From a virus (taxonomy: Duplodnaviria > Caudoviricetes), in the IMG/VR virus record IMGVR_UViG_3300020129_000334, positions 1-62,160 of that record: a DNA stretch of 62,160 nt. One strand, given 5' to 3'. Each line of letters starts with the position of its first letter. Position 1 is the stretch's first letter. A program made the position numbers and the translations under genes. This document shows positions 1 to 62,160 of this stretch, piece after piece. The notes below the pieces were generated by a model. It worked only from the letters and a program-made list of their open reading frames with translations. It did no database searches and was not told the DNA's origin.

Positions 1-18
1 GGTTGTATCGACGACATA
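1..18 (+). repeat. Terminal direct repeat (circular overlap), copy 1
   Basis: GGTTGTATCGACGACATA at 1-18 is identical to 62143-62160. Confidence 0.95.
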
Positions 19-53
19 CCAACGGCCGTACTCTGCGAATAGCCGCATGAAAC

Positions 54-239
54 TCATCGCGCCCACCGAGCGGGCATAGCGCCACCGCGAACGATCCATG
101 TGTCGAGCGCGTCGACCAATTCGGCAAGACGTCCCGCGGCGTGCGTGATCGCATCGTGGTCGATCTTGTCCGCGTCCGTCAGGCGCATGATGCGCGCGGC
201 GAGCATTCGTTGCTGGGCTAGGTTCGCGTCCGGGTCCAT
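54..239 (-). CDS. Hypothetical protein, 61 aa
   Basis: RBS-like AAGGAAAGG upstream; stop overlaps (ATGA) the start of the junction-spanning gene. Confidence 0.75.
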   Translation of the reverse strand: MDPDANLAQQRMLAARIMRLTDADKIDHDAITHAAGRLAELVDALDTWIVRGGAMPARWAR

Positions 240-390
240 GACACACCTTTCCTTTGCGGCTCATCGGCCGATGGCTGACCCGCGGGGCGATCACGCGAGC
301 CAGGGAATCGGAATACGAGCTACTCCGCGCGCGGCGAGCTATTGGCCAGCGCACTCACGATGATGCAGACAATGAGGCCAAGCCAAAACA

Positions 391-753
391 TCAGCGGCCC
401 CCCTTCGCGCGTAGGCAGAGGACGACTGCAGGCCCGCCGTTGCGTCCGGAGTACACGCGCCCGTCGATCGTGGCGGACCATGCCCACATCTCCGCGCGTA
501 CGCAGCCGTAGGACGTCCATCGGCGGACGAGACGGAGCGGGGCGATCGTGGTGCCTTCCCACGTCGTCAGCTCGTACCGGCGATCAGCTCCCGGAGTCGG
601 CCGCGCGCGCTCGCTCACATAGGCCACGATCACGCCGCGAGCATGGTCGATGACGGAACCGAGGGCAGAGAACGATCGCCCCTCATGCTCGATGGTCCCC
701 ACCTCGACACGCGCGCCGGAGTCCAGGGTCCGCGTCTCGGAGTGCCCCTTCAT
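391..753 (-). CDS. Hypothetical protein (MKGHSETR..., 120 aa)
   Basis: GGGGGGAG upstream; ATGA coupling with the gene at 750-938. Confidence 0.7.
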   Translation of the reverse strand: MKGHSETRTLDSGARVEVGTIEHEGRSFSALGSVIDHARGVIVAYVSERARPTPGADRRYELTTWEGTTIAPLRLVRRWTSYGCVRAEMWAWSATIDGRVYSGRNGGPAVVLCLRAKGGR

Positions 754-938
754 GGCTCCCCCCAAGGCGAGACGGCTGCGCGGCGAACGTTGCGAGCCTT
801 GCGCACTCGCCCCTTGCGCGAGCGGACGAGACGCGCGAACGAGCGATGACTCCAGGCCTCGTGTGTGACGGCGCGAACGATGACGATGATCAGCATCGCG
901 GCGAGGAGACGAAAGCAGAAGGCGAGGATCGCGCTCAT
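750..938 (-). CDS. Small membrane protein
   Basis: Hydrophobic N-terminus, GGAGG RBS, coupled to both neighbours. Confidence 0.6.
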   Translation of the reverse strand: MSAILAFCFRLLAAMLIIVIVRAVTHEAWSHRSFARLVRSRKGRVRKARNVRRAAVSPWGEP

Positions 939-1153
939 GTGTCCTCCGCGCCGAGCATGAAACGCTCGACGGCAACACGGTCGAGGGCGCGAGCGCGGTC
1001 CCGTGCGGCATAGTAGGCAGTGCGCGGATCATCGCTGGCGAACCATTCGCACGGCTCGGCGTCGCCCTTGCGCACGATCGCGATCGTCAGGCCCGACTCC
1101 ACCGCGTAGGGGCGAACGAGACTGTAGCAGCCGACGACATAGAGCGGGTCCAT
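935..1153 (-). CDS. Hypothetical protein
   Basis: GGAGG upstream, start/stop overlaps with neighbours. Confidence 0.65.
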   Translation of the reverse strand: MDPLYVVGCYSLVRPYAVESGLTIAIVRKGDAEPCEWFASDDPRTAYYAARDRARALDRVAVERFMLGAEDT

Positions 1154-1503
1154 CAGAGGCCTCCGATCTGGTCAATGACCCCCGAAGCGACCACCGCGGC
1201 GACGATGAGAGCGGCCTGATGACGGAGCGCGATGGGAAGGAACGGACGGGCCCGATCGTGGGCGCCAGCCTGCGCAAGACGCGCGTTGTGCACTTCGACG
1301 GACATGGCCTCGCGAACGAGCGCGCGCGCCGTCTCCACCGCGATGACAGCGTCCGTACGCGCGACGTCGCGCTCCATGGCAACGGTGTCAACGGTCCAGC
1401 GGGACGCGAGCCAGGAAGCGGCAGCGGCGACGACGGCCGGCCCGACGACCATAAGCGCGAAGCAGGCCGGCAAAAGGTGGGAGATCGTTTCGTGGGAATA
1501 CAT
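1153..1503 (-). CDS. Hypothetical membrane protein (MYSHETISH...)
   Basis: GAAAGGAAA RBS; two hydrophobic segments. Confidence 0.65.
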   Translation of the reverse strand: MYSHETISHLLPACFALMVVGPAVVAAAASWLASRWTVDTVAMERDVARTDAVIAVETARALVREAMSVEVHNARLAQAGAHDRARPFLPIALRHQAALIVAAVVASGVIDQIGGL

Positions 1504-1525
1504 GTGGGTTTCCTTTCGGGTTAGA

Positions 1526-1538
1526 GGGTCCCTGGTAA
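1526..1538 (-). promoter_or_regulatory. Dispersed motif GGGTCCCTGGTAA (copy 1 of 5)
   Basis: Same 13-mer, same orientation, within 57809-57822, 58570-58583, 59024-59037 and 59140-59153. Confidence 0.6.
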
Positions 1539-1555
1539 CTTCACTCGAGGCCGAA

Positions 1556-1816
1556 TCACCGCGCGCGCGGTTGGAAACGGCAGGCGGAGTGCTTGATGTT
1601 CGCGAGGCGCACGCTGGGAACGCTGCAGGACGCGACAGCGCGGAGGTTGGCGCTGTAGGAGGACGCGACGCGAACGGTCCAGCGCTCGATGTAGAAGCCT
1701 TCCTCGACCGAGCGGCGCGCAAATGCCATCGCCTTCTCTTGGCTCATCGGGCCGAACGTCTCAGTGCGCCCATCGTTGCCGCGTCGCGAGACCATCTGCT
1801 TGGTGAGGTTGCTCAT
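1556..1816 (-). CDS. Hypothetical protein (MSNLTKQ...)
   Basis: First ORF downstream of the non-coding region, same strand as the block. Confidence 0.55.
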   Translation of the reverse strand: MSNLTKQMVSRRGNDGRTETFGPMSQEKAMAFARRSVEEGFYIERWTVRVASSYSANLRAVASCSVPSVRLANIKHSACRFQPRAR

Positions 1817-1864
1817 GTGTGACCGGTCACAATGCACCCTGCAGTCCAAGGCAGCGCGACATGG

Positions 1865-1880
1865 TTGCAAGCGCTTGCAA
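1865..1880. promoter_or_regulatory. Perfect 16-bp palindrome TTGCAAGCGCTTGCAA (operator or -35 candidate)
   Basis: The 14-bp core TGCAAGCGCTTGCA recurs at 14039-14052, in a divergent intergenic region. Confidence 0.55.
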
Positions 1881-3018
1881 GTGAGCAAGTGACGAAATGC
1901 GGCCATCGAGCTCCCTACCGCGAGCCCATGCCAACGGAGCGAGGAAGGGCTTTCCCCTGCGATCCGGAGCATTTGCGGCGAGTGACGAAAATTGTCAGCG
2001 CCTGCTAGAGAGAAGGACGTTTTTCGGCACTATCGGCCGGGCTGACAGTCCTGCAGTGCTGACAGCCTGCTAGCGAGGAGAGTGAGACGGCTCGCAAGAG
2101 CCGGCGAGCGGGGCTTGCAAGCGAGGATGAGCTAGCAAGCTGGGCAAGTGAAGAGGAGAGCGAGACGAGAGCCGCACGACATGGCCCGCATGGTTTGGGC
2201 GAGTAGCGGCCTGATAGTCGTGGCTGCAGGCGCTGTAGCAGGACGACGTCACGCGCTTGCTGGCCTCACTCAGCAGGGGAAAAGGCTTGGGAGCACCGCT
2301 GGGGTCGGGTTTGAGGCTACGTTCGTTTCCTCGGCCCCAGTGGTTCGCCCGCTTTGAAGCTCAGAAGAGACGCGGGCTTGCTCTCCTCGCCCGTACACGT
2401 GGCGCACACCGCAATCGTAACGCTGCGTAATCGTTGGCTGCTCAGTGGCCAGGTTGGCAGGCGTCGCGAAAGCCCTGTCAGCGCGCGCAGTGTGAACGTG
2501 TACCTGCGTTTACGTGAACGGTGGGAATTCAAGTGCGGGCGGAACCTCGAGCCCCGCCCCTCCCCAACGTCCCCCCGCATACTTAGCCCAGGGGGGGGGT
2601 AGGCCCGGGGGCTCTCGGGCTCATCGCTGATCGATCGCGACTTCGCGAATTCGCCAGCAAAACGACGTCCGCCCTCAGGTAGCCATCGGAATCGCGAATT
2701 GCCCACTTTCAAGTCGTCCCCCCTCACCTTCCCCGCTTGCAAGTGGCACGCTTTCCGACGTAGCTTGCAAGTGCCGCGGGGGCGTGGTGCCTGGAGATGC
2801 GCCAGGACGGGTCTGCACGTTTCGTCCCCTTGAATCACCCCGCGGTCCTCTTCCGGTTGAGCCGCCAGTGGATGAGGCGCGCCAAGTGCCCCCGGCTCCA
2901 GCTCGCATCGAAGTGAAGCTTGAGGTAGCGCGCCAGCCGCTCGAGATGCGCACGTGGGGCCTGCAGTAGCTCCCTGCGCTTCATAGAAACGGAGCGCCCC
3001 ATCCTGCGACTCGAGCCC

Positions 3019-4566
3019 TCACGTTGTCCTTCGCTCCTTCGGCCACGTCACGTCCCAGCCATCGGATACGTCAATCTCCCGCACCTCCACGTTGGCCTTG
3101 CGCAGGCGGCGAGCCAGGTCGGTCGTACTGCGGCCTCCGGGGAAGGCGATCACGACGTCCGGCTTCTCCACGCCATCGTAGGTCTCGTAGCTGATGCGGT
3201 TGTCCTTGGCCCAGCTCCGCGCATAGCTTTCGACGCCGCTCCCGCCATTCTGCAGAACCATGTCCACGCCGCGCTCGGCCTGAAGGGCGTCCAGGTGCTT
3301 GCGAACGATGACGCGGCGGTGATTGCCGATCTTGGATCGCGAGCCGATGACGAGGACGCGCACGCCAAAAGCAGCGGTGGGGGTAGTCCCCTTTCCGGAA
3401 ACCTTACCGGAGGACGCCGCCTCGCCCCTGGTTCCATTCGCCTCCGGCAGCATCCCCCGCGCCGCCGCGAAGCGAAGGACATCCGCCGTCGAATGCGCCC
3501 CGACCTTCCTGTTGATCTTGGCGCGGTGTGTCTGAACCGTCTTGATGCTGAGCCCCAGCTTCTTCGCGATGCCGGCATTGGTGGCGCCGTCCACGATCAG
3601 ATCGAACACCTCCCGCTCGCGTGCCGAAAGCTTCTCGAGCCCAGAGTCGGTGCGGACCGGAGCCTTCGGAATCTCAAGCCCATGAGCGAAACGAACGACG
3701 TCCGCCGTCGAATGGGCCGTACCGAGCACACGGTAAATGCTGCCGAGGTGCGTTCGGATCGTGCTGATGCCGAGCCCGAGCTTTGCGGCGATCTCATTTC
3801 CGCTCATTCCCTCTGCAACCAAGTCGAACACCTCGCGCTCCCGTGGGGTCAGCTTCGCGAGCTTCGACACATCCGGTGGCGCGATCCTGGACGGGGGCGC
3901 TTCCCTCAGGTTCAGTCGCTTGGCCAGCCGCGCCATCGCTGACTCGAGCGGGCCCAGTTGCAGCGCCAGGCCGATCGCCGCCAGCTCGCCGACGTCGGAG
4001 CGTGCCGCCTGCTCGAGAAGCTGCACGACCGTCGCGATCGCCTCGAGCCCCTCACGTGCCGGGCTTGTGGCCGAGGCCTCCCCAATGAGCGCGCCGAGCG
4101 GAACACCGAGCCCCTTCGCCAAACCGATCGCTGTCGAAAACTTCGGGTCCACGTTTCCCCATTCCATGCGTGAGATTTGCGTGTGATGCGTTGAGCTTCG
4201 CTTGGCCAACTCCGCCTGCGTCCATCCGCGCGCCTCGCGAAGAGCGGCCAGCTGCTTCCCGAAGTCCGTCATGCTCGGAATCTCCGCGATCGGCTCCAGC
4301 TCCTCGGCCGGTGGCAGATCGGGAATGTCGTTCGGATCGCCGTCGAGCAATTGGCCCATGGTGATGCCGAAGACGTGCGCCAGGTTCGCGAGCGTGGAGA
4401 GATGCAGGTCCATGTTGGCCTCCCCCAGCTCCAGCCGATTCACCTGACGCCGATCCGTCCCCGTCTTCTTGCCCAGCTCCCCCAAGCTCCACCCGCGAGC
4501 CGCCCGAAGCGCCCGCACGCGCGTAGACAGAACGGCGCCCAGTCCCGGCGGAAGTTGACCCCTCAT
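3019..4566 (-). CDS. Multidomain transcription regulator: 2x XRE HTH, 2x LuxR HTH, C-terminal SLOG (DUF2493/YspA-like) domain
   Basis: RVRALRAARGWSLGELG and LAALREARGWTQAELA (XRE); LTPREREVFDL and LSAREREVFDL...LGLSIKTVQTH (LuxR); RVLVIGSR...NGGSGVESYARSWA...PDVVIAFPGGRSTTD (SLOG-like). Confidence 0.85.
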   Translation of the reverse strand: MRGQLPPGLGAVLSTRVRALRAARGWSLGELGKKTGTDRRQVNRLELGEANMDLHLSTLANLAHVFGITMGQLLDGDPNDIPDLPPAEELEPIAEIPSMTDFGKQLAALREARGWTQAELAKRSSTHHTQISRMEWGNVDPKFSTAIGLAKGLGVPLGALIGEASATSPAREGLEAIATVVQLLEQAARSDVGELAAIGLALQLGPLESAMARLAKRLNLREAPPSRIAPPDVSKLAKLTPREREVFDLVAEGMSGNEIAAKLGLGISTIRTHLGSIYRVLGTAHSTADVVRFAHGLEIPKAPVRTDSGLEKLSAREREVFDLIVDGATNAGIAKKLGLSIKTVQTHRAKINRKVGAHSTADVLRFAAARGMLPEANGTRGEAASSGKVSGKGTTPTAAFGVRVLVIGSRSKIGNHRRVIVRKHLDALQAERGVDMVLQNGGSGVESYARSWAKDNRISYETYDGVEKPDVVIAFPGGRSTTDLARRLRKANVEVREIDVSDGWDVTWPKERRTT

Positions 4567-4694
4567 TTCTTCTTCTCCGCAAGCTCTCGCAACCGGGCGG
4601 CATTAGCGTTCTTGGCGCCGTTCGTCTTCCAGCGCTTGTGCGGTTTGCAGACGCCGCAGCGCGGACCGCACCCGTTGTGCTTCGACCGGCTCAT
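4563..4694 (-). CDS. Small basic Cys/His protein (MSRSKHNGCGPRCGVCKPHK..., 43 aa)
   Basis: Fills the gap with ATGA overlaps on both sides; not in the ORF track. Confidence 0.6.
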   Translation of the reverse strand: MSRSKHNGCGPRCGVCKPHKRWKTNGAKNANAARLRELAEKKK

Positions 4695-5392
4695 GTCGCC
4701 CGCGCCCCGTCCCAGTCCGCCACGCCATCGACTTCCCCCAGCGTGCGAGCCAGCCCTCGCGCCGCTCCCGGACTCAGTTTGTAGAGCGCCGTAAGCCGCT
4801 GCATGGCCTTGCCCGCCTTGCCGAGCCGCCGAGCTGCCGCGCGCCCCTTCCGTCCGCCGTAGAGCGCCCGCCGAAAGAGCGTCTCCCGGCTCGTGTGCGC
4901 GTGCGTCTTCTTCCAGTGCTGCGCCGACTCGCGAAAGGCCGGTAAGCCTTCGAGCAAGCCCTTGATACCGGCATCAAACACCCACCAATCTCCGCGCTGC
5001 ACCGCGAGCCTCTTCGCCACCGACCGACTGATCTCCGGCATGCCGTGGACCTTCAGGTTATCGACGACGCGCGCATGTCCCAGAGCCGCCTCCGCCCACG
5101 TGCGATAGCGCTCTTGGTAGCCGTCGTGCAGTCCGCCGAAGATCATCGTCTCGAAAAGCGCGTTAGGTCGCCCCACGGCCAGGAACACGGTCGAGACGCG
5201 CGCATCGCCGATCGTTGTCTCCCCAACAAATCGCTCGCCGCTGTCATAGAACGCCGACCACTTCAGCAAATCCGCGCACGGCACCGGCACCTTCTCGGCG
5301 TTGAGGATGTATTTGACGATCCCCGCCTTCGTAAAGTCCACTTCCGGGATCTCCGCGAGCGACTCCGGCGTGGGCTCTTCATGCTTGCTCAT
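4691..5392 (-). CDS. Conserved-looking phage hypothetical protein
   Basis: VSTVFL...FETMIFGG...RYRTWAEAALGH is a motif I recognise from phage hypothetical proteins; coupled start. Confidence 0.7.
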   Translation of the reverse strand: MSKHEEPTPESLAEIPEVDFTKAGIVKYILNAEKVPVPCADLLKWSAFYDSGERFVGETTIGDARVSTVFLAVGRPNALFETMIFGGLHDGYQERYRTWAEAALGHARVVDNLKVHGMPEISRSVAKRLAVQRGDWWVFDAGIKGLLEGLPAFRESAQHWKKTHAHTSRETLFRRALYGGRKGRAAARRLGKAGKAMQRLTALYKLSPGAARGLARTLGEVDGVADWDGARAT

Positions 5393-5640
5393 GAAACCTT
5401 CTTCGCTTCTTCGACCACCATGCGGTTGATCTGATCGACGAGCTGCATATCGACCGGCTCGCGACTGTTTAGGCACGTGAACCGATGGAAGGCTTCGCGC
5501 TGCGTGCGGGTCGTCTTGGCCCATGCGCGTTGTGCCGCCTGCTGAACGGGATCATTGAAGGGGAGCGCCCGCATCGTTTCGGAGTCCACGATCACGATCC
5601 GACAGTCGGGGCAGTCGTCGCTGTAGCGCTCGCGGCTCAC
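5389..5640 (-). CDS. Hypothetical protein (CPDC motif)
   Basis: Coupled overlap, purine-rich RBS. Confidence 0.65.
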   Translation of the reverse strand: MSRERYSDDCPDCRIVIVDSETMRALPFNDPVQQAAQRAWAKTTRTQREAFHRFTCLNSREPVDMQLVDQINRMVVEEAKKVS

Positions 5641-5951
5641 TGGCTCCCCCTCGCGTACGGGTCGCAGCGCTTGGACCCCGGCTCAGGGCAGGGCCCGTTG
5701 ACATGCACTTTACACACATTTGCCGGGTGCTCGGTGCAGAGGCCGTGCCCTTCGACGCAGATGAGTGAGTCGTTGTGCTCCGCGACGCAGACCTCCATCA
5801 CGTCCGGCGCTCCGCAATCCAGGCACCACGCCCCCGGCCATCCGCTCCATCGGTGTTCGCTCACGACGGCTTCCCCAGTTTGCACAAGTCGAGCACCTCT
5901 TTGCGGATCGCGATCTCGCATTGCATCTCGCCACACCAGGGAGCCGTCCAC
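5637..5951 (-). CDS. Cys/His-rich putative Zn-binding protein
   Basis: HRWSGWPGAWCLDCG and several further Cys/His residues; start uncertain. Confidence 0.6.
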   Translation of the reverse strand: MDGSLVWRDAMRDRDPQRGARLVQTGEAVVSEHRWSGWPGAWCLDCGAPDVMEVCVAEHNDSLICVEGHGLCTEHPANVCKVHVNGPCPEPGSKRCDPYARGSQ

Positions 5952-5954
5952 ACG

Positions 5955-6137
5955 TCATCCCGCCCCGGGCCGTACAGGCGAATGCGATAGTCCGTCTTCT
6001 TCGGCTTCTTGCATGCCCGGCATTGCTCGCTCATGGCTCTTCTCCAGCTCCACGACCGCCATCCAGATGCCGAGCGAAGTCCCGTCGATGAGGTGCGATC
6101 GCTTCTTCGCCAGCTCGACCAGGTTGCGGAGGTTCAC
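5955..6137 (-). CDS. Hypothetical protein
   Basis: GTGA overlap with the upstream gene. Confidence 0.55.
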   Translation of the reverse strand: MNLRNLVELAKKRSHLIDGTSLGIWMAVVELEKSHERAMPGMQEAEEDGLSHSPVRPGAG

Positions 6138-6658
6138 GAGATCCGGGTCCGATCAAGCAAGTCCCCAAAGCGGCCGCCCATGGGACCGATTCCCTCCGGG
6201 GCGTTGAAAGCCTGCTCGGGCGTCCGCCAATCAAGCGCCAGCGGATCGCGTGAGATGAGGCCAACGCGAACGAAAGGCTTCTCGAACCGGATGTGTTCGA
6301 AGCTGTAGTAAATCGCCTCGCGCCTATCGGGCCGTTTCGATGGGAGGTCGCCCTTCTTGCCGTACGGCGCAAACCAGACTTCACTGCTGAACGCGATGCC
6401 GACCGCCCCGTACTGGCGAATCATCGCGCGCAGTGCGTCGGCGAAGGCGTCCTTTTCCCGACTATTCCGCGGCGCTCGCTCGCTCATGACAGGAACGATG
6501 TGCGGATTTGGCGTTTCCTTTCCGTCGGGATCTCGGGTCGCAATCATGACGGCGAACGGATTCCAATGGCCCTTTTTGAGGAAGTAATCGCCGACCACCT
6601 TGACGTCCTCTTCGGCCCACGCCAGCGCTCCGTCTCGAGTCAACAGGTCCATCCTCAC
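6134..6658 (-). CDS. Hypothetical protein, 174 aa
   Basis: Globular composition, coupled to neighbours. Confidence 0.75.
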   Translation of the reverse strand: MRMDLLTRDGALAWAEEDVKVVGDYFLKKGHWNPFAVMIATRDPDGKETPNPHIVPVMSERAPRNSREKDAFADALRAMIRQYGAVGIAFSSEVWFAPYGKKGDLPSKRPDRREAIYYSFEHIRFEKPFVRVGLISRDPLALDWRTPEQAFNAPEGIGPMGGRFGDLLDRTRIS

Positions 6659-6954
6659 TCCGCCTTCCTGCTCCAGACAACGGCCGCCTTGAAAAGCTTA
6701 TCGGTGGCCTCAGAGACGCCCATCTCGCCGCGCACCTTCGGCTGGTGATAGGCCTTGTTCACGCGGTACGCCGCCTCGAGCACGCGAGCGAGGTCCAGGC
6801 TCTCGACGATCGCGAAGATGCGCTTTCGCTCCGGCGTCTCCTTCAGGCAGACGTAGATGCTCGCCCCACTGGTGACGGTCGTGATCTCGTCCTCGTTCGC
6901 GAAGTCCCCACTGAAGACGAGCCCCACCTGATTGCCCGAGCTGGAGCCGCTCAT
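6655..6954 (-). CDS. Hypothetical protein
   Basis: Overlapping start/stop at both ends. Confidence 0.7.
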   Translation of the reverse strand: MSGSSSGNQVGLVFSGDFANEDEITTVTSGASIYVCLKETPERKRIFAIVESLDLARVLEAAYRVNKAYHQPKVRGEMGVSEATDKLFKAAVVWSRKAE

Positions 6955-7256
6955 TTCTCGAGCCCCTCACGCATCCACTTCAGCTCGGCCAGCTCCTTCT
7001 TGAGCGCCGCGATCTCGTCCTCGGCTTTCTTCACGAACGTCAACAGCTCGCCAAGCTCCTTCGCCGTGACGACGACGACCGCGAGATCGCCAACGACTTG
7101 GTGCCGCACAAGCCGCCCGGTCAGCTCCTCGAGCCACTTCTTTCGCACTAGTCCTCCTTCGAAAGCTTGCGCAGCCAGAACAGCGCCTCGGTGCGCGTGA
7201 GTTTGTGGTTGTTTGGGATATCGAGCACGCGCGACGGATGGGCAATACTCCACCAC
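6951..7256 (-). CDS. Hypothetical coiled-coil protein (real start probably GTG near 7148)
   Basis: GGAGGA RBS before VRKKWLEE; C-terminal heptad pattern. Confidence 0.55.
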   Translation of the reverse strand: MVEYCPSVARARYPKQPQTHAHRGAVLAAQAFEGGLVRKKWLEELTGRLVRHQVVGDLAVVVVTAKELGELLTFVKKAEDEIAALKKELAELKWMREGLEK

Positions 7257-7654
7257 CCCTCACCTGGATTCGTCAAAGCTGCGCACCAATCGCCGACACT
7301 GAACCGCGAGGCCATCGCGAGCTTGTTCATGTAGTCGGCGATCATCTCTTCTTGCTCGCCGAACACCTCGAGCTGCACTTGAGCTTTCATGCGCGCCAGC
7401 TCCTGCATGCTCTCCAGACGATGCAGGTAATCGAATATCCGCTCGCGCCCGCGGTCCTCCACAAGGATGCTCACGCGCACCGGCTCGTTCCCAGAGGCCT
7501 CCGTCCAGCGAAGCCCGTTCTTTCGCTTGAGCACTGTTTCATCGACCGTGCGTTTGGCGAACATGGCTGCGCGGTCCTGGGCCTTTCCACTATCGAGTTG
7601 TCCGGACAGAAACGCCCTTCGGTACTGGGGACTGAGCCACGCTGCTGCGATCAC
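7148..7654 (-). CDS. Hypothetical protein, 168 aa
   Basis: Coupled in the operon. Confidence 0.7.
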   Translation of the reverse strand: MIAAAWLSPQYRRAFLSGQLDSGKAQDRAAMFAKRTVDETVLKRKNGLRWTEASGNEPVRVSILVEDRGRERIFDYLHRLESMQELARMKAQVQLEVFGEQEEMIADYMNKLAMASRFSVGDWCAALTNPGEGWWSIAHPSRVLDIPNNHKLTRTEALFWLRKLSKED

Positions 7655-7905
7655 GACGGCCTCGCCTTCTGGTGCTCTTCCTCGGTCGTGATGGTCGCCG
7701 GCTGCTTCTCGATCAGGTCGAGGTACTTCCCCAGCTCTTCATCCCAGAGCACCGGCATCGTGCGCAGGAAGCCGCCGAGCATCCCGTCGAAGCTCACCAT
7801 CAGCGAGCGAGAGTTGCCGCTGGCCAGGAGCACACGGCCCCCGACGGTTTGGCCCTTGTACGTAATGTAGATCCGGAGCCCCGTGCGCATGTTCGGCGGA
7901 TTCAT
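7651..7905 (-). CDS. Hypothetical protein (MNPPNMRTG...)
   Basis: GGAGAG RBS, ATGA overlap. Confidence 0.7.
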   Translation of the reverse strand: MNPPNMRTGLRIYITYKGQTVGGRVLLASGNSRSLMVSFDGMLGGFLRTMPVLWDEELGKYLDLIEKQPATITTEEEHQKARPS

Positions 7906-8294
7906 TTGCTCTCCAATGCGTCGAGTACGCGCTGCAGTCGCTCCGGATCGGCCTGTCCCGGATGCTTCATCAGCCATTCGATCGTGGCCTTCAGGAAAAC
8001 AACCTTCGTGTCGAGCTTCTCGATTCGCTTCTGGTCGTCGGCCATGGCCTCGAGCGCATACGCCACTTCCCCCTCGAGCACGTCGTACGGGTCCAGCTTC
8101 GGATCGTAGTATTGGCCCCGCTCGCCCCGCAGCTTCCGATTCACCATCACCACGCGCTGCATATGCGCCTCGAGCTTCGCCTCTAGCTCTTTGATGCGGA
8201 CCTTTGCGCATAGCCGGCAGAGCATGGGAGCAACGATGCTCTCGGTCGCGTCGTCGAGGATGTGCCGCAAGCAGGTTATGCAGGGGTCGCTCAT
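7902..8294 (-). CDS. Hypothetical protein with two CxxC motifs and a coiled coil (MSDPCITC...)
   Basis: CITC and CRLC motifs; ATGA overlap. Confidence 0.7.
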   Translation of the reverse strand: MSDPCITCLRHILDDATESIVAPMLCRLCAKVRIKELEAKLEAHMQRVVMVNRKLRGERGQYYDPKLDPYDVLEGEVAYALEAMADDQKRIEKLDTKVVFLKATIEWLMKHPGQADPERLQRVLDALESK

Positions 8295-8524
8295 TTCGGC
8301 TCGACTTTCGTTGCCAGCTCGACGCCCGCCGCGTGGGCCTTCCATTTCCCCAGGGCCATCTCGTAGGCAATCTTGCGACACATGGCCGCGAACAGCCGCA
8401 GCTCCGCCACGCGCACGGTCTCGTTTCCTGCCATTCTCTTCAATCGATCCGCCTGCGCGTCGTAATCGGCCCCCTCGCTCGCCAGCCAATTGAGGATCGC
8501 CTGGACAGTCTCTTGCTCGTTCAT
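8291..8524 (-). CDS. Hypothetical protein (MNEQETV...)
   Basis: ATGA overlaps. Confidence 0.65.
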   Translation of the reverse strand: MNEQETVQAILNWLASEGADYDAQADRLKRMAGNETVRVAELRLFAAMCRKIAYEMALGKWKAHAAGVELATKVEPK

Positions 8525-8739
8525 GACGTGTACTCGTGAGTGCAGCCGTTTGAGCGACTCGATGCCGGATTCTTCGGATGCAGGCCGCAATGGATGCAGA
8601 GCTGCGCGTCCTTCTTCTTCGACTGCATCACGGCGCGAACCTCCGGCAGCTCCGGGTACTCGTGATGCATGCCGTAGGTGCACGTCGGCCCCGGTGGATT
8701 GCGCTCGTGATGCCGCAAGCAGAAGATGCAGACGGTCAT
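8521..8739 (-). CDS. Small Cys/His-rich protein
   Basis: CIFC...CTYGMHH and CIHC...CTH motifs. Confidence 0.7.
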   Translation of the reverse strand: MTVCIFCLRHHERNPPGPTCTYGMHHEYPELPEVRAVMQSKKKDAQLCIHCGLHPKNPASSRSNGCTHEYTS

Positions 8740-8915
8740 CGCGGTTTGCTCAGCAGGTAATCCAGGTGGTCCTTGGCTTCTACGAGCTTCATGAGCACCG
8801 GTCGCGCAAGCCCTCGTCGGGTGCGATCGTCGATGCCCTCAAGGCTCTCGATGGCGGCCCGAATGAAGCCCTCCGCCGACTGCATCCGATAGAACGCTCG
8901 CTCGTCGTCGCTCAT
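8736..8915 (-). CDS. Hypothetical protein (MSDDERAFY..., 59 aa)
   Basis: GAAAGG RBS, ATGA overlap downstream; not in the ORF track. Confidence 0.6.
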   Translation of the reverse strand: MSDDERAFYRMQSAEGFIRAAIESLEGIDDRTRRGLARPVLMKLVEAKDHLDYLLSKPR

Positions 8916-8924
8916 GTCTGCCTT

Positions 8925-9482
8925 TCAGAATGCCCAGCCGAACGTGACGGCTACGCGCGGGCGCACGACCGATTGCGTGTGAACATCTGCGGAAGGATCG
9001 CCGTCGGCCGGAATCTCCTTGTCGACGTGGACGTACTGCACTCCGGCGCTCAGGCCGATGAGGACGTGCTCGATCACCGCCTGGTAGCCGACGTCCACCG
9101 CGCCACCCAGGTTGCGAAAATCGACGCCCGGCCCGCGGTAGCTGCCCACGAGCAAGGACGGTCCGAAGTAGAGCCCCCCCGGCCCCTGTTCCGTGACGAA
9201 ATAGCGGTAGCCCAGCTCCCCCCCGAAGCCGTGCCAGTCGTGTGTGGTCGGTGGCGCCTTCGGATCGGCCGCTGGGACCGACGTGCTTGTGCCCATGTAG
9301 AAGCCGGACAGGACGATCCCATGGTGCGCCAACGGAACGATCTCGAGCTGCGCGCCGTAATGGCCGACGAAGAGCCCGAGCGGCGTCACCTCGAGAGCGA
9401 CGGGATGCGCAGCGGGCGGGGGCTCCAGGGCTCCGGAATCGGCAGAGAGAGCGGCGACGGTGGCGAGGGCGAGGATGTTCAT
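8925..9482 (-). CDS. Outer-membrane beta-barrel protein (small barrel, DUF3575-like)
   Basis: Signal-like N-terminus, alternating amphipathic strands (GGELGYRYF, GAVDVGYQ), C-terminal aromatic motif TFGWAF. Confidence 0.75.
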   Translation of the reverse strand: MNILALATVAALSADSGALEPPPAAHPVALEVTPLGLFVGHYGAQLEIVPLAHHGIVLSGFYMGTSTSVPAADPKAPPTTHDWHGFGGELGYRYFVTEQGPGGLYFGPSLLVGSYRGPGVDFRNLGGAVDVGYQAVIEHVLIGLSAGVQYVHVDKEIPADGDPSADVHTQSVVRPRVAVTFGWAF

Positions 9483-9564
9483 GGCGGGCTCCTTAGCACG
9501 GGTGAGGCCAACCTGAGGCGAACCGGAGGGACCCGCAAGCCCCCCCGGACCGATCGTCGCTACA

Positions 9565-10128
9565 TCAGAGGCTCAGTTGCCAGTACCAGTGCTCCCAGGG
9601 CTCCCAGTCGGCATCGTTCGCGCCCCCGAGCTTGACCTCCGCATAGAAACCGCTCGTCCAGCCTCCGATGGGATCGCAGATCGTGGCATTGCTGCACCAC
9701 ATGCGGCGGAGGACCAGGCCGTCATTGTCGTGCGTGATCTTCCCGTTCCAATTCAGCGTCCACCGCTGGCGAGGATTGTTCGGGTCGCAATTGACCGTGC
9801 CGATATTGTAGGCCAGATGGTCCCCAAACTCGTCCAGATTGCTAAGGCACTTCCAATTCCACTTGCTGACGATCTGGTGCGTGTTGAGGTTGTAGGCCCA
9901 TTGCTGATTGATCAGGCCATTGCAGTCCCACATCGCCACGTAGGCGCCATTCGTGTTGTTGAAGGCATACACGTCGAGGCACTGGCCGGCTGCCTTCAAA
10001 GAGCCGATATCGTAGGTGGGCGGCGCGGAGACGGCTTGGGCCTGTGTGCTGGTTTCCTCGCTCGAGGTAACAGGTGCGGCGCAGGCGGCGAGAGCGAGAG
10101 CGAAGATGAAAATGTATTTGCGGATCAC
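9565..10128 (-). CDS. Ricin-B (beta-trefoil) lectin lipoprotein, paralogue 3
   Basis: Lipobox LAAC; GQCLDV...WDCNGLINQQW, KCL...NCDPNNPRQRW (QxW repeats). Confidence 0.85.
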   Translation of the reverse strand: MIRKYIFIFALALAACAAPVTSSEETSTQAQAVSAPPTYDIGSLKAAGQCLDVYAFNNTNGAYVAMWDCNGLINQQWAYNLNTHQIVSKWNWKCLSNLDEFGDHLAYNIGTVNCDPNNPRQRWTLNWNGKITHDNDGLVLRRMWCSNATICDPIGGWTSGFYAEVKLGGANDADWEPWEHWYWQLSL

Positions 10129-10159
10129 GATGGTCCTCGTTTTGCGGGTGAGCGATTCG

Positions 10160-10750
10160 TCAATTGACGGTCAGTTGCCAGGTCCAGCGTTCCCAGGTCT
10201 GCCAATCGGCGTCATCGCACTTCCCGAGCATTACGGCCGTCCAATAGCCGTGCGTATAGCCCCCAGCGCCGTCCGGATTCGTGACTGCATGGGTGAACCA
10301 CTGACGACGCATGCACCATTCTGGATGGGTGTCGTAGATGATCTTTCCGTTCCAGTTGAGCGTAAACCGCTGGCGCTCGTCGTTGGGATCGCAGTCATTC
10401 ATGCCGATGGATATAGCCCCCATCCCGTACCAATCGTGATTCCACGTGGTAAGGCATTTCCAACTCCACTGGCTCACGATCTGGTGCGTGGCGAAGTTAT
10501 AGGCCCACTTCTGATTTTGGAGACCGTTGCAGTCCCAATTGGTCAGCGTACCGAGGGCGCTAAGTGTGTTGAAAGCGTAGACGTCGAGGCAATAGCCGTT
10601 CTCCTTCAAAGATCCGATGTCATAGCCGGGGGGCGCAACGACGGCCTGCGATTGGCTGCCGGTTTCTTCGGATGACGACGTGGGAGCCACGCACCCGGGC
10701 GCAGTCAGCGCAACGAAGATGGCCAACGGGAAAGTCTTACGAATCATCAT
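10160..10750 (-). CDS. Ricin-B lectin lipoprotein, paralogue 2
   Basis: Lipobox-like APGC; GYCLDV...WDCNGLQNQKW; colinear with paralogue 3. Confidence 0.85.
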   Translation of the reverse strand: MMIRKTFPLAIFVALTAPGCVAPTSSSEETGSQSQAVVAPPGYDIGSLKENGYCLDVYAFNTLSALGTLTNWDCNGLQNQKWAYNFATHQIVSQWSWKCLTTWNHDWYGMGAISIGMNDCDPNDERQRFTLNWNGKIIYDTHPEWCMRRQWFTHAVTNPDGAGGYTHGYWTAVMLGKCDDADWQTWERWTWQLTVN

Positions 10751-10770
10751 GTCCTCTTTGCGGTTGGATT

Positions 10771-11283
10771 TCAGTCCCAAGCGAAGGTGGAGTAATAAGG
10801 CCATTCGGAATCGTGGCAGCCGGCGAGAAACAAAGCGTCCCCGCTCCCATGGCTGTTGCCGGGGCTATGGTCCCAGTATTGGGCACGCAGGCACTTGCCA
10901 TCGTACTGGTTGATGATCTCGCCGCTGAGGCTGTCGAATGACCAGCGCTGATTTGGCAGTCCGTTGCAGTCCCAAAGGCCAACGGAGGTATGGTCAAAGC
11001 CGATGTTGTCGAGGCACTTGCCGTTGTACTTCGAGACGATCGCATGCGTGTCGGCGTTGTAGACCCAGCCCTGATTGACGAGGCCGTTGCAGTCCCAGAG
11101 ATCGAGCGTGAGATTGCCGTTGCGCGTGTTGAACGAGAAGACGTCGAGGCAAAGACCGCGGGTCCGGATCGTCCCGAGATCGGTGACATACGCCTCGCTC
11201 GTTGTGCCGGTGTCTTCGGATGGCGCTGGGGCCCCACATCCGCAAAGAAGCGCGAGCAGCCCGAGGGGAATTAGCCGGCGCAT
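10771..11283 (-). CDS. Ricin-B lectin lipoprotein, paralogue 1
   Basis: Lipobox LCGC; GLCLDV...WDCNGLVNQGW, GKCLD...WDCNGLPNQRW, GKCL. Confidence 0.85.
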   Translation of the reverse strand: MRRLIPLGLLALLCGCGAPAPSEDTGTTSEAYVTDLGTIRTRGLCLDVFSFNTRNGNLTLDLWDCNGLVNQGWVYNADTHAIVSKYNGKCLDNIGFDHTSVGLWDCNGLPNQRWSFDSLSGEIINQYDGKCLRAQYWDHSPGNSHGSGDALFLAGCHDSEWPYYSTFAWD

Positions 11284-11615
11284 CAATAATACTCGCGGGT
11301 CAGGCCGAGCCGCCGGAGGTCGTCCTCTTTCAGGCGGTACGTTTCGTTCGGCACCACGTGGGCGACCATGAACGTGTAGTAAATGATCTGGTCGGAATGC
11401 TTGCGAATGCCATCACGCATTCCTTGCTTGGGATCTCCGGAAGAGGACATCTTGCCAATGCGTCGCTCCTCTTCTCCGAGCACCGCGTCCATCTCCTCGA
11501 GCTTCGCGAGCTGCCCCTTGTAGTTCGCGAGCTTGTCTTCGTGGTACTTCAGGCGCCCCGCGAGCATGTCTTTCAGTTCGGCACTCTTGAGGTCGATCTG
11601 CAGTCCTTCGATCAT
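11283..11615 (-). CDS. Hypothetical helical protein
   Basis: AAAGGAG RBS. Confidence 0.8.
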   Translation of the reverse strand: MIEGLQIDLKSAELKDMLAGRLKYHEDKLANYKGQLAKLEEMDAVLGEEERRIGKMSSSGDPKQGMRDGIRKHSDQIIYYTFMVAHVVPNETYRLKEDDLRRLGLTREYY

Positions 11616-11642
11616 GGTCGGCTCCTTTCACTTGCCGGTCGT

Positions 11643-11888
11643 TCACTTCACTCGTCGCACGCGCTCGTATGGCTCCCAGCCTTCCGGCTCGAGAATGTCT
11701 GCCGTCCGAACGAGCAAAGCGTGCAACATACAGCTCTCATCCCACATCGGGCTGTTTTCCTCGTAGCAGCCGCCGTAGCGCGTGCTCGACGTCTTGCTGC
11801 AGGCTGTGCAGACGAACACCGTCCCCTCCGGCGCGCGCGTGTTGCCCATCTTGGCGTTGAGCTTCTTCAGCTCGGCATCCGTGATCAC
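11643..11888 (-). CDS. Cys-rich hypothetical protein
   Basis: GAGGGAG RBS before GTG; FVCTACSK...WDESC. Confidence 0.65.
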   Translation of the reverse strand: MITDAELKKLNAKMGNTRAPEGTVFVCTACSKTSSTRYGGCYEENSPMWDESCMLHALLVRTADILEPEGWEPYERVRRVK

Positions 11889-12116
11889 CGCTCCCTCGTC
11901 GCCACCCGCGCCGCGCTCAGGGCCACGTCGGCCGGCCAGCCAAAGCAGCGCTCCAGCAAGACGGCGATCTCTTCGGCGGTACGCTCTTGGTTGCGGGAAA
12001 GCAGGGCACGCGCGTCGAGGATCGCGTCGTTCGTCGTCTTCAGCTCCGGCCCCATCCCGCTGCCCACCCCCTTCTTCGCGGCAACCCAGTACCAAACAGT
12101 GCAAGCGAAGGGAAGC

Positions 12117-12482
12117 TTAGTTGACGCTCCGTTGCAGGTCCGCGGAAGTCTGGGACTTTTCCGGCTGGCGAGTGCTTTCACGTTTGCCTTGCCATTCCCA
12201 GGTGCTCGCCCGAAACAGGGCTTCGCCGAGGATACCGACGAGCCGGCTCGCGAGTCGTTCCGACACCATCGACATTCCCAGCACCACGGCCAGCGCCAGG
12301 TCAAAAAACATGTTGAAGTGCTCGCGGAGCCAGGGGACCCAAGGGCAGATGGCCAGGAAGACGGTCGCCGCGCCGGTGAAAAAGACCCGAAGGCGAAGCA
12401 TCCTCGAATGGGCTTCCATCGTGGCGTTCAGGCGTTGGCACTGGCATCCAGAAGAGTGAAGAGCGCACGGCTTCATCGGCAT
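12117..12482 (-). CDS. Putative two-helix membrane protein
   Basis: Two hydrophobic segments; divergent from terS. Confidence 0.5.
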   Translation of the reverse strand: MPMKPCALHSSGCQCQRLNATMEAHSRMLRLRVFFTGAATVFLAICPWVPWLREHFNMFFDLALAVVLGMSMVSERLASRLVGILGEALFRASTWEWQGKRESTRQPEKSQTSADLQRSVN

Positions 12483-12514
12483 AATCGGTATCCCCCGCTG
12501 TCCTGGTGAAATGA

Positions 12515-12961
12515 ATGTCGGATGTGAAGCCGGGAAACGGTCTCGCGCCCCCGACCAAAGAGGAACGTGTCCAGCTCTGCATGAAGTTGATGCGGACGGG
12601 CCGCTGGCGTCGGGGCATTACAGAAAAGAACGTCGCCGCCCATTGGGGCCTAAGCGAGGATAGCGTCCGTGCCTACAGCGCAGAGGCCTGGCGTCGCGTG
12701 CGAACCGAGGTGACAGACCCCGACGCAACAGCAGCCACCATTTGCTCGGCGCTCGAGGCCGTCATCGTAGAAGCCAAGGGTAAGGGGCTCGCCGGCCATC
12801 GGTCGATCATCGAGGCGGGCAAGGCATGGGCGGCTATCTCGGGGGCCGGCGCTCCGACGCGGTTTGAGATGGGCGCTCTCTCGACCATGAGCGATGAGGA
12901 GCTGGAGCGGCGTCGTAAGGAGCTGGCCGCGCGTCTGTCGGAGGGAGACGACGAGAAGTAA
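12515..12961 (+). CDS. terS: Putative terminase small subunit
   Basis: First rightward gene upstream of TerL; HTH-like VAAHWGLSEDSVRAY; C-terminal LSTMSDEEL is typical of TerS. Confidence 0.6.
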   Translation: MSDVKPGNGLAPPTKEERVQLCMKLMRTGRWRRGITEKNVAAHWGLSEDSVRAYSAEAWRRVRTEVTDPDATAATICSALEAVIVEAKGKGLAGHRSIIEAGKAWAAISGAGAPTRFEMGALSTMSDEELERRRKELAARLSEGDDEK

Positions 12962-12973
12962 CCGCCCATCGAG

Positions 12974-13675
12974 TCATTCCGCGGCCTGGGCGTGGCTCAT
13001 GGCATGGGCGAAGTAGTCGCGGAGCACATTCAGCGCCTCAATCAGCCGTGCGTCCGTCTTCAGCTTCTTATTCTCGTTCTTAAGCTCGATGTTCTCCGTC
13101 GCGAGCTTCAGATTCTCCGACTCGTACAGCTTGAGCAGCTCCTTCTGATCGCCATCGGGAAGCGCCTCCACTGCGGCCGCTGTCGTATCGGGATCGGCCT
13201 TCATCTCGGCCTTCGGTGCTGCGGCAGACGGAGGGGGCGGCGGAACGGGCGGCGGCACTTCGCCTTTCAAGAGATGCTCCGGCGCGCTCATGTCGAAAGC
13301 CGGGTCGTCAATGTTGACGGGGACCGCGTTCCGGATGCCCTTTACAAGCCGCGGACGGGACGGTGCAGGCTTTCGCTCAACGCTGGCGCCCGTCTTTGCC
13401 AGTGGCTTGAAGAGCGTGGGCCACTTCGCCGCTTGCTTCGGAAGCATGACAAGCGGAAGTCGATGGTCCTCGGCAATCTTCTTCACTCGTGCCAGCTCAC
13501 CGTGGCTCGCCATCTCGTGCATGAAGAGCACACCATCGCAGCCGTAGAGATTCGGTGAATTGCGGTTTGCGTCGTAGATCCGGTCGCCAATTTCGATGTC
13601 ATGTAGCTTCAACTTGGCGATGATGCCGACGAGAAACTGCGCCGGAAAGTGACTGAAGAGAGCTGCCTGGATCAT
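12974..13675 (-). CDS. DUF2325-like domain plus Pro-rich linker and coiled coil
   Basis: CDGVLFMHEMASHGELARVKKIAEDHRLPLV resembles DUF2325; ATGA-coupled to the PadR gene. Confidence 0.6.
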   Translation of the reverse strand: MIQAALFSHFPAQFLVGIIAKLKLHDIEIGDRIYDANRNSPNLYGCDGVLFMHEMASHGELARVKKIAEDHRLPLVMLPKQAAKWPTLFKPLAKTGASVERKPAPSRPRLVKGIRNAVPVNIDDPAFDMSAPEHLLKGEVPPPVPPPPPSAAAPKAEMKADPDTTAAAVEALPDGDQKELLKLYESENLKLATENIELKNENKKLKTDARLIEALNVLRDYFAHAMSHAQAAE

Positions 13676-13986
13676 CGGTCTTCCCCTTTGCTGAATGAGC
13701 CGAGCGCCTTTCGCGTGCGTTCGTATTCGGCCCGGCCCTGTTTGGTGATCTCGTACCAACGTTTCGGTTTGCCGCCACGGCGAACACCGGCCATCTCCTC
13801 GCGCTCGTGCGATCGGATCAGGCCAGCCTCCTCCATTTTGGAAAGCATCACGTAAGCGCCCCCGCGATTCAATTGGACGTGTCCGTCCGAGCGAGCCGCA
13901 ATGCGCTGAATCAGGGCTAGCCCGTAACCGGGCCCCTCCATCAGCTCCTGGAGCAAGGCAAAGCGCGAATTCAGGGGCGGGGACAT
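13672..13986 (-). CDS. PadR-family transcription regulator
   Basis: LLQELMEGPGYGLALI...GGAYVMLSKMEEAGLI...KRWYEITKQG. Confidence 0.88.
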   Translation of the reverse strand: MSPPLNSRFALLQELMEGPGYGLALIQRIAARSDGHVQLNRGGAYVMLSKMEEAGLIRSHEREEMAGVRRGGKPKRWYEITKQGRAEYERTRKALGSFSKGEDR

Positions 13987-14125
13987 GTGCGCCCTGGGAT
14001 CTACCCGCGCCTTCGACGCCTGGGCAAGTGTCTCGTGCTGCAAGCGCTTGCAACTGCTGCCTTTCCACTTGGTGAAGGGCGCTCCGTAACTCGTCGATAA
14101 CGTCCAAGAATCCGAGGCCTGACCG

Positions 14126-14581
14126 TTGGAAAGTGTCGCTACGGAAAATTCGCAAGCGAGCCCTTCACTGCCTGTTCTTTTGCGCCCGATGCGGGACGAG
14201 GACCGGCCGTTTATCACCGACTCCTGGTTGCTCGCTTTCCGAGGAAGCTCGATCGGGCGAGACGGCGGCCCCGCATACATGCATGACATGAAGTGGCTTA
14301 TCCGCCGCTTTCTGGAGCGTGGTGCGGTGCTAGTCGCTGCGGACGAGGACGAGCCGGGGGCCATCTGGGGCTGGTCAGCAACGACGGCAAACACGGTCCT
14401 TTACACGTACGTCCGCCATGAATTCCGTCAACAGGGCGTCGGGAGTCTTCTGCTCGCTCCATTCCTGAAGCGACGAGACATCACCTATTGCGCGCGCCCG
14501 CAGATTCGCGACGTCCCCATCCCGCCCGGCTGGCGGTACTCGTTTCTCGCCGGGCTTCGTCTTCTCGAGCGAGGTCCGTAG
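14126..14581 (+). CDS. GNAT-family acetyltransferase
   Basis: LRPMRDEDRPFI...YTYVRHEFRQQGVGSLLL (motif A); start uncertain. Confidence 0.8.
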   Translation: MESVATENSQASPSLPVLLRPMRDEDRPFITDSWLLAFRGSSIGRDGGPAYMHDMKWLIRRFLERGAVLVAADEDEPGAIWGWSATTANTVLYTYVRHEFRQQGVGSLLLAPFLKRRDITYCARPQIRDVPIPPGWRYSFLAGLRLLERGP

Positions 14582-14920
14582 ATGAGCTACTCGGTCAACG
14601 TCACGCTCTCGATCAGCGTCACGGGGAACGGTCGTAACGATTCGCAAACGTACACGGTCGCGAGCACGACGAGCCCAGGCCTCCGTGAGCCGTTCCTCGT
14701 CGTCAATGGCCGCGGGAGCGTGACGGTTCCTGTTGGCGCCACGATGGCCGTCATTGTCCCGCCGACCTCCTCGAGCGTCGTCAAAACCTGGGATGCGAGC
14801 GGCACCGAGGGCGGGCCTATCGGCATGACGACGCCGACGTGGATCACGCTGCCGGCCGGCACCACCGCGCTCTGGATTGGCGGCGACGGAACGGAAGCGA
14901 TCGAAGTCTTCATCCTGTAG
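14582..14920 (+). CDS. Hypothetical beta-rich virion-region protein
   Basis: Directly follows the GNAT gene; Thr/Val/Gly rich. Confidence 0.7.
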
Positions 14921-14928
14921 GAGCGCGC

Positions 14929-15069
14929 ATGCCGCTGAAGTCTGGTTCCAGTCAAAAGACCATCTCGTCCAACATCAAAGAGCTAGTCGGCGCCGGCCAC
15001 CCGCAGAAGCAAGCGGTCGCCATTGCCGAGAAGAAGGCCGGCAAGAGCCGGAAGAAGGGAAAGAAGTAA
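14929..15069 (+). CDS. Small basic phage protein ([19 protein letters not shown]..., 46 aa)
   Basis: PLKxGxSxKTISxNI...KQAVAIA is a motif common near phage terminase genes; AGGAG RBS. Confidence 0.8.
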
Positions 15070-15335
15070 TGGCCAGTGCCAAGAGCCTTGCGCCGTCTGC
15101 CACGCTCGACCCCACGACGCTGCCGAAGGCCGATTATGTCGCACCGCCAATGCCGGTCTACGTAGACGCCGACGCCGATCCTGCGCCCAAAGCTCCCGAT
15201 CCTGCGGCCCCGCTCGGCGACCGTGAGTCCATCATCGCCTGGCTTCGCGCCCACCGTACGGCGGAGTCGGTCGACCAGGAGCATTTCCGTAAGAAGCTCG
15301 CCACTGATATCGAGGCGCAGAAGGATCGTCAGTAA
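15069..15335 (+). CDS. Hypothetical protein (MASAKSL...)
   Basis: TAATG overlaps at both ends. Confidence 0.7.
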   Translation: MASAKSLAPSATLDPTTLPKADYVAPPMPVYVDADADPAPKAPDPAAPLGDRESIIAWLRAHRTAESVDQEHFRKKLATDIEAQKDRQ

Positions 15336-15571
15336 TGCGGCTGAAGATTGTTCAAACGAATTGCGACATTTTCACCCCCGACGGCCACGGAGCAAAGGCC
15401 TCGTATTTCCGAGACAAGGACTACGAGCTGTCGCTTGAGGGGGCTTTCATTCGCTTCCGCTCGCGGCATGTCAAAGACAGCGAGACGTACGAGATCCCGA
15501 TGGCCAACGTCGCCATGATCGCGCGCCTCCCCGACGAGCCTGCAAACGACAACGCGAAGAGGGGCAAGTGA
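15335..15571 (+). CDS. Hypothetical protein with C-terminal PANDN
   Basis: Coupled ORF. Confidence 0.7.
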   Translation: MRLKIVQTNCDIFTPDGHGAKASYFRDKDYELSLEGAFIRFRSRHVKDSETYEIPMANVAMIARLPDEPANDNAKRGK

Positions 15572-15864
15572 TCGTCGCCCGGTGCCCGAAGTGCGGCTAT
15601 CCAGACACGTTCGACGGCCAGCACTTCAAGGGCATCTATACCCCTGGTGAGCCCTGCAGCCATTGCGATGCGGTCGAGGGAGAGGGAGACGAAGTGAAAG
15701 ACCATGTCCACACGCTCGTGCGTCTCGCCGATGAATACGGGTGCGATTGCGGCGTCATGATCTCGGCTGCGCAGTACGAGGCCATTCGGAGCATCCTCCC
15801 GGAGGGCTGGCGACTGCTCACCGACGCCGAAGCTCAGGCAGAGAGCGAGAAGGCCAAGACGTAG
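15568..15864 (+). CDS. Zn-ribbon hypothetical protein
   Basis: CPKC and CSHC motifs. Confidence 0.65.
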   Translation: MIVARCPKCGYPDTFDGQHFKGIYTPGEPCSHCDAVEGEGDEVKDHVHTLVRLADEYGCDCGVMISAAQYEAIRSILPEGWRLLTDAEAQAESEKAKT

Positions 15865-17283
15865 TTGGCGGTAGATAAGCGTCTCCTCCTCGAAGCCCAG
15901 GCCCTTCAGAAAGAGATTGAACGGCGAGCTGCGGAGAAGACGCTCCACGACCCGATTAGCTTCGTCAAAAGCTGCGGATTCACCCCGGACCCTTGGCAGG
16001 AGAAGGTTCTTCGGTGCGACGAGCGGCGGATTCTGCTCCTCACCGCGCGCCAGGCGGGCAAGTCGAGCATTTGCGGCTTCCTCGCGCTCCACCGCGCGCT
16101 GACGGTGCTCGAGGCGCTCATTCTCTGCATCTCGCCATCGCAGCGTCAGAGCACCGAGCTTCTCCTCAAGGTCAAGTCGGCGATCGCGAACATGCCGATC
16201 CCGTGCGAGCTGGTCGAAGACAACAAGCTCTCGCTCACCTTCAAGAACGGTTCGCGCATCGTCTCGCTTCCGGCGAATGAAGGCACCATCCGCGGCTTCT
16301 CCGCCGTCAACCTGCTGATCGAGGACGAGGCCGGCGACGTTCCCGACGAGCTTTACGTGGCCATTCGCCCGATGCTCGCGACCAGCAACGGTCAGCACTT
16401 GCTGATGGGGACGCCGAAGGGGCGACGTGGGCACTTCTTCGAGCAGTGGGAGCGCGGCGGGGACAAGTGGGAGCGCATCCGCGTCAAGGGGACCGCGATC
16501 AGCCGCTACACCCCCGGCTTCCTCAAGCAAGAGAAGGAAGACATGTTCGCGCGCGGTCTGGCCGACATGTTCCGCCAGGAGTACGAGTGCGAATTCATCA
16601 ATGCTGCGGCCGGGCGCGTCTACTCCGGCTTTGATGAGCAGCGCAACATGGTCGAGGAGCTGCCGACGGGGCACTTCGACGAATGGACGTACCTCTGCGG
16701 GCTCGACTTCGGCATCAAGGACGACAATGCCGTCACGGTCCTTGGCTGGCGCGCGCATGACCCGTGCGTCTACGTGATCGAGAGCTACCGCATTCACGGA
16801 ATCCCGTACGAGATGGCCGAAGAGGTGAAGCGTCTCGACGAGCGTTATCACTTTGCGCGCATCGTGGGCGACGTCGGCGGCATGGGGAAGGCCTTCGCGG
16901 AGGAAGCTCGCCGCCGGTTCTTCGTTCCGATCGAGGCCGCCGACAAGCACAACAAGCTGGGCTACATCGCGCTGCTCAACGGCGACCTTCACACGGGCCG
17001 GCTGAAGCTTCTGCGCCACGCCACCAAGGATCTTCAGGCCGAATGGATGGAGCTGGCCTGGGCGGAAGGCGGCAAAAAGGAGCTCGACGGCATTCCCAAT
17101 CACGCCGCGGATAGCTGCCTGTACTCCTGGCGCGCCGCCAATGCGTTTCTCGAGCAGCACCAGCGAGTGATCCTGCCAGGGAGTCCGGAATGGGCGAAAC
17201 GGGAACAGGAAGAGATCCTCGCGAAGGACCTCGAGAAGCAAATGAAGATGCGATCGGCGGAGTGGTGGGAGACAAGCAATTGA
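15865..17283 (+). CDS. terL: Terminase large subunit
   Basis: PDPWQ, Walker A ARQAGKS, Walker B LLIEDEA, coupling motif MGTP, nuclease GLDFG and NHAADS. Confidence 0.95.
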   Translation: MAVDKRLLLEAQALQKEIERRAAEKTLHDPISFVKSCGFTPDPWQEKVLRCDERRILLLTARQAGKSSICGFLALHRALTVLEALILCISPSQRQSTELLLKVKSAIANMPIPCELVEDNKLSLTFKNGSRIVSLPANEGTIRGFSAVNLLIEDEAGDVPDELYVAIRPMLATSNGQHLLMGTPKGRRGHFFEQWERGGDKWERIRVKGTAISRYTPGFLKQEKEDMFARGLADMFRQEYECEFINAAAGRVYSGFDEQRNMVEELPTGHFDEWTYLCGLDFGIKDDNAVTVLGWRAHDPCVYVIESYRIHGIPYEMAEEVKRLDERYHFARIVGDVGGMGKAFAEEARRRFFVPIEAADKHNKLGYIALLNGDLHTGRLKLLRHATKDLQAEWMELAWAEGGKKELDGIPNHAADSCLYSWRAANAFLEQHQRVILPGSPEWAKREQEEILAKDLEKQMKMRSAEWWETSN

Positions 17284-17525
17284 TCTCGAATACGCCGCTC
17301 GAGGTGCTCAGCGAATTGGCCAAGTGGATGCGTGAGAATGGGGCCCGCCGCGCGCGCTGCGGAGACGTGGAGCTGGAGCTGGGGCCGATGCCGCATCCGA
17401 CTCCTGGGCCCGAAGAAGAGATCACCGATGCCGAGGCCGCCGCACGCATCTATCGCCAGGGGAAGAACCGCGACGCCTTCCTCTTTGCCAGCTCCGAAGG
17501 CTTTCCTGAGGGCTTCGATGAGTGA
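17280..17525 (+). CDS. Small conserved-position protein between TerL and portal
   Basis: TTG start overlapping the TerL stop; LAKWMRENGARRARCGDVELELG. Confidence 0.65.
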   Translation: MISNTPLEVLSELAKWMRENGARRARCGDVELELGPMPHPTPGPEEEITDAEAAARIYRQGKNRDAFLFASSEGFPEGFDE

Positions 17526-19426
17526 GTAACTTCAATACTGCCATGGGCGGCGGGAGCCGGATTGACGCCCGGTGGTGGCTCGATCGCTTCGAAGACAAGC
17601 GCTACCTGAATCTGGGGGCCGTGGTCGAGCGCGTGATGCGCCAGCAGGACTACCGCCGCGATCAGGATCTTCGTCATGCGCGCCTGTACGGCAATCTCCC
17701 GGTGCTTGGCCTGGGCCCCCGCAATTACGCTCGCCGTGCGCTCGTCGGCAACAGCTCCAAGCTCGCCTTCAACGTCGTCAAGAGCTGCGTCGACGCCTAT
17801 ACGGCCAAGATCACGAAGGAGCGCCCCAAGGTCAGCTTCATCACCTCCGGCGGAGACTGGGATCTCGAGGAGAAGGCGAAGGGGCTCGACCGGTTCATGG
17901 AGGGCCAGTTTTACGAGACCGGCCTGCACGATCTGGCCCCCTCCGTCGTGCTCGACTCCGCGGTCTATGGGCTCGGCATCGTTCACCCCTACATCACCGA
18001 GGACAACCGCATCGCCGTCGAGCGCGTCTTCAACTGGGAGCTGCTCGTCGATGACGAAGAGGCGGTGTACGGGAAGCCGCACAACATCTACCGCCGCAAG
18101 TACATCGACCGCGTCGTGCTCGAGGAGATGTTCCCCGAGAAGCGAAACGAGATCGCCACGGCCCGGCGCGAAGAGGACGGCATCAGCGAATGGGGCAACG
18201 ACTCCACCTCGGATCAAGTGCTCGTCACGGAAGCCTGGCATCTGAAGAGCGGCCCCAAAGCTACCGACGGGCGCCACTGCATCATCATCAGCAACGCCAC
18301 GCTGTTCGATGAGGGCTACGACAAGGATTACTTCCCCTTCGCTATTCTTCGCAAACAACCCGCATTGATCGGATGGTATTCGGAGGGTTTGGCGGAGGAG
18401 CTAGAAGGCATTCAACTCGAATTGAACGTGCTTCTTCGCAAGATTCAGCGGAGCCACCATCTCCTCGCCGCCGGGCATTGGCTCGTTCGGAAGGGGAGTA
18501 TGAACAAGCAGAAGATCGACAACGACATCGGCTCGATCCTCGAATACACGTCGGAGCCCCCGCAGCTCGTCACGGGCATGGCCGTCAGCCCCGAGGTCTA
18601 CGCGCATCTCGATCGCCTGTACCAGAAGGCCTACGAGATTACCGGCATCAGCCAGCTTCAAGCGCAGGGGCTCAAGCCGGTGGGGCTCGATTCGGGCGAG
18701 GCGCAGCGGGTCTACCTCGACATTCAGACCGAGCGCTTCCAGGTCGCCCTGCGCTTCTATCAGCATTGGTACCTGGACATCGCGAATCAGTACATCGATC
18801 TCGCTCGGGACATCAGCAAGACAAATCCTGACTTCGGCGTGAAGGCCGTGGGCAACCGCAGCATGACGCGCGAGGTATTCAAAGACAATTTCCTGGATGA
18901 GGAGGAGTACGTTCTAAAGCTGTATCCGACGAACGCTCTTTCGCGCGAGCCCGCGTCTCGTATCGCCGAGGTTCAGACGTTCGCCAATGCCGGCTGGGTC
19001 CAGAAGCGCGAGGCCAAGCGCCTGCTCGACTTCCCTGACCTCGAGACGGCCCAGGACCAGGATGACGCTTCTTACAATCTGGTGATGGACATCTGCGCCG
19101 ACATGAAGCGCGGAGTCTTCGCCCCTCCCGAGCCCTTCATGGACCTGGCGGAGGCGATCCAGCTCGTGCAGCGCGAGTACCTGATCGCTCGCCGCAAGAA
19201 CCTCCCCGACGACCGGCTCGAGATGATGATCACGTGGATGGAGCAAGCCAAGGACATGCTCGACCAGGGCCAAGGTCCGCCGCCCGGTGCTCCCCAGCAA
19301 ATGCCCGCCAACGACAACGGCATGCAGGCTCCTCCCGGCGGAATGCCTGGAATGCCTCCTATGCCCCCCGGCGTCCCTCCCGGAGCCAATGGTGCGCCTC
19401 CGATGATGCCGCCGCCTGCCGCCTGA
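17522..19426 (+). CDS. Portal protein
   Basis: 634 aa, follows TerL; FNVVKSCVD, FPFAIL, YEITGISQL motifs; Pro/Met/Gly-rich tail typical of podovirus portals. Confidence 0.85.
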   Translation: MSNFNTAMGGGSRIDARWWLDRFEDKRYLNLGAVVERVMRQQDYRRDQDLRHARLYGNLPVLGLGPRNYARRALVGNSSKLAFNVVKSCVDAYTAKITKERPKVSFITSGGDWDLEEKAKGLDRFMEGQFYETGLHDLAPSVVLDSAVYGLGIVHPYITEDNRIAVERVFNWELLVDDEEAVYGKPHNIYRRKYIDRVVLEEMFPEKRNEIATARREEDGISEWGNDSTSDQVLVTEAWHLKSGPKATDGRHCIIISNATLFDEGYDKDYFPFAILRKQPALIGWYSEGLAEELEGIQLELNVLLRKIQRSHHLLAAGHWLVRKGSMNKQKIDNDIGSILEYTSEPPQLVTGMAVSPEVYAHLDRLYQKAYEITGISQLQAQGLKPVGLDSGEAQRVYLDIQTERFQVALRFYQHWYLDIANQYIDLARDISKTNPDFGVKAVGNRSMTREVFKDNFLDEEEYVLKLYPTNALSREPASRIAEVQTFANAGWVQKREAKRLLDFPDLETAQDQDDASYNLVMDICADMKRGVFAPPEPFMDLAEAIQLVQREYLIARRKNLPDDRLEMMITWMEQAKDMLDQGQGPPPGAPQQMPANDNGMQAPPGGMPGMPPMPPGVPPGANGAPPMMPPPAA

Positions 19427-19433
19427 GGAATGA

Positions 19434-20468
19434 ATGACTGCAACGGCCACGAATAGCACGGAGATCAACGCGAGCGCCGGTGTCCCGCCCGAAAAGACGG
19501 TGGACATGGCAACAGGGGAAGGCGTAGGCGTCGAGAAGCCGGCGAATGACAACGGCTCTAACGGCACTACCGGCACCGGCGCGAGTCCGGAAAAGGACAA
19601 GGCAGCCGCAGACGCAGCCGCCCCGCCGCCCGTACCTGCCGAGCCCAGCAAGCTCGATAAAGCCCGAGCGGTCGCACGCGCAAAGCACGAGGAGAATCAG
19701 CGCCGCATCTTCCAGCAGGGAGAGCAGGCCCGCGTTCGCGCCCAGCAGCAAGCGGTCAACCAGGCATATCAGGCAGAGCGCGCTCGTCGTGAGGCGGCAG
19801 AGAAGGCGCTTGCAGACATCAATACGCCGGAAGGGGCTCTCGCTTACCTCGAGAAGGTAGGGATGAACCCCAAGGTGCTGGCCGAGCGCGCCGTCGCGAT
19901 GAACACCCCCGAGGGGCGGCTCCGCGCGGAGATCGAAGCCAAGATCCAGGCGGCCACCGAGCAGGTTCGCAAGGAATACGACACTCGGATCGCCAAGTAC
20001 GAAGAGCAGGTCCAAAGCTCCAGCCGGCAGGCCGCCATCGCCCAGGCTGAGCAGCGCTTCATTCAAGAGGGCACCGACACCGAAACCTTCCCCGCCGTCG
20101 CTCATCTCCTGAGCCAGGGGGACGAATGGCGCGCGTCGATCCTTGAAGAGGGGAAGCGGATCATCACCGAGGCTGCTCGCCGCACCGGCCAGGATTACAC
20201 CAACGCCGAAGTGCTGGCGTACCTCGATCGCAAGTACAGCAAGATTCTGTCTCTCCCCCAGAAAAGCGGAGAGTCCTCGAGCAACGCTAACGGGAATGCC
20301 CAAAACGGGACCGGCGCCAATGCAACGGGTACAGCCGGCAGTCCGCGAACGCTGACGAATACGAACACGCAAGGTAAGGCGAGCCTCCCCCCTGACTTCG
20401 ACTCTCTGTCGCCGTCGGAACAGCAGGCCGCACTTGCTGCTCTCTATCGAGCGTTGCGCCGGACGTAA
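19434..20468 (+). CDS. Capsid scaffolding protein
   Basis: Helical Ala/Glu/Gln-rich protein between portal and capsid. Confidence 0.7.
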   Translation: MTATATNSTEINASAGVPPEKTVDMATGEGVGVEKPANDNGSNGTTGTGASPEKDKAAADAAAPPPVPAEPSKLDKARAVARAKHEENQRRIFQQGEQARVRAQQQAVNQAYQAERARREAAEKALADINTPEGALAYLEKVGMNPKVLAERAVAMNTPEGRLRAEIEAKIQAATEQVRKEYDTRIAKYEEQVQSSSRQAAIAQAEQRFIQEGTDTETFPAVAHLLSQGDEWRASILEEGKRIITEAARRTGQDYTNAEVLAYLDRKYSKILSLPQKSGESSSNANGNAQNGTGANATGTAGSPRTLTNTNTQGKASLPPDFDSLSPSEQQAALAALYRALRRT

Positions 20469-20559
20469 CCGCGCGCCCCGAAACTAGCGACTACCGCTAA
20501 CGCCTTCGTGGTGAAGGCACACGTGTGCGCGCGGTGACCTCCGACTTTTGGGGTTACCG

Positions 20560-21828
20560 ATGTCTCTTGCCACGTTTGACATGACCGCCGCTGCTCAGGT
20601 CCTCAAGCAGCGTTATACCCGCAAGAAGCTCAATACTCTCTCGTACAACAACAACACGCTCCTGGCACTCATGCCCAAGGACGAGGCGCTGGGCTCCAAT
20701 GCGTTCGTCTTCGGCGTGCGGAATGCCGTTGCGCAGACCCGTAGCTGGAACGGCTTCTCGCAGTCGCAGGCTTCGACAGCCAATCCCGGTGGCGCCAGCA
20801 CTTATAACCGGTTCGTTGTTCCCCACTACAACGACTACACGACGGCCAACATCACCGGCGACGCGATCGATTCCGCGAAGGGTGATGAGAACACGCTGAT
20901 CAACGTGCTGACGGGTGAGATCGATGGCGCCCTCTACACGGCGTCGCGGTCGCTGGCGATCAGCATGTATAAGAACGGCGGCGGCGCTCGAGGCCAGATC
21001 AGCGCTACGTCGAACACCGCGACGACGACGATCACGCTCGCGAACCCGACGGACATCGTCAACTTCGAGGTTGGTATGCCGGTCGTCCTTTCGACGGCAG
21101 ACGGCACGACGGGCTCGGTCAAGAACGGTGTGGCGTACATCGGCGCGATTGACCGCGACCTCGGCACCCTCACGGCGGCGGCGTCGCTTGTGGCGATTAC
21201 TACGCCCGTCAACTGGACGGCCCAGATCGGAACGGCAGCGGCGAATGACTACATCTTCCAGCTCGGCGACTTCGGCAATGCGATGGTCGGCCTGGCGGGA
21301 TGGATTCCGCAGACGGCGCCGGGCAACACGGACAACTTCTATGGCGTCAACCGCAGCTCCGATGCGACGCGCCTTGCGGGTGTTCGCTACAGCGGTGGTG
21401 GCGGCCCCATCGAGGAAACGCTGATCGAGTCGGCGGCGCGGCTGGTTCGTGAAGGCAGCGAGCCCGATTACGCGACGCTGAACCCGCTCAACTATTCGCA
21501 GCTCGTGAAGGCCCTTGGCGCGAAGGTCTTTTACGATCGGGCGAAGGCGGTCGATGACCCCGATATCGGCTTTGAGGCCGTGAAGCTCATGGGCCCCAAG
21601 GGTCCGATCAAGGTCGTGGCTGACGTCAACTGCCCCTTTGGCGTGTCCTACATGCTGAAGATGGACACGTGGAAGATGCGGTCCATTGGCAAGGCGCCGC
21701 GCATCATCGACCTGGACGAGGTATCGATGCTCCGTATCAACAACGCTGATGCGTACGAGGTTCGTATCGTCTCGCGTGTCTGCATCACGTGCGACGCCCC
21801 GGGCTGGAACGCCGTTATCACCCTCTAA
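20560..21828 (+). CDS. Major capsid protein
   Basis: 422 aa, position after scaffold; GLAGWI...FYGVNRS motif; strong codon bias. Confidence 0.85.
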   Translation: MSLATFDMTAAAQVLKQRYTRKKLNTLSYNNNTLLALMPKDEALGSNAFVFGVRNAVAQTRSWNGFSQSQASTANPGGASTYNRFVVPHYNDYTTANITGDAIDSAKGDENTLINVLTGEIDGALYTASRSLAISMYKNGGGARGQISATSNTATTTITLANPTDIVNFEVGMPVVLSTADGTTGSVKNGVAYIGAIDRDLGTLTAAASLVAITTPVNWTAQIGTAAANDYIFQLGDFGNAMVGLAGWIPQTAPGNTDNFYGVNRSSDATRLAGVRYSGGGGPIEETLIESAARLVREGSEPDYATLNPLNYSQLVKALGAKVFYDRAKAVDDPDIGFEAVKLMGPKGPIKVVADVNCPFGVSYMLKMDTWKMRSIGKAPRIIDLDEVSMLRINNADAYEVRIVSRVCITCDAPGWNAVITL

Positions 21829-21855
21829 TCCGGAGGCAAGGAAAGGAGGGAAACC

Positions 21856-22500
21856 ATGGCAGATCGTACTTTCAACGCACTCCCGAATACGCCGGGCGTG
21901 AAGCATGTCTATATGCCGCTCACGCTCGTTGGGGCGGACACCGGCGGCGGCACGGCTCCAACGCTCAGCGAGGGCGACCCGAACGGCAGCTATTTCACGG
22001 TCTCCCGCACGGCGGCCGGGAACTATGCGCTGACGACCAAGGATGGCTTTCTCGCGAATGTCATCGTCAAGGCGGAGGGGAGCCCCGGCATCACGGCGCG
22101 CGCCTCCATCCCGGTGCAGAACAGCAATGGCACCTGGACGACCAGCATCTATACGGCTCTTACGCCGCAGACGGTGACGGTTGGCGCAGCGACGGTGACC
22201 GGGGCTGGCACTGGCTACACCTCGGCGCCGACGATCACGTACAACAACGCGCACGGCAACGTTGGGCTCAAGGGGACTGTCACGGTTTCCGCGGGCGGCG
22301 TTACGGCAGTGCGGATCACCGAGGGCGGGCTCGGTACGGACGGCACGGCGCCCACCATCACGCTCACGGGCGGGGGCGGAACGGGTGCCACGGCCACGGT
22401 CGCGCTCAATGCAGCCACCAACATCTCGGCGTCGGATCTTCCGCTCGGCGCCAAGGTGCGGCTCTGGTTCGTCCAGCGCAATTCCTCGGTGACTCCGTAA
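21856..22500 (+). CDS. Virion structural/decoration protein with Gly/Thr beta-module
   Basis: Strong RBS AAGGAGG; GTGYTSAPTI...APTITLTGGGGTGATAT. Confidence 0.7.
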   Translation: MADRTFNALPNTPGVKHVYMPLTLVGADTGGGTAPTLSEGDPNGSYFTVSRTAAGNYALTTKDGFLANVIVKAEGSPGITARASIPVQNSNGTWTTSIYTALTPQTVTVGAATVTGAGTGYTSAPTITYNNAHGNVGLKGTVTVSAGGVTAVRITEGGLGTDGTAPTITLTGGGGTGATATVALNAATNISASDLPLGAKVRLWFVQRNSSVTP

Positions 22501-22760
22501 TGGCGGCCGAGAAGAAGAAGCCGGACCTCTCCGTTGTCATTGGCTCGATCGCTAAGCCGAAGGGCGAGCCTGACGGGGACGAGGAGATGCCGGCGGAGGG
22601 CGACGCCTACCAGGACGCGATGAGCGAAATGGGCGATGCGATCGCCAGCAAGGACTGGGCGAAAGCCTCGGAGGCCTTCAAGGCGCTGCATTCGCTCTGC
22701 TCGGCGGATGAGAAGTCGAGCGAGGCGGGCGAGGAAGCGGCCGAAGGCGGGGAGTATTAG
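22500..22760 (+). CDS. Small acidic virion-region protein (MAAEKKKPD...)
   Basis: TAATG overlap. Confidence 0.7.
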   Translation: MAAEKKKPDLSVVIGSIAKPKGEPDGDEEMPAEGDAYQDAMSEMGDAIASKDWAKASEAFKALHSLCSADEKSSEAGEEAAEGGEY

Positions 22761-22763
22761 GCC

Positions 22764-23477
22764 ATGGCGCGCGGTGTACCCCTGAGCACTCTGCGGACGA
22801 GAGTCCAACGGGCTGCGGACATTGAAGGGTCCACCGCGCGCTTCCCCAGCTCCGAGCTGAACGACTACATCAACGAATCGCTGGCGGAGCTGTACGGGCT
22901 GATCATCGGCGCTTACGGCCAGGATTACTACCGCCGCACGTTCACGTTCACGACGAATGGCGCGTCGGCCTCGTATCCGCTGCCCAACGACTTCCTGTCC
23001 GTGATCAGCGTGGACGTCCCGCTCGGCGGCAATCTCGTTATCACCGCGAAGACGTATTCAGAAAACGAGCGCAACCTCTACAAGTTCTTTCCGTTCGGCG
23101 CCTGGACACTGCATCAACCGCTCTTCTACCGGCTCACGGGGGCCTTCGACTCGAGCGGGAGCACGCCGCAGACGATCACCTTCACGCCCCAGCCGAGCGG
23201 CCCGTACACGGTGAACGTCAACTATGTTCCTGTCCCGACGAAGCTGGTCGACGATCTCAATACGTTTGACGGCGTGGCGGGCTGGGAAGAGTACGTCGTG
23301 CTCGACGCCGCAATGAAGTGCGCCACGAAGAATCAGGAATGGGAGCTTCTGCAGGCCCTAGCGGCCCGGAAGCAGGGGATGCGCGAGCGCGTCGAAGCCA
23401 TGGCGGCGGAGCACAACGCAGGCACTCCTGAGCGCGTGCAGGACATCTACCGCGACATCGATAACTTCGAATGGTAG
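22764..23477 (+). CDS. Head-tail adaptor (tail tubular A-like)
   Basis: LSTLRTRVQRAAD...ELNDYINES...YPLPNDFL...EEYVVLDAA; gene position. Confidence 0.75.
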   Translation: MARGVPLSTLRTRVQRAADIEGSTARFPSSELNDYINESLAELYGLIIGAYGQDYYRRTFTFTTNGASASYPLPNDFLSVISVDVPLGGNLVITAKTYSENERNLYKFFPFGAWTLHQPLFYRLTGAFDSSGSTPQTITFTPQPSGPYTVNVNYVPVPTKLVDDLNTFDGVAGWEEYVVLDAAMKCATKNQEWELLQALAARKQGMRERVEAMAAEHNAGTPERVQDIYRDIDNFEW

Positions 23478-23478
23478 C

Positions 23479-23907
23479 TCAGCGCGGGATCGGCACGCAG
23501 ACGAGCAGCTTCGGGTCCGCGGTGCAGTCGGCGTAATTGCCGCTGGGGAGCTTCGGGCACGCGCACGTCCCATCCGCCGCCGTGCAGTCAAACGAGCGCT
23601 GCATGAAGCAGGCATCCTGGCCAAAGATCGAACAGTGGCCGTACACGTCGCCGCCGTCGTAGAGGCTCCAGCTCGGCGCGGTGTGCTCGAGGTAGCAGGA
23701 CCACCCAGGCTCGCAGTCGCTGGTGCTCGCACACGTCTGGAAGAGCGGTAGCGGCTTCGCGTCGGGCGCCTCGTAGACCACGCCTCCATCCGCCGGGGGC
23801 TGCACCGTGTCGCCGGGCGCTCCTCCTTCCGTATGCGGCTCGCTGGGGCCGGAAGCGGGAGAAGAGCAACCGAGGACGAACACGGCGAGGATGGCAAAAC
23901 GGCGCAT
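23479..23907 (-). CDS. Cys-rich lipoprotein (moron, antisense to the virion operon)
   Basis: Lipobox VLGC, PADGG linker, CASTSDCEPGWSC and further Cys; own promoter. Confidence 0.8.
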   Translation of the reverse strand: MRRFAILAVFVLGCSSPASGPSEPHTEGGAPGDTVQPPADGGVVYEAPDAKPLPLFQTCASTSDCEPGWSCYLEHTAPSWSLYDGGDVYGHCSIFGQDACFMQRSFDCTAADGTCACPKLPSGNYADCTADPKLLVCVPIPR

Positions 23908-23942
23908 AACCCGAGGGTAAGCATGCTCAGCACTGCTTGCAA
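23908..23942 (-). promoter_or_regulatory. Sigma70-type promoter, probably leaderless transcript
   Basis: TTGCAA-17-TACCCT-6-ATG on the minus strand; no RBS. Confidence 0.6.
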
Positions 23943-23948
23943 GTGACG

Positions 23949-24296
23949 ATGGCCGGAACGAAGCCCCAAGTACCGACGACCCCCGGAGCCCGCCGGGAAC
24001 ACTTCGCAGATCCGGGAGTTGGGCGAATGCAGACGGCCCTGGTGACGGCGACTTCCAAGCAAGGCCTCGGCGCGACGTCCCCCATCTTCGACGGCGTGCT
24101 CATTGAGGATGTCTCGCTGCCGTCGTCAAAGGACACGCAGGTTCCGCATGGACTCGGGCGGCGCTGGCGCGGTTTCATCATCACGTCACTTACGCTTCAA
24201 TCCATCATCATCCTTGCCGCGAAACAGCAGGACCCGACGAAATTCCTTTCGCTCTACACCAACAGCAGCACCACCGCGAGCTTCTGGATCTTCTGA
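23949..24296 (+). CDS. Small tail-region protein
   Basis: VPHGLGRRWRGFII motif; stop abuts the nozzle gene start. Confidence 0.7.
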   Translation: MAGTKPQVPTTPGARREHFADPGVGRMQTALVTATSKQGLGATSPIFDGVLIEDVSLPSSKDTQVPHGLGRRWRGFIITSLTLQSIIILAAKQQDPTKFLSLYTNSSTTASFWIF

Positions 24297-27200
24297 GTGC
24301 CGTACGAGCTGATCGAATTCCCCTTCGCTGCCGGCCTCGACGAAGCCACTGATCCGCGCCGTACGCCGAAGTTTCTCACGGTCGAGAATTACCTTTGGAC
24401 GAAGACGGGCCGGCTCGAGAAGCGCCCTGGCTATACGACCGTCTCGAGCGTCATCGCCGGGACCGATCAGGGGCTGCACGTTGCGAGCATCACTCTGACG
24501 AACGGCGGCACCGGCTATCCCGCCACAGGCATCTGGCTTACGACGGGTGGCGGCGGCCATGGTGCGGCGGGGCTGTTCGCGGCTACGGCTGGGGTAATCA
24601 CCACGATTGGCGTGAACCAGCCTGGCTTTGGCTACACGTCGACGCCGACCATCGACTTCAACCCGATCGGCGCGGGCGGTACGGGGGCTACCGGCACACT
24701 CACGATGGCGCCGTCGACGCCCACGAACATCGCGGACTCGGTGAGCATCCGCCAATCGCCGCAAGGCCAGCTCCAGGTCAGTGACGGCACCAACATCTAC
24801 ACGCGGACCAATAAGGGCTGGCAGTCGCTGGGCTCGATCCAGAATCTGAACGTAACAACCTCGCCTTTCCCGCTTCAGATCCAGGCCGTAGACAACATCA
24901 GCAGCACATATCCATCGGCGCTCCCGCTGGACCCGTACCTCGTGCAGTGTGCGGGATATTACGTCTGGACGTTTGGAACGGCAGGAGTCGCTGCACGTGG
25001 GTGGATGGTTCAGGACCCGACGACTGGCGCCCTCGTCCCCACCAATAACGGCGTCATTCTCGGTGGAGGCGCGTCCGACGTTACGGGAGACAATAGCCCT
25101 TCGCAGGTGGTCTCTACCGGCAGCTACGTATTCCGCTTTGAAGGCGGCGGGCCGATGTTCTTCGCCTTCCTCGATTGCGGCACGGCAGCAGTACCGCAAG
25201 AAATTTTGAGCGGCTCCGGCTTCTTCCCCGATCCCATCACGCCGACACAGATCAGTGCTCAGGTCTTTGATTGCGCCTGGGATAGTGCGAATAACATCCT
25301 CTTTATCGCCTACGTGGATCCCGGAAATCTCGAGGTCGTCCAACTCAAAACCTACCGCTTCGACGAGGAGCTTGTTCGTTTCGTTGCGACCCTCGACGTT
25401 CATGCGACGATCGATCTTGGGACTGGGTCCGCAGCCACCGCGATCGGCGTATTCATCGGCAGTGGACGCTATTTGGTCGCCGTCGCGTATACCAACGGCA
25501 GCAACACGTGCGTTGGCTCGTACGTGGTTGTGGCGAACACCATCCTTGCCCCGGCCACGCCCATCTACCAGCAGGATAGCGCGAACTACGTAGCGTCCGT
25601 CATCAACATCGCGATTACGGAGTCGAGCCTTCAGCCCAGTCAAGAATACCACGTCATCTTTACCGGCACTGACTGGGGGCGAGATCAATTCAACGTGGTA
25701 GCGGCCGGCCCGGTCAACACCGTCCACGTCATCTCTGTTAGTGGATTCTTCAGCCCTCAGACGCTGCAGAAGACGCTCAAGAGCACCTCGACCACGCTCA
25801 TGACGAAGCCGTGGCTGGTGAATGGCGCTCCGCATGCGCTCTGCCTGGCCAACGCGGGGCTCGCCTACGTCGTCCTCAACCTCGATGCGGCGAACGGCGA
25901 TGCGGTGACGACGATCGGAAATCCGGATCTTACTCGAGCTACGCCAACACCGATCGCGCTGATCAACCCGCGCGTGGCGATGCAGGGGCTGGGGACGAAC
26001 AAGGATCTCATCGCATCGGTTCGTGGCGCTGGGACCCTCGCCTCGCCGATCAGTCTTGGGAACAACCGATTCCTCGTCCCCACGACGCAGGCGCCAGAGC
26101 CCGGCGAGTCGGCGCTACTGACGATGCAGAGCTGCACGCTGCAATACGGAACGCCGCTAACCCCGCCGGCTGCCGAATGGACCAGCATGTTCTATCCGGC
26201 GTCCATTCCCTCGGTCGTGGGTTCCGGAACCGTTCGCGCCGCGCAGTTTCTCACGCCGCCTGTCATTGTCGCGCATACGACGCAAAGTACCGGAGTAAAC
26301 CCCGGGCTAGATACTGGGAATTACATCTACGTAGCCACGTATATGCGCGTGAACGACGACGGCTCCATTACGGAATCGGCCCCGTCCGCCCCGCTCACGC
26401 TCAACATTGGAGCCGCGCACCTCGCTGCGAAAATCTACGTGTCGTCGTACCCGTTCGCGGGTCGTGGGCAGGCCAATTCAGCGCTCTCGAATACCACGTA
26501 CGTCGTGCTTTACCATAGCCTCGTAGACCAGACGACGCTGCACCGTCTCGCTCAAGACCCGTTTACGATCTTCGAAGTCAGCGGTGCCGCTGAGAACGAT
26601 ACCAGCGCGCCAACCCTTCTGATCATCGATTCGGCTCCGAATACTGGCACCGGTGGCATTGACGCCAATCCCGTCCTGTACATCGAGGGAGGTGTATTCA
26701 GCAATGTCTCGCCCCCGGCATGCACGCTGGCTGCTCGAGTGCGCGATCGCGTATGGCTCGCTGGCACGCCCGACGGCTACACGGTCTTTTACTCCGACAC
26801 GGTTGCGAACGCAGGCACGGCCAACTTTCATGACGAGCAGACGCTGACGACCGACGACGACGGCCCCATCACCGCGATCGCCCAGCTCGAGGCCAACGTC
26901 GTGCTCTTCAAGGAAGACGCCCTTTACGCTGTCTTCGGCACCGAGGGGGGCAATACCGGCAATGGCAACACGCTATCGGCGCCGACGAGCATCCCCACGG
27001 GCGGGATCGGGTGCATCTCGAGCGCCTCGGTCGTCGAAACGCCGCAGGGCCTCATGTTCCAGTCGCGCCGCGGGATCGAGCTGATCGACCGCGCTTTTCA
27101 ACTGACGTTCATTGGCGCCAGCGTGAAGGATGAGACGGCGGGTCAAACGGTAACGGCGGCCGTACTGGTGCCCGCACAATACCAGATCCGTTTCTTTCTT

Positions 27201-27764
27201 CAGTCTGGCAAGGTGCTCGTGTTCTCCACGCTCAATAGCGAATGGACGACGTACTCTTACGCTAATCTTCCGCTAACGAACGTGCGGGACGCCACCAACG
27301 TCAACGGCATCGTGTACTGGTGCGGCGACGGGCACATCCTTCAAGAGACCCCCGGCGCGTACTCCGACAACGGCAGCGTGATCACGGCGCGCTTCAAGTC
27401 GGGATGGATCGGCCTGGGGCAGCTCGCCGGCTACCATCGCATTCACTCGGCGCAATTGCTGGGAACGTACTTCGGCAAGACGCAGATCAGCATCTCGATC
27501 GCCAACGACTTCAGTACGGCGCCATACCAGACCGAAGTCTTCACCGACGCGCAGATCCTGGCGATCCCCGGCTTCGATGCCAACCGGCTGCTCTTGGACA
27601 TCATGGCCGCGAGCCAGCGATCGGAAGCGGTGCAGATCAGCGTCGTCGATTCTGGCCCCATTGATCTGTCTTTCAACCAGGGGATCGGTTGGGACGCTTA
27701 TGCGTTTGAGTACCGCACGCTCCCCGGCGCCTACCGCAATCTTCCGCCGGCTGCCACGAGGTAA
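24297..27764 (+). CDS. Tail nozzle / stabilisation protein (tubular B-like)
   Basis: 1155 aa, beta-rich; FAAGLDE...GRLEKRPGY at the N-terminus; GPITAIAQL...VLFKED, GIGCIS..SVVETPQGLMFQSRRGI. Confidence 0.75.
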   Translation: MPYELIEFPFAAGLDEATDPRRTPKFLTVENYLWTKTGRLEKRPGYTTVSSVIAGTDQGLHVASITLTNGGTGYPATGIWLTTGGGGHGAAGLFAATAGVITTIGVNQPGFGYTSTPTIDFNPIGAGGTGATGTLTMAPSTPTNIADSVSIRQSPQGQLQVSDGTNIYTRTNKGWQSLGSIQNLNVTTSPFPLQIQAVDNISSTYPSALPLDPYLVQCAGYYVWTFGTAGVAARGWMVQDPTTGALVPTNNGVILGGGASDVTGDNSPSQVVSTGSYVFRFEGGGPMFFAFLDCGTAAVPQEILSGSGFFPDPITPTQISAQVFDCAWDSANNILFIAYVDPGNLEVVQLKTYRFDEELVRFVATLDVHATIDLGTGSAATAIGVFIGSGRYLVAVAYTNGSNTCVGSYVVVANTILAPATPIYQQDSANYVASVINIAITESSLQPSQEYHVIFTGTDWGRDQFNVVAAGPVNTVHVISVSGFFSPQTLQKTLKSTSTTLMTKPWLVNGAPHALCLANAGLAYVVLNLDAANGDAVTTIGNPDLTRATPTPIALINPRVAMQGLGTNKDLIASVRGAGTLASPISLGNNRFLVPTTQAPEPGESALLTMQSCTLQYGTPLTPPAAEWTSMFYPASIPSVVGSGTVRAAQFLTPPVIVAHTTQSTGVNPGLDTGNYIYVATYMRVNDDGSITESAPSAPLTLNIGAAHLAAKIYVSSYPFAGRGQANSALSNTTYVVLYHSLVDQTTLHRLAQDPFTIFEVSGAAENDTSAPTLLIIDSAPNTGTGGIDANPVLYIEGGVFSNVSPPACTLAARVRDRVWLAGTPDGYTVFYSDTVANAGTANFHDEQTLTTDDDGPITAIAQLEANVVLFKEDALYAVFGTEGGNTGNGNTLSAPTSIPTGGIGCISSASVVETPQGLMFQSRRGIELIDRAFQLTFIGASVKDETAGQTVTAAVLVPAQYQIRFFLQSGKVLVFSTLNSEWTTYSYANLPLTNVRDATNVNGIVYWCGDGHILQETPGAYSDNGSVITARFKSGWIGLGQLAGYHRIHSAQLLGTYFGKTQISISIANDFSTAPYQTEVFTDAQILAIPGFDANRLLLDIMAASQRSEAVQISVVDSGPIDLSFNQGIGWDAYAFEYRTLPGAYRNLPPAATR

Positions 27765-27766
27765 CT

Positions 27767-30091
27767 ATGCCGAATATGCCCACGGGTAACATGAACGGTC
27801 CGGGCGGTGGCTCGGGGCTCATGGGGGGGCTCTCCGACTTCTTCGGAACGAGCAACAAGTACCAGGCCACGCCCTACCAGACGAATCAAAGCAACTTCAA
27901 CCTGTCGGGCGGCGTGTCCAACTCGGACATGAATGCGTCGCGCCTGGGGTATGCGGGCAATGCCGCTGCCGACCGCGCGAACCAGCTCGGAGCTCGAGGC
28001 CAACAGCAGGACTATCTGAGCCAGCTTCAGAACGCCTACGCCGGCAATGGTCCTTCGCAGGCCGCGGGCATCATGCAGCAAGCCGGCAATCAGGCCGCCG
28101 CGCAGTCGATGAGCCTCGCTCGCTCCATGAACGCTGCGAATCCCGCCCAGCAGGCCGCCGCAATGCGAGCCGCGCAGATGCAGGGGGCGCAGGCGATCAC
28201 GGCAGGGGGCGCGCAGGCGGCGCAGATCAAGGCCCAAGAGCAGCAGAACGCGCTCGCTCAGATGGGCGGCACGCTCCAGGGAATGCGCGGGGCGGACCTT
28301 CAGAGCCAGGGGATGGGCCAGGGCATGGAGGGGACGTACCTCGGTGCGCAACAGCAGGCGGCCGCTACGCAGCTCGGGGCGAACATCCAACACGAGCAGA
28401 TCAACAGCGGCAACTACAACGCGGCGCAGGGGATCAATGCGGGCGTCGCCGGCCAGAACGCGCAGTCGAACGCGGCGATGCTCTCTGGCGTGGCGGAAGG
28501 CGCCGGCAAGGGTCTAGCGGCGATGAGCGACAAGCGCGCAAAGACCGATGTGGCCCCGGCGGGCGGCAGGGAGAACGAGGACGCCAAGCAGTCGCAGATG
28601 GACGAGGACCCCTCCGAGAAGGGCGTGGCAGGCATCTTCACGGGCTTTGGCCGGGCTCTTCGTGGCGGCAAGGCTCCTCAATCGACCAAGCAGCCGGAGC
28701 CGAAGCAGTCGGGCGGATTCAACCCTACGCTGGCGAAGGCGCTTGGCGAAGAGCGCTTCCGTGACACGCGGCCGATGATGCACCCTCCGCAGCCTACGGC
28801 GGACCAGGCCATTGCCGCGAGCGCTGGCGCCCCTGTCGCTTCCCAAGGCGGGCCTATGCCGATTAGCGCCGTCATGGGTGGCCCAGGTGGTAACGCCAAC
28901 TTCTTCGGAGTGCAGCAGGGCGAGCCCGCGATGCAGCGGCCCGTGAGCAACCCCAACTTTGCTGTTGCTACGCCCGGCGCCCCCTCGCCCGATCAGCTTG
29001 CGGCATCGCAGGCCTATTTGAGCCAAGCCTATGCAGCGGCCCCCCGCCCGGCTCCGTTTGCTGCTGGCGCCTATGGTCCTTATTCCGATCTCAACGTGCC
29101 GAGCGGCATCAATCTCAAGACGGACATCACGAGCGATGCGCAGGCCAAGCAAGACGCTTTCGAGGCGGGCGTGGTGCATGGGCAGAACGGGCGGGTCCTG
29201 TTCGACGCCACGAAGCCCTACCACCCCCTGCTGAATGCTTACGTCCCGACGAACGAGTACATCGGCCCGGGTGGTGCGGGTCTCGCGGCCTTCCAGGATC
29301 GCAATGGGAAGCTCGTCAAAGAGAAGGCGCTGGATCTCTCCGGCAAGGCACCGGTTCATTCGATCGTCCCCATCGAGCACCCCCGCGACCGCCTCATGCC
29401 GCCCGGTTATCAGCCTTCAGTCGGGGCCGAGCGCCAGGCCATTGAGGACTCCATGCGAGCCCAGGGAGGGACGCCGGAGCAGCCGATGATTGAGCTGGAC
29501 GACTACCCGACCATGACGCCGGAATACATGCTTCCCGGCCGGCCTGGAAAGATCGTCAAGTTCAAGGAGCAGCCGAAGACGTACGACTCCGATACTCATG
29601 CTGTCGAGCCGATGCCGATGCCGGATGAAGAGTCTTATTACCAGCGTCCGGTCGGTGCGAGTCTTCCGCGGCCGTATCCCCCAATGCAGGCCGAGGGAAC
29701 ATTGAGCGCAATGGCCGATGGTGCACTGCGTGGCGCGACGGGAGGCATGGTGCCGTCCGATGAGCGGATGAAGGGCGGGATCGCGTCGCATGCGGTGAGT
29801 GAGGGAACGAAGAGCGGCCAGCGGACCGAGGCCGACATGTTCCTCGAGCATCTCCGCCCGTACACCTACCGCTACAAGGACCCGAGCAATGAGCCCTCGA
29901 GTCAGCCCACGGGCGGCCGCTACCTCGGAGTGATGGCGCAGGACGTAGAGCAGTCGCCGACGGGCCCGCAGATCGTCAAGGACACGCCGCGCGGGAAGAT
30001 CCTTGAAGGCGGCGCGCTCATGTCGGCACTCGCGGGCGGCGTCGGTCGGCTTCACCAGCGACTGAGCGCTCTCGAATCGCGGAGGGGCTAA
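27767..30091 (+). CDS. Ejection/internal virion protein with C-terminal peptidase S74 (intramolecular chaperone) domain
   Basis: Gln/Ala/Gly-rich N-terminus; SDERMK...LRPYTYRYK...GVMAQDVE...LHQRLSALE. Confidence 0.75.
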   Translation: MPNMPTGNMNGPGGGSGLMGGLSDFFGTSNKYQATPYQTNQSNFNLSGGVSNSDMNASRLGYAGNAAADRANQLGARGQQQDYLSQLQNAYAGNGPSQAAGIMQQAGNQAAAQSMSLARSMNAANPAQQAAAMRAAQMQGAQAITAGGAQAAQIKAQEQQNALAQMGGTLQGMRGADLQSQGMGQGMEGTYLGAQQQAAATQLGANIQHEQINSGNYNAAQGINAGVAGQNAQSNAAMLSGVAEGAGKGLAAMSDKRAKTDVAPAGGRENEDAKQSQMDEDPSEKGVAGIFTGFGRALRGGKAPQSTKQPEPKQSGGFNPTLAKALGEERFRDTRPMMHPPQPTADQAIAASAGAPVASQGGPMPISAVMGGPGGNANFFGVQQGEPAMQRPVSNPNFAVATPGAPSPDQLAASQAYLSQAYAAAPRPAPFAAGAYGPYSDLNVPSGINLKTDITSDAQAKQDAFEAGVVHGQNGRVLFDATKPYHPLLNAYVPTNEYIGPGGAGLAAFQDRNGKLVKEKALDLSGKAPVHSIVPIEHPRDRLMPPGYQPSVGAERQAIEDSMRAQGGTPEQPMIELDDYPTMTPEYMLPGRPGKIVKFKEQPKTYDSDTHAVEPMPMPDEESYYQRPVGASLPRPYPPMQAEGTLSAMADGALRGATGGMVPSDERMKGGIASHAVSEGTKSGQRTEADMFLEHLRPYTYRYKDPSNEPSSQPTGGRYLGVMAQDVEQSPTGPQIVKDTPRGKILEGGALMSALAGGVGRLHQRLSALESRRG

Positions 30092-32184
30092 TGCCGCTTG
30101 TCGGGCGCAAAGAGGAAGACGACTTCACCGCTCAACTGGCCCGCCTCTATGGGCCGCTGGCGACTGAAGTAACGATGACTGCCACGCCGCCGATGCCTGA
30201 GCCGCCGGGAATGCCGCGGACCATGCGCGATAACGTGATGGCGATCGATCCGCTGCTCACGGGCCCGCGACCGGTAGAAATGCGCGAAGTCGTCCCTTAT
30301 GCCGGCTCGGCGCTCGGTGGGGGCTCGGGCACTGGGCAGCTTGGGCGGAGTGCGGGGGCTCGCCTAGTGCAGAATGCCGATGTTGCGCCCCCGATGCCTG
30401 CTCCGCCGGAGATGCCGCATTCGGTTCAAGAGAACGTCGTAGCGATCGACCCCCTGCTTGAGGGACCGAAGCCAGTTGCGATGCAGAACGACGTCTATCC
30501 GACAACGACAGGCGTGATCTCGACGGGCCATGTCCCTAATTCCGGTTTTCAGCGGCCGTCGTCCGAAGCAACGCCAGGTCACTGGGAAGTCGTGCATCGC
30601 GGCGGTGGGCTCGCTGGCAAGGCCCACGATGAGAACGTTTGGGTGCCCGGTACTGAGGCCAACGACGTGGGGGCCTTCCCGGACACTCATCTGGCCGGTT
30701 ACAAGGCGCCGGAGGGTAATCACGAGCCTAGCTTTATGCAGAAGCTCATCGGGGCCATTACCGGCGACCCCACGATTCACCCGATCGGCGAGCCGAAGAA
30801 GAAGGAAGAGCCCTTCGGTCCCCCTCCTCCGCCCAAGTTCACGGCCCATCCGGAAGCCAAGAAGCCCGCTGTTGCGGCGACCGGTGGCGGTGGCTCGGCC
30901 AGTGCAAAGCTCGCGGTCTCCGGAAATGCTGGTCCGGGTGGGCCCGACTGGGATTCGCCTTACTACACGGGGCTCGCTGGGCTGAATGCCAAGGCCATGG
31001 CGGAAGAGGCCGAGCAGCAGGCCATCAACGAAGGTCAAGGCAACAAGGCGGCTCTCCTCGCCCTGCAGCAAGCGGAAATGGAGCGTGTAGCCAAGGACCG
31101 CGATGACATTCTCGCTCGCCATGAAGCCGAGATCGATCGCATGGCGAAGGAGGCTGCCGCGGGGAAGATCGACACGGATCGGTGGTGGAAGAATCAGTCC
31201 ACGCCTCAGCGGATCATGTACGGCCTTGCGGCGGCGCTCTCTGGCTTTGGTGCTGGGCTGAAGGGTCAAGTCGATAACTCGATCCTCGACATGATCCAGC
31301 ACAGCATCGATCAGGACATCAACGCCCAGAAGGAAGACATCCTCAACCAGCATAAGGGGGTCGAGCACGCGCAGGGGCTTCTCGCGGATCTGTATCACCG
31401 CTTCGGTCGACTCGACATGGCTGAGAATGCCGCGCGTCAGGTCGCGATCGAGGAAATCGAAGCGAAGATGAAGCAGCTTGTCACCGGCGCAAAGAGCGAT
31501 CAGGCCAAGGCAAACGCGCTGATTGTCTCCGGCGATCTGGACGAGAAGCGCCAGGAGCACATCTATGCGCAATGGGCTCTCGCTACGAAGCTCGCGGCTC
31601 AGATGGCCATGCGTCGGATGAAAGGGGCGGGCGGAGTCAACTCGAAGGCCGTCGAGAAATTCGGCGCAGCAGTGCAGCGGCTCAAGCTCGGCGCCCGCGG
31701 GGAAGCGATTGGGAACGTCGATCGCGACCTGAAGCAAGGCGGCGCTCCGGGCGCTACGGGTCTCTCTGGCTGGGCGGCTGGCCAGAAGTGGATTCCTGAC
31801 TTCCTCCTCAAGGATGAATGGATTCGCAACCGCGCCGATGCCGACGTCGCTAAGAATCAGGCGGTCTCTGGGCTCGGTGGCCGCGTCAGCAAGTCGACGG
31901 TGGAGCTGGCAGCCAAGCAGTACGGCCGAGGGAGCGAGGAGGGGCTCCGTCATGGCAATGAGTTGGCGCGCAGGGCCCTCGAGAAGGATTGGAACAGCCT
32001 CGTCGCGCAATTCGGCCCGCAGGTCGCCATGGCCTATCTGCAGAATGACCCAGAGAATCTGGCCGAGCTTCTGGGGATGGACCTGGGCGTAGGCGGCACT
32101 TCGGGTGGCGGCGGGACCGGAGGCGGTGGTGGGGGAACCGAAGAGGACGATCTGGTCCACGGCTATGACGAAGAGGAGAAGTAG
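30091..32184 (+). CDS. Putative ejection protein 2
   Basis: Position; helical; KIDTDRWW...GLAAALSGFGAGL...IDQDINAQK. Confidence 0.6.
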   Translation: MPLVGRKEEDDFTAQLARLYGPLATEVTMTATPPMPEPPGMPRTMRDNVMAIDPLLTGPRPVEMREVVPYAGSALGGGSGTGQLGRSAGARLVQNADVAPPMPAPPEMPHSVQENVVAIDPLLEGPKPVAMQNDVYPTTTGVISTGHVPNSGFQRPSSEATPGHWEVVHRGGGLAGKAHDENVWVPGTEANDVGAFPDTHLAGYKAPEGNHEPSFMQKLIGAITGDPTIHPIGEPKKKEEPFGPPPPPKFTAHPEAKKPAVAATGGGGSASAKLAVSGNAGPGGPDWDSPYYTGLAGLNAKAMAEEAEQQAINEGQGNKAALLALQQAEMERVAKDRDDILARHEAEIDRMAKEAAAGKIDTDRWWKNQSTPQRIMYGLAAALSGFGAGLKGQVDNSILDMIQHSIDQDINAQKEDILNQHKGVEHAQGLLADLYHRFGRLDMAENAARQVAIEEIEAKMKQLVTGAKSDQAKANALIVSGDLDEKRQEHIYAQWALATKLAAQMAMRRMKGAGGVNSKAVEKFGAAVQRLKLGARGEAIGNVDRDLKQGGAPGATGLSGWAAGQKWIPDFLLKDEWIRNRADADVAKNQAVSGLGGRVSKSTVELAAKQYGRGSEEGLRHGNELARRALEKDWNSLVAQFGPQVAMAYLQNDPENLAELLGMDLGVGGTSGGGGTGGGGGGTEEDDLVHGYDEEEK

Positions 32185-32190
32185 CGCCCC

Positions 32191-34989
32191 GTGAAGATGT
32201 TTGACCGCCAAGGTGCGGTTCACGACGTTCCGGACGATCAGGCGCAGGAGGCATTTCAAAGCGGAGATTTCGGATTCGCCCCTGACGCGAAGATCCCTGT
32301 CATCACCCGCTCGGGCAAAACGGGGACGATCGACGCCACCAATGCCGATGCCGTCTTCGGTCGTGGCGGCCGCATGCTCTTGCCGGAGGAGGCGCACGAA
32401 GCCGAGATTCAGGCCAAGTACGGCACCGGCGGAGGGATGGCAGCGGCGGCGGGTGAAAGCTTCGCTCGAGGCCTTACCGGCGATCTTTCCGACCCCCTCG
32501 CCATCGGCACCGCGCGGCTACTCATGGGGGACGAGGCCGCAGAAGCCACCCGCGAGCATCTTGCTGGGGAGAAGGAAGCCAATCCCTGGACCTCGACGCT
32601 CGGGGAGATGGCGGGCATGGCGGCCCCGCTGCTCGTTCCCGGCGGTGCGGCAGTCGAGGGGGCGGGCGCGGTCGCTCGAGGCGCTGAGGGCGCAGGGGCT
32701 CTCGCCGCAGGAGCGGAAGGTCTCGAGGCGGCGAACGCGCTAGCGAAGGGTGCAGAAGGCGCGCAGGCCCTGACGTCGCCATCGGCCTTCGGCGCTGCAG
32801 CTCAACGACTCGGCCAGGGTGTTCGTGCGGCTGGCATCGTCCCGCGCGCAAACGTGGCCATGGGCGAGCTGGCCGGCAGGGCGATCTCCAAGATCGTTGG
32901 CAAGGAAGCGTCGAGCGCGGCGGGGCGCATTACTCAGAAGATCGCCATCAAGGCCGGCGAGGCGGGCGTGGAGACCGCGCTCTTCAGTGCCGAGCAAGAG
33001 ATGGACGAGGAGGTGCTGGGGAATCACGACCTCAACGCCGAAAAGATCCTTCAGGCGGCAGGCCATGGCGCGCTCCTCGGTGGCGGTACGCTCGGTGTGC
33101 TCACGGCGGCAGGTGGGCTCGCGCGCGAGGTGGCCGGCAAAACAGCCCCGATGCTCGAGAAGCTCGCTGGCTATCAGATGTGGAAAGCCGCTGCTCCAAA
33201 GCTCAAGTACAGCAAGGAAGCGATCAAGCGAGCGGGCGGCGTCGCGGAGGTGGGCAAGGCCGCGCTCGAGGAAGGCATCCGCGGCTCGACGATCGCCGAC
33301 CTTGCGGAGCAGACCGAGGCCGCCGTCGCCAAGCGCGCCAGTGAGCTGAAGGCGCAATACGCGAACGCTCCCGGCTCCGTGACGGTGAAGGAAGTTGAAG
33401 ATGAGCTCAACGCCATCATCGACCCGCTTCGCAAGCAACCGCTCTACGAAAAGATCGTCAAGGGGCTCGACCAGGCGAAGGAGCAAATCATCGGCGGGCT
33501 CAGTCCCGAAATCTCCGATGCTGTAGCCGCAGTACATACGCCCAAGGTCGGCCCCGTCACGCGCGAAGAGCTGGAGGCCCTCGCCAAGGAGCACGGCGGA
33601 GGGGGACGGGGAAGCCGATTCGAGAAGCTCTATGACCCCGGTGAGGCGGGCCAGGCGCTGCGGGAGAAGCTCGGAATCAAGCTCAATCTCCACACGCTGC
33701 AAATGGAATGGGCGCAGGGGGTCAAGCCCTCGCTCGAGACCATCACGAAGGCGGCCGAAGAAGCGCGCATCCCCGTTTCGAAGCTGATCGACGTCCGCCA
33801 GGCCCTCGGAGACATCGCCTACAAGGAAGCGCGCGCCCTCGACCCCAACATGCGCGTGGAGCAGCTCCGCAAGATGTACGGCCGGCTGTCTGAGCTGGAA
33901 TACAAGGCCATGGACCGGGCGGAGATCGCGATGGGACGGGGGCCGATGAAGGCGGAGCTGCAGGCCCTCCGCAAGCGCTACCAGCGGCTCGCCATCTTCA
34001 AGGACGCGCTCACCGACTCCATGGCGAAGGTGGGGACCAACCGGATCGTCTCGGCCAGTGATTACGTGATGGCGGCAGGGGCTCTCGCGACGGGCCATCC
34101 CATCGGCGCGGCACTAACGGCACTCGGGCACAAGGTCCTTCGTGAGCGCGGGAGTGCATGGTCCGCCCAGGTGCTTCACCGCATCGCTGCCTATGGAGCC
34201 ATTGAGCGCGCGACGGCCTCGGTGGACCGGCAGATTGAGCGTGGCATCGCGGGCTTCTTCTCTCCCGGCGAGCGTGCGGCGGTTCGCGTGCGTCGTGCGG
34301 CGCGAGCTGCTGGAAGTCTCGAGGCGGCCAAATCGCTGAAGGAGCGAGACAAGGATTACCAGGAGCGCGTCGATCGCGTGGCTCGCGCAACGGCCTATGC
34401 CGACGCTCATGCGGATCAGGCGTCGCGGGTCGCCGACAGCATTCGCCAGCACACCCCCCGCACCGCCCAGTCGCTGGAATCGAGCATTCTCCGCGTGACG
34501 TCCCAGCTCGCGAAGACGATCCCCAACGGCCACGTGCCTATGGACTCACTCACGCCCCACCTCGAGAAGCCGCGGGTGAGCGAGGCGGACAAGGCCAAGT
34601 TTCGCCGCGCGGATGACATGGCGAACGACCCTATCGGAACGACCTTCTCGCGAATGACCAAGGGACAGCTCACGCGCACCGATGTCGAAAACCTGCGCAA
34701 CTTCTACCCGCAGACCTATGCGCAGATTACGGATATGGCGCTTCAGGCTCTTGGTAGCCAAACGAAGAAGCTCGATTTCAACCAGCGTATGCAGCTCGGG
34801 ATTCTGCTCGACCTCCCCGCAGATAAGGCTCTCGGGCCGCTGTTGCTGCCGACGCTTCAGCAGACCTTTGGTCCCCCCGCACCGGAGGACGAGCCGAAGG
34901 ACCGCGGCACTCCCCCGCGACGCGAACTGAAGGACATGGCGAAGGCCGTCAACCTGAATTCGGGATTGAACGACCTCAGCGCCGACTAG
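32191..34989 (+). CDS. Putative large ejection protein 3
   Basis: 932 aa, Ala/Gly-rich helical; ARGLTGDLSD...EANPWTSTLGEMAG. Confidence 0.6.
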   Translation: MKMFDRQGAVHDVPDDQAQEAFQSGDFGFAPDAKIPVITRSGKTGTIDATNADAVFGRGGRMLLPEEAHEAEIQAKYGTGGGMAAAAGESFARGLTGDLSDPLAIGTARLLMGDEAAEATREHLAGEKEANPWTSTLGEMAGMAAPLLVPGGAAVEGAGAVARGAEGAGALAAGAEGLEAANALAKGAEGAQALTSPSAFGAAAQRLGQGVRAAGIVPRANVAMGELAGRAISKIVGKEASSAAGRITQKIAIKAGEAGVETALFSAEQEMDEEVLGNHDLNAEKILQAAGHGALLGGGTLGVLTAAGGLAREVAGKTAPMLEKLAGYQMWKAAAPKLKYSKEAIKRAGGVAEVGKAALEEGIRGSTIADLAEQTEAAVAKRASELKAQYANAPGSVTVKEVEDELNAIIDPLRKQPLYEKIVKGLDQAKEQIIGGLSPEISDAVAAVHTPKVGPVTREELEALAKEHGGGGRGSRFEKLYDPGEAGQALREKLGIKLNLHTLQMEWAQGVKPSLETITKAAEEARIPVSKLIDVRQALGDIAYKEARALDPNMRVEQLRKMYGRLSELEYKAMDRAEIAMGRGPMKAELQALRKRYQRLAIFKDALTDSMAKVGTNRIVSASDYVMAAGALATGHPIGAALTALGHKVLRERGSAWSAQVLHRIAAYGAIERATASVDRQIERGIAGFFSPGERAAVRVRRAARAAGSLEAAKSLKERDKDYQERVDRVARATAYADAHADQASRVADSIRQHTPRTAQSLESSILRVTSQLAKTIPNGHVPMDSLTPHLEKPRVSEADKAKFRRADDMANDPIGTTFSRMTKGQLTRTDVENLRNFYPQTYAQITDMALQALGSQTKKLDFNQRMQLGILLDLPADKALGPLLLPTLQQTFGPPAPEDEPKDRGTPPRRELKDMAKAVNLNSGLNDLSAD

Positions 34990-35063
34990 CGACCGTTTCT
35001 CATCACTCACCGTGAATACCTCGGCTCCCTCGTTGGAGGACCGGGGCGGAGGTGCTTTGTCTC

Positions 35064-35564
35064 ATGGGTCAGTCTGAAGCTACACGCCAAAGCGATTGGC
35101 TGCTCCCCGCAGTCGTCGACGGAACCGGCAACCCCAACTGCATCGCTGTCGCCGTTTCGACGGGGGCCGCTGCACTCGACCTGACGTCTCTTCCCGTTCC
35201 CGCGGGCGTCTACGACTCGCACGTTGCGGCGGCGACTCCGAACCCGATCGGCCGTTACGTCAACTTCCAGGCGCAGGGTGGCGACGTCTTCCTGATCTTC
35301 GGGCCCACCTTTGCGAGCGTCACGGGCGGTTCGAACGCTCCCGCTGCCGGCACCGTCAACACGGTCAATGGCACGACGGGCGTGGTCACGATGGCCAAGA
35401 AGGTTTGCATCTGGGTCCCGCAAGGCCAGACGCTCGGATGCAAGCTCCCCGTCGGTAACGAGTCGACGCCGAACCAGTACGGGACCGCATCGCCCTGCCG
35501 CTTCGTCGCCTATGTGACGTCCACTGGGAGCGCGACCCTGCGCATTTGGCAGAGCAGCCCGTGA
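35064..35564 (+). CDS. Tail-region structural protein
   Basis: GGAGG RBS; beta-rich. Confidence 0.65.
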   Translation: MGQSEATRQSDWLLPAVVDGTGNPNCIAVAVSTGAAALDLTSLPVPAGVYDSHVAAATPNPIGRYVNFQAQGGDVFLIFGPTFASVTGGSNAPAAGTVNTVNGTTGVVTMAKKVCIWVPQGQTLGCKLPVGNESTPNQYGTASPCRFVAYVTSTGSATLRIWQSSP

Positions 35565-36238
35565 GCCGGCGTCAAATCCTCACTGGCGGCAGCTCCGGGG
35601 GCGTGACTCCTCCGTTCTCGCCGACGATCTCGCTGTCATCTGGCGGCACGGGTCCGTTCCATGTCGGCGATAGCTGGACTCCGAAATTCACGACCAATCC
35701 GTTGCAGAACGCGAGCGGCGTAACGGTCTTTCAGCTCGTCGACAACCTCAGCAACACGTCCAATCCGACCGGGGCCGGCCCTTACGATGCTCCCATCCTC
35801 GGTGGCACGTACACGATCGCTGCGCCCAGTACGGTCTCCGTTCACGCGCACATCACGCAGAACGCCCAGACGGCCAACACGGGCAACATCAGCGCGACCT
35901 TCGGCAATGACATCTGGGTCGGCGTCGGAACGGCGGGTGCTACCGGGCTCAATGGCACCACGGGGGCACTCGTTGGCGCTACAGGCACGCTCACCGGAAC
36001 GCTCAGCACGACGGGCATTCAGAGCTTCAGCCCGACCCCGACGAATCAAAAGGTCTACTACGCGAGCGATCAATTCTACGGCACGCGGTCGTTCAAGGAC
36101 GCCAGCGGCTTCACGTTCTCCATGAACGCGCCGACGTCGATCACCGTGACCAATGCCTCGGGACAGGCTCGCTCTTATTACCTCTACGAATCTGCCCAGC
36201 TCCTCGATTCGGTAGCCAATCCGATCACCGTGACGTGA
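35561..36238 (+). CDS. Tail-region structural protein
   Basis: GTGA overlap; Thr/Gly/Ser rich. Confidence 0.7.
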   Translation: MSRRQILTGGSSGGVTPPFSPTISLSSGGTGPFHVGDSWTPKFTTNPLQNASGVTVFQLVDNLSNTSNPTGAGPYDAPILGGTYTIAAPSTVSVHAHITQNAQTANTGNISATFGNDIWVGVGTAGATGLNGTTGALVGATGTLTGTLSTTGIQSFSPTPTNQKVYYASDQFYGTRSFKDASGFTFSMNAPTSITVTNASGQARSYYLYESAQLLDSVANPITVT

Positions 36239-36245
36239 GGTTGCA

Positions 36246-37340
36246 ATGACAATTCCCGTTTCCGACACCCTGATTCCGGGCGGGTCGGCCTTCGGAGTCA
36301 TTCGCGACTTCGATCAGGTCGGCGGCTACGCAGCGATGACGAACGAGGCGGCCATTGGCGCGCTGGCCAGCGGAAAGCTCGTTATCAATGGCACGTGGCG
36401 CAAGTCCCTCTCGAGCGGCGTTACGTACCTCTACACGTCCTCCACACCGGCGGGCGGTTTTGCGAACGGCACGTGGACTCCCGTCGCGACTTCGACGTCG
36501 AGCGGAAGCTGGAGCCCTGGTGCCAAGACGGTCACGACGGCGAACGACACGCTGTCTGGGCTCGCGGCGCGCAACGGCTACACCCCCGTAGCAGGCGATC
36601 GCATTCTGGTCGTGGCGCAGACGACGGACAACCAGAACGGGATCTACGCCGCAGCTTCGGGCGGATGGTCGCGAACGAGCGATGCAACGAACACCAGCGA
36701 CTTCGTGCTCGGCAAGACGATCGACGTCACGGCGGGCACCAGCGCAGGAGCCATCTATCTGCTCACGCAGGCGCCTGCGACCGTCGGCACAGACCCGATC
36801 AACTTCGTCGTCAACAATCAGGGCGCAGTCGTCAACTGGGGCGTGCCTGGGGCGCTCGGGGCGACGACTCCGAACACGGTCAAGACGACGGCGCTCACGA
36901 ACACGACCGGCACCGTCAGCAGCACAACGTCGGATGCGGTCAACAGCTTCGATGAGCAGCGCGGGGCCTGGGTCGCACTCTCGAGCGATTCGTCCACCAC
37001 CGTCTTCACGCTCCCCAATTCGATCGCGAGCGGTGCAACGGCCACCATCACGGCCGAAATCTGGATCACCAAGGATGCCGCAAGCGACTTCGGGATCTGG
37101 CGGCGGACCGTCTTCATTCGCAACAACGGCGGCACGCTCCAGAACTACAGCCTCGGCAGCAATACGAACGACGTAGACATCAGCCCCACGAACAATCTTT
37201 CGTCTGCGGTGAGCACGGCTACGTCGAAGATCGATTACTCGACCAATCCGCCCACCATCAAAGTGACCCGGCCGGCGGGCGTCGCCTGCCATGCGCGGTG
37301 CGAAGTCGTCGATGTGCCGCGGGGTACCTCGGGCGTCTGA
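36246..37340 (+). CDS. Tail fibre-like protein
   Basis: AGDRILVVAQT...QNGIYAAASGGWSRTSDA motif seen in phage fibre/structural proteins. Confidence 0.7.
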   Translation: MTIPVSDTLIPGGSAFGVIRDFDQVGGYAAMTNEAAIGALASGKLVINGTWRKSLSSGVTYLYTSSTPAGGFANGTWTPVATSTSSGSWSPGAKTVTTANDTLSGLAARNGYTPVAGDRILVVAQTTDNQNGIYAAASGGWSRTSDATNTSDFVLGKTIDVTAGTSAGAIYLLTQAPATVGTDPINFVVNNQGAVVNWGVPGALGATTPNTVKTTALTNTTGTVSSTTSDAVNSFDEQRGAWVALSSDSSTTVFTLPNSIASGATATITAEIWITKDAASDFGIWRRTVFIRNNGGTLQNYSLGSNTNDVDISPTNNLSSAVSTATSKIDYSTNPPTIKVTRPAGVACHARCEVVDVPRGTSGV

Positions 37341-37354
37341 GGGGAGTCACAACA

Positions 37355-40300
37355 ATGCGTTTCCTTCTCCTCTCCCCGCGAGGGGCGGCGCCGACGTTTA
37401 TTTCGAGCCAGTACGTTACCAAGGTTGGCGGCTCGACGTTCTTCGTTGGCACCAACTTTCGTATCGGCATGACGGCCACCGTCAACATTGGGGGCACCGT
37501 CACGTTCACCAGTGTCACGGTCCCCACGGACGGCGGCTCGTTTGCCACAGCGACGCTCCCCGCAGGCTCGTATACGCCGGGCAATTACGACCTGACGCTG
37601 ACGAATCCCGACGGGCAAAGCGTGACGTCCGTGGGCGGGTTTACCGTCTTTGGCCCCTCGACGATTTCGGGCTTGATGTGGGACTTCGACGCGAGCGCGG
37701 GCGTCTCCACAAGCGGCTCTCTCGTGACGACGTGGGTCGATCAGTCGGCGAACGCTTACACGCTCAGCGCCAGCGGCTCCAATCGTCCCACGCTCACGAC
37801 GAATGCGCTCGGCACCAATTCGAGCATCGACGGCGATGGGATCGCGGCATGGATGCTTTCGACGGGGAACATCACGCAGTCCACCAAGAGCGTGACGGTG
37901 TTCGCCGTAATGAAGGTGCCATCGACCAGTGCCAACAGCTCCGTCATCTTCGAACAAACGAACAACAGCAAGGCCGGCTCGTCGGTCAACGGCTATCGCG
38001 TCGAATACAACACCTCGGGGCCGCAGCTTGACGTCTCGAGCGGCACGTCCTCCGGCGCCAGCCTGAACGAGGTCTACGCGATCGTCGGGCCTTCGCTCAA
38101 TAGCGGCTATGCGGTCTATGCCTTCGTCTTCAATCGTGCGGCCACCTATCCGGTCACGATCATCGGTGGCAATCCGGCTTTCGAACTAACGAACGTCGCC
38201 GGTGCATTCTCGGGGCAAGGCCTCATTACGGATGGAACGAGCGCAAGCAACTACGACACGGCGCCGCTATCGATCTTTGCACGGAACGTTTCGGCTGCAG
38301 CGAGCGCCCCGAGCAAGGCGAGCATCGTTCGGCTCTTTGCGTACAACACCGCGCTCACGCAAACGACCATTCAGAACGTCGTCTATGCGCTCGAGTCGCA
38401 ATACGCCACGGACCCCACGCCTGCAACGGCGCAGCTCCTGGTCGTCGGCGACTCGATCAGCTCCGTTTTCGACACCGCCGGGTCGCTGAGTTGGAGCACG
38501 TACATCTACGCGGCGCCCAACTTCTACGACAATCTCCACCTCGACATTAGCGCGATCAGTGGATGGACCGCGGGGAATGCCTATACGAATCGCGTTTCCA
38601 TTTTCACCCCGCGGCGCTCCGACGTTCCGTGCGATGCCGTCATCTGGCTAGGGACCAACGACTTCGCAACGAACGACACGCAATCGCCGGGCGACCTCTA
38701 CGCAAACACCCTCGCCCTGCTGATTGATTATGTTCACGGGCTTAGCTCGCCGGCCATTCGCACGATCCTCGTCTGCACGATGCTTCCCCGCAACGTCGTC
38801 TCGGCGGGTACGGCGGCCACGTTCGAAGCGAAGCGCGTCGGCAAGGATACGAGCGGCAATGCACTCGCCGGGCGCCAGCAAAACCACGCCTATGTCTCGA
38901 CGACGCCCGATTGGATTCTGATCAACGACGGGAGCGGCAACCCCACGCTGTTCCGCTGCACCACGAGCGGCACCACGGCCAACAACGCGGGCCCCGCCTA
39001 CTCGTTCACGCTCGCCGCGACGACGACCGACGGCACTGCAGTCTTCACTTGCTACGGGCGCCCGTACAACGACCTGATCAACGACGCGGCCAATCAATCG
39101 TCGCACCACTATACGGCCGTCAATCTGGGCGATCCGACCACGCCGCTGGGAACGTTCGCGAACACGAACAACACGACCTATTACCTCAGCGACAAGATTC
39201 ACCCTCAGGCGACCTACCAAACCGGCCAAACGACCCCCTCGAGCCCCAGCGGGCCGCCCTTCGCCAACAGCATTCTGGCCGCGTTCGTCCCGTACCTGAA
39301 GCAGGGCGGCACGCTCTCGCGAACGTACTTCCCCCCGACGATCACGGGCTGCACGGGAATCGAGAGCGGCAACAGCAACGTTGCGAAGGGCTCGCCGTTT
39401 ACCGCGCAAGGGACTGACTTCGGCGAGCTGGACGCCACGCACCCGCTTCAGGTGAGCGACGGAACAACTTCGTTCGACTGCACCAGCGTTACGCGCATCT
39501 CCGACGTGAAGCTCAGCGCCATTGCCCCCGCATCCATCGCGGTCGGTGGCCCCTACGCCGTCACGTACAAGCGCGTCGATGGGCAGACGGCCACGGGCGG
39601 CTCCATTATCATTATTCCCCAGCCGTCGATTACGGGCGTCGCGGTGGGCTCTCTTTCGTCCGCTTCCTCGGAGACGATCGACCGTCACGTCCTGAACCCG
39701 CTCACGATCAAAATCTACGTCAACAATGGCGGGGGTTACGGCGCGACTGCGGCCACGTTCGGCGGCGTTTCGCTCACGAGTGTCACGTATTCGGCCGATG
39801 GCAGCGTTGTTACCGGCACGCTTCCCGTGGGCACGTACACGGCAGGCACCACGAACGTCTCTGTCACGAGCCCCTCGACTCCGACAGCGCTGGCCAATGG
39901 CTCCGTGCTCGTCAACCTGCTTGATCCTTCGACGATCTGGTCCTCGACGGTGCTTCGAGGCTGGTTCCGCGGCGACTCGGTGCAGGGGAGCGGCACGGCC
40001 ACGAGCTGGACAGACAAAAGCACAATCGGCAACAACCTGACCTCCATCGGTGGAGCGCCAACAATCAATACGGCCTCGAGTATCTTCTTGCAGAATGGCG
40101 TCGGCCTTCAGACCGTCACGCTCAACGGCACGTCCGATCGATTCTTGCGCCCTAATCCGACTTTCTCCATGGGTGGCAGTACGCCGGTTCCGTGTTCCGT
40201 CGGCGCCATCATGCAGTTTGGGGCTACGTCTTCGAACAACGGGCGCATTGCTCGCTACTCGACGACCGGCGGCGCGCTGGGCATTGGCACCGTCTCGTCG

Positions 40301-40630
40301 GGCACGAAGAAGCCTGTCCTCGATGTCACCTGGACCTCGACCTGGCCCACGGCATTCACGACGCCGTTTTCGTTCTACGGGCACTGCAATGGCGCGACCG
40401 TCTCGACCGGCGGAATTGCTGTCAACGGCGCCACCGAGCAGACAGGTTCAGGCTCCATGACGGGCGGCGGCATCACGACCGGTGGCCTTTTTGCGATTGG
40501 CTATGACGCCGGATCTGCATTCTGCGGCGGTGAGGTGAGCGAGGTCATCACCATCAACAAAGAGATGGCCGCAAGCGAAGCCCGGCAGTGGGCGATTTAC
40601 GCTGCGAACTACCATGGCGTCGTTATCTGA
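37355..40630 (+). CDS. Multidomain tail spike/fibre: Ig-like and LamG-like domains plus SGNH hydrolase
   Basis: YDLTLTNPDGQS (IPT/TIG-like); GLMWDFDAS and LRGWFRGD modules; SGNH blocks VGDSIS, AISGWT, WLGTND, DKIHP. Confidence 0.75.
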   Translation: MRFLLLSPRGAAPTFISSQYVTKVGGSTFFVGTNFRIGMTATVNIGGTVTFTSVTVPTDGGSFATATLPAGSYTPGNYDLTLTNPDGQSVTSVGGFTVFGPSTISGLMWDFDASAGVSTSGSLVTTWVDQSANAYTLSASGSNRPTLTTNALGTNSSIDGDGIAAWMLSTGNITQSTKSVTVFAVMKVPSTSANSSVIFEQTNNSKAGSSVNGYRVEYNTSGPQLDVSSGTSSGASLNEVYAIVGPSLNSGYAVYAFVFNRAATYPVTIIGGNPAFELTNVAGAFSGQGLITDGTSASNYDTAPLSIFARNVSAAASAPSKASIVRLFAYNTALTQTTIQNVVYALESQYATDPTPATAQLLVVGDSISSVFDTAGSLSWSTYIYAAPNFYDNLHLDISAISGWTAGNAYTNRVSIFTPRRSDVPCDAVIWLGTNDFATNDTQSPGDLYANTLALLIDYVHGLSSPAIRTILVCTMLPRNVVSAGTAATFEAKRVGKDTSGNALAGRQQNHAYVSTTPDWILINDGSGNPTLFRCTTSGTTANNAGPAYSFTLAATTTDGTAVFTCYGRPYNDLINDAANQSSHHYTAVNLGDPTTPLGTFANTNNTTYYLSDKIHPQATYQTGQTTPSSPSGPPFANSILAAFVPYLKQGGTLSRTYFPPTITGCTGIESGNSNVAKGSPFTAQGTDFGELDATHPLQVSDGTTSFDCTSVTRISDVKLSAIAPASIAVGGPYAVTYKRVDGQTATGGSIIIIPQPSITGVAVGSLSSASSETIDRHVLNPLTIKIYVNNGGGYGATAATFGGVSLTSVTYSADGSVVTGTLPVGTYTAGTTNVSVTSPSTPTALANGSVLVNLLDPSTIWSSTVLRGWFRGDSVQGSGTATSWTDKSTIGNNLTSIGGAPTINTASSIFLQNGVGLQTVTLNGTSDRFLRPNPTFSMGGSTPVPCSVGAIMQFGATSSNNGRIARYSTTGGALGIGTVSSGTKKPVLDVTWTSTWPTAFTTPFSFYGHCNGATVSTGGIAVNGATEQTGSGSMTGGGITTGGLFAIGYDAGSAFCGGEVSEVITINKEMAASEARQWAIYAANYHGVVI

Positions 40631-41005
40631 ATGAGGTTCAGCTTGTCGGTCGAAACCTGGGTCGCGCTCGGAACCTTTATCGTCGTACTTGCCACCATTC
40701 TCTGGCAGTTGTCGGCGACACTCACGGGACTACGATCCGAACGTACGCAGATGTCTGCAGAGATTACGGATATGAAGCGGGCCATTGCAGAGCTGCGTGC
40801 GGCTCTCGAGCGGCTCGACAAGATCCCGCTTCACGAGCTGAAGATCGCCCAGCTTGAGAAGGTGGTGGACTCGCAGCAAAAGCAAATTGCCACGCTCTGG
40901 CACAAGGTCTTTTCGCTCGACAAGCACACGGCGGTTCTGCGCGCGACGAGTGAGCACGACCTCTCGAGCTTCCATGACACCGACCGGCCGCCGGAGGACG
41001 ACTAA
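40631..41005 (+). CDS. Membrane-anchored coiled-coil protein (lysis region)
   Basis: One N-terminal TM helix followed by heptads. Confidence 0.7.
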   Translation: MRFSLSVETWVALGTFIVVLATILWQLSATLTGLRSERTQMSAEITDMKRAIAELRAALERLDKIPLHELKIAQLEKVVDSQQKQIATLWHKVFSLDKHTAVLRATSEHDLSSFHDTDRPPEDD

Positions 41006-41175
41006 TGGACAAGCTCCGCATCGAAACGTTGGCCGCGTTTGCCATCACGGTGGCGTCGGTAACATTGCTGACCATCTTCGACCGACCTATCCCGGTGGCG
41101 ATCGCAAGCATCCTCGGGGCGCTTTGCACGGCCATCCTGCCGGCTCTGTTCCGCTCGACCGGAGGCCCTCAATGA
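41005..41175 (+). CDS. Putative holin (56 aa, two TM helices; MDKLRIETLAAF...)
   Basis: TAATG and ATGA overlaps; two hydrophobic helices; not in the ORF track. Confidence 0.6.
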   Translation: MDKLRIETLAAFAITVASVTLLTIFDRPIPVAIASILGALCTAILPALFRSTGGPQ

Positions 41176-41444
41176 ATCGTCAGGTGCTCATCGTTGCCGT
41201 GGGAGCCTTGTTCTTTGGCTTCCTCGGAGCCTGCGTGCTTGCACTCACCGGTTGCGGCGCCAGTCTGCCGTCCCCTTCGGATCAGGCGGCCGTCGCGGCG
41301 TACGAAGCGGAGCAGCTCGCATGCGTGATCGAGGCGGGCGCTCGGATCGATGCCGATCGTTGCCGCTGCGCCGTTCACCAGAAGTGGGGCCGCGGGTGCA
41401 CGACACTTTCGCTGGGCGGTCCGCGTGACGGAGGCGTCGAATGA
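41172..41444 (+). CDS. Lipoprotein (spanin candidate)
   Basis: Signal ending in LTGC; located in the lysis cluster. Confidence 0.6.
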   Translation: MNRQVLIVAVGALFFGFLGACVLALTGCGASLPSPSDQAAVAAYEAEQLACVIEAGARIDADRCRCAVHQKWGRGCTTLSLGGPRDGGVE

Positions 41445-41716
41445 CCACGGCATCGGTTGAAGCTCAGGCCCTCGCTCTGCTCTCGTGGCTGATCCAAAAC
41501 TTCGGCGCCAACCTCGTGATGAGCATCTTTGGCGTCATGACCGGGACCGCCGAGGGGATGCTGATCGAGGACGTGTCGATCTTCGTCTCGAGCGTGCTCA
41601 GTGCCATTCGTAGCCAGGTCGACGATGATCGTCTGCGCGCGCTGCTCGAGGCCGAATATGTGGCTGCCGATGCCGCCGTGGACGCCGTTGAAGCGAAGAA
41701 GTTTCCCGCCCCTTGA
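41441..41716 (+). CDS. Hypothetical lysis-region protein
   Basis: Coupled ORF. Confidence 0.65.
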   Translation: MTTASVEAQALALLSWLIQNFGANLVMSIFGVMTGTAEGMLIEDVSIFVSSVLSAIRSQVDDDRLRALLEAEYVAADAAVDAVEAKKFPAP

Positions 41717-42420
41717 TCTTCGCGGCCCCAGCGGCACAGCCCCCGCCGCTCCAGCTCTTTGCCGAGGTGCGACCGATGAGCAATTCCCACTGGCCGGACT
41801 CCAACCTGATGGCGCTGAAGGGCGTCGCCGCGCGCCTGGGCATCGAATGGCGGGATCTTCTCGCCGTCATGGCCAACGAGAGCGCGTGCCTGCCGGACCC
41901 CCCGCACAACGGCCCTGCGCGCGGCCTGATTCAGTTTGAGCCGGAGACGCTGCACCGGTTGGGCTGGAACGGGAGCCCCAACGACTTCGCGCGGGCCAAC
42001 GGGGTAGCGGAGCAGCTCGATTACGTGGAGCGGTACTACCTGCCGTACGCGCGCTCAGGCTTGCTCGCTCCGGGGCTTGGGGCGCTCTATACGGCGACGT
42101 TCCTCCCGGCCCTTCTTCGCCATGCGGGGGACACCGATTACGTGCTCTGCGGGCTGACAGGGCCCCTGGCGTGGGCGTACCGCTCTAACCGCGGATTCGA
42201 TCGCGAAGGGAAGGGGACGATCACCGTCGGGGACCTCATGACCGCGGCCCAGCATGCCCTTGAGCGCGTAGGGCTGGCCCAGGAGATCATCGCCCGGCTG
42301 GAAGCGATCGAAGGGGATGCCGAGCCCGCCGCCGTGGCCATTGACGTGACCGATGGGGGCCAGGATAAGCCGGCCTTCCTCGTTCCGCCGGCCAATGACA
42401 CGGACGAAGAGGCGGGATAA
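41713..42420 (+). CDS. Endolysin, lytic transglycosylase/lysozyme fold
   Basis: LLAVMANES (catalytic Glu), ARGLIQF, EQLDYVERY; start uncertain. Confidence 0.8.
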   Translation: MIFAAPAAQPPPLQLFAEVRPMSNSHWPDSNLMALKGVAARLGIEWRDLLAVMANESACLPDPPHNGPARGLIQFEPETLHRLGWNGSPNDFARANGVAEQLDYVERYYLPYARSGLLAPGLGALYTATFLPALLRHAGDTDYVLCGLTGPLAWAYRSNRGFDREGKGTITVGDLMTAAQHALERVGLAQEIIARLEAIEGDAEPAAVAIDVTDGGQDKPAFLVPPANDTDEEAG

Positions 42421-42421
42421 A

Positions 42422-42560
42422 GCGCGGGCGACAAAATCGCAGTGTCTGGGGGTCAGGCTTGCGCCCGGCCAAGAAATTCGCCTTTCGGCGCCAGCTCCTG
42501 CTGGTACGAGGTGGAGTCGAACCACTTCCTGGATGTAGACCCTACGGCATTCGCCCGCGC
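42422..42560 (-). ncRNA. Y-RNA-like RNA 3 (T-loop and multi-hairpin module)
   Basis: Terminal stem GCGCGGGCGA-AUGC...UUUUG-UCGCCCGCGC; GUGG-UUCGACU-CCAC; CGCC-GAAA-GGCG; GGGC-GCAA-GCCU. Confidence 0.75.
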
Positions 42561-42572
42561 CAGCAGCGTAGC

Positions 42573-42755
42573 CTACGTCTTCGGGCAGCGACAGCCGTTA
42601 TTGAGGATCACGTCCAGCTCAAGACGGACCGCCTCGTAGGCCGCCCCACGAAGCTTGTGCTCCTCGCCCGCTAGAGGCTGAAGACGAATCCGCACGTCCG
42701 ACTCCGCCTCGCAGACGTCGCAGATCACGTTGAGGTAGATTCGCGGGTGCTTCAT
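42573..42755 (-). CDS. Small putative Zn-binding protein within the ncRNA array (60 aa)
   Basis: MKHPRIYLNVICDVC...GCRCPKT; fills the gap between RNA 2 and RNA 3. Confidence 0.55.
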   Translation of the reverse strand: MKHPRIYLNVICDVCEAESDVRIRLQPLAGEEHKLRGAAYEAVRLELDVILNNGCRCPKT

Positions 42756-42767
42756 GGGCTGAAAAGT

Positions 42768-42835
42768 GCCGACGACAAGGGTACTGCTGGCCGGACTCGA
42801 CGTTTGCGATGTAGAGCCCGATTGCATTCGTCGGC
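42768..42835 (-). ncRNA. Y-RNA-like RNA 2 (minimal, 68 nt)
   Basis: GCCGACGA-AUGC...CUUG-UCGUCGGC terminal stem; inner stem UCGGGCUC/GAGUCCGG. Confidence 0.7.
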
Positions 42836-42843
42836 TGAATAGC

Positions 42844-42978
42844 GCTGGTGACAAAGGGCGTAGAGATGTTTTTCGCGCTCTACCAATTGAGCTACCGCAG
42901 ACTCGCGCCTGCGACCTGGACTCGAACCAGGAGCCTCGACTGTTACAAGCAGTGTAATCCCTACAAGCATTCACCAGC
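42844..42978 (-). ncRNA. YrlA-like Y RNA (permuted tRNA mimic)
   Basis: GCUGGUGA-AUGC...UUUG-UCACCAGC; T arm CCUGG-UUCGAGU-CCAGG; acceptor-like stem closed by GCGA; D arm UA-GCUC-AAUUGGUA-GAGC. Confidence 0.85.
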
Positions 42979-42980
42979 AG

Positions 42981-43075
42981 TCCACGCCAGCGGAATCGAA
43001 CCGCCGCCCCCCGGACCTCTCCCGGCTTTCCCTTTCAGAGCCACGGAAGCAATTCGGGCACACCGAGCGCGTGGA
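42981..43075 (-). ncRNA. tRNA-like structured RNA (not a canonical tRNA)
   Basis: UCCACGC/GCGUGGA closing stem; T arm GGCGG-UUCGAUU-CCGCU; no canonical D or anticodon arm. Confidence 0.55.
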
Positions 43076-43166
43076 AACGGGAAGGGCATCAACGAGTCGC
43101 CAAGCTTTGAAGCAGCTCGCCACCCCCTTCCCCTAGAGGCCTAACAGACGAATCCCGGGTCGTCCA

Positions 43167-43550
43167 TCACCGTTTGCCCGCAGCGCCCACGTAGGCATTG
43201 AAGGTGCTGGTAAAGGCGGCCTTCCAGCTCCAATCGTCCATGACCCAGGCCGCGAATTGCTGGTCCGTGAGGTTGATTTCGGTGAGCGTCGTCATCTCCA
43301 GCGCCTTGATCGCGCGGTCGTAGTCCTTCGTATGCTCGCTGGGCTCCATGACGGCAAAGTGCGTCGTGACCGGCTTTCCCGTCTTCGCGTCCCGCAGCGC
43401 ATTCTCCAGCATGGCGATCACTTCATTGCGGAAGCCCTCGGCGGCTACCTTGTACTGCGCTTCATGGTCCTTTCGGTTCTTCAGCACGACGGCCAGCAGC
43501 TCGGCCTTGTTGACCGGAATCAGGTTTCGTCCGTCAGGATTCTGGAACAC
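43167..43550 (-). CDS. Conserved-looking phage hypothetical protein
   Basis: VNKAELL...NRKDH...PSEHTKDYDRAI..LEM...VMDDWSWK; GGGAGG before GTG. The start could lie further upstream. Confidence 0.75.
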   Translation of the reverse strand: MFQNPDGRNLIPVNKAELLAVVLKNRKDHEAQYKVAAEGFRNEVIAMLENALRDAKTGKPVTTHFAVMEPSEHTKDYDRAIKALEMTTLTEINLTDQQFAAWVMDDWSWKAAFTSTFNAYVGAAGKR

Positions 43551-43629
43551 GGCTCCTCCCTTCGTTTCAGTGGGTGAGATCAAGCGTGCTTCGTAAACGT
43601 CATAGCCAGCGAATTCGAGCGGCATCCAA

Positions 43630-44154
43630 TCAGAAGGGGATGTCATCGTCGTCGGTCCCCGTGCCGCCAAAGTCCACGACGTCATTCGCCGGGTCGTTGC
43701 TGAGGTCGAGCGGCGGTGCGGTGTAGTCCTGCGCGCGCGGTACCGGCACAAGCGACGTGTCCTGGCTCCCGCCCTGCTGCCATCCGCTCTTGATTCGCAA
43801 GGCCCAGCCTCGAGCGCGACGTGCATCCAGGCGCTTGAATGTCGAGGTCAGCCGCTGCTTTGAATCGACGCGGTTCTGCTCATCGTCCTTCTTGGCCTGC
43901 CATTCCAGGAAGCCGGCGAGCGATTCGAGGAAGTCGGGCGGACAATGGCTGTAGGGCTTCCCGCGCTGGCTGGGACCCGTCCACTTCGGCGGATCGTTGC
44001 GCACGAGGGGATTGCCGTACTTGCCATCGAGCTCATTCGGTAGGCTCGTCGGCTGCGCAGTCGGATTGCGAGCCAGGATGGCCTCGAGCACCGATACGCG
44101 CTTCTTCAGGTCGTCCAGCTCGGCGCCGACGTTTCGATAATCTCGCTCGGCCAT
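43630..44154 (-). CDS. Protein with SSB-like acidic C-terminal tip (DDDDIPF)
   Basis: Position in the recombination operon; no obvious OB fold. Confidence 0.7.
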   Translation of the reverse strand: MAERDYRNVGAELDDLKKRVSVLEAILARNPTAQPTSLPNELDGKYGNPLVRNDPPKWTGPSQRGKPYSHCPPDFLESLAGFLEWQAKKDDEQNRVDSKQRLTSTFKRLDARRARGWALRIKSGWQQGGSQDTSLVPVPRAQDYTAPPLDLSNDPANDVVDFGGTGTDDDDIPF

Positions 44155-44156
44155 GA

Positions 44157-45230
44157 TTACCCCTTCAGGATGCGGATTCCCGCGCTTTCTCGGTTCGAAT
44201 ACGAGCAGCTCGCGATCTCCTCGTCGGTAGCCCCCTTGGCGCGAGCAAGAGCGATGAGATCGGACACGCTGGTGCGATTGACGTTGCGGTAGGTCTCCTT
44301 GAGGATGCCGCCCTCCACCCGCCATTCCTTCCCATCGACGAAGTGGGCGACCCCCGCCTTGAGCTGCTTGGCCAGAGCCTCGTACGTCTTCAGGCGGTGA
44401 AGGACATAGGCGGCCTCTTCGGCATCGTTCGGCGTGAAGGTAAGCGAGCGGCCGTTTTCGTTCGCCGGCAGGAGCGAGTCCATCTTCGTCAGCACACCCT
44501 GCGTCTCGGGGCAGCGGCCGAACGCTCCGCAACGAAGCTCCGTGCAGTGGGGCCCAGGATTCGGCGCGGCGTTGCCCACCTCGTCCAGAAGATCGTACGT
44601 GTCGCTGGCGATGGCCTCGATCTCAAGCGGCTTGAAGGTGCGGACGTGATGCGAAACGCCGTCCTCCGTCGCATGAAGGAGCCCGCCGCGCACCTGAGAC
44701 ACGCCGAAGCACCACGCGACTGCCAAGGCGTTGAGCCCGATCTGGCCCCAATAGCCCTCGCTCGTGTGGCCCGTCTTCCAGTCGAGGATGAGCGGCATAT
44801 CGGCACCAACGAGCGCGCTCCCGCCCGGCATCAAGAGGTCGAGCGTCATGCCGAATTGAAAGGGGGCCTTGAGGTCGCCGTAGTCCCGCACGCCCGCCGT
44901 CGTCACGGCCCAGGCGCGGCGCTTCTCGAGGTCCACCGCCATCTTCAGCTCGGCGAAAGCTGCGTCGTTGCCCACGAACGTCTCGAGCCACGCGAGCATG
45001 TGCTTCCAGACGCGGAGCATGCGCGGAAGCTGGTCCTCCACGTCGTACTCACGCGCGATCAGCACGACGTCCGGGTACGTATGCGTCTTGACCCAAACCT
45101 CCCCGCACTTGTGGAGCGCTCGGCCGAAGCGAGAATCCTCACTGTCCCCCCAACGGTCCATCTCTTCGGCCTCCCGGAACGGATAGCGGCACTTGGCGAG
45201 GAGGGCGGCCTTGCTGGCGCTAAACTTCAC
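44157..45230 (-). CDS. PD-(D/E)XK (RecB/Cas4-like) exonuclease
   Basis: FSASK...C, GRALH, ELKM, TLDLL, ILDWKTG, Q...A, PGPHC...C...CP. Confidence 0.85.
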   Translation of the reverse strand: MKFSASKAALLAKCRYPFREAEEMDRWGDSEDSRFGRALHKCGEVWVKTHTYPDVVLIAREYDVEDQLPRMLRVWKHMLAWLETFVGNDAAFAELKMAVDLEKRRAWAVTTAGVRDYGDLKAPFQFGMTLDLLMPGGSALVGADMPLILDWKTGHTSEGYWGQIGLNALAVAWCFGVSQVRGGLLHATEDGVSHHVRTFKPLEIEAIASDTYDLLDEVGNAAPNPGPHCTELRCGAFGRCPETQGVLTKMDSLLPANENGRSLTFTPNDAEEAAYVLHRLKTYEALAKQLKAGVAHFVDGKEWRVEGGILKETYRNVNRTSVSDLIALARAKGATDEEIASCSYSNRESAGIRILKG

Positions 45231-45412
45231 GGCAACCCCTCCACGAATCGGTAGTAGAAGTCGCGCCCGACGTAGGCATCGCACCGGCGGCAGAGAAAGC
45301 GGCGCTTCGGTCGTTGGGCTCGGAGACGAAAGCGGGGGTCCAGCGTCACGTGGCCTTCGGGGCAGACGATGATCCAGACGCCTTCAGGTGGAGAGACCTT
45401 CTCGTCGCTCAC
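45227..45412 (-). CDS. Small Zn-ribbon protein
   Basis: CPEGH and CRRC motifs; GTGA overlaps. Confidence 0.55.
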   Translation of the reverse strand: MSDEKVSPPEGVWIIVCPEGHVTLDPRFRLRAQRPKRRFLCRRCDAYVGRDFYYRFVEGLP

Positions 45413-45564
45413 CGCAGCACCTTCGGGTCGTAGCAAGTGCCTCCCGACGGCTCGCCACCGCGATCCCGGCACTCACGCCGCTCGCAAGCGCGTTCCGTCA
45501 ACAAGCACAGGATGATGCCGGCCCACACCCCGAGATAGAGCCCGAGCTTCGTCCCGCTGCTCAC
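45409..45564 (-). CDS. Small membrane protein (51 aa)
   Basis: Fills the gap with GTGA overlaps; [16 protein letters not shown]. Confidence 0.5.
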
Positions 45565-46373
45565 GGCACCGGCCCCCGCAGGCGCTCCGCATGGATGCCG
45601 TACTCGACGTCGAGCGCATTGCGGAGGTTGTCGCGGAACGGCAGCGAGTGCGCGTGGGCGATGATGGCGTCGAGAGCTGCGAGCGTCGGCGCATTGGCCA
45701 TCGCTTCCGCCATCTCGCGCGCCACCTCCGACTGCTTGCGCCCCTGGGGCTTCGTCTCGGCCTGGGGAGGAGCCCCGTTGTCGTTGGCCGGCTCGCGGCG
45801 CCCGTTGTCGTTGGCCGGCGGGTCGGCCTGGGCCATCTCGTCGTCGGTGTAGAGGTTGGCCAAATCCTCCGGGAACGCGCGACGCAGGGCCAGAGCCTCA
45901 GCGCACTTCGCGATCATGACCTCGGGCATCTTCAGCCAAAGGTTGGCGCTGGAGTACGAGGTGAATCGAGCGACGCCCCACATGACTTCGCGGAAGCCCT
46001 TGCGGTAGACCCCGATCTTCGCCGCAGCAGGCGCTCCCTTGTCGAGCCAGACGTCTTTCCAGACGCCATCCGGGCCGCACCAGAAGGGACCAACCTGGCC
46101 CTCGTACTCGCGCGTGCGGGCGGCGATGACCCGAAAACCATCGATTGACGTTTGGAAGGTGACGCGGTACTCACCGCCCGCCTGCCGCTTGATGGCGTAG
46201 ATTTGCTTGCGGAAAGGGTCGAGCTTCGAACGTTTACAGACCTCAACGAACAGAGCGAATTCGGCATCCGTGAGATCGCGCGCGACCGTCCGCTTCAGCA
46301 CGTCGAGCTGATCGGTCGTGTACTGCACCAGCGCCGAATGATCAGGCGTCATGGCGGCCAAAGCCGTAGACAT
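45561..46373 (-). CDS. bet: Single-strand annealing recombinase, Bet/RecT family
   Basis: [41 protein letters not shown]. Confidence 0.92.
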
Positions 46374-46447
46374 CGGCTCCCCCTTTCACTTGGGAAATGG
46401 GCAAGGGGCGCCAAACGCTTACGCGTCCAACACCCCAAGCGAGCCGC

Positions 46448-46477
46448 AACCTACGCTTTCACTTGCAACACTTGCAA
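46448..46477 (-). promoter_or_regulatory. Promoter of the recombination/ncRNA operon
   Basis: TTGCAA-18-TAGGTT, with a second TTGCAA in the spacer. Confidence 0.5.
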
Positions 46478-46527
46478 GCGTTATTTTCTACACAGGTTTC
46501 CCACCCGTGACCCGCTTTGAAAGCGCC

Positions 46528-47220
46528 TTACTCCGGGCCTGCGTTTCGCGGCGTTTCCTCGGGAGCGTTGCGCGGGTCGGCGATCTTCAAGGCCGCTTCC
46601 AGGCGATCCAGAACTTGCTGCCAGTGGCTGGGCGTCGGCAGGTCGCGATCCCCATGCGTGCCGTAGCCGCTGCGTGCCGTTTCGACGGCCTGCTCGGGCC
46701 AATTCCGCCCATTCTCGCCATGGTAGAGCAGGCAAAGCTCCAGGTTGGGGAAGCGCGCGTCCTTCAGGTGCACGAGTCGCGTCAATGCCGCCAAACGATG
46801 GCCCTCCCCGGTCGCCCACTTGGACGAATCGCGGGAAGGTACAGGGTGCGTCCCGTTCTGGGCAACTGCTTTGGGCTTGGGCGGCGCGAGCTTGGGCGGA
46901 TTCGCCGCGAGGTGCTGACGTCGCTCTTTCCACTTCGGCAGATCGGCCTCTTTCGCGATGGCCTTTGCTGCTGCGGCCGGCGTGATCTCCAGGCTCGCGA
47001 GCTTGTCGATGATCTCGGTCGAGACCTGAAAGGCCACCGCCAGCGCTTGCCGCTTCCGGGCAGACAGGAGCGCGCTATGGCCGCTTTCAAGCTTCGAAAT
47101 GTCCGAGTACGAGAGCCCCTCGTCGTGCCCGCGGAGCACCAAGTCCTTCGGCGCGAGGCCAACTTTCTCACGAAGAGCCTTGAAAGCGGCTCCGATGTCG
47201 CGTTTATCTGCCACGATCAC
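46528..47220 (-). CDS. XRE-family repressor (CI-like)
   Basis: IGAAFKALREKVGL...SYSDISKLESGH; divergent from the Cro-like gene. Confidence 0.7.
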   Translation of the reverse strand: MIVADKRDIGAAFKALREKVGLAPKDLVLRGHDEGLSYSDISKLESGHSALLSARKRQALAVAFQVSTEIIDKLASLEITPAAAAKAIAKEADLPKWKERRQHLAANPPKLAPPKPKAVAQNGTHPVPSRDSSKWATGEGHRLAALTRLVHLKDARFPNLELCLLYHGENGRNWPEQAVETARSGYGTHGDRDLPTPSHWQQVLDRLEAALKIADPRNAPEETPRNAGPE

Positions 47221-47317
47221 AGTACCGAGCGGAACTAGTGCCCGGCCTCCCGGTTGTCTAGAGCGTCGAAAGTTTTGTCACTTCTGCAATCTTACTTTTC
47301 GACCTTGAAAGTAGCGC

Positions 47318-47346
47318 TTGCGCTGTACCAACTGGATCTGTACGGT
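47318..47346 (+). promoter_or_regulatory. Rightward early promoter
   Basis: TTGCGC-17-TACGGT, 8 nt before GTG at 47355. Confidence 0.5.
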
Positions 47347-47354
47347 CCCGGCTC

Positions 47355-47621
47355 GTGAAGAGTGAAAGGCGCGTTACGGCCGCGGGTCGAAAGCTGCGCG
47401 CGCTACTGAACCAGACGGGTGAGAGCCTCACGAGCTTCTGCCGACGTCATGCGTCGCTGCGGAAGCATCGGATTGCTGTTCTTCGGATCATCAACGGCGA
47501 CCGGTACCGGCTGATCCCGGCGGACACCGTGATTCGGCTGCGCAAGGCGATGCGAGAGGAAGGGATGGACCTGCCGGTCGAGGCGTTCGGGAGCGACACC
47601 GCTCGAAAACTCGCCGGGTGA
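47355..47621 (+). CDS. Cro-like HTH protein
   Basis: KLRALLNQTGESLTSFCRR...VLRIING; position. Confidence 0.55.
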   Translation: MKSERRVTAAGRKLRALLNQTGESLTSFCRRHASLRKHRIAVLRIINGDRYRLIPADTVIRLRKAMREEGMDLPVEAFGSDTARKLAG

Positions 47622-47679
47622 ACCATTCTTCGAATCTAAGATTGCTCGACTCAGGTTGCAAGCACGAAGAGGGGGCGTG

Positions 47680-47868
47680 ATGGACGAGGATGAGTATCGA
47701 TCGCTCCTCCGACGCGCAGCTGGGGCACTTCGGGACGTAGATCGGGCAGCGGCAGGAGCGAGAGAGTTAGCCGCAGAAATCGACGAAAAGCTGGACGATG
47801 AGGAGCGACGCCATGAGCAACGGGGCGATCGGAACAACGGGGAAGGGATACCGAATGGTAACGGGTGA
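47680..47868 (+). CDS. Small hypothetical protein
   Basis: GAGGGGG RBS. Confidence 0.5.
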   Translation: MDEDEYRSLLRRAAGALRDVDRAAAGARELAAEIDEKLDDEERRHEQRGDRNNGEGIPNGNG

Positions 47869-48808
47869 TAAGCCTCCGGTGCCTGCGACCGTGACGGAAG
47901 AGGAGATCGAGAAGGCGTATCAGGCGGCAACCTCGGGACCGGCAGCAACGCCGACGCGCAAGCGGGGAGAGCCTTGGGCCGCGCTCGAGGAAATCACGCC
48001 GGAGCGGGCGATGGAGCTGCTCGCGAAGAACGGGGCCAACCGCCGCATCAGCGAGCCCTGGGTCAAGAGCCTCGCGCGGGATATCGTTCAACGGCGCTGG
48101 CAGATCGATGGCAATGCGATCCGGATCGCCGACTCTGGCCGCTTGCTCGATGGGCAGCACCGCCTCAGCGCCATCATCCAGGCCAAGAAGCCGGTCCGGA
48201 CCTTCGTGATCTACGGGCTGAAAGAGGAGGTGATGCACAACATCGACCGCGGCCGCCCCCGCACGCTCGGTGACCTCCTCAAGATCAATCGCGGCATCAA
48301 GGCCTCGGGGCTCGTCTCCGGCATCATTGGCCAGCTCGCCGTCTTCGACTTCGGGGTCGAGGCCATTCACGGCAAGCTCAAGATCACCTACTCCGACGCC
48401 GAAGCGATCTTGAATGAGTACCAGGAGCACATCGACTGGGCGGTGAAGGCGATCGGGATGAAGATCGAGCCTGGGATTCCGAGCGGTGGCGGGGCCATGC
48501 TGGCGGCCTTCATCTTCGTGCGCTCGATCCCTCGTTGCAAAGAGCGAGTGACGGACTTCGCGGATCGCTTCAAGACGGGCCGGCGCCTTCGGTCCAGCGG
48601 TGACCCCGCCGAAGCTTTGCGGACCATGTGCGCTCGCATGATGAACGATGGCGGCACCGACCGACGCAACAACGCCGTCAAGACTCTTCGGGCACTCGAG
48701 GCGGAGCTGAATAAGGAGCCCCTCTCTCTACTGAAGGTCGATTCCAACGTCGTCGCGCGAATGGTGAAGGTGAAAGAGGAGGCGATCGCCCGCCATGGCC
48801 GCTCTTGA
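47813..48808 (+). CDS. ParB-N-like (DGQHR) protein
   Basis: ITPERAMELL..N..NRRIS...GRLLDGQHRLSAI; start may be 47855. Confidence 0.8.
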   Translation: MSNGAIGTTGKGYRMVTGDKPPVPATVTEEEIEKAYQAATSGPAATPTRKRGEPWAALEEITPERAMELLAKNGANRRISEPWVKSLARDIVQRRWQIDGNAIRIADSGRLLDGQHRLSAIIQAKKPVRTFVIYGLKEEVMHNIDRGRPRTLGDLLKINRGIKASGLVSGIIGQLAVFDFGVEAIHGKLKITYSDAEAILNEYQEHIDWAVKAIGMKIEPGIPSGGGAMLAAFIFVRSIPRCKERVTDFADRFKTGRRLRSSGDPAEALRTMCARMMNDGGTDRRNNAVKTLRALEAELNKEPLSLLKVDSNVVARMVKVKEEAIARHGRS

Positions 48809-49328
48809 AAAGCTGCTCAAGCCGGAGGAAGTGGCCGAGATCCTAGGGGTCCCCCTTTCATCGGCCTACAAGTACATGCGGCGGATGAAGCACTTTCTGG
48901 TTGGAAAGCACATCCGGGTCACTCGACAAGCGGTAGAGCGCTGGCTACGTGAGGGGAAGGAGAGGAGTGCTCAGGCGCCATGGACGACAACCGAAACGAG
49001 TCAATCCCCGCTCACGGCAACGAAATCGCTAACTTCCAGCCCGCTGGTGGAAAGCACAACGCCCGCAAACGAAACAACCGCCGCTCCGGCACGGGACGAC
49101 GGCCTGTCTACGTCAACGGACGAATCGACACCCGACTGTACTGGCGCGACGGATCCACGAAAATCCAGTACCAGGGTCCGGACCCCGAAGGCACTGGCGA
49201 GTACGTCCGTCGCACGACCGATTGCCAAGATCCGGTTGCAGCCAAGGCCGTTGCAGACGACTGGGAACGCCGCGCTGCTAACCCACATCTGCGAACCGCG
49301 AGCCTGGCGACCTTCCAAGAAGGCGTGA
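48795..49328 (+). CDS. xis: Excisionase-like HTH with a long tail overlapping int
   Basis: LLKPEEVAEILGVPLSSAY...VGKHIRVTRQAVERWL. Confidence 0.75.
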   Translation: MAALEKLLKPEEVAEILGVPLSSAYKYMRRMKHFLVGKHIRVTRQAVERWLREGKERSAQAPWTTTETSQSPLTATKSLTSSPLVESTTPANETTAAPARDDGLSTSTDESTPDCTGATDPRKSSTRVRTPKALASTSVARPIAKIRLQPRPLQTTGNAALLTHICEPRAWRPSKKA

Positions 49329-50689
49329 GCGATTACGTCGACAACCAGCGCCTCAAGGGGGTCAAAGAGTCCACCATCAAGCGCGTGGTGCGGGACACCT
49401 TCGGCTGGTTCGCTCGGCAGTGGGGATGGGATTTCCCGCTCAATAACCTGACCGCGGGCCACGTTCAGCAATTCCGGAAAGACCGGGCCAAGATGTGGGC
49501 TCGTCGGAGTGACGGCGCGACGGTCGGCGAATACACGATCAAGCGCAACGTCCAGTATCTCTATTACATGCTGGAGCACGCGGCCTATACCGGGAAGCTC
49601 ACGACGCCCGTGCACCAGATCATTCACCTGCAGAACGGGTGCGTCGATCTTCCGGGTGCAGCGAAGAAGCGGAAGCGTCATCCGTCGCTCGAGGCGGCTT
49701 GGCAGATCGTGATGGCGCTCCCCAAGCACCGCCAAGCTCATATCGCTGCGCTCGCGGCCGGCCTGATGCGTCTGGGTGAGAGCCCGCACATGCGCCGTGA
49801 GGACGTCAACATGACCGACCAGCCGCGCGTGCTGAAGACGGCCGGCCTCGATGAGGAGACGGGCAAGCCGATCGTTCTCAGCGCCAACGCGGTCCTGATC
49901 CGGGGCACGAAGACGGACGGGAGCTGGGGCCAGATCTCCATCACGCCCATCACGCGCCCGATCTGGACCTTCGTGCTCGCGAACGCGCCGGGGAAGTCCG
50001 AGACTAAGCCGCTCTTCCTCCCGTGGACGAATCCGTCGAAGCAGATCGCGCGCGTCTGCAAGCGCCTCGGGCTGCCGCACGTGAGCTGCCACGACTTCCG
50101 CCGCGCCTGCGCCAAGTGGCACCGCAAGCAGGGCATGACCCCCACCGGCGTCTCGCTCCTCCTCCGCCACACCAACGACAAGCTCGCCCAGGAAGTCTAC
50201 GCGGACATCGACACCGCGGACGAGATCCAGGCGGTCTACGTGAAGGAGCTGCGCGCCGATCTCGCGGTCCCGAACCCCTTTGCGGCACACAACGAAGCGG
50301 CCGTCAATCCCCAATCGGCAACCGGGGAGGATTCGGAGGCTGTGCGTTCTGCGTGCGCAGCGAGCGATAACAACGGCAGCAACGAAGCCCAGGGAGACGA
50401 GGATTCCCCGGGAAAAGCAGGGGATCGCGGTAACGGCGCCGCCGTGATCACCCCCGTACATGGCGAGAGGACAGGTTCTTACGGCGCACCGGTAATTCAG
50501 CCGGATTTCGCGTCGAACGGCGAGAGCGGTGTGCGTCCTATGTGCGCGCCGTGCGAGCCTGTTTCCCCGGCCGTTTCGCTGGCCGATGCGCTGGGGGTTC
50601 TCCTCCGCCACGTCGGCAACAACGTCGAAGCCCAGCAGGCCCTGACCCAAGCCCTGGCCCTCATGGCCGCCCCGAAGGTGACTCCGTAG
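48980..50689 (+). CDS. int: Tyrosine integrase with long C-terminal extension
   Basis: LMRLGE (R), GTKT (K), HDFRR, LRHT, EVYA (Y). Confidence 0.92.
   Translation: MDDNRNESIPAHGNEIANFQPAGGKHNARKRNNRRSGTGRRPVYVNGRIDTRLYWRDGSTKIQYQGPDPEGTGEYVRRTTDCQDPVAAKAVADDWERRAANPHLRTASLATFQEGVSDYVDNQRLKGVKESTIKRVVRDTFGWFARQWGWDFPLNNLTAGHVQQFRKDRAKMWARRSDGATVGEYTIKRNVQYLYYMLEHAAYTGKLTTPVHQIIHLQNGCVDLPGAAKKRKRHPSLEAAWQIVMALPKHRQAHIAALAAGLMRLGESPHMRREDVNMTDQPRVLKTAGLDEETGKPIVLSANAVLIRGTKTDGSWGQISITPITRPIWTFVLANAPGKSETKPLFLPWTNPSKQIARVCKRLGLPHVSCHDFRRACAKWHRKQGMTPTGVSLLLRHTNDKLAQEVYADIDTADEIQAVYVKELRADLAVPNPFAAHNEAAVNPQSATGEDSEAVRSACAASDNNGSNEAQGDEDSPGKAGDRGNGAAVITPVHGERTGSYGAPVIQPDFASNGESGVRPMCAPCEPVSPAVSLADALGVLLRHVGNNVEAQQALTQALALMAAPKVTP
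50341..50547. other. Candidate attP inside int (arm-type direct repeats)
   Basis: TGTGCGTTCTGCGTGCGC (50341-50358) and TGTGCGTCCTATGTGCGC (50530-50547), 15/18 identical. Confidence 0.45.
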
Positions 50690-50763
50690 CCATCGCCCGC
50701 GCTGGGGGGTCGGCTGCGGTCCGGCTGGCCCCCTTGTGCGGCAACCCCCGAAAGGACCCGCAC

Positions 50764-51147
50764 GTGAACCACGACAAGCCCCGTACCGATGCGTCCCTCC
50801 TCAACGCCGCCATCCTGAACGAGGACCCGAAGACGAAGGGCCTCCGCGAGCACATGCTGCGGGCGCTCTACTCCGCCACGAAGCGCAACGAGATGATCGC
50901 CTGGCTCGCCGAGGACGGTCAGCGGTGGGCGCAGCGGTTCAAGAACGCCATGTCTCGCCTAAAGCAAGAGCGCGCGCTTCGTCTGCAGCTCAAGGCCGAT
51001 CTCGAGATCGCCGATCGCCGCATCGACCGCCTTCGTCAGCAGGTCGTGGACCTCGAGCGGGTGGCCAAGATGCGGGAGACCCGCGAGGCCCTGAACCGCG
51101 AGGCCCTTCTGCAGCAGCAGGCCCTGCAGCACAACAAGGTCGGCTGA
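50764..51147 (+). CDS. Coiled-coil hypothetical protein
   Basis: AAAGGA RBS before GTG. Confidence 0.65.
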   Translation: MNHDKPRTDASLLNAAILNEDPKTKGLREHMLRALYSATKRNEMIAWLAEDGQRWAQRFKNAMSRLKQERALRLQLKADLEIADRRIDRLRQQVVDLERVAKMRETREALNREALLQQQALQHNKVG

Positions 51148-51407
51148 TGGACGCTCTCTACGCGCTCGCGGCAGCCTCCGTCATCTTCGCCGCTCTGCTC
51201 TATGCGGTGGGGCTCGCGGTGGGGCCGTGATCGACTTCGTCCTGGGCGCCGTGTTCGCCTACGCCTCGGTGTTCGTCACGCTCTACGTCCGCGTGCAGCT
51301 CGCCCTCCGCAGCGCGAAGCCGATCGTGGACCTGGACGACGCGCGCGCCGCTGTTCCTTCGTTTCGAGTCGTGCATCTATTCCGCAAAGAGCAATAGGAG
51401 ACCGTCA

Positions 51408-51854
51408 ATGACCTGGCAGAACAACATTGGAGTCATGGGTGGCGTCAGCGTTGGCAATGGCATCTACGCCTACAACGTGATCGACACCGGCCCAGCCAAC
51501 AAGCCGCCGCAGACGTCGGTGCAAATGATCAAGCTGCCGCTGGCGGCCTCGCGCACGATCGTCGAGATGGGGGAAGCGGCGAGCGTCTATCACGAGCTGA
51601 AGGCGAAGCGTGCGCGGCTGAATGAGCAGATCGATGCGCTTTGCGCCGCCCGTCAGGAGGAGCTGGAGAAGCTGCGCGCCGAGGCTGATATCGGGAAGAT
51701 CGGCGAGTGGAGCTACGAGATCGAGCGCCTCATGAACGACGCGAACGAGACGTACGACAAGATCGGTGCGTCCCATCGTCGCTATTGGGCGGCGCGTCGC
51801 CATTTCGCCGATCTGCTGGTCGAGGCCGGCACCCTTCCGAAGATCGACGAGTAG
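51408..51854 (+). CDS. Hypothetical protein
   Basis: AGGAG RBS; coiled coil. Confidence 0.75.
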   Translation: MTWQNNIGVMGGVSVGNGIYAYNVIDTGPANKPPQTSVQMIKLPLAASRTIVEMGEAASVYHELKAKRARLNEQIDALCAARQEELEKLRAEADIGKIGEWSYEIERLMNDANETYDKIGASHRRYWAARRHFADLLVEAGTLPKIDE

Positions 51855-51856
51855 CG

Positions 51857-52663
51857 ATGGACCCGTTCCTTCTGCACCATGGGGATTGCCTCGCCTGGCT
51901 CCGCACGCTGCCGGACAACGACGTCGACCATGTAATCGTCGATCCGCCGTATTCGCCGACGGTGCACGGCAAGAGCCGGAGCGGGCGCAATCTCCCCGAT
52001 GCCGAAGGGGGGGAAGATTTCAACTGCAAGGCGCGGCGGGCGATCGACTTCGGCTTTGAGGCCATCACTCCGGACCAGATCCAGGAGCTTTCGAAGGAAT
52101 ACGCCCGTCTCGCCAAGCGGTGGATTCTGATCTTTAGCGACGTCGAGTCCAGTCATCTTTGGCGCGCGGCGCTAGCGGAAAATGGCTCGGAATACGTTCG
52201 CACCGGCGCCTGGGTCAAGCTCCGAGGAACGCCGCAATTCACGGGAGACCGCCCCGGTACCGGCTTCGAAGCCATCACGATCGCGCACCGCAAGGGTCGC
52301 AAGCGCTGGAACGGCGGCGGCAAGGTGGGCGTGTGGACGCACGCGGTGGTCGCCAATTGCAACGGCCATCGTCAGGATCGCGTGCACACGACGCAGAAGC
52401 CGATCAGCCTGATGGTGGAGTTGGTGACTGACTTCACTGACCCGGGAGATCGCATCTTGGACTCGCACATGGGATCGGGAACCACGGGAGTTGCGGCCGT
52501 TCGCCTGGGCCGTCGCTTCGTCGGGTGCGAGATTCAGCCGCGGAACGACACGGAGCCGGATTACTTCGGCATCGCGCGCGACCGCCTTCAGGCCGAGCTG
52601 ACCGATTCGGATCTGACCGCGATGCGCAACGGCCAGGTTCCCTTGTTTACGAAGGCAGGTTGA
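51857..52663 (+). CDS. Orphan N6-adenine/N4-cytosine DNA methyltransferase (beta class)
   Basis: GDCL, DPPY, HTTQKP, LDSHMGSGTTG. Confidence 0.92.
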   Translation: MDPFLLHHGDCLAWLRTLPDNDVDHVIVDPPYSPTVHGKSRSGRNLPDAEGGEDFNCKARRAIDFGFEAITPDQIQELSKEYARLAKRWILIFSDVESSHLWRAALAENGSEYVRTGAWVKLRGTPQFTGDRPGTGFEAITIAHRKGRKRWNGGGKVGVWTHAVVANCNGHRQDRVHTTQKPISLMVELVTDFTDPGDRILDSHMGSGTTGVAAVRLGRRFVGCEIQPRNDTEPDYFGIARDRLQAELTDSDLTAMRNGQVPLFTKAG

Positions 52664-52665
52664 TC

Positions 52666-52938
52666 GTGGCTAAGCGGAAGATCTCCATGGTCGAGCGGCT
52701 GACGCTCATGGGCGTGCAGGACGAAGTGAACGCGATTTGCGCCCGCTACGGCGTGACGTTCGAGGAGGCCCGATCGCGCACGCGCACGCCCCACGTCGCC
52801 GCCGCTCGGCATCACGTCTGGCTGTTTCTGTCCGGCAAGGGCTTCAGCAACTCGAGCATCGCGGCGGAATGGGGCGTCCATCACACGACCGTGGGCGAAG
52901 CCGTTCGCAAGCTGCAGGGGGCGGACGCAGCGCAATAA
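52666..52938 (+). CDS. DnaA C-terminal-like HTH protein
   Basis: SRTRTPHVAAARH...SNSSIAAEWGVHHTTVGEAVRK. Confidence 0.75.
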   Translation: MAKRKISMVERLTLMGVQDEVNAICARYGVTFEEARSRTRTPHVAAARHHVWLFLSGKGFSNSSIAAEWGVHHTTVGEAVRKLQGADAAQ

Positions 52939-53038
52939 AAAGCCCGAGAAACGTTCGGCCGGGGGGGGGAGGGAGCCGCAACGCTGACCGGGCGAGGAGC
53001 TTGTAACCGTGGCCACTGAGAGCGTCAACGAGGAAGTG

Positions 53039-53923
53039 ATGATCTGGGTCAAAGTGGACGTGGACTTTCCCGACCACCCGCGCCTGCTTGAGTTTGCGGA
53101 CCCCGACGCGATGATCGGCTTTTGGCTTCGCGGCCTGGCCTATTCGCGGCGTCATGAGCTGGACGGGCTTGTGCCGAAGGCAGCGCTCAAACTCTGGCCG
53201 GGGGAGCACAACGAAGCCTGCGCCGAGATGTTGGTGCGGGCCGGGCTCTGGTCGGATGAAGGCAAGCACTACCGCATCGAGCGCTACGAAGAGAAAGGGA
53301 ACCAAACGAAGGCGCAGATTGCCTCAGTGCGCGCGAAGGACCGGGAGCGAAAGGCAGTCGACCGATCGTCTGTCCAGACGGAATCCAAACGGAGTCCCGA
53401 CGGAATCCCTGTTCTGTTCTCTGATCGTCAGGATAGTCAGGCTAGCGGGGGAGAGTGTGAGAGGGGGGAGGCTTCGCCGCGGGAGCAGGACTATCAGCGG
53501 GCCTACGAAGCGGGGATCGCCGCCGGCAAGGGCTCGCCGTACGCCATGCCGGAGAACCAGCGGGGGGCGCTGCACCAGGGCATGCTCGCGCACGGCTACG
53601 TCGGCGGAAAGCGCGTCCGCGGCCCGGAGCTGCTCGCCTGGATTGAACGGCAGGCCCGCCAATTCGCCGCATGGTTGGTCAAGCAGGACGCGAAGACGGT
53701 GGCGTTTCACTCGAGCTACGGCCCCCGCGGCTGGCTCCAGTGGATGAATGTCACGCCGGCAAAACCGATCGTAGAAACGAAGATTGCCCGTGCGCCGCTC
53801 AGGACGGACCTAGACCGCGCGATGCACGTCTTGGCCTCCGAGGGTGCGCCGGCCAATGAAAACGCTTCTCCGCGCAACGTCGCTCAACTGGTGGACGGTT
53901 TGGCCAAGGGGTGGAAGCCGTGA
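53039..53923 (+). CDS. Putative replication initiator
   Basis: WVKVDVDFPDHPR...WLRGLAYSRRHELDGLVP N-terminal domain typical of phage replication organisers. Confidence 0.65.
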   Translation: MIWVKVDVDFPDHPRLLEFADPDAMIGFWLRGLAYSRRHELDGLVPKAALKLWPGEHNEACAEMLVRAGLWSDEGKHYRIERYEEKGNQTKAQIASVRAKDRERKAVDRSSVQTESKRSPDGIPVLFSDRQDSQASGGECERGEASPREQDYQRAYEAGIAAGKGSPYAMPENQRGALHQGMLAHGYVGGKRVRGPELLAWIERQARQFAAWLVKQDAKTVAFHSSYGPRGWLQWMNVTPAKPIVETKIARAPLRTDLDRAMHVLASEGAPANENASPRNVAQLVDGLAKGWKP

Positions 53924-54135
53924 TCGCAAACTGCCGATGTGGGGCTCGCCCGATGACGGCGCGTCTCCCGGATGGGACTGTCATTTCCTCGGGGCGTTGT
54001 GCCCAATGCATGGAAGCCGTGGGGAAGACGTGGGCAACCGAGATGGAGAACATTCAGCGCGAGGCCGAGCAATTCCGCCGGCAGCTCGAGACCGTAACCG
54101 GCCAGGGGGCAATTGATGGCAGCCGTGGCGAGTGA
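53920..54135 (+). CDS. Small Cys protein
   Basis: CRC and CAQC motifs; coupled. Confidence 0.55.
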   Translation: MIANCRCGARPMTARLPDGTVISSGRCAQCMEAVGKTWATEMENIQREAEQFRRQLETVTGQGAIDGSRGE

Positions 54136-54539
54136 AGCTTTTTGAAACGACGCTCCCCGTTGAAACGCGGAATTGGAGCAATCAGAGCCAGGGATTCAGC
54201 CGAGCGGCGACGTTTGCCAAGGCGAGAGCGAAGGCCCAACAGCGGGACCTGACGCAGCTCGTTTTGATGCCGAAGCATCGCCAGCTCCAGCTCGCTCTTG
54301 CGAAGTACGGGGGGCTCGTGATCCTGTTGCGGCGGCTCGCTCCGTCCAATGGCCTCGACCCCGACGACAACCTGAGACTGGCGCTCAAGTGGGTCAAAGA
54401 TGGTGTGGCAAAGGTACTTCAAGTGGACGATCGGGACTCTCGCATCCAGTGGCTGTACGACCAACGAAGGGAAAAGGACTATGGCGTCGAAATCGAAATC
54501 GCAGCTCCACCAGCGGACAGCCCACTGGCTCGGCGATGA
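54132..54539 (+). CDS. RusA-like Holliday junction resolvase
   Basis: LDPDDNL...KWVKDGVA..LQVDDRD. Confidence 0.75.
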   Translation: MKLFETTLPVETRNWSNQSQGFSRAATFAKARAKAQQRDLTQLVLMPKHRQLQLALAKYGGLVILLRRLAPSNGLDPDDNLRLALKWVKDGVAKVLQVDDRDSRIQWLYDQRREKDYGVEIEIAAPPADSPLARR

Positions 54540-54810
54540 GACCGCGGACATTGCTCGCTGGGCGCTTCGGGGGATGATCGCCGAGGCCATTCGCCAGACG
54601 CGCGCCTCCATCCTGAAGTCCAAGGCGGGGATCGAGAAGGTGCCGCCGGAAATCTGGCCGCTCTTGCTTGAGGACTTCGTGGTCACCCTGGACGAGGAGC
54701 TGCGGAAGGGGCTCTCGCCGATGGAGCTGACGGCGACGTCCAAGGTGGTGATGCAGCTCGCCCTCCGTCTCGAGGGGGTCCCGGCGAACGACAACGACAC
54801 CGAGGACTGA
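54481..54810 (+). CDS. Hypothetical protein ending PANDNDTED
   Basis: AAAGGA RBS. Confidence 0.6.
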   Translation: MASKSKSQLHQRTAHWLGDETADIARWALRGMIAEAIRQTRASILKSKAGIEKVPPEIWPLLLEDFVVTLDEELRKGLSPMELTATSKVVMQLALRLEGVPANDNDTED

Positions 54811-55020
54811 GTGATGATGAGTGTCCGCTTCAAGGCGCCGAAAGCCGAACGATGCACGCAAGTCGGCTGCAACAATCGGCGTGCTCCAGGGCGGAAATCG
54901 TGCGTGAAATGCCTCGAGCTGGGGCGCTGGCACTACCAGAGGAAGAAGCGAGAGAAGACCGCCGGGCTCGCTCCGTTCCTCCGAGACCCGCAACTGCTTC
55001 CGAAGGCGCCGCCGAAGTAG
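54811..55020 (+). CDS. Small basic Zn-finger protein
   Basis: CTQVGC...SCVKC. Confidence 0.6.
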   Translation: MMMSVRFKAPKAERCTQVGCNNRRAPGRKSCVKCLELGRWHYQRKKREKTAGLAPFLRDPQLLPKAPPK

Positions 55021-55104
55021 CGGGGATGGCAGGGGCTTGCAAGCTGAGGAGAAGCCGCTAGCAAGCTCTTGCCAACTGCGCAAGGTTGACGGTAGATCGG
55101 GCCC

Positions 55105-55779
55105 ATGAACGAGCCCACCTCACCCCTGTTTTCGTCCTTCGGCCGCGAGCTGGAGAACCGCATCAATGACATGGTCAAGCAGGCGATCCGCGAGCTTTTC
55201 GCGCCGCTCGTCGAGATGGCCGCCACGCAAGTCGGTCTTGGCCGTCCCCGCCACGGTGGCCTCCCCGCCAGCTCCGAAGATCCGAAGGCGAAGGACGAAG
55301 AAGCTCGGCTCGAGAAGGAACGGGAACGGAAGCGCGCCTCGCGGAAGCGGGGGAAGGCCGGCAAGGCGGAGCAGCTCGCGCTCACCACCACCGAGCGGCC
55401 GAAGTGGCGAGACAACGAGAAGAAGAAGCGGAACGAGATCCCGGAGCCCGAAACAGAGCTGGCCAAGCGTGGCATCGAACTTATGGCTATGGCGAAAGGG
55501 CCGGCCAGGAAGATGCTGTCCATGGAGCACGTCATCAAGGTATTGCGGGAGCACCCGGACGGGCTGAATTGCATGGAGGCGACGAAGGTGACGGGACTCG
55601 CCCGCGGCTACTTCCAGAACGTGCAAGCCCAATTGCGGCAGGCCGGCCTTACTCGCGTGACGGGCGCGAAGATGCATACGACCTACTTCCTGAACAAGCA
55701 GAAGGCCGACAAGTGGGAGAAGGACAACGTCTACGAGGGAATGCGCGGCGGTGACGTCGTATCCGTCGAAGTGGATTGA
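55105..55779 (+). CDS. Basic protein with C-terminal winged-helix-like region
   Basis: VIKVLREHPDGLNCMEATKVTGL...LRQAGLTRVTG; promoter-like sequence directly upstream. Confidence 0.7.
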   Translation: MNEPTSPLFSSFGRELENRINDMVKQAIRELFAPLVEMAATQVGLGRPRHGGLPASSEDPKAKDEEARLEKERERKRASRKRGKAGKAEQLALTTTERPKWRDNEKKKRNEIPEPETELAKRGIELMAMAKGPARKMLSMEHVIKVLREHPDGLNCMEATKVTGLARGYFQNVQAQLRQAGLTRVTGAKMHTTYFLNKQKADKWEKDNVYEGMRGGDVVSVEVD

Positions 55780-55848
55780 TCGGCTTGCAATCGTGGCGGC
55801 TCCCGGCATGCTGAGGCTGTAATCGGCCACACGTGGAAGGAGTCGCCT

Positions 55849-56421
55849 GTGATTACCTACGAAGAGGTCCGTCACTTCCTCGCCGCGGAGACCACGATCT
55901 CAAGCAACCTGGGCATGCTCCTCGACCGCTGCAGGGAGGGCCGCACAACCGGTTCCGGCGACGTTCGGTATGCCCAGGCCAAAGACGAGCGCCAACGTCT
56001 CCGCGAAGCTCGAGTGATCCGCTGCATTGATGGACTCCGCGCCGTGTCCAAGATTCGCTACGGGCGCACCAACTTCCCCATCAAAGATATTCGCCGGCTC
56101 GCCGAGGCTTGTCATTGGCCCGACGGTGAAGCGGTCTTTCGTGTGCTCCGCGCCTATGAGCCGTGGTCCTGTCAATGGCCAGAGAAGGGGCTCGCCGCGG
56201 TCTACATTTACGTGGTCAGTCAGAACAACCAGCTCAAGGCCTTGGCGAAGGTGACCGCGGGGCTGAAGGGGGACGACCTGGCGCAGGCCTTCCGCACCGG
56301 CAAGTGCGCGGGAGCCCGGCAGTACGCTTCCGCCCTCGTTGCCGATGCCCACGTCGTGCTGGGGGAGTGGGTGCGCATCTTCGACAAGCGGGAGCAGGGC
56401 AATGTCCGGCAAGCTTCCTGA
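55849..56421 (+). CDS. Hypothetical protein (possible late regulator by position)
   Basis: AAGGAG RBS; upstream TTGCAA-16-CATGCT. Confidence 0.65.
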   Translation: MITYEEVRHFLAAETTISSNLGMLLDRCREGRTTGSGDVRYAQAKDERQRLREARVIRCIDGLRAVSKIRYGRTNFPIKDIRRLAEACHWPDGEAVFRVLRAYEPWSCQWPEKGLAAVYIYVVSQNNQLKALAKVTAGLKGDDLAQAFRTGKCAGARQYASALVADAHVVLGEWVRIFDKREQGNVRQAS

Positions 56422-56659
56422 GCTGAAGCGCTACATGCGCCTGGGCGAGGTCCGGAAGCTCCTGGGGGAAGAGCGAGCTTGGGACATCTCGACGCTGGAG
56501 CGCTGGTGCCGTACGGGGCGCTGGCCGGCGAAGCGGGGGAAGGGACGCGGCCGTCCGTGGCTCGTCGACCTGCGCCGGCTGAAGATGGATGCCGTGACGG
56601 ACGGCCGCGATCTCTACGAGGAGATGGTGGAGAACGTCAACACGGCGCTGGACTTCTGA
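56402..56659 (+). CDS. MerR/Xis-like HTH protein
   Basis: YMRLGEVRKLLG...STLERWCRTGRWPA...WLVDL. Confidence 0.7.
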   Translation: MSGKLPELKRYMRLGEVRKLLGEERAWDISTLERWCRTGRWPAKRGKGRGRPWLVDLRRLKMDAVTDGRDLYEEMVENVNTALDF

Positions 56660-56746
56660 GGCTGAGCCCAGTCGTTCCGCATTCGCTTCCCATCGGACCA
56701 TAGCGGCCCAGAATAGGGGAACGAGGGCTCAGCCTCTTTCGTCCGC

Positions 56747-56944
56747 TTACGCCCAGCCAAGCGCGTACTTCGGCGTCGGAGCGATGGGGAGCGTAAAGAG
56801 CAGGGCTTGCTCCGGCTTTCCCTTCGCATTGTCGTCGAAGGCGAGGCCGCACCCCGCGCAAGCGTAAGGCTCGCGGAAGTGGACCAGCTCGTCATGATCT
56901 CGGGTGCGGAGGATTACCCCGCCGTTGCATCGGGGGCAGAACAT
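56747..56944 (-). CDS. Small Zn-ribbon protein, leaderless candidate
   Basis: CPRC and CAGC motifs; TTGCAA-17-CATATT-6-ATG promoter at 56945-56979. Confidence 0.65.
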   Translation of the reverse strand: MFCPRCNGGVILRTRDHDELVHFREPYACAGCGLAFDDNAKGKPEQALLFTLPIAPTPKYALGWA

Positions 56945-56959
56945 GCCCGGAATATGGCC

Positions 56960-57460
56960 TCAGCTTACCCTACTTGCAAGTGCCGCCTTGCAAGCGTCGC
57001 AATTGGCTAAGTCAGGTTCGTCAATTCCGGTCCACCTGTGACCCATCGGCCATTGCCCCGGAACGCGGCTGTCAAAGCGGCAGAGGGCAAAGCCGTGCTC
57101 GAGGATATGCACGCGGACAGCGCTGTAGAAGTAATAGGCCCGTAGTGCGTTCTGCCGCTTCGTGCGGTGCTCCGACTCGTAACAAGCAGGACCGCATTCA
57201 TGGTCTAGGCCCTTGAGTCGTACCGATTGCTGATGCTCGGCTGAGCCTATGATCGACAGGAAATTGCACTCCATATGCAACGGACGGAACGAATCGCCGC
57301 TGTCTGTGACCACCATGAAGGTTCCGCGATGGTGAGCTTCAATCGGCTCGTCGCACCAGAAGCAAAGAAACCCCACTGGCACCGGCACGCGCTCGAGGCC
57401 AGGGAGGTCGTAGCCAAAGGTCTTTATCGCTCCGTAGGTGTCGGATTCGTCTTCGGTCAT
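56960..57460 (-). CDS. Cys/His-rich hypothetical protein
   Basis: CFWCDEPI...HMEC...IIGSAEHQ; ATGA overlap. Confidence 0.7.
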   Translation of the reverse strand: MTEDESDTYGAIKTFGYDLPGLERVPVPVGFLCFWCDEPIEAHHRGTFMVVTDSGDSFRPLHMECNFLSIIGSAEHQQSVRLKGLDHECGPACYESEHRTKRQNALRAYYFYSAVRVHILEHGFALCRFDSRVPGQWPMGHRWTGIDEPDLANCDACKAALASRVS

Positions 57461-57804
57461 CTTTGCCGCGCAAGCTCGCGCTTCCCCTCTTCCGTCAAGG
57501 TCCAATACGTCGGTGCATTCCCGCCACGTCGAGCCCGAATCTCCGGCGTGCTCTTATCGACGATGGACCGCTGGATTAGCCCCTCCGCCTCGAGCCGGTA
57601 GAGCGTTGTCAAGGGACTGAGCCAGATCGGCCAAGCGCGTCCGGTGATCTCGCGGCTCTTCTCGGCGATCTCCAGGCTGTAGAGAGTCTCCCGTTCGAGG
57701 ATGCGCAGGACAGCCATGCGTCGCTCGCGGGAAGGAGGCCACCGCTTCAAGCCCCAATGCATTGCGAGCCAGCCGAATGCGAAGGCGAGGAGAGCCCGGA
57801 TCAT
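57457..57804 (-). CDS. PadR-like winged helix with hydrophobic N-terminus
   Basis: VLRILERETLYSLEI...LYRLEAEGLI...YWTLTEEG. Confidence 0.7.
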   Translation of the reverse strand: MIRALLAFAFGWLAMHWGLKRWPPSRERRMAVLRILERETLYSLEIAEKSREITGRAWPIWLSPLTTLYRLEAEGLIQRSIVDKSTPEIRARRGGNAPTYWTLTEEGKRELARQR

Positions 57805-58160
57805 TCTCGGGGTCCCTGGTAATCGAATGGCTGAACGAATCCGCGGGCCCAAGGGCAATCGTCCTCGTTGGTGCGGCCCCAGTCTCGAGCGTTACCAGTA
57901 AAGCCGAAGTCCCAGGCAATGCATTGGCAGAGAATGAACGGAGGCTCGCTATGGTCGCGCGTGCTGAACGTGAGGATGCGATAGGGCACGCCGTCGATCA
58001 GAGAGATGGAGAACACCGTGGCGAGGTCGGCAATCAACGCGCGATGCTCGGGCCGATAGCCAGCAGGTGGATTGGCAGGAACGGGAAGCCAGTGGTCGCG
58101 CTGCTCGGCCCAGGCACGTATGCGCCCGATCTCCTCCGTGCTGTAGACCATGAGCATCAT
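57801..58160 (-). CDS. Hypothetical protein
   Basis: ATGA overlaps. Confidence 0.65.
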   Translation of the reverse strand: MMLMVYSTEEIGRIRAWAEQRDHWLPVPANPPAGYRPEHRALIADLATVFSISLIDGVPYRILTFSTRDHSEPPFILCQCIAWDFGFTGNARDWGRTNEDDCPWARGFVQPFDYQGPRE

Positions 58161-58543
58161 TGCGGCCTCAGAACCTCGGGGATGGCCAGGCGCGGGATGC
58201 AGCGTTCGCAACACACACGCGGCTTCCTATCCAGCATCCTGTAGCGAGCGTATGCCTCATTCGACAAGGCCACGATGTGCCGGCAGAACGAGCACACGAC
58301 GTCCTTGCGCACCTGCGATTTGTTCGCCTCTAGCTCCCAGAGGACATTGCTCGACGGATCGAAGTCCTCGGCGCGTGTGCAAAGAACGACTGTATCGGGG
58401 CCGATCGCGCCGACTTCAACGCCCAGCTTGGCGATCTCCGCCGCGACGTCACGCCGGAATTGCGGCCGGTCGGCAGCGCTAAACTTTTTCTTTTTCACTT
58501 TGGTAGCTCCAGCGACCAAGCGATCAGCCTGCCGTCGGGCCAT
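58157..58543 (-). CDS. Hypothetical protein with two CxxC motifs
   Basis: CSFC and CERC. Confidence 0.65.
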   Translation of the reverse strand: MARRQADRLVAGATKVKKKKFSAADRPQFRRDVAAEIAKLGVEVGAIGPDTVVLCTRAEDFDPSSNVLWELEANKSQVRKDVVCSFCRHIVALSNEAYARYRMLDRKPRVCCERCIPRLAIPEVLRPQ

Positions 58544-58566
58544 TGCAGCTCATGAACGATGACCAT

Positions 58567-58794
58567 CTAGGGGTCCCTGGTAAGTGGTTCGGCCTGGGAT
58601 TCGCCGGCTCTCCAATAACCGAGCGCTTCACGAAGGCCATCCTTCAGCTCGGGGAAGGACCGGAATTCCTCGATCAGGGCCGCAACATCACCTCCCCGCC
58701 TCTTTGCCTCATCGTCGAGCCGGCGTGCGATCAGGAGGCCCGAATAGTGACGGTTCCAGCTTCGAAACTCGTTCGGGTCGATTCTCCGGCTCAT
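58567..58794 (-). CDS. Hypothetical protein (MSRRIDPNEF...)
   Basis: ATGA overlap with the RHH gene. Confidence 0.6.
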   Translation of the reverse strand: MSRRIDPNEFRSWNRHYSGLLIARRLDDEAKRRGGDVAALIEEFRSFPELKDGLREALGYWRAGESQAEPLTRDP

Positions 58795-58994
58795 TGCTGC
58801 GACAGGCCCGAATAATGGCGGATGCAGTCCACGATCACCTCGCTTCGGTTGGTGGGGCGGCCCCCCTTGGTGCGACGCAGGGCCTCCTCCTCCGCCCACG
58901 TGATCAGCTCCTGGGGCAAATACAGCTCGATGCCCCTGCGATCCCGCTGCGCGCGGCTGGCCCTCGAGCGGCACTCGTATCGCTTTCCCGCCAT
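58791..58994 (-). CDS. Ribbon-helix-helix DNA-binding protein
   Basis: GIELYLPQELITWAEEEA...NRSEVIVDCIRHY; GAAAGG RBS. Confidence 0.7.
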   Translation of the reverse strand: MAGKRYECRSRASRAQRDRRGIELYLPQELITWAEEEALRRTKGGRPTNRSEVIVDCIRHYSGLSQQ

Positions 58995-59023
58995 GTTTGC
59001 CACACCTTTCACTCGTGGTTCTA

Positions 59024-59153
59024 GGGGTCCCTGGTAAGCGGTCGGGACCTAAATCGCCAGACTCCCCCCAAGGGTGCCCGGTCACATGCGCCGTTGCAAG
59101 CGGCCTCGAGCCGGCCGGCCAGGAGTCCCTAGCGGCTTAGGGGTCCCTGGTAA
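59024..59153 (-). promoter_or_regulatory. Two copies of GGGGTCCCTGGTAA upstream of the RHH gene
   Basis: Exact 14-mers at 59024-59037 and 59140-59153. Confidence 0.6.
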
Positions 59154-59353
59154 CTTGCTCCGGCCCGGATTTTCTACGCGCAAAATGGCTGGTCCTGGGC
59201 GATCGCCTGGGGGCAAAAGGCCGCTACCGAACGGTTGTCCCGCGCGGATTACGTAATGATTAGGCCACACTGCGCGGTTACGCTGAACGTGAAGGCTCGT
59301 CCGCACTGCGCGCGTTCACTTGCAAGCGCCCTCTGTCAATGGACGTGCCGTGT

Positions 59354-59602
59354 CTAGTCGTCGCCGTCCCCTTCGCCCCCAGGAAGTGCCGACGCATCGG
59401 ACGACCCTGACCCTGGACTCGGCTCCGCTCGTTCGTTCTGAGGCAACGTCGCGCGATGCTGGCCGGCCCGCTCGTCCGCCTTGCGTTCGGCCTCAGCTCG
59501 CAAGACCGCACCCGCCGCGCAGTAACAAAACGCGAAAGGCCTACCGATGATCCGGTAAGCCCCGCGTCCCCCGCATTGCTTGCACGCCACTAGCGCCGCC
59601 AT
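59354..59602 (-). CDS. Small Zn-finger protein
   Basis: CKQCGGRG...FCYC. Confidence 0.55.
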   Translation of the reverse strand: MAALVACKQCGGRGAYRIIGRPFAFCYCAAGAVLRAEAERKADERAGQHRATLPQNERAEPSPGSGSSDASALPGGEGDGDD

Positions 59603-59814
59603 TCCCAGGCATCGACCGCGGGTGGCGGGCCAATCAGGATCGTTGCGACCGACGGGAACCTACGCGCAACGTCGCGCGCCGCATCCAAGCAACGCGCATC
59701 GATGAGCCAGCCGCGGGCGAGAATGCGTCCATGCAGATCGCATGCGTGGACGTGTACCATGCGTTCCGCACGCGCTTGTGCGTAGACGCGAAGGGGATCA
59801 AGGGGAGTAGCCAT
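59590..59814 (-). CDS. Hypothetical protein (MATPLDP...)
   Basis: TAATG overlap. Confidence 0.55.
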   Translation of the reverse strand: MATPLDPLRVYAQARAERMVHVHACDLHGRILARGWLIDARCLDAARDVARRFPSVATILIGPPPAVDAWEWRR

Positions 59815-60155
59815 TAGCGACACTTCCGGCAGATCGGCCGCTTGTCGCGCGGGCCCGCATCGAAGTGCGAGCCGCATTCGGCGCACTCGTCGCCCCCGTT
59901 GATCTCGCGGCGGAGTCGGAAGGGGCGATCGCTGGCGATGAGATCGGCTTTCGCGAGCGCTGCGTCCACGGCGTCACGCCTGCGTCCATCCCACGGCGCG
60001 CCCTCATTCGGCCCCGCGAACCAATAGCGCCAACCTTCGCCGGGGAGATTCGCGTGCACAAACGTCGCACCATGCTCGCGCGCGATCGCATCGCAGGCCT
60101 CGATCGTCGCTTGGCTCAACTCTCCCCGGCCGACCAGGAAACACGACTCGCTCAT
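59814..60155 (-). CDS. Hypothetical protein with C-terminal Zn ribbon
   Basis: AAAGGAG RBS; WRYWFAGPNEGAPWD; CAEC and CRKC. Confidence 0.75.
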   Translation of the reverse strand: MSESCFLVGRGELSQATIEACDAIAREHGATFVHANLPGEGWRYWFAGPNEGAPWDGRRRDAVDAALAKADLIASDRPFRLRREINGGDECAECGSHFDAGPRDKRPICRKCR

Positions 60156-60233
60156 TGTGACTGGCTCCTTTCACTTGCTCGTCCATGCATGCGCCCCGAG
60201 GAGAGTAACCCGCGAGACGCATGCGACAGAGGA

Positions 60234-60455
60234 TCAAGTTTCGACGGGTAGACCGGTGCTCGCGTGGTAGCGCTCGTTCCCCATGCGGACGATGACTCGC
60301 CCCTGAGCGTGGTACGGATCGACGACGAGCGAGCCATCGGGCAAGACAGCGATCGCCAGCGTGATGCGCGCCCCTGAGGCCTCGACCATGACGATCCGTT
60401 CGTTCGGCGCGCACGCACTTGCACGCAGCAACGTAGCCTGTATGCGCCGGCTCAT
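60234..60455 (-). CDS. Hypothetical protein (MSRRIQAT...)
   Basis: ATGA overlap. Confidence 0.55.
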   Translation of the reverse strand: MSRRIQATLLRASACAPNERIVMVEASGARITLAIAVLPDGSLVVDPYHAQGRVIVRMGNERYHASTGLPVET

Positions 60456-60787
60456 CGGCCGATCTCCGTGTTGATCTGCTCCACCGCACGCATGGCCATG
60501 TAAAACTCGCGCGCCGTCAGGAACGTGTCCGTCACATCCCGTTGCGCCGACCCCTCGAGATACCGGCAGAGACGCCAGCCGTGTTTCCCTTCGCCGTAGA
60601 ACGGGCGCTCGACAACGAAGGCGCATGCGGCCCATGCCGCGCTCGCGTCCACGATCAGTGCCTTGACGATCCCGCGCGAATACCCCGATAGCTCCTTAGC
60701 GAGCTTTTCGCTGACGTGAATCTTGCGACCCATCGCGGCAATGGCGAACACCGCGGCGCACATCGCTTGCTTCTCGCTGACCCTCAT
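60452..60787 (-). CDS. Hypothetical protein (MRVSEKQ...)
   Basis: AAGGGAAAGGG RBS. Confidence 0.65.
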   Translation of the reverse strand: MRVSEKQAMCAAVFAIAAMGRKIHVSEKLAKELSGYSRGIVKALIVDASAAWAACAFVVERPFYGEGKHGWRLCRYLEGSAQRDVTDTFLTAREFYMAMRAVEQINTEIGR

Positions 60788-60861
60788 TGTCGGTCCCTTT
60801 CCCTTGTTTCGTGCGTCTACTGCGCGCCCCTGATGGCAAGAGCGCGGGCGAGAGGCGCGAA

Positions 60862-61530
60862 TCACGCAGCGTCGTCGGCTGCCTTGCTGTAGCGGCGGGA
60901 CTCGGCCAATGCGGCGCGGATGTCCCCTTCCTGCAATCGCTCCATCAGATCGTCGATCGCGAATCCGGATTCTTCCGACCATGCGCGTTCGTTGTGTCGG
61001 TCACTGAGGCGCGACCAAAGGTAGTCAAGCGCCGCGTCGGGGTAGCGCTCGCATTCGGTGCCGAAGTAGTCAGTCAGCGCCTTCCGAAAGTCGCGCCGTC
61101 CCCACTGGTCCCAGTCTCGATCCTCGTCTTCGCACTCGCGGCGGGATAGGTCGCTCTCATCGAGCACGGGATAGCTCGCGATGGCCATCGCACACTCATG
61201 CAGCGCACGAAAGGCCTTCGTAGGTTTCCCCCGGCGAAGGGGACGGATCAGGATGCCATCGACGTGGCCCACGGCCCAATGGCTGGCGCCGTACTCCGAC
61301 CAGTCGCGCTTGTGCGGATCGGCCTTCCGCAATTCGGCGAGGATCGTCGCTTCGTTGCTCTTCTCCACCAGGCCTGAGTCGCGACTGCTGAGGTAGACGA
61401 TCGCGCGCTTGTGAATGTCCGGACGACGCCGCGCTGACCCGAGAGCGAACGAATCGAAGCGGCGCCAATTGCCGCGAAGGGCCTCGGCTGCTTCCTGGAC
61501 ATCGTTGCTCCAATTATTGAAGTCGCTCAT
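60862..61530 (-). CDS. Conserved-looking phage early protein
   Basis: SRDSGLVEKSN...SHWAVGHVD...YPVLDESD motif; GGAG RBS. Confidence 0.75.
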   Translation of the reverse strand: MSDFNNWSNDVQEAAEALRGNWRRFDSFALGSARRRPDIHKRAIVYLSSRDSGLVEKSNEATILAELRKADPHKRDWSEYGASHWAVGHVDGILIRPLRRGKPTKAFRALHECAMAIASYPVLDESDLSRRECEDEDRDWDQWGRRDFRKALTDYFGTECERYPDAALDYLWSRLSDRHNERAWSEESGFAIDDLMERLQEGDIRAALAESRRYSKAADDAA

Positions 61531-61868
61531 TCGTCGCTCCATCGTTGTGAGTCATCGTTCGGCGGCACGTAACCAGAGAAGTGCGGCTCGACGTGCCAGA
61601 TCGAATTGCCAAGGTGCGTGAAGAAGGCGCCCGCTTGCTTCGCATGGTGGCTGCAGATCGCCAGCGGCGCACCGACGTAGCGCTTACCGTCCGGATCGCG
61701 CCGATGGCAGACCGCGACTCCGATCGCATCCTCGTTATCGGGGGTCGGATTCCCCTGACGATCGATCCATTGAATGTCGCACTTCGGGGTCAGGCCGAAC
61801 GCCAGGCGCAACGTGCGACCCCAAGCAACGAGCGCGCGCGCAAGGACCATAGGGTGGACGTCACTCAT
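61527..61868 (-). CDS. Hypothetical Cys/His protein (MSDVHP...)
   Basis: GAGGAG RBS; CDIQWID...AICSHH. Confidence 0.65.
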   Translation of the reverse strand: MSDVHPMVLARALVAWGRTLRLAFGLTPKCDIQWIDRQGNPTPDNEDAIGVAVCHRRDPDGKRYVGAPLAICSHHAKQAGAFFTHLGNSIWHVEPHFSGYVPPNDDSQRWSDE

Positions 61869-62160
61869 CGGTACTCTCCTCGCTCTCATCGTCGCCGTAG
61901 GTGTTGCGGCAGGCGTCGCGCGCTTGCTCTTCCGTCTCGAAGGGGCCGCACCATTCCGTGCAGTCCATGTAACCGGGCGCGGAGTAGCGGGCACACCATC
62001 CGGTCACGCATTCGTACGAACCGCCGTGCTTGACCGCGTTGATCCCCCCCTCGACATAGGGCGCGAACGTTGCTGCGTTGACGGCCCATTCGTCCGCCGG
62101 GATCGCGCCGATGAGATCGAACGGGATCACGGTGGTCCCGCTGGTTGTATCGACGACATA
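61861..62160 (-). CDS. Junction-spanning hypothetical protein (starts at ATG 57-55, 112 aa when circularised)
   Basis: MSFMRLFAEYGRWYVVDTTSGTTVIPFD...GWCARYSAPGYMDCTEW reads in frame once the 18-bp overlap is merged. Confidence 0.8.
   Translation of the reverse strand, partial: YVVDTTSGTTVIPFDLIGAIPADEWAVNAATFAPYVEGGINAVKHGGSYECVTGWCARYSAPGYMDCTEWCGPFETEEQARDACRNTYGDDESEESTDE
62143..62160 (+). repeat. Terminal direct repeat (circular overlap), copy 2
   Basis: Identical to 1-18. Confidence 0.95.

Follow-up and report, generated by a model that had tools for sequence, protein, structure and literature searches.

The locus described here raises the question of whether a phage can carry genuine Y-RNA genes and no gene for Ro60, the protein bound by characterised Y RNAs, and of what such RNAs would do. 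Bacterial and phage Y RNAs were first sought beside Ro60 genes (Chen et al. 2014, PMC4201824; this paper and PMC12135203 are cited throughout from excerpts of their text). Because that search design, as the excerpts give it, started from Ro60 genes, Y RNAs without a neighbouring Ro60 were invisible to it. The window, which is the whole stretch of DNA analysed, is a linear virus record of 62,160 bases with a GC content of 63.5%. It has no end repeats, its ORFs run open at both ends and CheckV estimates it to be 86% complete; the apparent completeness assumed in the original prediction is not borne out.

The RNA row and its genomic setting

The plus-strand block from 15.3 to 42.4 kb contains the structure and lysis genes, recognised from GC3-supported ORFs and family scans: TerL, an SU10-like portal, the tape measure, tail genes, an Rz-like protein and an SLT-domain lysin. 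The minus-strand operon that faces it runs from about 47.2 kb to 42.4 kb and consists of a 230-aa ORF, RecT, a nuclease, a phrog_34511 protein and the RNA region (Table 1). Beyond this operon are an integrase-like gene, an N6/N4 methylase and a replication initiator; with its integrase, initiator and methylase, this soil phage looks temperate. The RNA units had been placed at the end of the recombination operon, and this position holds, since they are on the same strand as RecT and the nuclease, downstream of both, with no terminator-like site in between. The consensus scan of the minus strand for promoters and terminators (42000-47600) returned zero sites.

Table 1. Positions of the RNA units and neighbouring features in the window.
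Feature	Position	Strand	Basis and remarks
U1, YrlA-type Y RNA, 137 nt	42979-42843	-	Rfam YrlA match and fold; closing stem 9 bp; GAAUGC 42972-42967; UACA 42956-42953; T loop 42928-42918; D-arm-like element 42895-42877; UUGUC 42854-42850
U2, short hairpin-type Y RNA, 68 nt	42835-42768	-	Fold and model R1
orf60, 60 aa, CxxC ... CxC cysteines	42573..42755	-	Between U2 and U3
U3, T arm and three extra hairpins, 141 nt	42561-42421	-	Fold and model R1; closing stem 11 bp; GAAUGC 42552-42547; T loop 42523-42513; UUGUC 42434-42430
Weak tRNA-like element, 94 nt	43074-42981	-	Cloverleaf-shaped MFE fold, z -0.33
phrog_34511 protein, function not assigned	43167..43646 (about)	-	PHROG match 8.1e-21
PD-(D/E)XK-type nuclease, weak match	44157..45284	-	Pfam PF12705, E 0.0054, under cut-off
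RecT-family single-strand annealing protein	45561..46373	-	Pfam RecT 1.6e-30; phrog_2780 3.1e-65
SLT-domain lysin	end 42420	+	Converges on minus-strand operon

The three minus-strand units are where they had been predicted, with ends that agree within 1-2 bases. All of the terminal stems first noticed are present (GCUGGUGA/UCACCAGC, GCCGACGA/UCGUCGGC and GCGCGGGCGA/UCGCCCGCGC), and GAAUGC, a second stem containing GGG, UACA and UUGUC are common to the three units. The closing stems, of 8-11 bp, differ in sequence among U1, U2 and U3. In each unit the 5' closing strand enters GAAUGC and the 3' strand begins inside UUGUC, while the second stem has its GGG on the 5' side and is followed by UACA. 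The closing stem, G-N-C/U-G-A-A-U-G, the second stem and the return-strand UUGUC form a handle, the same element to which Ro60/Rsr binds in characterised Y RNAs. The Ro60-binding motif has been located in this part of the RNA (Chen et al. 2014, PMC4201824; CGAA mutants of phage phiLo, PMC12135203), and on the 5' closing strand the docking motif reads GNCGAAN0-1G (Chen et al. 2014, PMC4201824). It occurs exactly in U2 (GACGAAUG) and U3 (GGCGAAUG). U1 (GGUGAAUG) has U where the motif has C, and the base opposite it on the 3' strand has changed accordingly.

Inside the handle each unit has its own make-up. U1 has a T arm (GGUUCGAGUCC) and a D-arm-like element (GUAGCUCAAUUGGUAGAGC), and its fold energy is unexceptional (z -1.74 against shuffles). 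U2 (MFE -27.1 kcal/mol, z -2.73), whose handle is GACGAAUGC ... CUUGUC and whose second stem is CGGGCUC/GAGUCCG, has no tRNA-like arm. U3 (MFE -67.1 kcal/mol, z -3.09) has a T arm (GGUUCGACUCC) and two hairpins with GNRA-type tetraloops, and its end adjoins that of the convergent lysin gene, whose stop codon is at 42420. The internal modules had been described as completely different, which is too strong, as a canonical T arm is common to U1 and U3. A stem of at least 8 bp closing GA-AUGC ... UYG-UC occurs 4 times in the 62-kb record (the three units and one U1/U2 chimera), while in 200 dinucleotide shuffles the same architecture, again with a stem of at least 8 bp, turns up 0.075 times on average and never more than once; the pattern of handle plus T arm gives 2 matches in the record against 0 expected.

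The tRNA-like element that ends 1-2 nt before U1 combines a 6-bp acceptor-like stem with a canonical T arm (GGCGGUUCGAUUCCGCU), but ARAGORN calls it only at -ps80 (the 80% threshold), with a 4-base anticodon. At default ARAGORN settings and with the Rfam tRNA model there are 0 tRNA genes in the record, and this element goes uncalled. Of the tRNA-like elements originally proposed, then, one 94-nt cloverleaf outside the units stands, as a weak, sub-threshold feature, and there are no others.

The cysteine-rich orf60 is probably a real small gene within the RNA row, judging from its codon-position GC (0.67/0.38/0.80, compared with 0.67/0.47/0.83 for recT). It belongs to no Pfam or PHROG family and has no relative in the viral contigs or the collected viral loci. 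Directly upstream of the row is the gene of the phrog_34511 protein. Residues ~100-219 of its 219-aa ORF (to 43826) align with homologues of 123-126 aa, and because only the C-terminal ~120 aa are conserved, the ORF is probably over-called; the predicted structure of the 219-aa ORF has a pLDDT of 43.7. This protein was considered as a Ro60 and found unrelated (hhalign probability 0.08%). It was also considered as a Y-RNA partner by association and rejected, as 60 loci (249 kb) around its metagenome homologues contain 0 Y units; T-arm motifs are nearby in 8 of these 60 loci.

No homologous row from a kindred phage turned up in the material searched. A DNA search of the phage collection for relatives found none, and viral contigs searched with the upstream protein, the nuclease, TerL and orf60 gave no related loci. 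One locus (L006) with a RecT 47% identical and an adjoining pattern match was set aside, the pattern match being a chance one within coding sequence. Identical fragments are present in contigs of four further soil-metagenome runs; when contigs of the four runs were fitted to the stretch, no variants, starts or ends appeared. The nearest relatives of TerL are from Thermus and Meiothermus phages (38%), those of RecT are from cyanophages (45%), the N-terminal part of TerL has relatives in Bacillota MAGs and Gluconobacter, and clusters of integrase look-alikes are mostly from Verrucomicrobiota and Acidobacteriota. These host leads from TerL, RecT and the integrase are conflicting or weak. The RNA region gave no blastn match to E. 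coli genomes.

Viral relatives and family identity

IMG/VR was searched with the handle-plus-T-arm pattern taken from U1 and U3, which matched at least 128 stretches. Among the 128 listed, an architecture test recognises 61 distinct units in 31 loci. The statements that follow on viral units hold for these listed matches. Rows of 3-6 different units are found in L017, L022, L024, L029, L043, L062, L072, L107 and L110, and the rows mix long units with U2-like short hairpins of 62-90 nt. They are often interleaved with tRNA genes at a spacing of 0-5 nt (for example in L036, L107 and L022). Mixed rows of 3-6 units are thus common in viral contigs, and the modular array, once put forward as the novelty of this locus, is not one. 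Among the long units, with those of the present record and duplicates counted, 38 of 49 have the T-arm motif and 15 of 49 have both T and D arms. U2 aligns with 12 short viral units. Of the 28 viral units not selected by the search pattern, 24 contain UACA.

The stems of this family covary. Neither stem 2 nor helix 3, the middle helix, played a part in finding the units. Stem 2 strands pair with their own partners at a mean of -10.95 kcal/mol and with swapped ones at -5.55 (p 4e-29); at least 95% of foreign partners are outdone in 46 of 64 units. In U1 the value for the own partner is -10.3 kcal/mol, equalled by 3 of 63 foreign partners; in U2 it is -12.9 (0 of 63) and in U3 -11.5 (2 of 63). 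RNAalifold finds 19 pairs in an alignment of 26 long units that includes U1, 15 of them with compensatory changes, and paired cells amount to 95.9%, against 62.4% after shuffling. The covariation score of this alignment is 0.888, compared with 0.205 for shuffled alignments; it is reached by 0 of 500 shuffles, and slid registers give at most 0.186. In helix 3 of the same 26 units, compensatory double changes occur in 7 of 7 pairs. Compensatory change supports the conserved secondary structure at the level of the viral family, not of orthologues of these three genes. What is conserved across the three units and the 61 viral units is the docking handle, not the inner modules.

U1 matches the full Rfam YrlA model (RF02553, model positions 1-114) at 41.9 bits, E 1.5e-7, with the handle, T arm, middle stem-loop and D arm all covered. 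With the curated Rfam thresholds nothing is called in the whole record, as the score of U1 is below the gathering cut-off of 69. This cut-off is no useful bar here, because it is reached by 0 of 24 viral YrlA matches; these matches, in 20 viral loci, range from 30.8 to 60.8 bits, units beside Ro60 genes included. At E<=10, U2 and U3 are without a match in Rfam, YrlB (RF02565) included; one viral short unit (L062:1406-1480) matches YrlB at 32.5 bits, where the cut-off is 97. The Rfam models thus identify U1 as YrlA below the cut-off and leave U2 and U3 without a match.

A covariance model, R1, was made from 25 viral units and U1, and was run with filters off on all 62,160 bases and both strands. 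U1, which is itself in the training set, scores 100.3 bits, U3 33.6 bits (E 5.5e-6) and U2 29.2 bits (E 5.5e-5), the E-values being rough. The remaining 30 matches are all at or below 11.7 bits, a score obtained by the T arm of the upstream tRNA-like element alone; the others, at 9.5 bits or less, are noise.

The permuted arrangement of T and D arms is found in U1 only, while U3 has the T arm alone and U2 has neither. Because U1 alone has both arms, U2 and U3 are Y-like and not YrlA proper; in the broad usage of Chen et al. 2014 they can be called YrlB-like, U2 as a short hairpin and U3 by its T arm only. The prediction that the units are Y-RNA-like agrees with the Rfam YrlA match of U1, the family-model matches of U2 and U3 and the covarying stems across the viral family, and the assignment of all three to a Y-RNA-like family is, from sequence comparison, well supported.

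Ro60 in the record and in other carriers of the units

A six-frame search of the 62,160 bases with Pfam TROVE gave 0 matches. Phage Ro60s match TROVE weakly (13-33 bits in 18 of the 27 unit-bearing viral records, among the matches listed), and for this reason a phage-Ro60 profile, A1, was built from 18 viral ORFs of 470-651 aa. These ORFs are 29-37% identical to the first of them and have a conserved MIDAS motif, and A1 matches nine further records outside the profile at 1e-30 to 1e-239. With A1 there is no match in the record at E<=1, and a local, unfiltered six-frame search of it reaches 1.6 bits at best, compared with 556-743 bits for four held-out Ro60s. VWA, VWA_2 and RtcB searches of the record gave 0 matches, and none of its ~45 ORFs scanned by family is Ro60-related. 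The Pfam and A1 searches thus bear out the earlier statement that no TROVE/vWA or RtcB gene is detectable in the 62 kb. No Ro60/Rsr gene lies within 4 kb of the row on the same strand, in a record that is 86% complete. From these searches, and with about 86% of the genome in view, the absence of a Ro60 gene is likely to be real.

The Ro60-less state can be compared with that of other carriers. Among the matches listed there are 38 unit-bearing viral records, 27 found by the architecture test and 11 more by R1. A phage-type Ro60 is present in 27 of the 38, usually at a distance of 3 kb or less. Restricted to listed records that are at least 90% complete, the count is 14 of 18; 13 of these 14 Ro60-positive records are larger than 150 kb, the exception being G007, at 48 kb. 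Ro60 is missing in 3-4 of the 18 near-complete records listed. Three of these are complete, namely G001 (57 kb), G014 (70 kb, with terminal repeats and a three-unit row) and G020 (48 kb), and they are negative with A1 too. The fourth, G036 (231 kb), also has no Ro60, and its units are weak matches. The vWA protein of G014 shows no relationship to the phage-Ro60 profile by hhalign. G014 is the best analogue of the present phage, and comparison of their portals and TerLs shows no relationship between the two, which implies that the Ro60-less state arose more than once. This state is uncommon but recurrent among unit-bearing phages. Of the claim that the array is novel as an orphan, the lack of Ro60 stands as the unusual part, and it recurs in 3-4 of 18 near-complete viral records, among the matches listed.

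Proposed function and relation to known Y-RNA systems

The preferred reading, for which the chances are about even, is that the row of three Y RNAs at the 3' end of the recombination operon supplies RNAs that load onto Ro60 in trans. U1, U2 and U3 would be co-transcribed with the minus-strand operon and excised from the transcript by RNA-processing enzymes of the host. Release by tRNA-processing enzymes is proposed because a tRNA-like element adjoins U1 and real tRNAs adjoin the units of other phages. The RNAs would then load onto Ro60 supplied in trans, most likely the host Rsr, a source proposed because the phage has no Ro60 gene. Their differing inner modules would couple, tether or divert Ro60 to different partners, such as PNPase or tRNA-binding enzymes. 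A hijack of host Ro60 by the phage Y RNAs, which presupposes that the host possesses Ro60, is a reasonable suggestion. A wider and more tentative idea, which may well prove wrong, is that small temperate phages carry protein-free, modular Y-RNA kits that take over host Ro60, each module redirecting it to another partner, while large phages bring Ro60 because their hosts have none. If so, the protein-free kit would be an RNA-only device for host takeover or anti-defence, and PNPase or tRNA-handling enzymes of the host would be reached through the captured Ro60; the cysteine-rich product of orf60 could be a further partner of the kit.

The main rival explanation, possible but unlikely, is that the RNAs act without any Ro60, as sponges or decoys that bind PNPase, tRNA-modifying or tRNA-processing enzymes, or tRNA-targeting defence nucleases. 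Both Y-like RNAs of phiLo bind host PNPase in EMSA with no Ro60 present, in a phage whose host is Ro60-less (PMC12135203), and Ro60 is found in only ~5% of sequenced bacteria (Chen et al. 2014, PMC4201824). The canonical T arms of U1 and U3, the D arm of U1, and the tRNA arrays in which the units of other phages sit 0-5 nt from their neighbours, as if handled like tRNAs, point in the same direction. The part conserved in the three units and the 61 listed viral units is nevertheless the Ro60-docking handle, U2 has no tRNA-like module for such enzymes, and the units travel with a Ro60 gene in 27 of the 38 listed records.

That the phage has an ordinary Ro60/Y-RNA system, its Ro60 gene lying in the missing ~14% (~10 kb) of the genome, is improbable. 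A linear record that is 86% complete and open at both ends leaves room for such a gene, and the distance from Ro60 to the units, among the matches listed, is 3 kb or less in 12 of 18 records and 4-6 kb in 2 but at least 10 kb in 4. The present row, however, is 19 kb and 42 kb from the record ends, which would place the gene 19 kb or more from it, and distances of 17 kb or more occur in just 2 of the 18 listed records, both with genomes larger than 230 kb. A genome of ~62-72 kb is also unlike the listed near-complete Ro60-positive records, 13 of 14 of which exceed 150 kb. That phages with units and no Ro60 exist is shown by the complete records G001, G014 and G020 (48-70 kb). Least probable, and hardly to be expected, is that the units are decaying, non-functional relics of a former Ro60/Y-RNA/tRNA island. 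The neighbouring tRNA-like element does look degenerate and the 62-kb record has no intact tRNA gene, but the closing stems of 8-11 bp are uninterrupted and the handle motifs and second stems are intact in all three units. The identical copies in four further soil-metagenome runs add to this, as a sign of persistence and not of selection.

In the literature searched, no description of Ro60-less phage Y-RNA rows was found; within that literature, as far as its excerpts extend, phage Y RNAs are described beside Ro60 only. Loading of the three RNAs onto a Ro60 supplied in trans can be set against several known systems. YrlA is known as a tRNA-like Y RNA from Salmonella Typhimurium, Mycobacterium smegmatis and mycobacteriophages (Chen et al. 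2014, PMC4201824). U1 shares with it the closing stem, a handle of the GNCGAAN0-1G type and the permuted arrangement of T arm, stem-loop and D arm. It differs in scoring below the curated cut-off and in having U in place of C in the handle, with a compensating change. In the published set, as excerpted, a same-strand Ro60 gene no more than 4 kb away is the defining criterion (PMC4201824), whereas the row that contains U1 is without Ro60.

The other two units are closer to the short Y RNAs. Like YrlB (RF02565) and other RNAs of this kind, such as YrlB of S. Typhimurium, YrlB of M. smegmatis and Yrn2 of Deinococcus radiodurans, U2 consists of a short hairpin and shares their handle. Of these RNAs, Yrn2 becomes unstable when rsr is deleted from its host (Chen et al. 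2014, PMC4201824). YrlB of M. smegmatis has a T arm and no D arm (Chen et al. 2014, PMC4201824), and the same is true of U3. The inner sequences of YrlB are unrelated to those of U2 and U3.

Thermus phage phiLo is likewise a phage with more than one Y-like RNA in a row (Yrl1 and Yrl2) and a CGAA handle (PMC12135203), and its RNAs have been proposed to act on host RNA metabolism through PNPase (PMC12135203). phiLo, however, encodes its own Ro60, and its host has none (PMC12135203), whereas the present phage has the RNAs without the protein. Viral rows beside a phage-type Ro60 (L029/G007, L024/G006 and L043/G010) have the same handle, the same mixture of long tRNA-like and short units and the same strand layout, in which the protein gene is followed by the RNAs. 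Rows of the L029/G007 type also have a Ro60 of 470-651 aa and usually real tRNA genes between the units, and the present record has neither. The locus is a set of real Y-RNA genes, a Ro60-less form of a known system, with a modular row that is ordinary for phage Y-RNA loci. Its three units are natural handle-plus-module variants for asking what Y-RNA modules do, and with three intact Ro60-docking RNAs and no Ro60, manipulation of host Ro60/PNPase surveillance by RNA alone becomes testable.

Distribution of Y-RNA-like units among viral contigs

Y-RNA-like units are widespread among viral contigs, as seen among 128 listed IMG/VR stretches (L001–L128). Among the matches listed, real tRNA genes typically alternate with the units, with gaps of 0–5 nt, and a single row holds as many as six units, each different. 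None of the 24 Rfam YrlA matches listed in viral stretches reaches the gathering score, so that standard annotation would overlook these RNAs.

Features of the window and of related viral stretches (L, IMG/VR loci; G, viral records)
Feature	Location	Strand	Remarks
Unit/tRNA row (example)	L036:1128-1558	-	IMG/VR stretch
Unit/tRNA row (example)	L107:296-762	+	IMG/VR stretch
Unit/tRNA row (example)	L022:1341-1968	-	IMG/VR stretch
Unit/tRNA row (example)	L072:513-2975	+	IMG/VR stretch
Very long Y-handle unit	L017:855-1106	-	217-252 nt class
Very long Y-handle unit	L021:2778-2994 = L022:1084-1300	-	217-252 nt class
Class A RNase P RNA, bacterial	L122:1-200 (G026)	-	143 bits; match truncated by locus edge
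tmRNA, partial match	L043:3382-3537	+	38 bits; match truncated by locus edge
264-aa ORF, vWA domain	L156:7838-8632 (G014)	+	23.8 bits, at cut-off
60-aa ORF inside RNA row	window 42573-42755	-	coding-like codon-position GC; CxxC...CxC cysteines
219-aa ORF upstream of Y row	window 43167-43826	-	phrog_34511
Three neighbouring ORFs (187, 214, 171 aa)	window 9565-11286	-	ricin-type beta-trefoil lectin domain in each
515-aa ORF	window 3019-4566	-	HTH and SLOG domains

Ro60 and genome size

Among the viral records G005–G038, 13 of the 14 near-complete genomes in which Y units and Ro60 occur together are larger than 150 kb; three of the four near-complete genomes that carry Y units without Ro60 are 48–70 kb in size. 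One Ro60-less phage, complete at 70 kb (G014), has a vWA ORF that starts 50 bases past its row of three Y units and shares their strand, and the MIDAS motif is the sole likeness to phage Ro60 found by hhalign.

ORFs of the window

The 60-aa ORF has no obvious ribosome-binding site, and family scans, viral contigs and fetched loci provided neither a family assignment nor relatives. The 219-aa ORF is probably over-called, since its phrog_34511 homologues are 123–126 aa long. In eight of 60 metagenome loci (L159–L218), T-arm motifs, which are likely to be tRNA genes, lie close to these homologues on the same strand. Elsewhere in the window, four HTH domains occur in the 515-aa ORF, two of the Cro/C1 type and two of the LuxR/GerE (sigma-70 region 4-like) type, together with a SLOG domain related to YspA at the C terminus.

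Other RNAs in and beside Y units

The RNase P RNA, on a viral contig that is 20% complete, has two tRNA genes and one YrlA-like unit as its immediate neighbours; it could be either phage-borne or a host fragment that was mis-binned. The tmRNA match is located about 1.3 kb past a four-unit Y row; the viral contig in question has a Ro60 gene as well. The very long units have a normal Y handle and also a 23S rRNA-like stretch; they could be Y RNAs with an rRNA-mimic module. In the L017 unit, bases 22–51 share 93% identity with E. coli 23S rRNA and are matched in 5426 of 5426 genomes.
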